Origin: Escherichia coli
GTDB taxonomy: Bacteria > Pseudomonadota > Gammaproteobacteria > Enterobacterales > Enterobacteriaceae
Assembly: GCF_003334255.1 (NCBI RefSeq)
Contig: NZ_QOWU01000076.1
DNA length: 16,778 nucleotides
Direction: 5' to 3' (one strand)
Shown here: positions 1 through 16,778 of the stretch, piece by piece
Position numbering within the stretch: position 1 is the stretch's first letter
Layout: each line of letters opens with the position of its first letter
The notes under the pieces: generated by a model
What the model was told of the DNA's origin: nothing
Seen by the model: only the letters and a program-made list of their open reading frames with translations
The model's database searches: none
Position numbers and translations under genes: made by a program

Positions 1-1
1 G

Positions 2-268
2 CAGTATCACGCAGAGCTGAAGAGTCTGACCGGTGCAGAAAGAACGGCGTTCATTGACGAGAACAACGGAAAATTGTTGATGAACGGGCTTATGCAGGAT
101 ACCCGGAAGAGACTGAAGGATTTGCGCAAACAGCGCGATGCCATTTATGCCGACAGTTCTCTCAGTCTGGCGCAGCAGGCGGCGATGGTGAAATCGGTAG
201 AGCGGGATATGAAGGTTGCCGTGGATCGCTTTAACCGCGAGTACAACAAAAAAGTGGGAGTGGATTAA
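2..268 (+). CDS. 3' end of a protein-coding gene that begins upstream of the window (C-terminal ~88 codons; charged, probably helical); product not identified
   Basis: Frame 2 is open from the window edge to the TAA at 266-268; the listed 64-aa ORF (74-268) is the tail of this longer frame. No family recognised from sequence. Confidence 0.35.
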   Translation, partial: QYHAELKSLTGAERTAFIDENNGKLLMNGLMQDTRKRLKDLRKQRDAIYADSSLSLAQQAAMVKSVERDMKVAVDRFNREYNKKVGVD

Positions 269-276
269 CAGAAATG

Positions 277-298
277 GCCCCGTACGGAAGTGCGGGGC
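277..298 (+). terminator. Stem-loop just downstream of the preceding stop codon (9-bp stem with one G-U pair, GGAA loop); weak or atypical terminator
   Basis: gccccgtac-ggaa-gtgcggggc begins 9 nt after the stop at 266-268, but the 3' flank (tgattaag) is not a U-tract, so canonical intrinsic termination is uncertain. Confidence 0.25.
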
Positions 299-418
299 TG
301 ATTAAGAAATAAACACACATTAACCTGTAATAACCGGAGCTATTAACATATAGTCAGAAAGAGTATTTCATGTGAGACAGAGAGCCGATTTATGTTTAAT
401 GAAGAAAAAGTTGCGTAA

Positions 419-943
419 ATGGCAGCGTATTTGCTGAAAAAACATGGCGGATCTATGCGTTTCATTAAGCTGATGTATCTCTCTGACCGCAAAGCAATGG
501 AGTTGTATGGTTTTCCCATTAGTGGTGATCATTATTTCTCTATGAACAAAGGACCCGTTTTATCGCAGACATATTCTTTGGTTAAGGATGGAAGTGAAAA
601 CGAGTACAGTCCGTGGGAATCATGGATATCTGATGTAGCGGATCATAAGGTTGAAATGTGGCGTACATTTTCTTCTGTTGATGAGCTGGGGGAGTTATCG
701 CCCGCAGAAATAGAGTCAATGGACATAATTTTTGGTCAATATGGAGGTTGGGATGCGTTCAGGCTTTGTGATGAAACTCACAGAATTTGCGGTGAGTGGC
801 GCGATCCGCATGGTTCATCAATTCCAATCAGCCTTAAGGATATATTTATTGCTCTTGGAAAGTCGCCAGAAGCAGCAACAGTAATGGCGAATAGCATTTA
901 TGCGCAAAATAATCTTGATATATTATTAAGTGATCTGAGGTAG
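419..943 (+). CDS. Panacea-domain (DUF4065, GepA/SocA-like, COG3600 phage-associated) protein, 174 aa
   Basis: The N-terminal region has the pattern I associate with DUF4065 (IKLMYLSDRKAMELYGFPISGDHYFSMNKGPVLSQTY, i.e. K-L-x-Y-L ... GPV ... Y). An in-frame ATG at 392 is followed by 8 codons and a TAA at 416-418 directly abutting this ATG. Confidence 0.55.
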   Translation: MAAYLLKKHGGSMRFIKLMYLSDRKAMELYGFPISGDHYFSMNKGPVLSQTYSLVKDGSENEYSPWESWISDVADHKVEMWRTFSSVDELGELSPAEIESMDIIFGQYGGWDAFRLCDETHRICGEWRDPHGSSIPISLKDIFIALGKSPEAATVMANSIYAQNNLDILLSDLR

Positions 944-1031
944 TCGGGATGATGTTCAGCCCTTATTTGTATTTACCGGGGAGGGAAGATGTTTAATTCC
1001 GATTCCCCGGCTCCACAGGCCTAACCTAACT

Positions 1032-1676
1032 TTATGTAACAGTCCATGCAGGGCTGAAATCTGCCTGCTGAAATAACTCCGTTAGCCCGCTAATCTGCTT
1101 TAACCTCAGAACTTCATCCTGGTCCATCCCCAGTTCTGTTCCGATACGTTCATCAGTCCAGCCAAGACGTGAAAGATCTCTGACAATATCAGACATTGAG
1201 GTTATCTGGTGTTTCCCCCTGGCTCTGTTATGTCGGATAGTCGCGGCAATACGTGAGGTTTGTCCCTTTCGGTCTGGATTAATACAGGTTACTGGTAGCC
1301 AGCCTTTCAGGCGTTTTCCAGTAACTGTTCTTCTACCTAGTAACTGCCTATGAAAACCATCCACCACCAGGTAATGGCTTGTTTCTTCCGAAACAACAAT
1401 TGGTTGAGTAAAACCGTCTTTTTCCAGAGATTGTTTCAGTAATTTTTTTTCGCTTGGGGCCATGACATTGGGATTATAATCGTTAGCGACAATTTCATCC
1501 GCTTTTACCCACAGCACACAGTCCACTGGTTCTTGAGCAAAGGGGCTGATCTCATGGAGTACGCAGCGGAGATGGTTCAGGGCCTGTATGGTTTTCTCTT
1601 CAGATTGTTCCTGACTGAAGTACTGTCGAATCATCTTGCTCAGCACCTCCACCTCTGGTGTCACAGAATTCCCCAT
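1032..1676 (-). CDS. ibrB: ParB-like nuclease-domain protein, IbrB-type (214 aa)
   Basis: ParB/Srx-type motif (LVVDGFHRQ) and C-terminal helix-turn-helix-like region; strong RBS (aaggaggaagga) before the ATG at 1674-1676; the start overlaps the 3' end of the upstream gene by 16 nt. Confidence 0.65.
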   Translation of the reverse strand: MGNSVTPEVEVLSKMIRQYFSQEQSEEKTIQALNHLRCVLHEISPFAQEPVDCVLWVKADEIVANDYNPNVMAPSEKKLLKQSLEKDGFTQPIVVSEETSHYLVVDGFHRQLLGRRTVTGKRLKGWLPVTCINPDRKGQTSRIAATIRHNRARGKHQITSMSDIVRDLSRLGWTDERIGTELGMDQDEVLRLKQISGLTELFQQADFSPAWTVT

Positions 1677-2887
1677 TCCTTCCTCCTTTCATTCATACGC
1701 TGCAGGTAACGTTCATAGTGCCGGGGTTTGTTGGGGCTGAAGGAGAGCGTTCGGCACCAGAAATCATTCTTTATGAGAGTCTTACAAATACGTCGCCAGG
1801 AGGGAACATCCCGGCAGCCCAGATCATTTTCCTGTTCATCCGGGATATCATCCGGGAATCCCCGGTTCTGATACCAGCGCAGGTAAACTGCTATCTTGTT
1901 GCGGTAGTGTTCAGCCGTTCTTTCCGGCATTACGTCCAGCAGGAAGAACGCATAGCTGCGCCAGGTATGATGGGATGGTTTTGACATCCGTTTACGCAGG
2001 GCAAAATAGGCCCCGCTTTCATTGGCATAAAGAGCCCCACTGGCAGCACCAGATACTCGTTCACACATCCGTGCCCAAGTTTCTGGCTCCAGAACATGAT
2101 AAAGCCATAGTCCCTTACGCTGTTCCGGGCCAAAAGGCTCACAGACACGCATATTACGTAGAGGAATGCCTGCGCGGTACATCAAATCATACAGAGGATT
2201 GTAGATTGCACAGGTTTTAGCGTTATATACCCAGATATCGTTGGTTTTCCAGTCATACAGCGGATACATGGTGTAGTAAAAACCTTCAGGTGACGCCGTG
2301 GTCCAGGGTTTATCATCTGCATATCTCAGTTTTCGTTGGGAAACCAGTCCCATAAATCTGTTAAGAGATTCATCCGCGCGGACTCCAGTCAGTATTGCCA
2401 CGCTACATTGGTTACTTGCGAACCAGGAAGAAAAAGCCGGGACAAATTCTTCAAAAGTCATGGCGTAGCGGTAAAAGGGGAAATACGCCATATCAGTAAT
2501 AGCATCTTCCGGTGGCTGTCGAACCCACTCTACACCGGGCTCCCAGCATATCCACTCAGGCTGAAACTGCGAGACACCATTTACTGTCGTCAGGGGAAGT
2601 GCAACCCAGTAAAAGGTATCTGTTACATCTTGGTACATCATCCGCATCTTCTGTATATGATCAATGGTGCATTGATACTGGGCTTCCCAGTCAATGAACA
2701 ATACAGAAAAACGACGTTTCTTCCTGTAGGCCACTTCGGCTACAAGATGGAAAAGTACAGTGGAATCTTTACCGCCAGAAAAAGATAAACATACAGAAGA
2801 GAATGTTTCAAACAACCATTCAATGCGGTGAATGGCTGCTGACAAAACATCTTCTCCAGTTCTGATTTTTGTTATAGTTACCGGCAT
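1661..2887 (-). CDS. ibrA: PAPS-reductase-family PP-loop protein with extended C-terminal domain, IbrA-type (408 aa)
   Basis: PP-loop motif SFSGGKDS near the N-terminus, typical of the PAPS reductase / DndC-like ATP pyrophosphatase family; the stop at 1661-1663 overlaps the ibrB start, suggesting translational coupling. No clear Shine-Dalgarno before the ATG at 2885-2887. Confidence 0.7.
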   Translation of the reverse strand: MPVTITKIRTGEDVLSAAIHRIEWLFETFSSVCLSFSGGKDSTVLFHLVAEVAYRKKRRFSVLFIDWEAQYQCTIDHIQKMRMMYQDVTDTFYWVALPLTTVNGVSQFQPEWICWEPGVEWVRQPPEDAITDMAYFPFYRYAMTFEEFVPAFSSWFASNQCSVAILTGVRADESLNRFMGLVSQRKLRYADDKPWTTASPEGFYYTMYPLYDWKTNDIWVYNAKTCAIYNPLYDLMYRAGIPLRNMRVCEPFGPEQRKGLWLYHVLEPETWARMCERVSGAASGALYANESGAYFALRKRMSKPSHHTWRSYAFFLLDVMPERTAEHYRNKIAVYLRWYQNRGFPDDIPDEQENDLGCRDVPSWRRICKTLIKNDFWCRTLSFSPNKPRHYERYLQRMNERRKEWGIL

Positions 2888-3053
2888 ACAATCTGATAAA
2901 AATAGCGAGGGTTTGCATTTTACCTAGTAACGTTATGTAACTATTTTTTTGAATAAAGGCAATGAGATAATGATAAAAAATGTTTATCTAATGTACTGAG
3001 CTCTTCTCTTTATTGTATTAACTCTTCGATTTCAGCGGCGTTGTCGTTCAGGT

Positions 3054-3078
3054 ATAAAAAAAGGAGCCGAAGCTCCTT
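3054..3078 (-). terminator. Intrinsic terminator for the minus-strand antirepressor gene
   Basis: On the minus-strand RNA: AAGGAGC-UUCG-GCUCCUU (7-bp stem, UUCG tetraloop) followed directly by UUUUUAU; sits 5 nt past the stop codon at 3084-3086. Confidence 0.7.
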
Positions 3079-3083
3079 TGGTA

Positions 3084-3713
3084 TCAGAATTCAAATTGTC
3101 TTGCCCGCAGGCTTTTCAGCATTGGTCTGGCCCGCTGAACTACGAAACTCGACTGGTCAAGCCGTGCCGCCTCTCTCAGTAGCACATCTCTGTTCTTCGT
3201 CACCATGTAGATAGTCTCAAACGCAATGTCATACAGCTTGTTCGTGTATGAGGAGTTCAGCTCTTTCATTATGGGGTACAGCTGCTTGCTAAGGTCCTGG
3301 GCTTTTTCCATCCAGAGCTGCATGTAGCAAAGGAGGATGATTTCCTCGGCTGTGAATTGCGGCTGTGGTTCTGCTTGTACTGGCTGAATGTTGCGAAGTT
3401 TCTTTTCGCACTCGATGAAGTAGCGGCGGATCTGGCGACCTTTTTCGTTACGTTCAACCATCGCAAGCTCTTTGGCTGTGTCGAGGGTGAGGTGGTAATC
3501 CTTGCGGCGGCGGCCTGGAGTTTTCGCCAAATTTGGCGAAAATAGAATGTAGTCTAAATTTTCTACGAATCCATACTCGTTTAGCCTGGCCCGTATCCAG
3601 TTAGAAAAATCTTTACCTACCTCTAAAAATCCATGCAAATCACGCGCGTTCACCAGAAGCGTAGGTTCATTTGAGATTGTACCTTCAAACACAGGGATGA
3701 GTTGAGTGGTCAT
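3084..3713 (-). CDS. Phage antirepressor, AntA/AntB N-terminal domain protein (about 209 aa from ATG at 3711-3713)
   Basis: N-terminal motif LIPVF...LVNARDLHGFLEVGKDFSNWIRARLNEYGFVENLDY matches the AntA-family pattern as I recall it; RBS aaggagg 5-11 nt upstream of the ATG. The listed 263-aa ORF has a 54-codon upstream extension with no RBS that overlaps the conserved leader, so the shorter start is preferred. Confidence 0.6.
   Translation of the reverse strand: MTTQLIPVFEGTISNEPTLLVNARDLHGFLEVGKDFSNWIRARLNEYGFVENLDYILFSPNLAKTPGRRRKDYHLTLDTAKELAMVERNEKGRQIRRYFIECEKKLRNIQPVQAEPQPQFTAEEIILLCYMQLWMEKAQDLSKQLYPIMKELNSSYTNKLYDIAFETIYMVTKNRDVLLREAARLDQSSFVVQRARPMLKSLRARQFEF
3454..3508. repeat. 55-bp direct repeat, copy 1 (54/55 identical to 3982-4036), inside the full-length antirepressor gene
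   Basis: Direct comparison: tcaaccatcgcaagctctttggctgtgtcgagggtgaggtggta[a/t]tccttgcgg; encodes HLTLDTAKELAMV in both paralogs, while flanking coding sequence is clearly diverged. Confidence 0.8.
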
Positions 3714-3801
3714 GATGACCTCCTTTGGCTTTTTTCGAGAAATGCCACCACAAGATGTGGTGCCGGGAGGCTCGAAACGGCCCAAAAGATACCGCGGACT
3801 T

Positions 3802-3824
3802 ATTCCCCTTGCGGGTGTTGTATT
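3802..3824 (-). promoter_or_regulatory. Conserved 23-nt leader motif, copy 1 (attccccttgcgggtgttgtatt), upstream of the full-length antirepressor gene
   Basis: Identical 23-mer at 4336-4358 upstream of the truncated paralog; both leaders also share caggcataaaaaa (3883-3895 and 4405-4417). Function not determined. Confidence 0.3.
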
Positions 3825-3962
3825 CGTCGCCCTCCCGACATTGATCGGGGATGTGACCGCACACTGTGCTATCACTGAATAACAGGCATAAAAAATCCAA
3901 CACTGACGGGGTTGGTTTAATCCGCTTTTGGGAGGTTTTCGAGGCCTCGGCGCGGAGTATAG

Positions 3963-4247
3963 TCAGTATTGGACGCAGTCGTCAACCATCGCAAGCTCTT
4001 TGGCTGTGTCGAGGGTGAGGTGGTATTCCTTGCGGTTGTGACCGCCTCTACCTTTTGCTTCCCGAATTTGGGAAGCAATCATATAGTCCTGATTTTCAAC
4101 GAAACCATATTCAGCAATACGTTCTGTTATCCACGATGCAAAGCGTTTACCAACCCCAAGGAAAGCGTGTAGATTGCGAGCATTGCATAGAAGGGCTGCT
4201 TGGTTTGAGATAGAACCGTTGAATACGGGGATGAGTTGACTGGTCAT
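3963..4247 (-). CDS. Truncated AntA-domain paralog (94 aa), probably a 5' gene remnant
   Basis: MTSQLIPVF...NARNLHAFLGVGKRFASWITERIAEYGFVENQDY parallels the downstream antirepressor N-terminus; same RBS (aaggagg) and start context; the ORF ends 7 codons after the shared 55-bp core. Confidence 0.45.
   Translation of the reverse strand: MTSQLIPVFNGSISNQAALLCNARNLHAFLGVGKRFASWITERIAEYGFVENQDYMIASQIREAKGRGGHNRKEYHLTLDTAKELAMVDDCVQY
3982..4036. repeat. 55-bp direct repeat, copy 2 (pairs with 3454-3508)
   Basis: See copy 1; single mismatch at 4026 versus 3498. Confidence 0.8.
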
Positions 4248-4335
4248 GATGACCTCCTTATTTGTTTAGTTTATAACCGCCAGTTAGTAGCTGGCGGTCG
4301 GGTGTCAACTGAGCCAAATAAGAAGCTCTGGGCAT

Positions 4336-4358
4336 ATTCCCCTTGCGGGTGTTGTATT
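4336..4358 (-). promoter_or_regulatory. Conserved 23-nt leader motif, copy 2
   Basis: Exact copy of 3802-3824; lies between the candidate promoter (4466-4495) and the RBS of the truncated antirepressor gene. Confidence 0.3.
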
Positions 4359-4465
4359 ACGCCTCTCCACCCGACCTTTGTACGGATGTAACTATGCCAA
4401 ATTGCAGGCATAAAAAAGCCGCAAAGCTATCGGGTGCGGAGACCGCTTATTTGTTCAGTGCGATC

Positions 4466-4495
4466 AGTATGCGATAGCTCTGGCGGATTTGTCAA
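4466..4495 (-). promoter_or_regulatory. Candidate sigma70 promoter reading leftward toward the antirepressor genes
   Basis: On the minus strand: TTGACA (plus 4490-4495), 18-bp spacer, CATACT (plus 4466-4471). Sequence match only; no experimental support. Confidence 0.3.
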
Positions 4496-4584
4496 ATCGT
4501 GCAGTAACATCCTTTTCTTCCTTGCCATTTCTCAATGATGACAAAGGGTGGATTCGGATTGGTATTGGGACAAAAGTGAGACAC

Positions 4585-4618
4585 ACAAAGCTTTGCATCG
4601 GCTTACAAAGCTTTGCAT
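4585..4618. promoter_or_regulatory. Operator-like element: two copies of acaaagctttgcat, each with a perfect 10-bp palindrome CAAAGCTTTG, centres 20 bp apart
   Basis: Direct reading: 4585-4598 and 4605-4618 are identical 14-mers; the core is self-complementary; spacing equals about two helical turns; located about 100 bp upstream of the candidate antirepressor promoter and about 75 bp from the ynfG junction. Confidence 0.35.
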
Positions 4619-4662
4619 GTTTTTCAATGTTGGGACGTGTGAGCGCAGAAATGACGGGCTAT

Positions 4663-4776
4663 CTAATTGATTTTAAACGATACGTAACCAACTTTAAAAT
4701 CTTTGCACGCCAGTTCGCAGGTTTTACAGCCAGTACAGCGGCTGGAATCGATAAAAAATCCATATTGTGTGGTCAT
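4663..4776 (-). pseudogene. ynfG: 5' fragment of ynfG (DmsB-like 4Fe-4S subunit gene): 28 native codons, then 9 foreign codons and a stop
   Basis: Translation from the ATG at 4774-4776 gives MTTQYGFFIDSSRCTGCKTCELACKDFK (matches the ferredoxin-type DmsB/YnfG N-terminus as I recall it), then VGYVSFKIN-stop; RBS aaggag sits 7 nt upstream of the ATG and 10 nt after the ynfF stop. Confidence 0.7.
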
Positions 4777-4786
4777 GGGCTACTCC

Positions 4787-7210
4787 TTAAACCTTTTCGA
4801 TCTGGACAAGATTGCTGTGCGACGGGTTTCCCTTTGCCAGCGGTGAAGGGCGGTGAGAGGTCAGAATATTGATACTGCCGCCGTGATCGACCCGGTCACC
4901 AAACATATCCGCTTTAAGCCACGCACCTTGCCCGATGGCGGTAACGCCAGGCAGAATACGCGGAGTCACTTTTGCGGCAATCAGCATTTCTCCATTATTG
5001 TTAAATACCCGCACGGTATCGCCATGACGGATACCGCGTGCCTGAGCATCAATGGGGTTGATCCACACCTCTTGTGGGCAGGCCTGCTGTAACACATCAA
5101 TATTGCCGTAGCTGGAGTGGGTACGCGCTTTGTAATGGAAGCCCGTTAACTGCAGTGGATAGGTTTTCCGCAGGGGATCGTCCCAGCCATCAAAACCTGG
5201 GGTATACGCAGGAAGGGGATGAATAATTTCATCTTTTTTCAATTCCCAGGTATCTGCAATCTTCGCCAGTCGTTCAGAATAAATTTCGATTTTCCCCGAA
5301 GGTGTTTTCAACGGGTTTGCCTGTGGATCTTCACGGAATGCGCGGAAAGCGACGTAGTGTTCTTCCGGGCATTTTTTCTTAAAGATCCCGGTCGTTTTCA
5401 TCTCCTCGTAGTCGGGCATCTCAGGGTTACGTTCCTTCGTTTTCGCATGGAGATATTTGATCCATTCATGCTGACTGCGACCTTCAGTAAAGGTTTGATA
5501 AACGTCTGGTCCTAAGCGTTTGGCGACTTCACTCAGCATCCAGTAGATGGGTTTGCGTTCAAATTTTGCTGAGGTTGCGGGTTGGGCGAGGATCACATAG
5601 CCCATATTCCCTGCAGATTCATGAGAGATAAGGTCTTCTTGCTCTGTTGGCATCAGGTCGGGCAACAGGATATCGCAATACTTAGCCGAGGCCGTCATGA
5701 AGTGGTCAATGCCAACAATCATCTCGCACTTGCTGTCATCCTGAAGCACCTCATGGGTGTGATTGATGTCGCCATGTTGATTGATCAATGTGTTACTGGC
5801 GTAGCACCATAAAAACTTGATGGGGACATCCAGTTTTTCTTTTCCACGAACACCATCACGGGTCGCGGTCATTTCCGTACCATGGTCGATGGCATCTGTC
5901 CATGTAAAGACGGAAATCTGCGTTTTAACAGGATTCTCGAGCATCGGGAACCATTCTACCCCCAGATCCCAGCTACCTTCGCGTACGCCTGAGTTGCCGC
6001 CGTTTATGCCGACGTTGCCGGTGAGAACGGAAAGCATGGCAATAGCGCGGGATGTTTGCTCGCCGTTGGAATGTCGTTGTGGCCCCCAACCCTGACAAAT
6101 ATAAGCAGGTTTTGCTGAACCGATCTCTCGTGCCAACTGGATAATTTTTTCTGCCGGGATGCTGGTGATTTTTGCTGCCCATTCCGGCGTTTTAGCTATG
6201 CCGTCAGGCCCTTCGCCCAGAATATAGGCTTTATAATGCGCGTTACGTGGTGCGTTGGCGGGCAGCGTTTTTTCATCGTAACCAACACAATATTTGTCGA
6301 GAAATGGCTGATCGACCATGTTTTCAGTAATCAGTACCCAGGCAATCGCACAGGCCAGTGCGCCATCGGTGCCAGGGCGAATGGGCAGCCATTCATCTTC
6401 ACGCCCGGCAGCAGTGTCGTTATAACGTGGATCGATGACGATCATGCGTGCGTTTGAACGTTCGCGGGCTTGCTCGACGTAGTAAGTGACACCACCGCCG
6501 CTCATCCGCGTTTCTGCCGGGTTATTTCCGAACATAACGACCAGTTTCGTATTGGCGATATCATCCGGGCTGTTGCCATCATTGGCACCGAACATATAAC
6601 TCATTGCGGCACTGATCTGTGCGGTACTGTAGCTGCCATAGCGACTGAGAAAACCACCGCAAGAGTTCATCAGACGGTACGGGACGTTTGAGTTGGTGAT
6701 GTTTCCGCCATCTACGCCTGTTCCGTACAGGACATGTACAGCCTCATTGCCGTAATCTTTCAGGATCCGCCGAAGATTATCACTGATGGTATCTAGGGCT
6801 TCGTCCCAACTTATCCGTTCAAATTTACCTTCACCGCGCTTGCCGACGCGCTTCATGGGATATTTCAACCTATCAGGATGATTCATCCGTCGGCGGATAG
6901 AGCGCCCGCGTAAACACGCTCGAACCTGATGATTACCGTAGACGTCGTCACCTGTCGTATCAGACTCCACCCAGTACACGGTGTCATCTTTCACATGCAA
7001 ACGTAACAGACAGCGGCTCCCGCAGTTAACGGTGCAGGAACTCCAGACCGCTTTCTCTTCTACCGGAGCCTCTGCCGCCCGGACCATTTGGGAAAATGGC
7101 AGAGTGAAAGCACTGCTTGCCAGCGCAAGACTGCCAAGTGCGGAGGTTTTCATCAGACTTCTACGGCTGATTTCAGCCTTCATGAGCGCCTCTGTGGTAT
7201 GGATTTTCAT
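4787..7210 (-). CDS. ynfF: Tat-exported molybdopterin (bis-MGD) oxidoreductase catalytic subunit, DMSO-reductase family paralog YnfF
   Basis: Twin-arginine signal (ISRRSLMK), N-terminal Cys cluster (CTVNCGSRC), about 808 aa with typical DmsA-family length. Start taken at the second of two adjacent ATGs (alternative start 7213). Confidence 0.9.
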   Translation of the reverse strand: MKIHTTEALMKAEISRRSLMKTSALGSLALASSAFTLPFSQMVRAAEAPVEEKAVWSSCTVNCGSRCLLRLHVKDDTVYWVESDTTGDDVYGNHQVRACLRGRSIRRRMNHPDRLKYPMKRVGKRGEGKFERISWDEALDTISDNLRRILKDYGNEAVHVLYGTGVDGGNITNSNVPYRLMNSCGGFLSRYGSYSTAQISAAMSYMFGANDGNSPDDIANTKLVVMFGNNPAETRMSGGGVTYYVEQARERSNARMIVIDPRYNDTAAGREDEWLPIRPGTDGALACAIAWVLITENMVDQPFLDKYCVGYDEKTLPANAPRNAHYKAYILGEGPDGIAKTPEWAAKITSIPAEKIIQLAREIGSAKPAYICQGWGPQRHSNGEQTSRAIAMLSVLTGNVGINGGNSGVREGSWDLGVEWFPMLENPVKTQISVFTWTDAIDHGTEMTATRDGVRGKEKLDVPIKFLWCYASNTLINQHGDINHTHEVLQDDSKCEMIVGIDHFMTASAKYCDILLPDLMPTEQEDLISHESAGNMGYVILAQPATSAKFERKPIYWMLSEVAKRLGPDVYQTFTEGRSQHEWIKYLHAKTKERNPEMPDYEEMKTTGIFKKKCPEEHYVAFRAFREDPQANPLKTPSGKIEIYSERLAKIADTWELKKDEIIHPLPAYTPGFDGWDDPLRKTYPLQLTGFHYKARTHSSYGNIDVLQQACPQEVWINPIDAQARGIRHGDTVRVFNNNGEMLIAAKVTPRILPGVTAIGQGAWLKADMFGDRVDHGGSINILTSHRPSPLAKGNPSHSNLVQIEKV

Positions 7211-7270
7211 CATTACTCACTTATTGCTTTTCAAACAAAATGTCATGCCAGAATTTATGGTTGTCGTGGG

Positions 7271-16778: not shown

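What the first reader, a model, noticed from the sequence alone, without database searches (positions are those of the whole stretch)
392..943. Apparently orphan Panacea-domain (DUF4065) gene with an in-frame stop abutting its start codon
Panacea domains are best known as antitoxin modules paired with very diverse toxins, yet no plausible toxin partner lies next to this gene: the next gene is convergent and the upstream frame is separated by about 150 bp and a hairpin. In addition, an ATG at 392 opens the same frame, giving MFNEEKVA, then TAA (416-418), then the ATG at 419. This suggests an ancestral longer N-terminus interrupted by a point mutation with reinitiation, or a leader peptide, or a decaying gene.
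Basis: partly seen in the sequence, partly recalled or inferred. Interest (0 to 1): 0.6.

Follow-up and report, generated by a model that had tools for sequence, protein, structure and literature searches.

The report
Decayed PanA antitoxin, toxin partner deleted
This is the damaged leftover of a known two-gene toxin-antitoxin cassette in an E. coli prophage: the toxin gene has been deleted and the remaining antitoxin gene carries a premature stop and a small deletion, so it is ordinary gene decay.

Summary
ATG(392) opens the frame MFNEEKVA, TAA sits at 416-418 and ATG at 419. The 174-codon ORF 419-943 has a Panacea domain (PF13274, E=3e-19).

Homologues are 184-186 aa and begin MF[NCS]EEKVAQMAAYLL. 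The TAA replaces a Gln codon conserved in at least 90% of them.

Orthologous loci in other E. coli assemblies lie in the same Stx-phage-like prophage, just after the same giant LPD38 gene. They carry CAA at that codon and an intact 186-aa panA. Five bases downstream they carry an intact 133-aa gene.

That partner has a MazF/Kid-like predicted fold. It belongs to PanT group T6 of Kurata et al. 2022, which includes the validated Pseudomonas moraviensis PanAT pair.

The window copy has three lesions:
- C->T at 416 (Gln9 to stop).
- Loss of one of two tandem AAGCTGATG copies, which removes conserved K-L-M.
- Deletion of panT after codon 6; the remnant ATGATGTTCAGCCCTTAT is at 949-966.

Other E. 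coli lineages show different deletions or IS insertions at the same locus. This is a decaying remnant of a known type II TA module. Residual expression by reinitiation at TAA-ATG is possible but untested. Interest is low.

The parts
2..268 (+). 3' end of the giant (about 2,790-aa) LPD38/LPD5/MuF-C 'polyvalent' phage gene. It is context, not a toxin partner.
   Evidence: RefSeq annotation of the identical locus. Pfam families on the orthologous genes. At least 94.5% DNA identity to Stx-converting phages such as VT2-Sakai.
276..299 (+). Strong hairpin just after the LPD38 stop codon, with no T-run. In L030 this hairpin plus the gene's 3' end is repeated on both sides of the panAT cassette.
   Evidence: RNA fold -20.5 kcal/mol, z=-5.25. 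Direct repeats of about 150 bp, 1,347 bp apart, in L030.
392..418 (+). The ancestral first 9 codons of panA (MFNEEKVA + stop), now cut off from the rest of the gene. ATG 392 is the family's true start codon.
   Evidence: Homologues begin MF[NCS]EEKVAQMAAYLL. Intact orthologues L026-L033 are identical here apart from base 416.
416..418 (+). TAA nonsense codon derived from CAA (Gln9) by a C->T transition at 416.
   Evidence: CAA in O104:H4 (L007), STEC (L008), the P2-like prophage (L006) and L026/L030-L033. Q9 is conserved in at least 90% of 63 homologues.
419..943 (+). Remaining open frame of panA (174 codons, Panacea domain). RefSeq annotates it as an intact 'Panacea domain-containing protein'. 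If it is translated at all, this is probably by reinitiation at the ATG that abuts the TAA.
   Evidence: ORF list. Pfam PF13274 E=3.1e-19. PHROG 1281 alignment starts at profile position 15. RefSeq annotation.
467..475 (+). Site of a 9-bp in-frame deletion. Only one copy of AAGCTGATG remains where orthologues have two in tandem, so KLMKLM becomes KLM. This removes residues that are invariant in the family (K-L of helix alpha2).
   Evidence: DNA alignments. K26, L27, K29 and L30 are invariant in 63 homologues. In the AF2 model of the reconstructed protein helix alpha2 spans residues 24-42.
949..966 (+). Remnant of the deleted toxin gene panT: its first 6 codons, ATG ATG TTC AGC CCT TAT (MMFSPY). 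It sits 5 bases after the panA stop, exactly as in the intact loci.
   Evidence: 17 of 18 bases are identical to the start of the intact 133-aa gene in L026/L030 (MMFTPYRRGT...). The protein alignment agrees.
972..1035 (+). Sequence that probably corresponds to the hairpin-containing spacer lying just after the panT stop in intact loci. The hairpin arms here are 976-982 and 1004-1010. This places the deletion at roughly panT codon 7 to about 20 bases past its stop.
   Evidence: Local alignment to L026, score 42 against shuffles of 20.7 +/- 3.4 with maximum 35. Fold.
1032..1676 (-). IbrB-like (ParB-like) gene, convergent with panA. It is context. It is followed by the IbrA/PAPS-reductase-like gene at 1661-2887.

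Best explanation
The gene is the decaying antitoxin half of a type II PanA-PanT toxin-antitoxin cassette. The cassette is carried as accessory cargo at the right end of a 933W/VT2-Sakai-like (Stx-phage-type) lambdoid prophage inserted in ynfG of E. coli.

In the intact form a 186-aa stand-alone Panacea antitoxin (PanA) is followed 5 bases later by a 133-aa MazF-fold toxin (PanT group T6). By analogy with the validated P. moraviensis pair, PanA binds and neutralises the toxin directly, and the free toxin blocks translation.

In the window lineage about 400 bp of panT were deleted, leaving 6 codons. With no toxin to neutralise, panA came under relaxed selection. It acquired a CAA->TAA nonsense mutation at codon 9 and a slippage deletion of one of two tandem AAGCTGATG repeats.

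Shown: the three lesions, the intact orthologues, the partner's predicted fold and its family membership.

Inferred: the order of events (toxin lost first, because losing the antitoxin first would be lethal), the relaxed selection, and the idea that any protein now made starts at ATG 419 by termination-reinitiation at TAA-ATG. Such a protein would lack half of helix alpha1 and nearly a turn of helix alpha2.
For: - **Ancestral N-terminus.** Homologues are 184-186 aa and cover 99-100% of the reconstructed 183-aa query. All full-length ones begin MF.EEKVAQMAAYLL.
- **Intact orthologues.** L026-L029 and L030-L033 are in the same prophage. L026-L028, L030, L031 and L033 have the LPD38 gene upstream, L030/L032 have IbrB/IbrA downstream, and L026/L028/L029 abut a molybdopterin-reductase (ynfF-like) gene. 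Their panA is intact with CAA and KLMKLM, and an intact 133-aa gene follows 5 bases later.
- **Conserved pairing.** The partner also follows PanA homologues in metagenomic contigs carrying a PanA identical to that of Mixta mediterraneensis, in Photorhabdus, in Aeromonas, and in two other E. coli prophages, with gaps of -4 to +29 bases.
- **Size of the partner family.** 2,648 representatives at E<=1e-3, with no Pfam, NCBIfam or PADLOC model.
- **Link to the literature.** The Photorhabdus namnaonensis toxin WP_065389115.1 is listed as PanT group T6 in Dataset S1 of PMC8832971. It lies in the same 90%-identity cluster as the L012 partner. T6 includes P. moraviensis PanT, which is toxic, is neutralised by PanA, forms a complex with it and inhibits translation. 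That PanA needed the N-terminal MIFSEQKVAQ restored.
- **Independent decay of the same locus.** O157/Stx-phage type: internal deletions in both panA and panT, with a panT remnant at tblastn E=2.7e-6. O104:H4 type: truncated after about codon 40. There is an IS1 insertion upstream (L017) and an IS3 truncation (L016). 182 of 5,426 complete genomes hold some piece, and only 18 hold the near-full ORF.
- **Allele differences.** All four differences between the two window-type alleles (839, 864, 899, 929) are nonsynonymous.
Against: - The 174-codon frame is still open, and the Pfam match is still strong.
- The allele is widespread: the exact protein is seen on 119 contigs, and a shorter call of the same sequence on 212. 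It is also carried by a phage that was isolated and sequenced (PhiR5_2).
- The copies are 99.5-100% identical, so an open frame says little either way. Divergence from the intact orthologue L030 is 7 nonsynonymous to 7 synonymous codons. By my rough estimate that is a dN/dS of about 0.3, which does not by itself show neutrality.
- Loss of function of the truncated protein was not tested.
Confidence: 0.88

Rival explanations
1. Functional orphan antitoxin. The truncated PanA is still made, by reinitiation at the ATG abutting the TAA. The phage keeps it to neutralise related T6 PanT toxins encoded elsewhere. It would then act as an anti-addiction or counter-defence factor rather than as half of its own TA pair.
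For: - The frame stays open for 174 codons with a strong Panacea match.
- TAA-ATG is a classic arrangement for termination-reinitiation (established knowledge, not tested here).
- The allele is common and is carried by a sequenced, isolated phage.
- Other T6-type PanAT pairs exist in E. coli prophages and could be targets.
- Kurata et al. report that PanA can be evolved to neutralise non-cognate toxins (abstract).
Against: - It has lost M1-Q9, of which four positions are conserved in at least 90% of homologues, and an invariant K-L pair in helix alpha2.
- Natural PanAs are specific for their cognate toxin according to PMC8832971 (section heading seen).
- Sister lineages have destroyed the gene further by internal deletion, truncation and IS elements.
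- The allele differences are all nonsynonymous.
- The copies are too alike for the open frame to indicate selection.
Confidence: 0.08
2. Leader peptide or regulatory upstream ORF. The 8-codon ORF at 392-418 is a designed leader whose translation controls the Panacea gene through translational coupling.
For: The stop and start codons abut. A weak local stem spans 410-426.
Against: In every relative, including orthologues about 97% identical in DNA, the same codons are the N-terminus of the protein, with CAA in place of TAA. The fold of 370-440 is no better than shuffles (z=-1.07).
Confidence: 0.02
3. Assembly or sequencing artefact at base 416.
For: None beyond the fact that it is a single-base difference.
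Against: The same T is present in five independent full-length chromosome copies. The match of phage PhiR5_2 is also consistent with it. It travels together with the 9-bp deletion and the panT deletion.
Confidence: 0.01

Closest known systems
PanA-PanT type II toxin-antitoxin systems, toxin group T6 (Kurata et al. 2022, PNAS, PMC8832971); validated example Pseudomonas moraviensis PanA WP_083354365.1 / PanT WP_083201923.1
   Same: - Stand-alone Panacea antitoxin of about 185 aa with no extra N-terminal domain.
- N-terminus of the MIFSEQKVAQ / MFNEEKVAQ type.
- Antitoxin-first gene order, with overlap or a gap of a few bases.
- A toxin of about 133 aa with no Pfam domain and a MazF/PemK-like fold.

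The intact orthologues of the window gene fit all of these. Their partner family contains a T6 accession from the paper's Dataset S1.
   Different: The window copy is not a working pair. The toxin is reduced to 6 codons, and the antitoxin has a nonsense codon at position 9 and a 3-residue deletion. Its host element, an Stx-phage-like prophage, is not mentioned in the parts of that paper I read.
MazF/Kid(PemK)/CcdB toxin fold
   Different: Sequence identity is only 6-13%. There is no Pfam PemK hit. The antitoxin is a Panacea protein, not MazE/Kis/CcdA. RNase activity is inferred, not shown. None of this toxin remains in the window beyond 18 bases.
SocA (Caulobacter type VI antitoxin, the founding Panacea-domain protein)
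   Same: It shares the Pfam domain PF13274. RefSeq names some copies 'SocA family protein'.
   Different: SocA acts as a ClpXP adaptor for the replication inhibitor SocB. Nothing here suggests that mechanism, and the relatives' partner has a MazF-like fold rather than resembling SocB. Not tested.
Degraded or orphan antitoxin genes left behind after toxin loss (general pattern of TA decay in prophages)
   Same: The toxin is lost, and the antitoxin then accumulates disabling mutations. Several independent decay states occur at one locus.
   Different: Nothing essential differs. This is an example of that pattern.

Membership tests
Panacea / DUF4065 domain proteins (Pfam PF13274) | Significant match to the PF13274 HMM | tested here: met
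   E=3.1e-19, residues 16-127, model positions 2-112 of 113.
PanA of T6-type PanAT modules | Uninterrupted protein of about 185 aa beginning MF.E.KVAQMAAYLL | tested here: not met
   TAA replaces Gln9, and the ORF restarts at Met10. The ancestral codons are still present at 392-415.
PanA of T6-type PanAT modules | Conserved core motif K-L-M-K-L-L/M-Y-L in helix alpha2 | tested here: not met
   One KLM unit is deleted (a 9-bp slippage). K26, L27, K29 and L30 are invariant in 63 homologues.
PanA of T6-type PanAT modules | Adjacent downstream T6 toxin gene (about 133 aa) in the same orientation, overlapping or a few bases away | tested here: not met
   Only 6 codons remain (949-966). tblastn with five PanT sequences finds nothing significant elsewhere in the window. 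Intact orthologues do have the gene.
PanA of T6-type PanAT modules | Orthology or homology to PanAs that are paired with T6 toxins | tested here: met
   About 97% DNA identity to the panA of L026/L030, which is followed by the toxin. The Photorhabdus homologue's partner clusters with the T6 accession WP_065389115.1.
PanA of T6-type PanAT modules | Neutralises and binds the cognate toxin | not testable with these tools
   This needs co-expression and pull-down assays, which have been done only for the P. moraviensis pair (PMC8832971).
PanT group T6 / MazF-fold toxins (applies to the partner in relatives) | MazF/Kid-like SH3-barrel fold | tested here: met
PanT group T6 / MazF-fold toxins (applies to the partner in relatives) | Toxicity or translation inhibition by the E. 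coli prophage protein itself | not testable with these tools
   Inferred from the P. moraviensis T6 member only.
Leader peptide / upstream ORF | Conserved as a separate short ORF in relatives | tested here: not met
   All relatives read through with Gln at this codon.
SocA-type (type VI) antitoxin | SocB-like partner and ClpXP-adaptor function | not tested
   The Pfam domain is shared, and no SocB-like gene is nearby. The relatives' partner has a MazF-like fold.

The most novel reading that the evidence does not exclude
The N-terminally truncated, toxin-less PanA is still translated by termination-reinitiation at TAA-ATG. The Stx-like phage keeps it as a free antitoxin that disarms T6 PanAT abortive-infection or addiction modules of other prophages (for example P2-like ones) in the same host. 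It would then be a phage counter-defence factor derived from a broken TA pair.
Probability: 0.08. Interest if true: 0.5.

Novelty: new member of a known kind. Interest (0 to 1): 0.15.

Why it matters
The main value is for annotation and housekeeping.
- RefSeq labels this ORF as an intact 'Panacea domain-containing protein'. It is better described as a pseudogene remnant of a PanAT module.
- The many short 'hypothetical protein' calls at the same place in Stx phages are remnants of the same pair. These include O157 and O104:H4 prophages and PHROGs 3658, 28947 and 1925.
- It shows how an 'orphan' Panacea gene can arise by loss of the toxin, which is worth remembering when counting stand-alone PanAs.

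A modest side point: the intact T6 PanAT cassette sits in prophage accessory regions. These include the gpA-portal interval of P2-like phages, which I recall as a defence hotspot. PADLOC has no model for it. It is therefore a reasonable untested candidate for a prophage-borne defence or addiction module.

Tried and rejected
Rejected. Positions 2-268 are the end of an 8.4-kb LPD38/LPD5/MuF-C phage gene, and in relatives the partner is downstream.
- **Family searches for the partner.** Pfam, NCBIfam and PADLOC gave nothing. Profile searches of PDB sequences gave nothing for either the partner or PanA. Only fold comparison worked.
- **Word-indexed homology search for the partner.** It found only 4 proteins. 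The exhaustive HMM search was needed to find the rest.
- **Promoter scan of 200-1100.** It found no sigma-70-like site, so I make no claim about the promoter.
- **Searching complete E. coli genomes with the P2-type panAT DNA.** No record covered the full query. The intact orthologues turned up only through the 90% cluster listing.
- **dN/dS.** Too few differences to decide.
- **P0004, P0010 and P0293.** These look N-terminally truncated but are start-codon miscalls. The DNA of L006 and L030-L033 encodes the full N-terminus. I did not check the DNA for P0010.
- **First supplement look-up.** It failed for lack of capacity and was repeated successfully.

Full report
**1. Where the window comes from**

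The window is E. coli chromosome. Bases 1-1700 are 100% identical to strain G1/2 (NZ_CP060083) and at least 99.7% identical to 17 other complete genomes.

The finding lies at the right end of a prophage inserted in ynfG, next to ynfF and ynfE. The local gene order is as follows:
- a giant 8.4-kb LPD38 gene, ending at 268;
- the Panacea gene, 419-943, + strand;
- an IbrB-like gene, 1032-1676, - strand;
- an IbrA/PAPS-reductase-like gene, 1661-2887, - strand;
- antirepressor genes.

The giant gene is at least 94.5% identical to Stx-converting phages such as VT2-Sakai and 100% identical to phage PhiR5_2. The element is therefore a 933W/VT2-Sakai-type lambdoid prophage.

**2. The observation**

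The sequence reads ATG(392) TTT AAT GAA GAA AAA GTT GCG TAA(416-418) ATG(419). The 174-aa ORF matches Pfam SocA_Panacea PF13274 at E=3.1e-19.

The upstream gene stops at 268. A strong hairpin follows at 276-299 (-20.5 kcal/mol, z=-5.25). The next gene is convergent.

**3. The upstream codons are the real N-terminus**

I searched with the ORF extended by the 8 upstream codons and a Gln at the stop. This returned 220 proteins at E<=1e-5. Nearly all are 184-186 aa and cover 99-100% of the query.

In alignments of 29 and 63 sequences, all full-length homologues begin MF[NCS]E.KVAQMAAYLL. M1, F2, A8, Q9, M10, A11 and A12 are each conserved in at least 90% of sequences.

The P0004 and P0293 entries look truncated in the list, but they are start-codon miscalls. 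Their DNA encodes the full N-terminus. I did not check the DNA for P0010, which also starts at MAAYLL.

Kurata et al. met the same annotation problem. They had to add MIFSEQKVAQ to the P. moraviensis PanA (PMC8832971).

**4. The TAA is a derived point mutation**

The same prophage locus has GCG CAA ATG in O104:H4 (L007), in an STEC strain (L008) and in eight draft E. coli assemblies (L026-L033). The window has GCG TAA ATG.

The T is present in the five independent full-length chromosome copies I read. It is therefore real and not an assembly error. The match of phage PhiR5_2 is consistent with the same allele.

**5. A second lesion inside the ORF**

Orthologues have AAGCTGATG twice in tandem (K-L-M-K-L-M). 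The window has one copy, at 467-475. This is a typical slippage deletion.

K26, L27, K29 and L30 are invariant in 63 homologues. I modelled the reconstructed 186-aa protein with AF2 (pLDDT 93). In the model helix alpha1 spans residues 4-17 and helix alpha2 spans 24-42. Starting at Met10 therefore removes almost half of alpha1. The deletion removes nearly one turn of alpha2.

**6. The missing partner**

Intact homologues are followed in the same orientation by a gene of about 133 aa with no Pfam domain. The gap ranges from a 4-base overlap to 29 bases. I saw this in:
- metagenomic contigs carrying a PanA identical to that of Mixta mediterraneensis (L003-L005);
- a P2-like E. coli prophage, between gpA and the portal gene (L006);
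- Photorhabdus (L012);
- an Aeromonas P2-like prophage (L014);
- an E. coli prophage near zur (L022, hhalign probability 100).

The partner family is large, with 2,648 representatives at E<=1e-3. It has no Pfam, NCBIfam or PADLOC model.

**7. Link to the literature**

Dataset S1 of Kurata et al. 2022 lists PanT group 'T6'. The group is annotated as EndoA/PemK/MazF-like by HHpred. Its gene order is antitoxin first, mostly with overlaps of -1 to -4. It includes Photorhabdus, Pluralibacter, Pantoea, Proteus and the validated P. moraviensis pair.

The T6 toxin accession WP_065389115.1 (P. namnaonensis) is a member of the same 90%-identity cluster as the partner in L012. The partner family is therefore T6.

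For the P. moraviensis pair, the paper reports four things: the toxin is toxic, PanA neutralises it, the two form a complex, and the toxin specifically inhibits protein synthesis.

**8. Orthologous intact loci**

The 90% cluster of the window protein contains a 186-aa member, P0297. Its contigs L026-L029, and those of P0293 (L030-L033), are the same prophage:
- the LPD38 gene lies upstream in L026-L028, L030, L031 and L033;
- IbrB and IbrA lie downstream in L030 and L032, exactly as in the window;
- a molybdopterin-reductase (ynfF-like) gene abuts the element in L026, L028 and L029.

These loci have an intact panA and, 5 bases later, an intact 133-aa panT beginning MMFTPYRRGTILAPSG.

In the window the panA stop is followed after 5 bases by ATG ATG TTC AGC CCT TAT (949-966). 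That matches 17 of 18 bases of the panT start. The similarity then ends.

Window 972-1035 aligns with the hairpin-containing spacer that follows panT in L026. The alignment score is 42, against shuffles of 20.7 +/- 3.4 with a maximum of 35. About 400 bp, essentially all of panT, have therefore been deleted. tblastn with five PanT proteins finds no other remnant in the window.

**9. The same locus decays differently elsewhere**

- **O157 and other STEC prophages, and VT2-Sakai-like phages.** panA keeps codons 1-28 fused to its last ~30 codons. panT keeps residues 1-13 fused to residues 84-121 (tblastn E=2.7e-6).
- **O104:H4-type prophages.** panA is cut after about codon 40 and joined to the post-panT spacer.
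- **JNEC-KY204.** An IS1 sits just upstream of the ORF.
- **S1-CAM-02-A.** An IS3 has removed the 5' half.

Of 5,426 complete genomes, 182 hold some piece of the locus and only 18 hold the near-full ORF. By their identity and coverage, all 18 are the window type.

PHROGs 3658 and 28947 (panA) and 1925 (panT) appear to be families built from these remnants.

**10. Interpretation**

The ancestral state was a PanA-PanT(T6) cassette. In the window lineage the toxin was deleted, and the antitoxin then acquired two disabling lesions.

The toxin-first order is an inference from TA biology: inactivating the antitoxin while the toxin is intact should be lethal. I could not order the events from the data, because all window-type copies share all three lesions.

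The evidence on selection is weak. The window differs from L030 at 7 nonsynonymous and 7 synonymous codons, plus the nonsense codon. The two window-type alleles differ at four sites in the ORF, all nonsynonymous. The numbers are too small to decide.

The ATG abutting the TAA could support termination-reinitiation, so some truncated protein may be made. This is untested. No sigma-70-like promoter was found in 200-1100.

**11. Rivals**

- **Leader peptide.** Excluded by the comparative data.
- **Sequencing artefact.** Excluded by the independent assemblies.
- **Retained orphan antitoxin (anti-addiction or counter-defence).** Not excluded, but nothing supports it apart from the still-open frame and the allele's frequency. 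I give it under 10%.

**12. Novelty and interest**

This is an ordinary decayed member of a published TA family, PanAT group T6. Kurata et al. note that only about half of DUF4065 proteins sit in TA-like loci. This case shows one route to the 'orphan' state.

Interest is low. The practical outcomes are an annotation correction and the note that intact T6 PanAT cassettes ride in prophage accessory regions and have no PADLOC model.

Noticed in passing
L030:2198-2344 and L030:3545-3692 (the equivalent single copy in the window is about 120-299): In the intact relative L030, the whole panAT cassette lies between two direct repeats of about 150 bp (88-94% identical, 1,347 bp apart). Each repeat is made of the 3' end of the LPD38 gene plus its hairpin. 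This looks like the footprint of cassette insertion or exchange. It would also allow the cassette to be lost by recombination between the repeats.
   Followed up: partly
window 3754-3839 (-) and 4288-4376 (-): Two full-length matches to Rfam sRNA-Xcc1 (RF02221; 73.4 and 69.1 bits against a gathering score of 53). Each lies just upstream of an antA/antB antirepressor gene or gene fragment. The first falls inside the GTG-extended ORF 3084-3875, so that ORF's 5' extension is probably not coding.
   Followed up: no
window 1032-2887 (-): An IbrB-like (ParB-like nuclease domain) gene and an IbrA-like (PAPS reductase + DUF3440) gene overlap by 16 bases. They are convergent with panA. The megablast query that included IbrB and the start of IbrA matched 1,931 of 5,426 complete E. 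coli genomes, mostly over that part. The pair's biochemical role in the phage is not clear to me.
   Followed up: no
L006:7974-8944 and L014:3001-3965: Intact T6-type PanAT pairs lie between the replication gene gpA and the portal gene or other late genes of P2-like prophages, in E. coli and in Aeromonas. From memory this is the P2 old/tin defence hotspot. PADLOC has no model for either protein, so the pair is an unlisted candidate defence or addiction cassette.
   Followed up: partly
L001:11904-20268 (its end is window 2-268): In strain G1/2, RefSeq marks the 8.4-kb LPD38 giant gene just upstream as a frameshifted pseudogene. It is intact in other strains. The prophage also carries an IS1, several partial genes and a Hok/Gef gene. 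The whole element may therefore be decaying in this strain.
   Followed up: no
window about 4693-4776 and 15058-16624: The prophage interrupts ynfG; RefSeq annotates only a truncated 4Fe-4S protein fragment next to ynfF. A second prophage begins at the other end of the window, beyond rspB. Its integrase is at 15058-16353 and its excisionase at 16373-16624, and dicB, ydfD and dicA lie further on in L001, so it is Qin-like.
   Followed up: no
L009-L011 (Yersinia enterocolitica prophages; phages YeP1-3): The Yersinia PanA homologue (189 aa, about 50% identical) has no called gene within about 440 bases downstream. Its neighbours differ between loci. It may be another toxin-less copy or may pair with a different partner. 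I did not examine it.
   Followed up: no

Follow-up and report, generated by a model that had tools for sequence, protein, structure and literature searches.

The window is a stretch of Escherichia coli DNA 16,778 nucleotides long. Within it, two adjoining minus-strand genes, ibrA and ibrB, lie at the right-hand end of a prophage that is integrated in ynfG. The features of this region are as follows.

1032..1676, minus strand: ibrB, 214 aa, with a ParB/sulfiredoxin-fold domain and a C-terminal helix-turn-helix (HTH).
1661..1690, minus strand: coupling junction, with AGGAGG at 1682-1687 within the 3' end of ibrA and the 16-nt overlap.
1661..2887, minus strand: ibrA, 408 aa, a PP-loop ATP pyrophosphatase with a core and a basic, helical DUF3440 domain.
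IbrA residues 1-239: core, PAPS-reductase/CysD/FAD-synthase-like.
IbrA residues 240-408: DUF3440 domain, basic and helical.
2888..3059, minus strand: intergenic region 5' of ibrA, AT-rich, the presumed promoter region.
3060..3079, minus strand: terminator-like hairpin and T-run (I3, arms 100% complementary), just after the upstream antirepressor gene.

An earlier note on this DNA had described two minus-strand genes sharing 16 nt, and this is borne out by the open reading frame coordinates (overlap 1661-1676) and by RefSeq, which annotates the same two coding sequences with the same 16-nt overlap (L001 20133-20777 and 20762-21988). The stop codon of ibrA is the TGA at 1663-1661. The ATG of ibrB at 1676-1674 is preceded, at a distance of 5 nt, by the Shine-Dalgarno sequence AGGAGG, which is the ribosome-binding site that the note had seen. 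Read on the minus strand, the junction is GAAAGGAGGAAGGAATGGGGAATTCTGTGA. This sequence is nearly unchanged in the alleles of the O157 island and of pLVPK despite Ks values of about 0.8-1.4, and the two genes typically overlap by 4-28 nt among 79 distant genome loci. Because the overlap recurs in distant loci, it is a conserved feature and not a product of chance. The pair is a translationally coupled module on a PhiR5_2-like lambdoid prophage. In GenBank PV340546 the start of IbrA is set 14 codons later (58512..59696). The conservation of V14 at 96% and an alignment of homologs that reaches to about residue 5-7 favor the ATG at 2887 as the start.

A consensus scan of 2888..3059 found no sigma-70 promoter for ibrAB. 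The GC content was 0.41 over 2501-3000. The region upstream of ibrA is not conserved among ibrAB alleles, the upstream sequences of nine alleles failing to align, and the only inverted repeats near the pair are weak ones. No conserved operator, palindrome or parS-like site was found in the upstream regions of the nine alleles or by the inverted-repeat scan. The hairpin at 3060..3079 has an 8-bp stem with four G-C pairs, a 4-nt loop and the tail TTTTATACCT, and it probably separates the antirepressor gene from ibrAB.

The pair is the already named ibrA-ibrB, as the earlier note had recognized. The sequence is 100% identical to the genes annotated as IbrA and IbrB in Escherichia phage PhiR5_2 (PV340546), for which E. 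coli K-12 MG1655 is recorded as host, and in E. coli RefSeq genomes, where the product names are "phosphoadenosine phosphosulfate reductase" for IbrA and "IbrB-like domain-containing protein" for IbrB. The ibrAB genes of ECOR-9 and their IbrAB island were reportedly described by Sandt, Hopper and Hill in 2002 (J Bacteriol 184:3640), with the island boundary reportedly placed close to minute 35.8 of K-12. The ECOR-9-type genes of E. coli share the order ibrA then ibrB, the overlapping frames and the RefSeq/GenBank names. In the account given in PMC7649339, ibrA and ibrB together raise the expression of eib prophage genes (Sandt et al. 2002). The allele in the window is found at at least 99% identity in only 19 records. 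Its DNA identity to the allele that some 1,900 E. coli genomes carry is approximately 84%, and its products are 90% (IbrA) and 87% (IbrB) identical in amino acids to those of the O157 island allele. This allele is on an infectious lambdoid phage at ynfG, whereas the sampled alleles of CFT073 and O157 are on P4-integrase islands. The carrier phage also encodes a YadA-anchor gene.

IbrA carries a Pfam PAPS_reduct domain and DUF3440, and has the adenine-nucleotide alpha-hydrolase fold with PP-loop and GxRxxESxxR motifs. The motif SFSGGKDS that had been noticed in this protein is indeed present at residues 35-42, and it is a PP-loop of the classical ATP type, SGGKDS. This motif, together with D66xE68 and G168xRxxES174xxR177, is invariant across phyla in the alignment of homologs. 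The nearest structural relatives of IbrA are APS/PAPS reductase, FAD synthase and CysD, with tRNA enzymes not the closest. Sequence comparison with solved structures gave nothing better than E = 0.001. Only about 170 of the 408 residues align with CysD, CysH or FAD synthase (Fad1 or the FADS PAPS domain). IbrA differs from these proteins in having no catalytic cysteine and an extra basic DUF3440 domain, and its partner is ParB-like whereas that of CysD is the GTPase CysN. In CysH, the catalytic C-terminal cysteine sits in an ECGLH-type motif. Among 78 diverse homologs of IbrA there was no conserved cysteine, the highest values being 49% for C368, 45% for C249 and 41% for C378. NCBIfam scores were also far under the curated cut-offs (PRK02090, 32.9 vs 154 bits; TIGR02057, 31.2 vs 254.2). 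The lack of a conserved cysteine indicates that IbrA belongs neither with the PAPS reductases nor with the phosphorothioation enzymes of the DndC type, and it makes sulfur chemistry like that of DndC or CysH unlikely.

This bears on the comparison with DndC, which the earlier note had made. DndC is part of a related arrangement: DndB-DndC, like SspD and the BrxP of type 4 BREX, likewise pairs a ParB-superfamily protein with a PP-loop ATP pyrophosphatase resembling PAPS reductase, both encoded in a single operon on mobile DNA. DndC, however, requires 4Fe-4S cysteines. Its C280 is indispensable for the 4Fe-4S cluster and for phosphorothioation (PMC11662687), and its three-cysteine cluster and sulfur-relay cysteine dyad are described in PMC10853773. 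IbrA has neither the 4Fe-4S nor the persulfide-dyad cysteines, and DUF3440 takes the place of the DndC or BrxP extensions. The comparison therefore fails, and a DndC-type phosphorothioation enzyme was rejected on the missing cluster and dyad cysteines. DndD, DndE and cysteine desulfurase, which share an operon with DndC, were also not among the recurrent neighbors of ibrAB in 159 loci.

IbrB has a ParB/sulfiredoxin-fold domain, predicted to bind nucleotide, at about residues 50-157. The ParB N-terminal fold with its GxxR motif is present, and the ParB/Srx-type motif VDGFHR reported for the downstream protein was confirmed at residues 105-110. IbrB also matches the ParB-N portion of phage ParB-methyltransferase fusions (phrog_498, 7.9e-9). 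The protein is acidic overall (pI about 6) and stops after the HTH at residue 214, with no ParB C-terminal dimerization domain; the median length of its homologs is 176 aa. Lacking this domain, IbrB alone would not form a ParB-type clamp. A role as a chromosome or plasmid partition ParB was rejected because there is no ParA, parS or dimerization domain; no ParA-like family recurs near ibrAB in 159 loci. A search of the whole protein database with IbrB as query yielded close enterobacterial relatives and nothing else. A 2025 survey of the ParB-CTPase fold mentions neither IbrB nor PAPS reductase, and it may have missed the IbrB family because most of the homologs have no Pfam ParB_N match on record.

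The earlier note had called for a neighborhood survey of co-occurrence, and in this survey pairing was nearly universal. A match to the IbrB HMM adjoins IbrA on the same strand in 79/79 genome loci and in 71/80 viral loci. Four of the nine viral misses are cut by contig ends, giving about 71/76 assessable loci and leaving about five in which IbrA occurs without IbrB. The best 150 cluster representatives included no IbrA-IbrB fusion proteins; P0355 and P0349 resemble chimeric fragments, and the longer representatives have unrelated extensions or an intein. The two genes form an almost obligate unit. Its range extends from Enterobacterales to Asgard archaea and includes Firmicutes and Bacteroidota. 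The carriers are phages, both virulent and temperate, from four or more bacterial phyla, together with plasmids, islands and Asgard archaeal genome bins, a distribution in keeping with a function that would benefit any mobile DNA. Among complete E. coli genomes 1,930/5,426 (about 36%) contain the pair, as do 869 plasmid records, and on the Klebsiella virulence plasmid pLVPK it lies immediately upstream of the salmochelin genes. Purifying selection on ibrA and ibrB is strong, with Ka/Ks of 0.05-0.08 at Ks of 0.8-1.4 against the O157 island and pLVPK alleles.

We examined the neighbors of the pair in 159 loci, genome and viral. The commonest third gene encodes an SNF2-like helicase, which in 32 loci lies immediately upstream in the same orientation. 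A small GNAT acetyltransferase is a partner in 20 loci, and an uncharacterized protein of 135 aa also recurs beside ibrAB. The small A6 protein family had no Pfam, PHROG or NCBIfam match. No desulfurase, methyltransferase, glycosyltransferase, nuclease or restriction partner was recurrent in the 159 loci, nor was DndA/D/E, DndFGH, Ssp/SspABC, PglZ, BrxC or BrxHII, nor any tRNA or RNA-repair gene. In virulent phages the pair lies next to helicase, portal and terminase genes. On E. coli islands it adjoins Old-family and Mko-like defense genes.

From these features the pair most likely acts on DNA. Counted as support for the model proposed below are the identity to annotated ibrAB genes, the invariant motifs of IbrA, the predicted ParB/Srx fold and HTH of IbrB, its phrog_498 match, the near-obligate pairing, the Ka/Ks values and the distribution over mobile elements. 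The wider idea of an action on DNA, which may be a modification, draws indirect support from the SNF2 helicase and GNAT partners, from the basic DUF3440 domain and from experimental precedents for ParB-dependent DNA-modifying enzymes. The phage thymine dioxygenase 5mYOX176 needs ParB176 on double-stranded DNA (PNAS 2026, PMC13229309), and DpdB, a ParB-like ATPase of the 7-deazaguanine Dpd system, is reported, as PMC12839542 summarizes, to be required for the insertion of preQ0 into DNA by DpdA. As in ibrAB, both systems have a ParB-fold gene adjoining an enzyme gene on phages or mobile elements. The enzyme class differs, IbrA being a PP-loop ATPase, 5mYOX176 an Fe/2OG dioxygenase and DpdA a transglycosylase. 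The ParB-fold partner differs as well: ParB176 has a dimerization domain and no obvious DNA-binding domain (PMC13229309), whereas IbrB shows the opposite arrangement, an HTH without a dimerization domain.

We propose that IbrA and IbrB would form one working unit on double-stranded DNA. IbrB would bind DNA and a nucleotide and then recruit or activate IbrA, by analogy with the 5mYOX176 and DpdA systems. IbrA would spend ATP to adenylate an oxygen of DNA, such as the carbonyl of a base or a phosphate, either in the backbone or at a 5' end; alternatively, a ligand could be adenylated and then attached to DNA. The adenylate may be the final mark or may be displaced by a non-sulfur nucleophile, so that in either case IbrA would install a modification without sulfur. 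In some elements the small GNAT protein and the SNF2-like translocase would assist. The resulting mark may shield the DNA of the element from host nucleases, and it may alter transcription and so explain why prophage eib genes are reported to be activated. We hold this reading tentatively and put it somewhat short of an even chance. A broader version is rather unlikely in its full form. It holds that IbrA-IbrB would be the core of an unrecognized non-sulfur DNA-modification machine of phages, plasmids and islands in bacteria and Asgard archaea, in which a ParB-fold nucleotide switch loads a PP-loop adenylyltransferase on double-stranded DNA with help in some cases from SNF2, GNAT and the 135-aa protein. 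A new adenylylated or amine/acyl-substituted mark on base or backbone would then both conceal the element from host nucleases and turn on acquired genes, eib among them.

Several observations were counted against the proposed model. These are the lack of fusions and of an operator or parS-like site, the acidity of IbrB and the roughly five viral loci with IbrA only. The literature searched contained no report of DNA modification, DNA binding or a complex for any family member, and no biochemical function of IbrA or IbrB was found there. In addition, the only phenotype reported for ibrAB, as cited in PMC7649339, is gene activation (Sandt et al. 2002). Gene activation needs no covalent change to DNA. 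The most probable of the alternatives is a pair that acts in regulation without such a change. Here IbrB would be a nucleotide-switched activator or anti-silencer of acquired genes, like KorB or VirB, and IbrA would make, consume or sense its ligand or stabilize IbrB. IbrB differs from these plasmid regulators in lacking a dimerization domain and in being coupled to an enzyme gene, and there is no KorA and no parS-like or conserved binding site. Enzyme motifs that are invariant across phyla and under strong purifying selection are difficult to account for if IbrA were no more than a helper of a regulator. Virulent phages carry the pair beside genes for helicase, portal and terminase, and it is also found in Firmicutes, Bacteroidota and Asgard archaea, most of which, to our knowledge, are without H-NS. 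Since neither upstream regions nor neighbors are conserved, no common target operon is visible. We regard regulation without a covalent mark as unlikely, with about one chance in its favor for every four against.

Alternatively, IbrA might adenylate and modify tRNA or another RNA, as do TilS, ThiI, TtcA and TtuA, and so change how acquired genes are decoded or protect tRNA against anticodon nucleases of the host, with IbrB as its nucleotide-dependent activator. The N-terminal core of the tRNA-Ile lysidine synthetase TilS does align with IbrA; its C-terminal domains are unrelated, and TilS acts alone on tRNA whereas IbrA has a DNA-type partner and helicase neighbors. The structural neighbors of IbrA, APS/PAPS reductase, FAD synthase and CysD, also argue against an RNA enzyme, as do an obligate partner with a ParB fold and a DNA-type HTH, a commonest third gene that encodes an SNF2-type double-strand DNA translocase, and the lack of any recurrent tRNA or RNA-repair gene nearby. 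An action on RNA is accordingly quite improbable.

Slightly less probable again is a module for anti-phage or anti-plasmid defense (superinfection exclusion) with a logic akin to Dnd, Ssp and type 4 BREX. PADLOC gave IbrA weak partial matches to BrxP (1.6e-7) and DndC (4.5e-5), and carriage on prophages, plasmids and islands, with Old-family and Mko-like neighbors on E. coli islands, is consistent with defense. ParB/Srx proteins such as Osa also act in conflicts between mobile elements, as cited in PMC12839542 and PMC10853773. However, the BrxP match spans only residues 17-96 of IbrA against a profile of 779 positions, IbrB gave no PADLOC match, DndB included, at an E value of 0.01 or below, and neither protein had a full-length model match. 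The Fe-S and persulfide cysteines are absent from IbrA, and no nuclease or other effector is a recurrent partner in the 159 loci. The pair is present in virulent phages, and on E. coli islands ibrAB-perC is a constant backbone while the flanking defense genes vary. For these reasons, and with no Dnd, Ssp, BREX or restriction partner in 159 loci, the dedicated phage-exclusion role suggested earlier is not favored.

The pair might also be an accessory to phage replication or packaging, such as a DNA-binding factor that recognizes a pac site or resembles a small terminase, paired with a protein that uses ATP. PhiR5_2 and Streptococcus phage PY1 carry the pair far from terminase, purifying selection on it is strong on plasmids and on integrative islands in whose sampled 20-kb neighborhoods no packaging genes are seen, and contig ends are arbitrary for many assemblies; we give this reading only a slim chance. 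That IbrA is a true PAPS reductase (CysH) and an auxiliary metabolic gene of sulfur assimilation is by far the least credible reading, since the RefSeq name, the Pfam PAPS_reduct domain and the counting of a DUF3440-bearing viral CysH clade among genes of organosulfur metabolism (bioRxiv 10.1101/2021.01.05.425418) are contradicted by the missing catalytic C-terminal cysteine, the low PRK02090 and TIGR02057 scores, the ATP-type PP-loop and an obligate partner that is ParB-like and not a thioredoxin or sulfate-pathway gene.

The name and the genetic phenotype of ibrAB date back to 2002. Our results indicate that the RefSeq product name of IbrA is probably wrong, and that it is probably wrong to count the DUF3440 viral CysH clade as viral sulfur metabolism. 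The SNF2 and GNAT partners and the two recent precedents for ParB-dependent enzymes point instead to a likely action on DNA. Because the exact allele is on PhiR5_2, with MG1655 recorded as its host, this hypothesis is directly testable. A new DNA mark, if found, would add a modification pathway to the biology of mobile elements and would explain how the pair switches on virulence-linked genes.

The earlier note had described two overlapping minus-strand genes, and this was borne out by the ORFs of the window, by direct reading and by the RefSeq annotation, which gives both genes with the identical 16-nt overlap.

1661..2887, minus strand: ibrA ORF, 408 aa
1032..1676, minus strand: ibrB ORF, 214 aa

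Read on the minus strand, the junction is GAAAGGAGGAAGGAATGGGGAATTCTGTGA. A Shine-Dalgarno sequence, AGGAGG (1682-1687), lies within the 3' end of ibrA and 5 nt ahead of the ibrB ATG, matching the strong ribosome-binding site claimed for ibrB, and the motifs SFSGGKDS (IbrA residues 35-42) and VDGFHR (IbrB residues 105-110) are present as reported. Naming the pair ibrA-ibrB was also correct. The exact sequence is in GenBank and RefSeq under the IbrAB name, so the pair is already known, and the sequence-identical genes of Escherichia phage PhiR5_2 are annotated as IbrA and IbrB, "co-activator of prophage gene expression". The ibrA start (2845-2887, minus strand) differs by database: RefSeq uses the ATG at 2887 and GenBank PV340546 a TTG 14 codons downstream, preceded by GGAG, giving 394 aa. 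The longer form is favoured, since residues 7-14 are conserved. The junction is nearly invariant between alleles with Ks of 0.8-1.4, and overlaps of 4-28 nt are typical among distant relatives. Thus, the overlap is not due to chance. The genes are translationally coupled and inherited together almost without exception. Both genes are under strong purifying selection, with Ka/Ks of 0.07-0.08 (ibrA) and 0.05 (ibrB) for the window against the O157 or pLVPK alleles.

Conserved co-occurrence, for which the earlier note had proposed a gene-neighbourhood check, was found in both samples surveyed. One genome per species gave 79 loci from Enterobacterales, Lentisphaerota, Verrucomicrobiota, Alphaproteobacteria, Helicobacter, Desulfobacterota, Bacilli, Clostridia, Coriobacteriia, Bacteroidota, Heimdallarchaeota and Prometheoarchaeum. 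All 79 had a same-strand IbrB HMM match, nearly always directly after IbrA. IbrB lay beside IbrA in 71 of 80 IMG/VR loci; four of the nine misses were cut by contig ends and about five were true solo IbrA genes. Four related prophage-like IMG/VR contigs with a Bacteroides-like IbrA (L149, L151, L154 and L157) are an exception to the pairing rule: three have no nearby IbrB, the fourth ends about 500 nt after IbrA, and IbrA adjoins lysis genes and serine recombinases. Streptococcus phage PY1, at 33% identity, retains the gene order, and there the overlap is 17 nt; homologs of both proteins have been noted in a Heimdallarchaeal virus (PMC8813620).

As the earlier note had anticipated, HMM searches matched IbrA to PAPS_reduct and DUF3440 in Pfam (4.5e-24), to the PP-loop family weakly, and to phrog_2302. 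Residues that are invariant or nearly so across 51-78 diverse homologs are SGGKDS, D66xE68, W112/W115/W121, G168xRxxES174xxR177, P209xxDW, D217xW, Y229N, Y233D, R247 and R277. These homologs share no conserved cysteine (best position 49%), and the scores of IbrA against the NCBIfam models of CysH and CysD fall far short of the curated cut-offs. From its sequence, IbrA, whose PP-loop is intact, would be an enzyme that uses the alpha-phosphate of ATP, by adenylyl transfer or as an ATP pyrophosphatase; it lacks the thiol or Fe-S apparatus that PAPS reductase and DndC have. In DndC, C280 and the cluster are essential for phosphorothioation (PMC11662687; PMC10853773). IbrA probably carries the wrong product name in RefSeq. 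A viral "CysH plus DUF3440" clade was previously counted as sulfur metabolism, an assignment that is doubtful because the cysteines are absent. The catalytic half of IbrA is neutral and DUF3440 is basic family-wide (median pI 9.4, net +8); the latter is a probable nucleic-acid-binding domain. One 631-aa homolog (P0358) has, as judged by eye, an intein-like insertion of about 230 residues beside the conserved YN..YD motif.

For IbrB, the proposed ParB-like assignment held strongly against PHROG ParB-like profiles (4.9e-91) and only marginally in Pfam (ParB_N, 0.0094), where most homologs have no recorded match. The match to phrog_498 covers the ParB-N part of phage ParB-methyltransferase fusions. 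IbrB combines a nucleotide-binding ParB/Srx fold with an HTH, after which it terminates, and so has no ParB dimerisation domain. Across broadly similar taxa it is more conserved than IbrA (43-63% vs about 28-52% identity), and its invariant motifs NxYNPN, DGFHR and TIRHNRARGxH align by eye with ParB boxes I-III. Membership tests placed ibrAB outside each of CysH, DndC/DndB, BrxP/SspD and segregation ParB.

The window is 100% identical to E. coli strain G1/2 and at least 99% identical to sequence in 19 records. The pair sits at the right end of a prophage of about 61 kb that interrupts ynfG, between LPD38 and Panacea/SocA-domain genes on one side and two antirepressor genes and the attachment site on the other.

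1-268, plus strand: end of the LPD38 polyvalent-protein gene (whole gene 8.4 kb)
419-943, plus strand: Panacea/SocA-domain gene, directly after the LPD38 gene end and convergent on ibrB
3084-3713 and 3963-4247, minus strand: tandem antA/antB-type antirepressor paralogs with near-identical N-termini
about 4693-4776, minus strand: ynfG remnant (4Fe-4S protein without its C-terminus), the prophage insertion site, next to ynfF (4787-7213)

Panacea/SocA is normally an antitoxin domain; no separate toxin gene is evident nearby, and the gene has no match in NCBIfam or PADLOC. The second antirepressor gene is truncated and a pseudogene per RefSeq. Two full-length matches to the Rfam family sRNA-Xcc1 (RF02221; 3754-3839 and 4288-4376, minus strand; 73.4 and 69.1 bits against a gathering score of 53) lie just 5' of the ant gene starts (3713, 4247) and so resemble leader elements. 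A second prophage begins some 10 kb from the first with its integrase (15058-16353, minus strand); its exonuclease, dicB and dicA genes fall outside the window, and only ynfF-ynfA, speG and rspAB separate the two prophages. In 2002, Sandt and colleagues reportedly mapped the boundary of the ECOR-9 IbrAB island near minute 35.8 of K-12, which would correspond to the ynfG insertion region.

PhiR5_2, an isolated phage with recorded host MG1655, carries the identical sequence. Among its other genes is one for a 419-aa protein whose C-terminus is a YadA-type anchor (NF033478, 9e-19; PhiR5_2 18308-19567, equal to 1-1063 of the RefSeq-annotated E. coli record L001). Eib proteins belong to this anchor class, so regulator and possible target may share one phage.

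A diverged ibrAB allele (about 84% DNA identity) occurs in 1,930 of 5,426 complete E. coli genomes. Integrase-bearing islands of CFT073 and O157 have the order int, variable genes, ibrA, ibrB, perC-family gene, hypothetical gene. The variable genes resemble defence genes (an Old-family nuclease in one of the strains, an Mko-like helicase in the other), so ibrAB is part of a constant backbone flanking a variable defence slot. Plasmid records with relatives at 88-92% amino-acid identity number 869 and include Klebsiella pLVPK and IncF plasmids; Shigella virulence plasmids have short remnants only. On pLVPK, the hypervirulence plasmid of Klebsiella pneumoniae CG43, ibrAB (7977-9838; IbrA 91% identical to that of the window) immediately precedes the salmochelin genes iroBCDN and has been listed among hypermucoviscosity-associated genes. 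The upstream regions of nine enterobacterial ibrAB alleles share no common motif.

We clustered about 2,700 neighbouring ORFs from 159 loci. A same-strand SNF2-like helicase (phrog_62; weak ZorD/DrmD similarity) lies directly upstream in 32 loci. A small GNAT protein recurs in 20 loci, one member matching RimI-like models (4.4e-8), and hhalign joined two GNAT sub-families with 96% probability. IbrA or IbrB adjoins a 130-140-aa family (A6; for example 7598-7990 in L095 and 7561-7986 in L119) in 18 mostly viral loci; its invariant residues are W11, E12, W57, N71 and G77, and Pfam, PHROGs and NCBIfam gave no match. Other neighbours, seen occasionally, are NinG/Rap, replicative helicase, terminase and portal genes. 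Flavobacterium phage FCL-2, a virulent phage with no integrase and no detected lysogeny (PMC4541368), has the order helicase, IbrB, IbrA, small ORF, portal. Mycobacterium phage Philly has ParB-like, hypothetical, IbrA-like and second ParB-like genes ahead of terminase. In 14 of the 41 long viral contigs, where about 6 would be expected, IbrA lies within 3 kb of one end; this agrees with the prophage-end position in the window, though contig ends are often arbitrary. Absent from the recurrent neighbours in the 159 loci are cysteine desulfurase, DndD/E, PglZ, methyltransferase and nuclease effector genes. The DndC-like framing of the pair fails on this result and on the missing cysteine.

Our best model, held tentatively, is that IbrA and IbrB act jointly on double-stranded DNA, where IbrB would recruit or activate IbrA and IbrA would adenylate a DNA oxygen, or a ligand destined for joining to DNA, to install a non-sulfur modification. 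The ParB part is made concrete by two precedents: the phage thymine dioxygenase 5mYOX176 requires its cognate ParB specifically on dsDNA (PMC13229309), and DpdB, a ParB-like ATPase, drives DpdA-dependent preQ0 insertion into DNA, according to the summary in PMC12839542. The pair resembles such ParB-dependent systems in logic but differs in enzyme class. Mobile DNA of every kind carries it, virulent phages among them; a DNA mark would account both for its usefulness to mobile elements of any sort and for the eib activation that has been reported.

Pure regulation by a KorB/VirB-like switch is unlikely; it fits the eib phenotype and the virulence-gene neighbours but leaves unexplained the invariant catalytic site and the occurrence in virulent phages and archaea. 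A tRNA or other RNA substrate, the common type of target for PP-loop enzymes that have binding domains, is less probable again, being opposed by the HTH partner and the SNF2 neighbour. The defence or phage-exclusion role that had been suggested lost ground and now seems quite improbable, as there is no recurrent effector, PADLOC contains no model for the pair, and virulent phages carry it. There is slightly less to be said for a packaging or replication accessory, since ibrAB is retained on plasmids and islands that have no packaging genes. A true PAPS reductase is contradicted by the sequence and is scarcely credible.

The idea that ibrAB acts on DNA is thus strengthened but unproven. The literature searched reports no biochemical activity for IbrA or IbrB, and the pair is absent from recent surveys of Dnd, BREX and the ParB-CTPase fold. 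The locus itself is unsurprising, but a very widely distributed pair that was named 24 years ago now has a sharper hypothesis, directly testable on a phage whose recorded host is E. coli K-12.

Follow-up and report, generated by a model that had tools for sequence, protein, structure and literature searches.

Two tandem AntA-type antirepressor genes of Escherichia coli, each preceded by an sRNA-Xcc1 RNA complementary to the gene's own Shine-Dalgarno region

Two AntA-type antirepressor genes lie in tandem on the minus strand of the DNA analysed here (the window; 16,778 nucleotides of E. coli contig NZ_QOWU01000076.1), and each probably belongs to a self-contained, RNA-controlled expression unit like those of the phage P1/P7 and P4 immunity regions. 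A preliminary description of the window had noted an exact 23-nt motif in the leaders of both genes; this motif is the invariant core of the Rfam family sRNA-Xcc1 (RF02221), a known small RNA whose function has so far been unexplained, and it is present in two copies. The units are direct repeats of ~530 nt with a period of ~530 bp, each with one RNA copy, and are arranged in the order sigma-70-like promoter, decoy, leaky terminator, Xcc1 RNA, small hairpin, Shine-Dalgarno sequence and AntA gene (Table 1). In each RNA the loop of hairpin P3 and the adjoining junction J3/1 have two complementary sites, one at the decoy upstream and one at the gene's own Shine-Dalgarno (SD) region.

Table 1. Features of the two antirepressor units and their surroundings (window coordinates)
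Feature	Position	Strand	Basis or remark
Core repeat, 54-nt direct, 98% identical	3982..4035 (unit A) vs 3454..3507 (gene B)	minus	repeat search
29-nt leader repeat, contains the exact 23-mer	3796-3824 vs 4330-4358	minus	repeat search
CAGGCATAAAAAA	3883-3895 and 4405-4417	minus	repeat search
Third variant, CAGGTATAAAAAA	3049-3061	minus	repeat search; in terminator tail after gene B
RBS and start context GGTCATCATGACC	4254-4242 and 3720-3708	minus	
Unit A promoter-like site, TTGACA, 18 nt, CATACT	4466..4495	minus	promoter scan
Unit A decoy a1, ACUGAACAAAUAAG + GCGG	4443..4459	minus	near-copy of SD-side address; repeat search
Unit A hairpin CCGCA...UGCGG + U-run	4412..4439	minus	putative leaky intrinsic terminator; includes caggcataaaaaa
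Unit A hairpin P0 (AUGCC...GGCAU)	4394..4411	minus	between terminator and RNA
sRNA-Xcc1 copy A	4288..4376	minus	RF02221, 69.1 bits
Copy A parts	P1 4376-4368/4304-4296; invariant core 4358-4335; P3 4330-4309	minus	P3 loop UUCUUAUUUG
Unit A hairpin P4	4277..4297	minus	directly 3' of P1; RCC tail used in stem
Unit A target a2, ACUAAACAAAUAAGGAGG (address + Shine-Dalgarno)	4253..4270	minus	inverted repeat; complementary to P3 loop
Unit A start-codon hairpin GGUCAUCAUGACC	4242..4254	minus	duplex test
antA 94-aa ORF	3963..4247	minus	AntA N-domain only; ends DDCVQY*
Unit B promoter-like site, TTGACG, 18 nt, TATACT	3956..3985	minus	overlaps last codons of 94-aa ORF
Unit B decoy: hairpin GAGG..CCUC, loop CUCGAAA (J3/1 target), then address CCAAAAG + GCGG	3922..3948	minus	inverted repeat
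Unit B hairpin CCAAC..GUUGG + U-run, putative leaky terminator	3890..3915	minus	96% of cells paired
Unit B hairpin P0	3853..3875	minus	10 pairs, 2 changed on both sides, 80% paired
sRNA-Xcc1 copy B	3754..3839	minus	RF02221, 73.4 bits
Copy B parts	P1 3839-3831/3770-3762; core 3824-3801; P3 3796-3777; J3/1 3776-3771	minus	P3 loop AUCUUUUGG
Unit B P4 (3762-3746) + 3' strand CUCGAAA (3739-3733)	3733..3762	minus	3' strand pairs with J3/1
Unit B target a2 GCCAAAGGAGG (3729-3719) + start-codon hairpin (3720-3708)	3708..3729	minus	
antA/AntB antirepressor gene, 209 aa	3084..3713	minus	AntA N-domain + P22_AR_C C-domain
Intrinsic terminator after gene B	3060..3079	minus	tail carries third CAGGTATAAAAAA copy

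All of the repeats in the preliminary description are present on the minus strand, and the tandem arrangement of the two AntA-type units is confirmed. The units are 64.5% identical overall (62% in the part that encodes the N-domain, 54 of 55 positions in the core), a similarity that is not due to chance, and the core encodes ...YHLTLDTAKELAMV in both ORFs. The shared 17-nt RBS context consists of a Shine-Dalgarno sequence and a small hairpin that holds the start codon. The sequence caggcataaaaaa is also present as described, but it does not form a separate leader motif: it combines the U-tract of the upstream short-RNA terminator with the bases that begin the next hairpin. A recent tandem duplication and decay, with the shared motifs mere leftovers of descent that have no regulatory role, would agree with the direct repeats, their period and the truncated first gene, but it is extremely improbable: the units are only as similar as given above, their RNA helices are preserved by compensatory changes, and hundreds of unrelated loci contain the same element.

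The 209-aa protein of gene B has Pfam matches to AntA (PF08346; residues 21–89, E 1.9e-26) and P22_AR_C (residues 118–180, E 1.2e-07). The 94-aa ORF of unit A aligns across the AntA domain of this protein and stops six codons plus the stop (DDCVQY*) past the core; it is annotated by PGAP as an incomplete antA/AntB pseudogene without its C-terminus. Related prophages have a single intact gene of 204 aa at the same ynfG site (locus L031), and at least 80% of that arrangement is present in 218 E. coli genomes, whereas 39 have the arrangement of the window. The alignment to the intact allele breaks off exactly at 3982/3981, within a GGTTGA that closes the core and at the same time opens the -35 hexamer (TTGACG) of the next unit's promoter, a breakpoint that would fit a microhomology deletion or a junction at the unit boundary. 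The 94-aa gene is most likely a remnant, as had been proposed, but a simple crossover inside the 55-bp core does not account for the break, which is at the core's 3' edge. A simple unequal crossover at the core is disfavoured because it would yield a hybrid gene or a triplication and not a truncated ORF, and because the breakpoint lies in GGTTGA. Some function of the 94-aa product is conceivable, since ORFs with only the N-domain recur in two other arrays (L015 and L017).

Membership of both leader RNAs in the sRNA-Xcc1 family is clear from their scores (RF02221 gathering score 53 bits), their whole-window E-values of 5e-11 (copy A) and 5e-12 (copy B), and matches that cover positions 1–87 of the 87-position model. 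The three-way junction of P1, P2 with its GNRA hairpin, and P3 is present in both copies, and P1 differs between them by compensatory changes (GUCGGGAGG/CCUCCCGGC in copy B, GGUCGGGUG/CACCCGACC in copy A). Copy A folds at -43 kcal/mol (z -4.36); single-sequence folding reproduces its structure, and for copy B gives P1 and P3 and misses P2a. The ends of Xcc1 RNAs are like those of a tRNA acceptor stem, with U-1 in 74%, G+1:C in 97% and an R-C-C-(A/C) tail in 86–94% (R-C-C in 89–94%), and RNase P may form the 5' end from a longer precursor. The conserved AUG just before P1 fits better as positions -2, -1 and +1 of this acceptor-like end; as the start of a leader peptide it was rejected, since its frame is not kept between subtypes (2–3 nt indels before the core) and no Shine-Dalgarno sequence precedes it. 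A putative LexA box between terminator and RNA was also set aside, its CTGT and ACAG being spaced (by eye) by 14 nt and not 8.

The flanking elements recur in other loci as well. TTGACA is found upstream of other A-type units at the matching relative position, and B-type units elsewhere have (G)GTTGACG, 17–18 nt and TATCTT at the corresponding place; the four promoter-like matches in the region are not far above the 2.3 expected from shuffled sequence. The unit A terminator hairpin is kept in sequence in many loci, the arms of its P0 hairpin vary among loci yet remain complementary (by eye), and P4 stems covary across A-type loci (by eye). A simple terminator scan flagged neither of the two leaky-terminator hairpins, both of them weak (the loop of the unit A hairpin exceeds 8 nt), and short a1 RNAs fold no better than their shuffles (z about -0.4).

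Three short address segments change together among ~180 distinct leaders from phages and bacteria of many phyla; in the window the loop and its target are UUCUUAUUUG and CAAAUAAGGA in unit A, and AUCUUUUGG and CCAAAGGA in unit B. Cognate duplexes were compared with non-cognate ones, the register being re-optimised for each pair, in 2000 permutations. The P3 loop pairs with the SD region at -9.88 kcal/mol (permuted mean -5.28, sd 0.25, 0/2000) and with the upstream segment at -12.16 kcal/mol (permuted mean -9.40, sd 0.23, 0/2000), and J3/1 pairs with the linker at -5.66 kcal/mol (permuted mean -3.55, sd 0.19, 0/2000). As cross-controls in the same test, J3/1 against the SD region was null and the loop against the linker gave a weak signal. 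The start-codon hairpin, found in about two thirds of leaders, gave -3.50 for cognate arms against -2.00 for permuted ones (sd 0.21). A replication that was independent of ORF calls, with 104 leaders from many phyla, gave -11.98 against -9.24 (sd 0.21) for the loop with the downstream segment and -13.9 against -10.44 (sd 0.20) for the loop with the upstream one.

The unfitted MAFFT alignment used to count paired positions comprised 16 B-type units. Both sides have changed in five of the eight pairs of the loop-SD helix (G-U tolerated, 88.6% of cells paired), in three of the six of the J3/1-linker helix (98.5% paired) and in four of the six of the helix between the a1 hairpin and J3/1 (87.5%); the helix of the a1 address with the loop is only 67% paired on this alignment. 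MAFFT does not align P1 correctly across the two structural subtypes, and the core helices were left out of these counts. A fitted pseudo-alignment of the paired segments was discarded in favour of the re-optimised duplex tests and the unfitted alignment, because choosing a register for each sequence makes the shuffle control meaningless.

Together the paired segments form a hypervariable address, which differs between units A and B: address segments are 0.32–0.47 identical, against 0.80 for the remainder of the unit. Loop A binds its own target at -12.0 kcal/mol and target B at -6.2, and loop B its own target at -9.9 and target A at -3.6, so that the two addresses are orthogonal by ~6 kcal/mol. 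Since the addresses differ, each RNA would control its own gene. The earlier suggestion that the leader motif is a cis-regulatory RNA element thus gains support, in that it belongs to a structured RNA whose variable loop covaries with its own SD region and which would be tied to control of antirepressor translation.

We suggest, from these complementarities, that a sigma-70-type promoter fires and that the first ~60 nt of the transcript would display decoy a1 and end at the weak terminator. Transcripts that read through would enter sRNA-Xcc1, which would form its three-way junction with acceptor-like ends, and would proceed into the antirepressor mRNA. The P3 loop and J3/1 could then pair with the SD sequence, with the 5–8 nt before it (a2) and with a stretch further upstream, while the small hairpin would additionally hold the start codon; with its ribosome-binding site blocked the antirepressor would be off, and the RNA may act in trans as well as in cis. 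If this is correct, a change of the P3 loop UUCUUAUUUG to UUCAAAUUUG should derepress antA. The P3 loop can alternatively pair with decoy a1, and therefore a short a1 RNA, or a1 within the precursor, could titrate the Xcc1 RNA or alter read-through; a role for a1 as antidote or attenuator is a tentative proposal. In Xanthomonas-type integron cassettes, from which the sRNA-Xcc1 family got its name, the a1-loop pairing covaries and the SD region is constant and mostly non-complementary to the loop, and therefore SD masking is not universal across the family.

That part of the pairing which the Xanthomonas cassettes retain would also serve a mechanism in which attenuation of transcription is the main output. 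Xcc1 would pair with a1 (and a2) on the nascent RNA and change termination at the hairpin and U-run or Rho-dependent termination, as P4 CI is described as doing in work cited in PMC4825925, with SD pairing secondary. In almost every locus decoy a1 stands directly 5' of the terminator, and after it comes a conserved GCGG, which in A-type units can pair with the CCGC of the terminator's 5' arm and does so in the minimum-free-energy fold. We nevertheless think such a main output unlikely, since a2 overlaps the SD sequence and covaries strongly in phage units and the extra start-codon hairpin points toward translation.

In sequences that range from E. coli to Acidobacteria and Verrucomicrobia the internal loop and GNRA hairpin of P2 (AAUACAA-N-ACCC-GNAA-GGGG-AAU) are invariant, and the scheme of repression by SD pairing set out above gives this domain no part. 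Invariance of this kind is typical of a binding pocket, and the leader might instead be purely a sensor in cis (a riboswitch, RNA thermometer or protein-binding leader) in which a ligand or host factor bound at P2 gates an SD-masking pseudoknot and no RNA acts in trans. The fixed distance of the RNA from the start codon and the plausibility of intramolecular SD masking agree with such a sensor. It is improbable all the same, as it would leave unexplained why the address is duplicated upstream with a promoter and terminator of its own, why it is hypervariable amid a conserved remainder, and why there are acceptor-like processing signals and, in Xanthomonas campestris, a discrete 88-nt RNA (PMC2996969); in addition, a covariance-model search matched no Rfam riboswitch family.

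The element is found in hundreds of unrelated loci, so that the leader motif is conserved far beyond this one. In most of 120 viral loci, 103–115 nt separate the core from the first start codon downstream of it, and 77 of 99 downstream proteins have an antirepressor-type N-domain (Bro-N, P22_AR_N, AntA, KilA-N, ORF6N or Rha). Some arrays have an Xcc1 for each gene, and Stx-converting phages carry these units too. This spacing and the predominance of one functional class among the downstream genes make it highly unlikely that Xcc1 is a free-standing sRNA that acts in trans on unlinked host or virulence genes and is near antirepressors only incidentally; moreover, the only variable single-stranded parts of the RNA covary with sequences inside its own unit, and there is no conserved seed for a host target. 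That idea has in its favour an RNA of ~88–100 nt that accumulates in X. campestris with many predicted targets (PMC2996969) and the presence of Xylella copies in vesicles (PMC12189769).

The units closely resemble in plan the immI region of phages P1 and P7 (a1b1 - c4 - a2b2/icd - ant; RF01695 and RF03163, clan CL00128), where C4, likewise a processed RNA of ~80 nt, is encoded on the same strand as an antirepressor operon and 5' to it. RNase P processes both C4 and CI (PMC5499578), and C4 blocks ant mRNA at its RBS (PMC12197685). C4 also has a closing stem and two hairpins; one loop and a single-stranded junction serve as its antisense segments, to which sites upstream (a1b1) and downstream across the RBS (a2b2) are complementary, and it has a 5' AU|G and a CACC-type 3' tail. 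Its upstream second site is followed by a terminator (the corresponding sites in the window are 4459-4443 and 3948-3922). In P1 versus P7 heteroimmunity, differences in address give the specificity. C4 differs in that its first hairpin is a simple UUCG hairpin (an elaborate invariant domain in Xcc1), its closing stem is 17 bp (9–11 bp in Xcc1), and its a2 lies over the small upstream ORF icd, with Rho-dependent polarity, whereas that of Xcc1 is on the SD of the antirepressor-like gene; Xcc1 also has a much wider range of downstream genes and host phyla, and no covariance-model similarity to C4. The C4, c4-2, c4-a1b1 and isrK models have no match at E<=1 in window positions 3600–4600, and the same search finds C4, c4-a1b1 and isrK in P4. 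The relation to C4/CI is one of architecture, not demonstrated homology.

In P4 the CI region, whose terminator was located with the isrK and c4-a1b1 models, has a J-target in a hairpin loop, a loop-target, a terminator, a three-way-junction RNA and a 3' CACC tail, all verified on P4 itself; unlike what is proposed for the units here, it is described as prematurely terminating transcription of replication genes and not as masking an antirepressor SD, and it has no sequence homology with Xcc1. The Salmonella Gifsy-1 IsrK - orf45 (STnc1160) - anrP region has one promoter that gives a short terminated RNA and a translationally silent read-through mRNA; the short IsrK acts in trans and activates its own read-through mRNA, the target being an antirepressor (PMC4825925). 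Gifsy-1 uses alternative helices and translational coupling through orf45, whereas in the window the silencer would be a separate structured Xcc1 between short RNA and gene, and an activating role of a1 is only putative. We note that at L017 Xcc1 units adjoin a classical isrK-C4 unit.

By score and structure the sRNA-Xcc1 of X. campestris and the RNAs of the window belong to one family, but the former is described as integron-borne, HrpG/HrpX-controlled and trans-acting. Xanthomonas Xcc1 sits upstream of symE (10.1101/2025.06.18.660453), and these cassettes differ in not keeping the SD-side address. The papers searched contain no description of Xcc1 pairing with its own SD and an upstream decoy, and their one link of Xcc1 to an antirepressor-type gene is a remark on an ORF6N gene with Xcc1 in APSE phages (10.1101/2020.03.17.996009).

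It is possible, though we hold this with some doubt, that sRNA-Xcc1 units are a widespread modular lock-and-key system in which each antirepressor-like or toxic DNA-binding gene has an RNase P-processed antisense RNA whose hypervariable address masks its SD, while a short upstream decoy RNA that shares the address unlocks the gene or adjusts read-through. Diversifying selection on the address would make co-resident units orthogonal, and the invariant P2 would recruit a conserved host factor. Prophages could then stack independently controlled antirepressor arrays, heteroimmune to one another's, and the P1/P4 immunity principle, known from a few model phages, would apply to thousands of prophages, integron cassettes and islands in Proteobacteria and beyond. 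Antirepressors decide prophage waking, including that of Stx-converting phages with these units, and induction and cross-induction of co-resident prophages would be set by an RNA specificity readable in sequence. A family that has been listed as a virulence-linked sRNA of Xanthomonas for 15 years would gain a testable molecular role, and its compact orthogonal addresses and anti-addresses could become programmable translational switches. The common annotation of short "antirepressor" pseudogenes beside intact ones at prophage ends would also be explained. Elsewhere in the window, the 408-aa ORF at 2887..1661 was considered as a satellite integrase and rejected; it is annotated as a PAPS-reductase/IbrA-like protein and is followed by IbrB.

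The Rfam scan of the window gave exactly two matches, both to sRNA-Xcc1 (RF02221, gathering score 53 bits), one in the leader of each tandem antirepressor unit, A and B (see the table). The shared leader motif that the preliminary description had suspected of being a regulatory RNA or protein-binding element therefore belongs to a known RNA family, and the exact 23-mer within its 29-nt repeat forms the invariant core of hairpin P2 (AAUACAA-N-ACCC-GNAA-GGGG-AAU). The P2 domain is invariant across phyla at all loci and all other helices vary; the closing helix P1 carries compensatory changes between copies A and B. Single-sequence folding recovered the three-way junction and P4, the hairpin after the RNA, for copy A (-43 kcal/mol, z -4.36), and P1, P3 and P4 for copy B, P2a being missing from the latter fold. 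The remaining repeats described earlier are also present: CAGGCATAAAAAA occurs twice, with a third variant, and the RBS context GGAGGTCATCATGACC occurs in both units. Units A and B are only 64.5% identical overall and 62% identical in the N-domain coding part, so the core, with 54 of 55 positions identical, stands out. caggcataaaaaa is explained by a conserved weak hairpin and U-run upstream of P0, which precedes the RNA. We note that upstream terminator loops contain a string resembling P2, (C)ACCCGNNAGC.

Features of the window and their coordinates
Feature	Position	Strand	Remark
ynfE	7271-9697	minus	E. coli chromosome
ynfF	4787-7213	minus	E. coli chromosome
ynfG, remaining part	~4690-4775	minus	first ~85 nt (~28 codons)
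ATGCAAAGCTTTGT, two copies	4581-4624		20 bp apart
Unit A promoter, sigma-70-like	4495..4466	minus	TTGACA, 18 nt, CATACT
Unit A upstream address	4459..4443		ACUGAACAAAUAAGCGG
sRNA-Xcc1 copy A	4376..4288	minus	69 bits
29-nt repeat with exact 23-mer	4330-4358, 3796-3824
P2 domain	4335-4358, 3801-3824
Unit A SD-side address	4270..4253		ACUAAACAAAUAAGGAGG
Unit A 94-aa antA ORF	4247..3963	minus
CGATGCAAAGCGTT	4134-4147		within 94-aa ORF; related to ATGCAAAGCTTTGT
54-nt core repeat	3982-4035, 3454-3507		98% identical
Unit B promoter, sigma-70-like	3985..3956	minus	TTGACG, 18 nt, TATACT
sRNA-Xcc1 copy B	3839..3754	minus	73 bits
Unit B 209-aa gene	3713..3084	minus
IbrA-like PAPS reductase	2887..1661	minus	directly past antirepressor units
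IbrB-like ParB-type protein	1676..1032	minus
Panacea-domain protein	419-943	plus

The antirepressor RNA element extends beyond the Rfam model. When leaders are lined up by landmarks, three sets of long-range complementarity co-vary between loci. The P3 loop is complementary to the SD together with the 5-8 nt that precede it (UUCUUAUUUG with CAAAUAAGGA in unit A, AUCUUUUGG with CCAAAGGA in unit B), junction J3/1 is complementary to a linker stretch 10-25 nt further upstream of the loop target, and the SD-side address recurs in nearly identical form, with GCGG after it in place of GGAG, ~75-125 nt upstream of P1 (the decoy site a1). Cognate and non-cognate duplex energies were compared with the register re-optimised for every pair, in order to avoid fitting bias, and in all three pairings 0 of 2000 permutations reached the observed energy: -9.88 kcal/mol for loop versus SD region (permuted mean -5.28, sd 0.25), -5.66 kcal/mol for J3/1 versus linker (-3.55, sd 0.19) and -12.16 kcal/mol for loop versus upstream site (-9.40, sd 0.23). 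The J3/1-versus-SD cross-control was null and that of loop versus linker gave a weak signal. For 104 leaders from genomes, an independent set analysed without recourse to ORF calls, the loop energies were -11.98 versus -9.24 (sd 0.21) for the downstream and -13.9 versus -10.44 (sd 0.20) for the upstream pairing. In an unfitted MAFFT alignment of 16 B-type units both sides have changed in 5 of 8 pairs of the loop-SD helix (88.6% of cells paired), 3 of 6 of the J3/1-linker helix (98.5%) and 4 of 6 between the a1 hairpin loop and J3/1 (87.5%); G-U pairs are tolerated in the loop-SD helix, which argues for RNA pairing over a DNA-level constraint. Within the units, conservation is lowest in the three address segments (pairwise identity 0.32-0.47 versus 0.80 elsewhere), and about two thirds of leaders have a start-codon hairpin (-3.50 versus -2.00, sd 0.21). 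Units A and B are orthogonal, pairing with their own targets at -12.0 and -9.9 kcal/mol and with each other's at -6.2 and -3.6 kcal/mol.

In the integron-type cassettes of Xanthomonas and relatives (L128-L208) P3 loop and upstream site show perfect covariation (CUCUUAG pairs with CUAAGAG, for instance, and CUAUGUG with CACAUAG). The sequence ahead of the start codon is constant there (UUCCAGGAGGGCG) and mostly non-complementary, the SD-side address not being kept. Pairing with the decoy may be the core interaction, or the ancestral one.

Each unit begins with its promoter, and similar hexamers occupy the same relative position at other loci; there follow the decoy site, displayed in or beside a small hairpin, the conserved weak hairpin and U-run, and then P0, the Xcc1 RNA, P4, the target site and the gene. 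The same Rfam search applied to phage P4 showed the same order of elements in its immunity region: a hairpin with a loop, GUGAGAA, that matches the CI RNA junction, a stretch UUCACAGG matching the loop of CI's second hairpin, a terminator (isrK and c4-a1b1 models) and an RNA that forms a three-way junction and ends in a CACC tail. C4 acts at an RBS to block the ant operon, and P1/P7 heteroimmunity rests on the C4 address (PMC12197685). C4-clan models gave zero matches in the window even at E<=1, so by their layout the Xcc1 units appear to be the same kind of system as C4/CI but not members of the C4 family. Xcc1 leaders have U at -1 in 74%, G+1:C in 97% and a tail R-C-C-(A/C), signals that match those of C4 and CI, which are RNase P substrates (PMC5499578), and RNase P cleavage of Xcc1 is a reasonable supposition. 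We infer that the Xcc1 RNA represses its own antirepressor gene by masking the SD, in cis as part of the read-through transcript and, once processed, probably in trans too. The a1 RNA has the same address as the target, so it could act by titrating Xcc1 or by changing read-through. In Gifsy-1, IsrK, a short RNA ending at a terminator, activates its own read-through mRNA, which is silent and encodes an antirepressor (PMC4825925). The terminators of the units are weak, and the invariant P2 domain is unaccounted for by this mechanism. The searchable literature, which does not include the 2011 original, mentions sRNA-Xcc1 as a Xanthomonas/Xylella sRNA, a neighbour of a symE or ORF6N gene, or a list entry; it holds no link to C4/CI, own-SD pairing or an upstream decoy, and within that literature all three are new here.

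The leader motif is conserved well outside this locus. An exact-pattern scan found the core in at least 120 viral loci (106 distinct RNAs), in most of them 103-115 nt from the next start codon, and 77 of 99 distinct downstream proteins have one of six antirepressor-type N-terminal domains: Bro-N (19), P22_AR_N (16), AntA (12), KilA-N (12), ORF6N (11) or Rha (7). sRNA-Xcc1 is thus a leader element, with a single class of genes downstream of it. With one genome scanned per species, the core turned up in many lineages, among them Pseudomonas, Xanthomonas, Photorhabdus, Haemophilus, Neisseria, Azospirillum, Desulfobacteraceae, Acidobacteria, Verrucomicrobia and others. Longer arrays occur. E. coli O22:H8 strain 154 (L002, 1875-4064) has three consecutive copies (1875-1963, 2415-2500, 3288-3378), followed respectively by a truncated antA, an antA/AntB and a frameshifted BRO gene. 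The L017 array (8434-10810) opens with isrK + C4 and a 104-aa ORF6N-only ORF ending ...AKMLETDRA, and continues with an Xcc1 before a 220-aa ORF6N/P22_AR_C gene and then a second Xcc1 before a 214-aa gene that shares this C-terminal domain, the C-domains being near-identical and the N-domains different; as neighbours in an array, classical C4 units and Xcc1 units are thus interchangeable. L019 (7028-7357) has two copies 243 nt apart, with no ORF between them, before a single 278-aa gene. A distinct subtype (P1 CCGGGAU...; L053, L054, L063, L068, L071, L081, L089, L100, L121, L122) is followed at 141-144 nt by genes for ~85-aa small proteins (MNPLCTVLPDLP...) that lack an obvious SD.

The 94-aa ORF stops six codons after the core and is called incomplete by PGAP. 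Related prophages do have a single intact gene at this position: in L031, a prophage with the same ynfG junction, one intact antA gene of 204 aa comes after unit A. From 4800 down to exactly 3982, where unit B starts, the window matches L031 (90.7%); the intact arrangement (at least 80% of it) is found in 218 E. coli genomes and that of the window in 39. The junction GGTTGA is both the core's end and the start of the B-type -35 hexamer elsewhere (e.g., ccGGTTGACG in L094). This double role and the stop in homology make the 94-aa ORF most likely a remnant, as proposed earlier, with the break now placed at the GGTTGA unit boundary at the core's end rather than within the core. ORFs cut just past the N-domain also precede other units (the 104-aa ORF6N ORF of L017, and the same in L015), so the 94-aa product may be functional.

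The prophage end cuts off the rest of ynfG, which is therefore its attachment site and is inactivated; ynfG encodes the 4Fe-4S subunit of the YnfEFGH selenate reductase. Beyond it, along the minus strand, lie the two antA-type genes, the IbrA-like and IbrB genes, the Panacea-domain gene and a large LPD38 gene, which is frameshifted and lies outside the window. This arrangement is found at 100% identity in several E. coli genomes. Escherichia phage PhiR5_2 has it too, and Stx-converting phages commonly carry related units. Each ATGCAAAGCTTTGT copy between the ynfG junction and the unit A promoter contains the palindrome CAAAGCTTTG; the region is flagged as terminator-like by a terminator scan, and the repeats could be operator sites, integrase-arm sites or a long hairpin. 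In L031 a sok antitoxin RNA (hok/sok type I toxin-antitoxin) is present at 4061-4232, ~2.8 kb from the antirepressor unit of that prophage.

Follow-up and report, generated by a model that had tools for sequence, protein, structure and literature searches.

In the Escherichia coli DNA considered here, a stretch of 16,778 nt referred to below as the window, the gene ynfG breaks off soon after its start and passes into sequence of another type. The question raised by this locus is what became of the rest of ynfG, and of ynfH and dmsD, all of which an initial annotation described as absent here. YnfG is the electron-transfer subunit between YnfE/YnfF and the YnfH quinol oxidase and probably moves with YnfE via the Tat system, and the last gene of the operon encodes DmsD, the chaperone of the YnfE and DmsA signal peptides (PMC5203670). 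The features of the window are listed in Table 1.

Table 1. Positions of host, junction and prophage features in the window.
Feature	Position	Strand	Remarks
Int-distal prophage end	1-4691		Escherichia phage PhiR5_2, 100% over 1-4675
Giant LPD38 protein, end	1-268	plus	
Panacea-domain protein	419-943	plus	
IbrB-like protein (ParB-type)	1032-1676	minus	overlaps IbrA-like gene
IbrA-like PAPS reductase	1661-2887	minus	
Ant antirepressor, full-length	3084-3713	minus	
Truncated antA/antB antirepressor paralogue	3981-4247	minus	N-terminal 88-94 aa alone; pseudogene flag in G6/7
Int-distal (P') arm of the phage attachment site	4561-4691	minus	
Two 14-nt direct repeats ACAAAGCTTTGCAT	4585-4598 and 4605-4618		palindrome CAAAGCTTTG in each; 20-nt spacing
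Stub ORF	4663-4776	minus	28 native YnfG codons, 9 phage-derived codons, stop
9-bp perfect inverted repeat GATTTTAAA / TTTAAAATC	4669-4677 / 4693-4701		15-nt spacer
Attachment core TTTAAAG (ynfG nt 79-85)	4692-4698	minus	three-way alignment
Native ynfG nt 1-85	4692-4776	minus	85/85 identical to K-12
ynfF	4787-7210	minus	intact; 0 aa differences from K-12
ynfE	7271-9697	minus	intact; 0 aa differences from K-12

The ynfG stub and the whereabouts of the missing genes

Translation of the minus strand from 4776 to 4600 gave an open reading frame of 37 codons and a stop, which fill the stub interval exactly. The product reads MTTQYGFFIDSSRCTGCKTCELACKDFK (28 aa), then VGYVSFKIN, and ends with a stop at 4663-4665, while K-12 YnfG has the same first 28 residues and continues with DLGPEV. 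The break after codon 28 at the host/phage junction, as well as the nine foreign codons and the stop behind it, had been proposed in the initial annotation, and both are borne out by this translation and by the identity of the first 85 nt to K-12. These native 85 nt encode the complete set of four Cys that make up the first CxxCxxCxxxC ferredoxin motif. In PHROGs, residues 1-28 of the stub matched positions 1-28 of a 208-position ferredoxin profile, and NCBI annotates the same stretch in the near-identical genome G6/7 as a "4Fe-4S binding protein, incomplete, missing C-terminus". No full-length ORF of the DmsB/YnfG type (~205 aa, four clusters) was found at the locus, where residues 1-28 with the first Cys group alone are encoded. 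Neither was a second copy of ynfG found in the matching genomes, a query over its 3' part hitting one place in genome G1/2 and a median of one place per genome. The statements that ynfE and ynfF are intact and that no intact ynfG is encoded at this locus are thus both upheld, the gene being a stub here and split in the matching genomes.

The whole window aligned in one piece and at ~100% identity to the complete E. coli genomes G1/2, G6/7 and G8, with two mismatches in 16,778 nt against G6/7. A 446-bp indel in the antirepressor region, suggested by alignment rows of two pieces and 1947 bp, was rejected in view of this one-piece alignment; the spurious two-piece BLAST rows arise because the truncated antirepressor paralogue supplies the extra piece. 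The window itself ends inside the prophage, and the far junction described here is that of the near-identical genomes (2 nt different in the case of G6/7), not the window's own. In G6/7 the phage DNA runs on leftward for ~62 kb from the window junction to an integrase gene. Directly past int lies the 3' piece of ynfG, comprising the 533 nt after the core and annotated as "ynfG, incomplete, missing N-terminus" (540 nt), followed by intact ynfH, dmsD and clcB, so that the order reads ynfE-ynfF-ynfG'-[prophage ... int]-'ynfG-ynfH-dmsD. The int-side junction of G1/2 is found ~61.9 kb from its window-side junction. When both pieces of ynfG were joined in silico around one copy of the core, the result was identical to K-12 in 618/618 nt and 205/205 aa.

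The part of the window to the left of 4692 contains no sequence of ynfG, ynfH or dmsD, which is what a truncating deletion or an illegitimate recombination at the island border, with loss of the distal genes on arrival of the foreign DNA, would leave behind. However, genomes with 99.99-100% identity to the window carry the missing genes intact at the far prophage end, the two halves of ynfG join seamlessly into the K-12 gene, and an integrase together with a common 7-bp core is the mark of conservative exchange. For G6/7 and G1/2 the loss of these genes is refuted, and as an account of the locus as a whole it is very improbable. Judged by sequence, ynfG is split and not deleted, and ynfH and dmsD are displaced and not lost; the initial annotation had itself suggested looking further left for them, and there they are, after int in both genomes.

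The change of sequence type at 4692 is abrupt, and taken by itself it could be read as an assembly artefact in which unrelated contigs were joined at an AT-rich repeat; nothing else speaks for this. The window-side junction is present in 82 of 5426 complete E. coli genomes and the int-side junction in 89 of them (~1.6%), and carriers of the former originate from humans, cattle, pigs, birds and wastewater. The same junction in 82 independently assembled complete genomes excludes misassembly, which had been named beforehand, together with an intact ynfG elsewhere, as the circumstance that would undo the truncation. The junction is also documented in three papers, PCR-verified lysogens among them (PMC4193171), and the chance of an artefact is practically nil.

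Attachment core and repeats at the junction

When K-12 attB was aligned with the window junction and with the int-side junction, TTTAAAG was the sole sequence common to all three, located at nt 79-85 of K-12 ynfG and at 2756-2762 of the int-side junction (L004); it is also present in the inferred attP. On the outer side of both junctions the host flanks were 100% identical to K-12 up to the core. Strand exchange lies somewhere in 4692-4698, and no finer placement is possible. An att-like signature, for which it had been proposed to inspect the junction, is thus present as a 7-bp core shared by attB and both junctions, and the comparison with the reference ynfG locus puts the breakpoint in that core. 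The host/phage border was correctly recognised in the initial annotation. Its last native position needs a correction by one nucleotide, since native identity reaches 4692 rather than 4693 because the G of TTTAAAG is common to host and phage. Positions 4692-4698 represent the int-distal junction, attR in lambda nomenclature.

In G6/7 the int gene ends 52 nt before the core, and its product, encoded outside the window, is a tyrosine recombinase of 387 aa (PF00589, E = 5e-45). Exact restoration of ynfG together with the neighbouring tyrosine integrase therefore points to conservative site-specific recombination. The attB reads AAGAT-[TTTAAAG]-ATCTT, i.e., a perfect 5-bp dyad around the 7-bp core. 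The attP reads ...CAACAAC-TTTAAAG-TTGGTTAC... and contains the 14-bp palindrome CAACTTTAAAGTTG; it is reconstructed and not observed, because every matching phage record has its ends at att. Indeed, a search with 300 nt of reconstructed attP against 50,697 phage records returned no contiguous attP, half-matches at record ends being the only ones. The dyad in attB and the palindrome in attP would fit core-type half-sites of a tyrosine recombinase around an overlap region.

We are highly confident that a ~62-kb 933W-type stx-negative lambdoid prophage (PhiR5_2; integrase of the POCJ13/75/02 group) is integrated site-specifically and reversibly in ynfG. In the mechanism that we propose, the phage tyrosine integrase would insert the prophage into attB inside ynfG by conservative site-specific recombination, with the crossover within TTTAAAG at ynfG nt 79-85. 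The gene would thereby come to lie in two parts. The 5' 85 nt would remain downstream of ynfEF and run on into phage DNA, yielding the 37-aa stub, and the 3' 533 nt would end ~62 kb away with ynfH and dmsD, directly downstream of int. As long as the prophage is resident there would be no functional YnfG, and ynfH-dmsD would, from the gene order, be cut from the ynfE promoter. Precise excision would regenerate ynfG.

The perfect inverted repeat of 9 bp that spans the junction was already noted in the initial annotation, where it was considered as a possible trace of the recombination event. The repeat exists, but it is no such trace. As a functional signature of recombination it would be a target duplication, a transposon-like end or a newly made recombinase site; it is perfect, only 0.7% of dinucleotide shuffles of 4640-4730 yield one, and its host arm overlaps the core. 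However, the host arm GATTTTAAA (in ynfG orientation) is already found in uninterrupted K-12 ynfG, and the phage arm TTTAAAATC is already found in the POCJ13 and 75/02 records. The repeat is no recombination scar, since each arm pre-exists in host or phage DNA, and no target-site duplication, since it is inverted and not direct. Furthermore, complementarity in the inferred attP drops to the self-complementary TTTAAAs, the dyads actually found around the core are different ones (AAGAT/ATCTT in attB), and the junction is fully accounted for by the 7-bp core. A functional repeat is thus unlikely, and an accessory role of the phage TTTAAAATC as a binding site is just as doubtful. We treat the repeat as a juxtaposition, in which a host attB arm and a phage arm would have been brought together by integration.

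The P' arm matched the terminal sequences of the POCJ13 and 75/02 Stx records at 100% identity. Conservation of its part 4561-4656 extends, at 87.8%, to P22-like Salmonella phages that have related integrases; phages of this kind have integrase regions with ~75-77% DNA identity to the present one. On the minus strand, the two 14-nt repeats of the arm together make up a terminator-like hairpin of 17 pairs (4620->4581) with a T-rich tail behind it, a short way downstream of the ynfG stub. At both junctions, scans for consensus promoters and terminators gave counts near shuffle expectation, this hairpin being the exception. The repeats and the conservation in P22-like phages are consistent with a functional att arm, in which the repeats could be candidate sites for protein binding (Int, Xis or IHF), and the hairpin could form a block to host ynfEF transcription entering the prophage.

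Prophage contents and predicted consequences for the host

The DNA to the left of the junction is phage-like, as initially proposed, with antirepressors, an IbrA/IbrB pair, a Panacea-domain protein and the end of an LPD38 protein. In G6/7 the prophage comprises ant, ibrAB, LPD38, tail, N4-gp56-family capsid, terminase, lysis and SASA/NanS-p-type esterase genes, and further nin, O/P-type replication genes, cII-cro-cI, N, exo-bet-gam and int. A lambdoid regulatory/recombination module is thus combined with structural and late genes of the 933W type, which places the prophage among the 933W-type short-tailed lambdoid phages. Alignment to 933W extends over approximately 36% of window 1-4700, at 88.7%. 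The annotations of the G6/7 prophage and of PhiR5_2 contain no stx CDS, nor is any toxin gene annotated at the usual place of stxAB, upstream of the NanS-p-type esterase (G6/7, L003 20775-21657). By annotation, it is a stx-negative relative residing in the attachment site of Stx1a phages.

No recognised defence system was detected by PADLOC among the cargo genes by the junction; the IbrA-like protein was weakly BrxP/DndC-like, and the IbrB-like and Panacea-domain proteins were without similarity. The block of IbrB/IbrA and Panacea genes looks like a swappable moron module, because POCJ13 is without these genes near the junction, and 933W and 75/02 share them in part only; alignment to 75/02 Stx extends over 43% of window 1-4700.

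In the G6/7 copy of the prophage an IS1A has inserted into a late gene, and the genes for terminase and replication bear frameshift flags (L001 2537-3234; L003 15404-16253, 29212-30317). The counterparts of those genes in PhiR5_2 are annotated as intact. Defects in some chromosomal copies of the prophage are one possible reason and homopolymer errors in the assembly another; the G6/7 copy may be non-inducible. A second intact tyrosine integrase (15058-16338, minus) and an excisionase (16373-16624, minus) are situated at the opposite side of the host genes, directly beyond rspB. They open a Qin/dicB-type prophage, with dicB, dicA, dicC and ydfD next in G6/7. The 10.3-kb host block ynfF...rspB is therefore flanked on both sides by lambdoid prophages, which could make recombination between the prophages, or co-transduction of the host block, more likely.

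The sole start option for the distal piece of ynfG is an in-frame GTG-GTG five codons upstream of the core, with a stop before it. Functional rescue by such a phage-supplied N-terminus was considered and rejected, the product being devoid of Cys14/17/20/24, i.e., of the first Cys cluster. Since the stub comprises the first Cys group only and the 3' piece is without a proper start, a lysogen should be without YnfG, and ynfG is predicted to be inactivated while the prophage is resident. The ynfH-dmsD genes follow int and are oriented as it is, 62 kb from the ynfE promoter, and their expression must therefore rely on read-through or on internal promoters. Lysogens, ~1.6% of complete E. coli genomes, are predicted from their sequences to be without YnfG-dependent selenate/tellurate reductase activity, and they may show altered expression of ynfH/dmsD. 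With regard to the related DMSO reductase subunits, Lubitz and Weiner are said to have found in 2003 that YnfG and YnfH can replace DmsB and DmsC.

We see only a slim chance that the prophage acts as a reversible switch ("active lysogeny") of the ynfEFGH-dmsD selenate/tellurate reductase operon, or that read-through from int puts ynfH-dmsD under phage control. With a switch, certain conditions in the gut or in the absence of oxygen would lead to excision without lysis and so restore ynfG, and with read-through, DmsD-dependent maturation of DMSO reductase would be under phage control. The significance of site-specific integration in ynfG is small beyond correct annotation. The "truncated" ynfG is to be annotated as attR of a resident prophage and not as gene loss, and the exact core with the attB dyad is useful for the design of junction PCR. 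A stx-negative relative in ynfG would block, or compete for, the site of Stx1a phages, which bears on insertion-site typing of STEC.

Comparison with known phages

The gene ynfG is an already known integration site of Stx1-type and related lambdoid phages, and its occupation is ordinary, documented biology. By PCR, Gray et al. (2014) placed phiPOC-J13 in S1742 of S. flexneri, and in the homologue ynfG in MG1655 lysogens, and termed the integration site-specific (PMC4193171). Phage 75/02 has the same integration site as phiPOC-J13 (PMC5447701). The Stx1a prophage of the E. coli O113:H4 crow isolate RM10410 is described as ynfG-(62,500 bp)-ynfG (PMC10562709), and a 2024 preprint on STEC typing gives ynfG as a site of stx1a prophages.

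POCJ13 (Stx1a; KJ603229) and 75/02 Stx (KF766125), both Shigella phages, resemble the present phage in the target gene (ynfG / S1742), in the 933W-type podovirus backbone and in the size of ~61-63 kb. In addition to the identical int-distal att arm, their int region has 99.4-99.5% DNA identity to the present one over 1455 nt (int and flank). In contrast to these two, the present phage has no stx by annotation (G6/7, PhiR5_2). The prophage of RM10410 shares the junction and the insertion gene, with 96.5% identity over window 3900-5400, but unlike the present prophage it carries stx1a, and it differs by a few percent in sequence. PhiR5_2 (PV340546.1) is essentially the same phage, with 99.9% identity over the int region; its deposited genome is 61,526 bp, and MG1655 is given as the host. 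The linear record begins and ends a few bases within the att arms and therefore does not contain the core. No published integration site was found for PhiR5_2, the only paper found, in which sibling PhiR phages are used (PMC13190303), being silent on the site.

Classical intragenic integration of lambdoid phages, such as 933W/Sp5 in wrbA and phage 21 in icd, has the same components, namely a tyrosine integrase, a short intragenic core and a gene split in two. Phage 21 brings a replacement 3' end, and icd stays functional. The present phage, in contrast, supplies no replacement part for ynfG, and the 5' stub stops after nine foreign codons.

Follow-up and report, generated by a model that had tools for sequence, protein, structure and literature searches.

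The closest described relative of the locus analysed here is the ynfEFGH-dmsD operon of Escherichia coli K-12 and Salmonella, in which the roles of YnfE, YnfF, YnfG, YnfH and DmsD have been set out (PMC5203670, PMC12724226). The selenate/tellurate reductase activity of this system is known from genetics only, in K-12 and Salmonella (PMC5203670, PMC12724226; Fujita 2021, as cited in PMC12096835). The function of the YnfE and YnfF leader peptides has been shown by experiment (PMC5203670, PMC3316669), and so has their dependence on Tat and DmsD (PMC5203670); the Salmonella YnfE/YnfF pair is 71% identical (PMC5203670). Two further strands of literature are relevant—a 2026 pangenome study counts ynfE and ynfF with the metabolic genes that most often become pseudogenes (PMC13322260), and ynfG is a Stx1-phage attachment site in RM10410, Shigella sonnei 75/02 and POCJ-13 (PMC10562709, PMC5447701).

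Here we describe a 16,778-nucleotide stretch of E. coli DNA (the window), which is 100% identical to the chromosome of E. coli strain G1/2. Its ynfE and ynfF are the same genes as in K-12 and Salmonella, their protein products are the K-12 proteins, and the upstream neighbours ynfD, ynfC and speG are those of K-12. Unlike the K-12 operon, that of G1/2 has a 62-kb prophage inside ynfG; this leaves ynfG non-functional and separates ynfH and dmsD from the ynfE promoter. Our overall reading, which we consider highly likely, is that ynfE and ynfF are intact, K-12-like paralogues, that ynfG has been split by a recent, potentially reversible insertion of a PhiR5_2-like phage, and that selenate reduction has probably been lost or much reduced as a consequence. 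The catalytic genes and their surroundings are as follows.

7271..9697, minus strand: ynfE, 808 aa, Mo-bisMGD catalytic subunit of selenate/tellurate reductase; WP_000041675.1, the K-12 accession
4787..7213, minus strand: ynfF, catalytic paralogue, 808 aa counted from the first ATG; WP_001340362.1, the K-12 accession
7214..7270, minus strand: ynfE-ynfF spacer, 57 nt, with a GTGAG Shine-Dalgarno-like motif immediately 5' of the ynfF ATG
9797..9810, plus strand: FNR-box-like TTAATCCATATCAA, one mismatch against the consensus, 100 nt 5' of the ynfE ATG

The first-pass annotation had described two adjacent 808-codon genes, named them ynfE and ynfF, and treated their tandem arrangement as established knowledge. 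Both open reading frames are present on the minus strand, and the names are borne out by the genome annotation, the Pfam domains and family-specific NCBIfam cut-offs; RefSeq places the ynfF start at 7210, one codon later than the first ATG, giving 807 aa. Of 5426 complete E. coli genomes, 5323 contain matches to the 4911-bp ynfE/ynfF stretch, annotated ynfE/ynfF. YnfH and DmsD of G1/2 have RefSeq protein accessions equal to those of K-12, as YnfE and YnfF do. These are the known paired selenate-reductase genes; the finding is ordinary and already known. A scan of the spacer for an internal promoter or terminator between the two genes found no promoter-like or terminator-like site. The candidate FNR box is consistent with an anaerobic ynfE promoter; however, it is not statistically distinctive, as the pattern occurs 15 times across the window, where chance alone predicts 12, and is not enriched.

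Both proteins carry the Pfam domains PF04879 (Molybdop_Fe4S4), PF00384 (Molybdopterin) and PF01568 (Molydop_binding) with E-values from 1e-12 to 1e-69, in the same order: an N-terminal Fe4S4 domain, the molybdopterin oxidoreductase domain and a C-terminal molybdopterin-dinucleotide-binding domain. YnfE scores 1796.1 on NF041885 (curated cut-off 1675) and YnfF scores 1774.7 on NF041884 (curated cut-off 1650), each falling under the cut-off of the other's model. The subfamily model TIGR02166 (dmsA_ynfE) is passed by both, with scores of 1401 and 1286; together with the domain set, this places them among the DMSO-reductase-family catalytic subunits, as had been proposed. With DmsA, the catalytic subunit of DmsABC, they have in common this subfamily, a DmsD-recognised Tat leader, the N-terminal Cys group and the serine-ligand motif. 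Unlike DmsA, they fall below the DmsA-specific cut-off of 1600 (scores 1343 and 1321), and their reported substrates are selenate and tellurate, not DMSO (PMC5203670, PMC12096835). The functional positions are located as follows.

9647..9667, minus strand: YnfE twin-arginine motif SRRTLVK, residues 11-17, with a hydrophobic stretch after it
7148..7168, minus strand: SRRSLMK, the twin-arginine motif of YnfF (residues 16-22, numbered on the 808-aa reading frame), with a hydrophobic stretch after it
9410..9532, minus strand: YnfE Cys group C56-X3-C60-X3-C64-X31-C96, predicted [4Fe-4S] FS0 site
6914..7036, minus strand: YnfF Cys group C60-X3-C64-X3-C68-X31-C100, spaced as in YnfE, predicted FS0 [4Fe-4S] site
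9110..9112, minus strand: YnfE Ser196 codon, aligned to Ser147 of Rhodobacter sphaeroides DMSO reductase (1EU1)
6626..6628, minus strand: YnfF Ser196 codon, in a YGSYSTAQ motif common to YnfE

Each gene thus encodes its own twin-arginine leader, of the pattern S/T-R-R-x-F/L-x-K, and its own Cys cluster, and the check for altered catalytic or cofactor-binding residues that the first-pass annotation had suggested found every functional residue intact in the window. The four-Cys group is invariant across 20 to 22 E. coli sequences of YnfE and YnfF. The Pfam TAT_signal model matches YnfF only (E = 0.14), too weakly to serve as stand-alone evidence, and was dropped. For DmsA and YnfE of E. coli, no structure was present in the PDB copy that we searched; the nearest were Rhodobacter DorA and TorA-type enzymes. 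We take Ser147 of 1EU1 to be the Mo ligand, and by alignment Ser196 of YnfE and of YnfF is the conserved, predicted Mo-ligand serine.

The two catalytic subunits are close paralogues, as had been noted, with 71% identity over 801 aligned residues—the value found in the Salmonella pair. Their genes are 70% identical in nucleotides, with dN of 0.21 and a saturated dS of about 2.1; ynfE and ynfF are old tandem paralogues. Recent gene conversion between them is ruled out because the longest identical run is only 17 nt, and windows of 30 codons never exceed 83% identity.

Downstream of ynfF the operon ends abruptly in phage DNA, as the following features show.

4692..4776, minus strand: 5' remnant of ynfG, nucleotides 1-85, encoding residues 1-28 with the first CxxCxxCxxxC motif and reading into phage DNA as a 37-aa open reading frame
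4692..4698, minus strand: attR core TTTAAAG, duplicated at the other prophage end beside a 540-nt 3' ynfG fragment
1..4691, no strand assigned: right end of a prophage of ~62 kb, 933W-like and stx-less, with the tail of an LPD38-domain gene, a Panacea-domain gene, ibrB/ibrA-like genes, two antirepressor genes and the attR arm

The downstream Fe-S gene had been called disrupted, and it is: only nucleotides 1-85 of ynfG remain before the phage begins. The earlier description of this finding gave no cause for the disruption, which is prophage integration with duplication of a 7-bp core. The match to ynfG falls into two pieces, of 85 nt and 540 nt on opposite sides, which overlap by the 7 bp TTTAAAG, and at the far junction the integrase gene stops 52 nt from the 3' fragment. 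The core lies at both junctions, an integrase sits at one end and both ends correspond to a phage genome, as integration by a tyrosine integrase entails; this is clean site-specific integration at a published attachment site. Since the break in ynfG is due solely to the recent integration of a temperate phage at a documented site, the finding is ordinary. G1/2 lacks a complete, contiguous ynfE-ynfF-ynfG-ynfH-dmsD operon with an intact four-cluster ferredoxin gene. Its ynfH and dmsD genes are intact, 62 kb off and co-oriented directly 3' of int and the ynfG fragment. That fragment does not include the first CxxCxxCxxxC motif, and a stop codon in the same frame precedes the junction by 14 codons, so a phage-supplied 5' end restoring YnfG is ruled out.

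The source of the insertion can be traced closely. Over positions 1-4675 of the window, identity to Escherichia phage PhiR5_2 (PV340546.1) is 100%, and both ends of the G1/2 prophage match that phage at 99.6-100%; a literature search on PhiR5_2 found no description of the phage. The Stx1 phages POCJ-13 and Shigella 75/02 and the Stx1a prophage of RM10410 have ynfG as their attachment gene in common with it (PMC5447701, PMC10562709), and the RM10410 junction is identical to that of G1/2. Of the phage end, 43% aligns to 75/02 with 94% identity and 36% to 933W with 89%. Unlike the Stx1 phages, the G1/2 prophage has no annotated stx gene; its closest relative, PhiR5_2, is also stx-less.

The broken ynfG might instead stem from misassembly or from a rearrangement by chance. 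Relative to PhiR5_2 the G1/2 prophage shows many small indels (a single 13-kb alignment has 50 gap openings), and several of its structural genes are annotated as frameshifted. Indels and frameshifted genes of this kind suggest an error-prone assembly; however, the exact 7-bp core duplication with an integrase at the opposite end, the recurrence of the same phage junction in 82 independent genomes among the 5426 complete E. coli ones (including O104:H4 2011C-3493 and RM10410) and its publication as an insertion site (PMC10562709, PMC5447701) leave this explanation a practically negligible probability. The frameshifted genes, together with a truncated helix-turn-helix gene annotated beside int, mean that efficient excision may have been lost in G1/2.

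The functional consequences can be outlined as a model. YnfE and YnfF are alternative Tat-exported catalytic subunits of selenate/tellurate reductase, each with Mo-bisMGD and a [4Fe-4S] cluster. Normally, the DmsD chaperone binds either subunit ahead of export, probably alongside the four-cluster ferredoxin YnfG; the exported subunit docks on the membrane anchor YnfH, from which menaquinol electrons pass through YnfG to the Mo site. Recombination of a PhiR5_2-like phage by its tyrosine integrase at TTTAAAG, in ynfG codons 27-29, has cut the operon in two. The native promoter keeps ynfE, ynfF and a 28-codon ynfG stub, and a 'ynfG lacking the Cys motif lies 62 kb away with ynfH and dmsD, 3' of phage int. 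With the prophage in place, YnfE and YnfF appear to have no cognate electron-transfer partner, and quinol-linked selenate reduction in G1/2 is therefore probably lost or much reduced.

The first-pass annotation had asked whether both paralogues are still maintained by selection, and had proposed a dN/dS comparison with reference genes. Against K-12, ynfE has no nucleotide differences and ynfF has a single synonymous one (codon 140, CTA versus CTG), giving 0 non-synonymous and 1 synonymous difference over 4911 bases; with one synonymous base as the sole difference the ratio is neither computable nor informative. Comparison among lysogens and non-lysogens gave piN/piS of 0.061 (11 lysogens) and 0.068 (11 non-lysogens) for ynfE, and 0.028 (11 lysogens) and 0.040 (10 non-lysogens) for ynfF, in a test of low power in that the sampled branches are mostly older than the insertions and clonal groups such as O104:H4 are without internal variation. 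No variants were found at Tat, Cys or Ser196 positions in the sampled lysogens and non-lysogens, and the two groups have similar numbers of private amino-acid variants. Among the 60 best-matching lysogens listed, 59 have ynfE and ynfF under their own gene names, a listing in which frameshift and nonsense pseudogenes are not flagged.

These data bear on a reading in which the loss of YnfG has left ynfE and ynfF functionless and drifting under relaxed selection, their intactness reflecting too little elapsed time. The absence of divergence from K-12 is equally expected from a very young insertion, and four lysogens have lesions: ISEc8 inside ynfE in SCU-104, a ynfE insertion in EC2, an A7-to-A6 frameshift of ynfE in 2013C-3033 and W81stop in ynfF of 2012C-4502. 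However, genomes with an intact ynfG show lesions no less often. In an evenly spaced genome sample, 12 of 45 have a lesion in ynfE or ynfF, and two frame-breaking deletions in ynfF mark 546 of 5426 genomes (the ST131 lineage), in which ynfE, ynfG, ynfH and dmsD are intact; the 2013C-3033 frameshift itself recurs in O26:H11 11368, again with ynfG intact. Enrichment of lesions in lysogens is thus not supported, their frequency not being above the species background, and with equal piN/piS and no altered functional residue we consider relaxed selection improbable as an explanation. Comparing sampled lysogens with the species, neither piN/piS nor functional residues nor lesion frequency gives a sign of it.

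To the extent that sequence can settle the selection question, it is settled for this strain, which has no decay signal and whose functional residues are conserved. Where intact, ynfE and ynfF are under strong purifying selection, yet they are repeatedly lost in successful lineages, a wider pattern already published; we found it independently in ST131 (ynfF) and O26:H11 (ynfE), in agreement with the lineage pseudogenisation reported before (PMC13322260). Unlike those lineages, the window has intact ynfE and ynfF, and its broken gene is ynfG. We infer that the paralogues have not degenerated because the insertion is recent, and that it is precisely reversible if the phage excision functions are intact.

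A different account of their persistence is that YnfE and YnfF are still useful in lysogens, borrowing the paralogous DMSO reductase subunits DmsB and DmsC, with dmsD expressed from the int side or an internal promoter; the cost of insertion would then be low, and purifying selection would continue. Lubitz and Weiner, in a 2003 study cited in PMC12096835, reportedly found that subunits of YnfFGH and DmsABC are partly interchangeable. Additionally, SrnA of E. cloacae is functional with E. coli partner subunits (PMC12724226), dmsD and ynfH of G1/2 are intact and co-oriented 3' of int and the ynfG fragment, and many unrelated lineages retain the junction, their ynfE and ynfF being mostly intact. 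Recency alone also predicts the persistence of intact genes, however, and we regard subunit borrowing as rather unlikely. A more elaborate version makes the ynfG phage a reversible switch, which would cut YnfE/YnfF from YnfG/YnfH, put dmsD under int-side transcription, retain selection through DmsB/DmsC and couple anaerobiosis to derepression; this we rate as very unlikely. It draws on the position of the anaerobically induced ynfE promoter, now directed on the same strand at phage antirepressor genes ~0.4-1 kb downstream; transcripts running on into these genes could tie derepression of the prophage to anaerobiosis. Such read-through is uncertain, given a promoter-like site and hairpins in the interval from ynfG' to the ant genes.

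On our preferred reading of a recent, potentially reversible insertion, the reach of these results beyond annotation is small. An operon that a genome scan shows as broken can owe its state to a prophage that inserted recently and perhaps reversibly, not to decay, and paralogues flanking such an insertion should not count as relics. The junction is present in at least 82 complete genomes, including O104:H4 outbreak strains, and a YnfG-dependent selenate/tellurate reductase is probably missing from them. In these carriers dmsD, which is required for DMSO reductase maturation, lies off its native promoter—an arrangement that could bear on their anaerobic physiology.

The 4911-bp stretch holding ynfE and ynfF has matches in 5323 of 5426 complete E. 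coli genomes. Their annotation names these same two genes, encoding selenate/tellurate reductase subunits. The ORF table gives:

7271..9697, minus strand, ynfE, 808 codons
4787..7213, minus strand, ynfF, 808 codons

The first-pass annotation had described adjacent 808-codon paralogues of the DMSO-reductase family, each with a twin-arginine leader and a Cys cluster, and this is confirmed in all respects—the sole small departure is the RefSeq start of ynfF, placed at the second of two adjacent ATGs (window 7210), which yields 807 aa. YnfE and YnfF are 71% identical over 801 residues and contain the Pfam Fe4S4, molybdopterin, and molybdopterin-dinucleotide-binding domains; each passes its own NCBIfam cut-off and fails those of its paralogue and of DmsA. 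The leaders read SRRTLVK (YnfE 11-17) and SRRSLMK (YnfF 16-22), and the clusters are C56/60/64/96 in YnfE and C60/64/68/100 in YnfF. YnfE Ser196 aligns with the molybdenum ligand of Rhodobacter sphaeroides DMSO reductase (1EU1), Ser147, and the motif YGSYSTAQ is common to YnfE and YnfF.

The gene downstream of ynfF, the Fe-S subunit gene ynfG (minus strand, start 4776), is indeed disrupted, as had been claimed: it matches K-12 for exactly 85 nt and then diverges. Over all 16.8 kb, the window matches at 100% the chromosome of E. coli G1/2, a strain from the faeces of a healthy person in Germany; such matches comprise three genomes, G1/2, G6/7, and G8 (NZ_CP060083.1, NZ_CP060061.1, and NZ_CP060057.1). 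Their names match those of strains in the probiotic E. coli preparation Symbioflor 2, to which they may belong. In G1/2, the other 540 nt of ynfG lie ~62 kb away with intact ynfH and dmsD, directly downstream of a same-strand site-specific integrase gene. The two ynfG pieces share 7 bp, TTTAAAG, the duplicated attachment core (window 4692-4698), and the DNA between them is a lambdoid, 933W-like prophage. Its genes in G1/2 include cI/cro/cII, Red genes, a NanS-type esterase, an N4-gp56-type capsid gene, a very large LPD38-domain gene, ibrAB-like genes, and antirepressors; no stx is annotated in it. An Escherichia phage, PhiR5_2 (PV340546.1, recorded host MG1655), has an end with 100% identity to window 1-4675, and it matches the int-side 11.4 kb of the G1/2 prophage at 99.6%.

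The ynfG stub now codes for a 37-aa peptide, and the 3' fragment lacks the first CxxCxxCxxxC motif. Since no phage-supplied substitute for this motif occurs at the prophage junction, YnfG is non-functional as long as the prophage is present; precise excision would restore the gene. In the G1/2 prophage (L003:16524-37611, on the chromosome), several genes are annotated as frameshifted, terminase, portal, capsid, and replication genes among them, and one 13-kb alignment with PhiR5_2 contains 50 gap openings. Either an indel-prone assembly or a decaying prophage may account for this, and the frameshifts bear on whether the prophage can still excise. ynfG is already published as an attachment site, used by three Stx1 phages: POCJ-13, Shigella phage 75/02, and the RM10410 Stx1a prophage (PMC5447701, PMC10562709). 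The exact phage-ynfG'-ynfF junction is found in 82 of 5426 complete genomes (hereafter lysogens), among them RM10410 and O104:H4 outbreak strains. In short, ynfE and ynfF are known genes in a known arrangement adjoining a known prophage attachment site, an ordinary finding.

In the intact operon, DmsD binds YnfE or YnfF, cofactors are loaded, and Tat exports the enzyme, probably together with YnfG; once seated on YnfH, it receives menaquinol electrons via the YnfG clusters (PMC5203670, PMC12724226). In this strain the native promoter still precedes ynfE-ynfF-ynfG'; a sequence resembling an FNR box sits 100 nt ahead of ynfE, but such matches are not enriched in the window. The electron-transfer partner of YnfE and YnfF is missing, and quinol-linked selenate/tellurate reduction is probably lost or strongly reduced. 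Alternatively, YnfE and YnfF might borrow DmsB and DmsC, subunit interchange having reportedly been described by Lubitz and Weiner in 2003.

The disruption had raised the question of whether both paralogues are still maintained by selection. Compared with K-12, ynfE has 0 differences and ynfF a single synonymous change (codon 140, CTA vs CTG), so dN/dS against the reference is undefined. All functional residues of YnfE and YnfF are unaltered, RefSeq protein accessions of YnfE, YnfF, YnfH, and DmsD are those of K-12, and comparison with K-12 gives no evidence of degeneration of either gene in this strain. The prophage insertion appears too young to have left any mark on the pair.

We also compared ynfE and ynfF from 11 lysogens and 11 genomes without the junction (ynfF usable in 10 of the latter). 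For ynfE, piN/piS was 0.061 in lysogens and 0.068 in non-lysogens; for ynfF, 0.028 and 0.040. These values point to strong purifying selection acting on ynfE and ynfF, alike in the two groups. In the sampled genomes the Tat motif, Cys group, and Ser196 are free of amino-acid variants, and private variants number 8 (ynfE) and 6 (ynfF) in lysogens, 11 and 9 in non-lysogens. The comparison, which is low-powered because most of the sampled divergence predates the insertions, lends no support to lysogen-specific relaxed selection.

Gene-killing lesions do occur in lysogens. A TGG-to-TGA nonsense change at ynfF codon 81 (W81stop) in lysogen 2012C-4502 (L012:491-2914) is the only clear substitution-type knockout in the 11 lysogens examined; in other lysogens ynfE carries an A7-to-A6 frameshift (2013C-3033), ISEc8 (SCU-104), or an insertion (EC2). 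The background lesion rate is at least as high: among 45 genomes taken at even intervals along the ranking, 12 have one paralogue damaged. The A7-to-A6 frameshift recurs in O26:H11 11368, where ynfG is intact. The run lies at window about 7876-7882, around gene nt 1816 (loci L007, L016), and the shifted frame first stops at codon 663. Because the two ynfE genes differ at 21 other positions, a homopolymer hot spot, recombination, or a sequencing-error-prone site is suggested.

Strain Z0117EC0013 carries two frame-breaking ynfF deletions, one of 580 bp (gene nt 718-1297) and one of 274 bp (2072-2345); L004:2501-4070 corresponds to window 4787-7213. Counted by the first deletion junction, this allele is present in 546 of the 5426 complete genomes, with ynfE, ynfG, ynfH, and dmsD intact. 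SE15 and strains bearing the label O25b:H4-ST131 are among the carriers, so in the ST131 lineage ynfF appears to be fixed as a pseudogene. Independently, a pangenome study from 2026 places ynfE and ynfF among the E. coli metabolic genes most frequently pseudogenised (PMC13322260), which fits reports that Salmonella YnfF adds little to selenate reduction (PMC5203670) and that YnfE and YnfF are described as isoenzymes (PMC12724226).

The paralogy itself is old. In the codon alignment, nucleotide identity is 70%, dS about 2.1 (saturated), and dN 0.21; no identical run exceeds 17 nt, and the alignment thus holds no trace of recent gene conversion. As Salmonella has an equivalent pair, likewise 71% identical (PMC5203670), the duplication predates the Escherichia-Salmonella split.

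Other elements in the window are:

1-268, end of the frameshifted 8.4-kb LPD38-domain gene (annotation)
419-943, plus strand, Panacea-domain protein gene, prophage accessory (annotation)
1032-1676, minus strand, IbrB-like gene, prophage accessory (annotation)
1661-2887, minus strand, IbrA-like PAPS-reductase-family gene, prophage accessory (annotation)
3754-3839 and 4288-4376, minus strand, sRNA-Xcc1 (RF02221) matches (Rfam, 73 and 69 bits)
4583-4618, minus strand, two tandem copies of ATGCAAAGCTTTGT, attR arm, 75-110 nt from the core
15058-16624, minus strand, integrase and excisionase of a second prophage, beginning right after rspB

Both sRNA-Xcc1 matches exceed the gathering score. At the prophage end, an antirepressor (antA/AntB) ORF follows directly downstream of each, a placement that suggests a repeated 5' leader element of the ant genes. 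Each ATGCAAAGCTTTGT copy contains the palindrome CAAAGCTTTG, and the tandem copies, scored by the scan as a 17-pair hairpin, could be binding sites for recombination proteins. The second prophage (excisionase 16373-16624) extends into a Qin-like region with dicB, dicA, relBE, and hokD; its integrase is annotated as intact (15058-16338), whereas the integrase at the rspB-adjacent position in K-12 is an N-terminally truncated pseudogene beside IS2.
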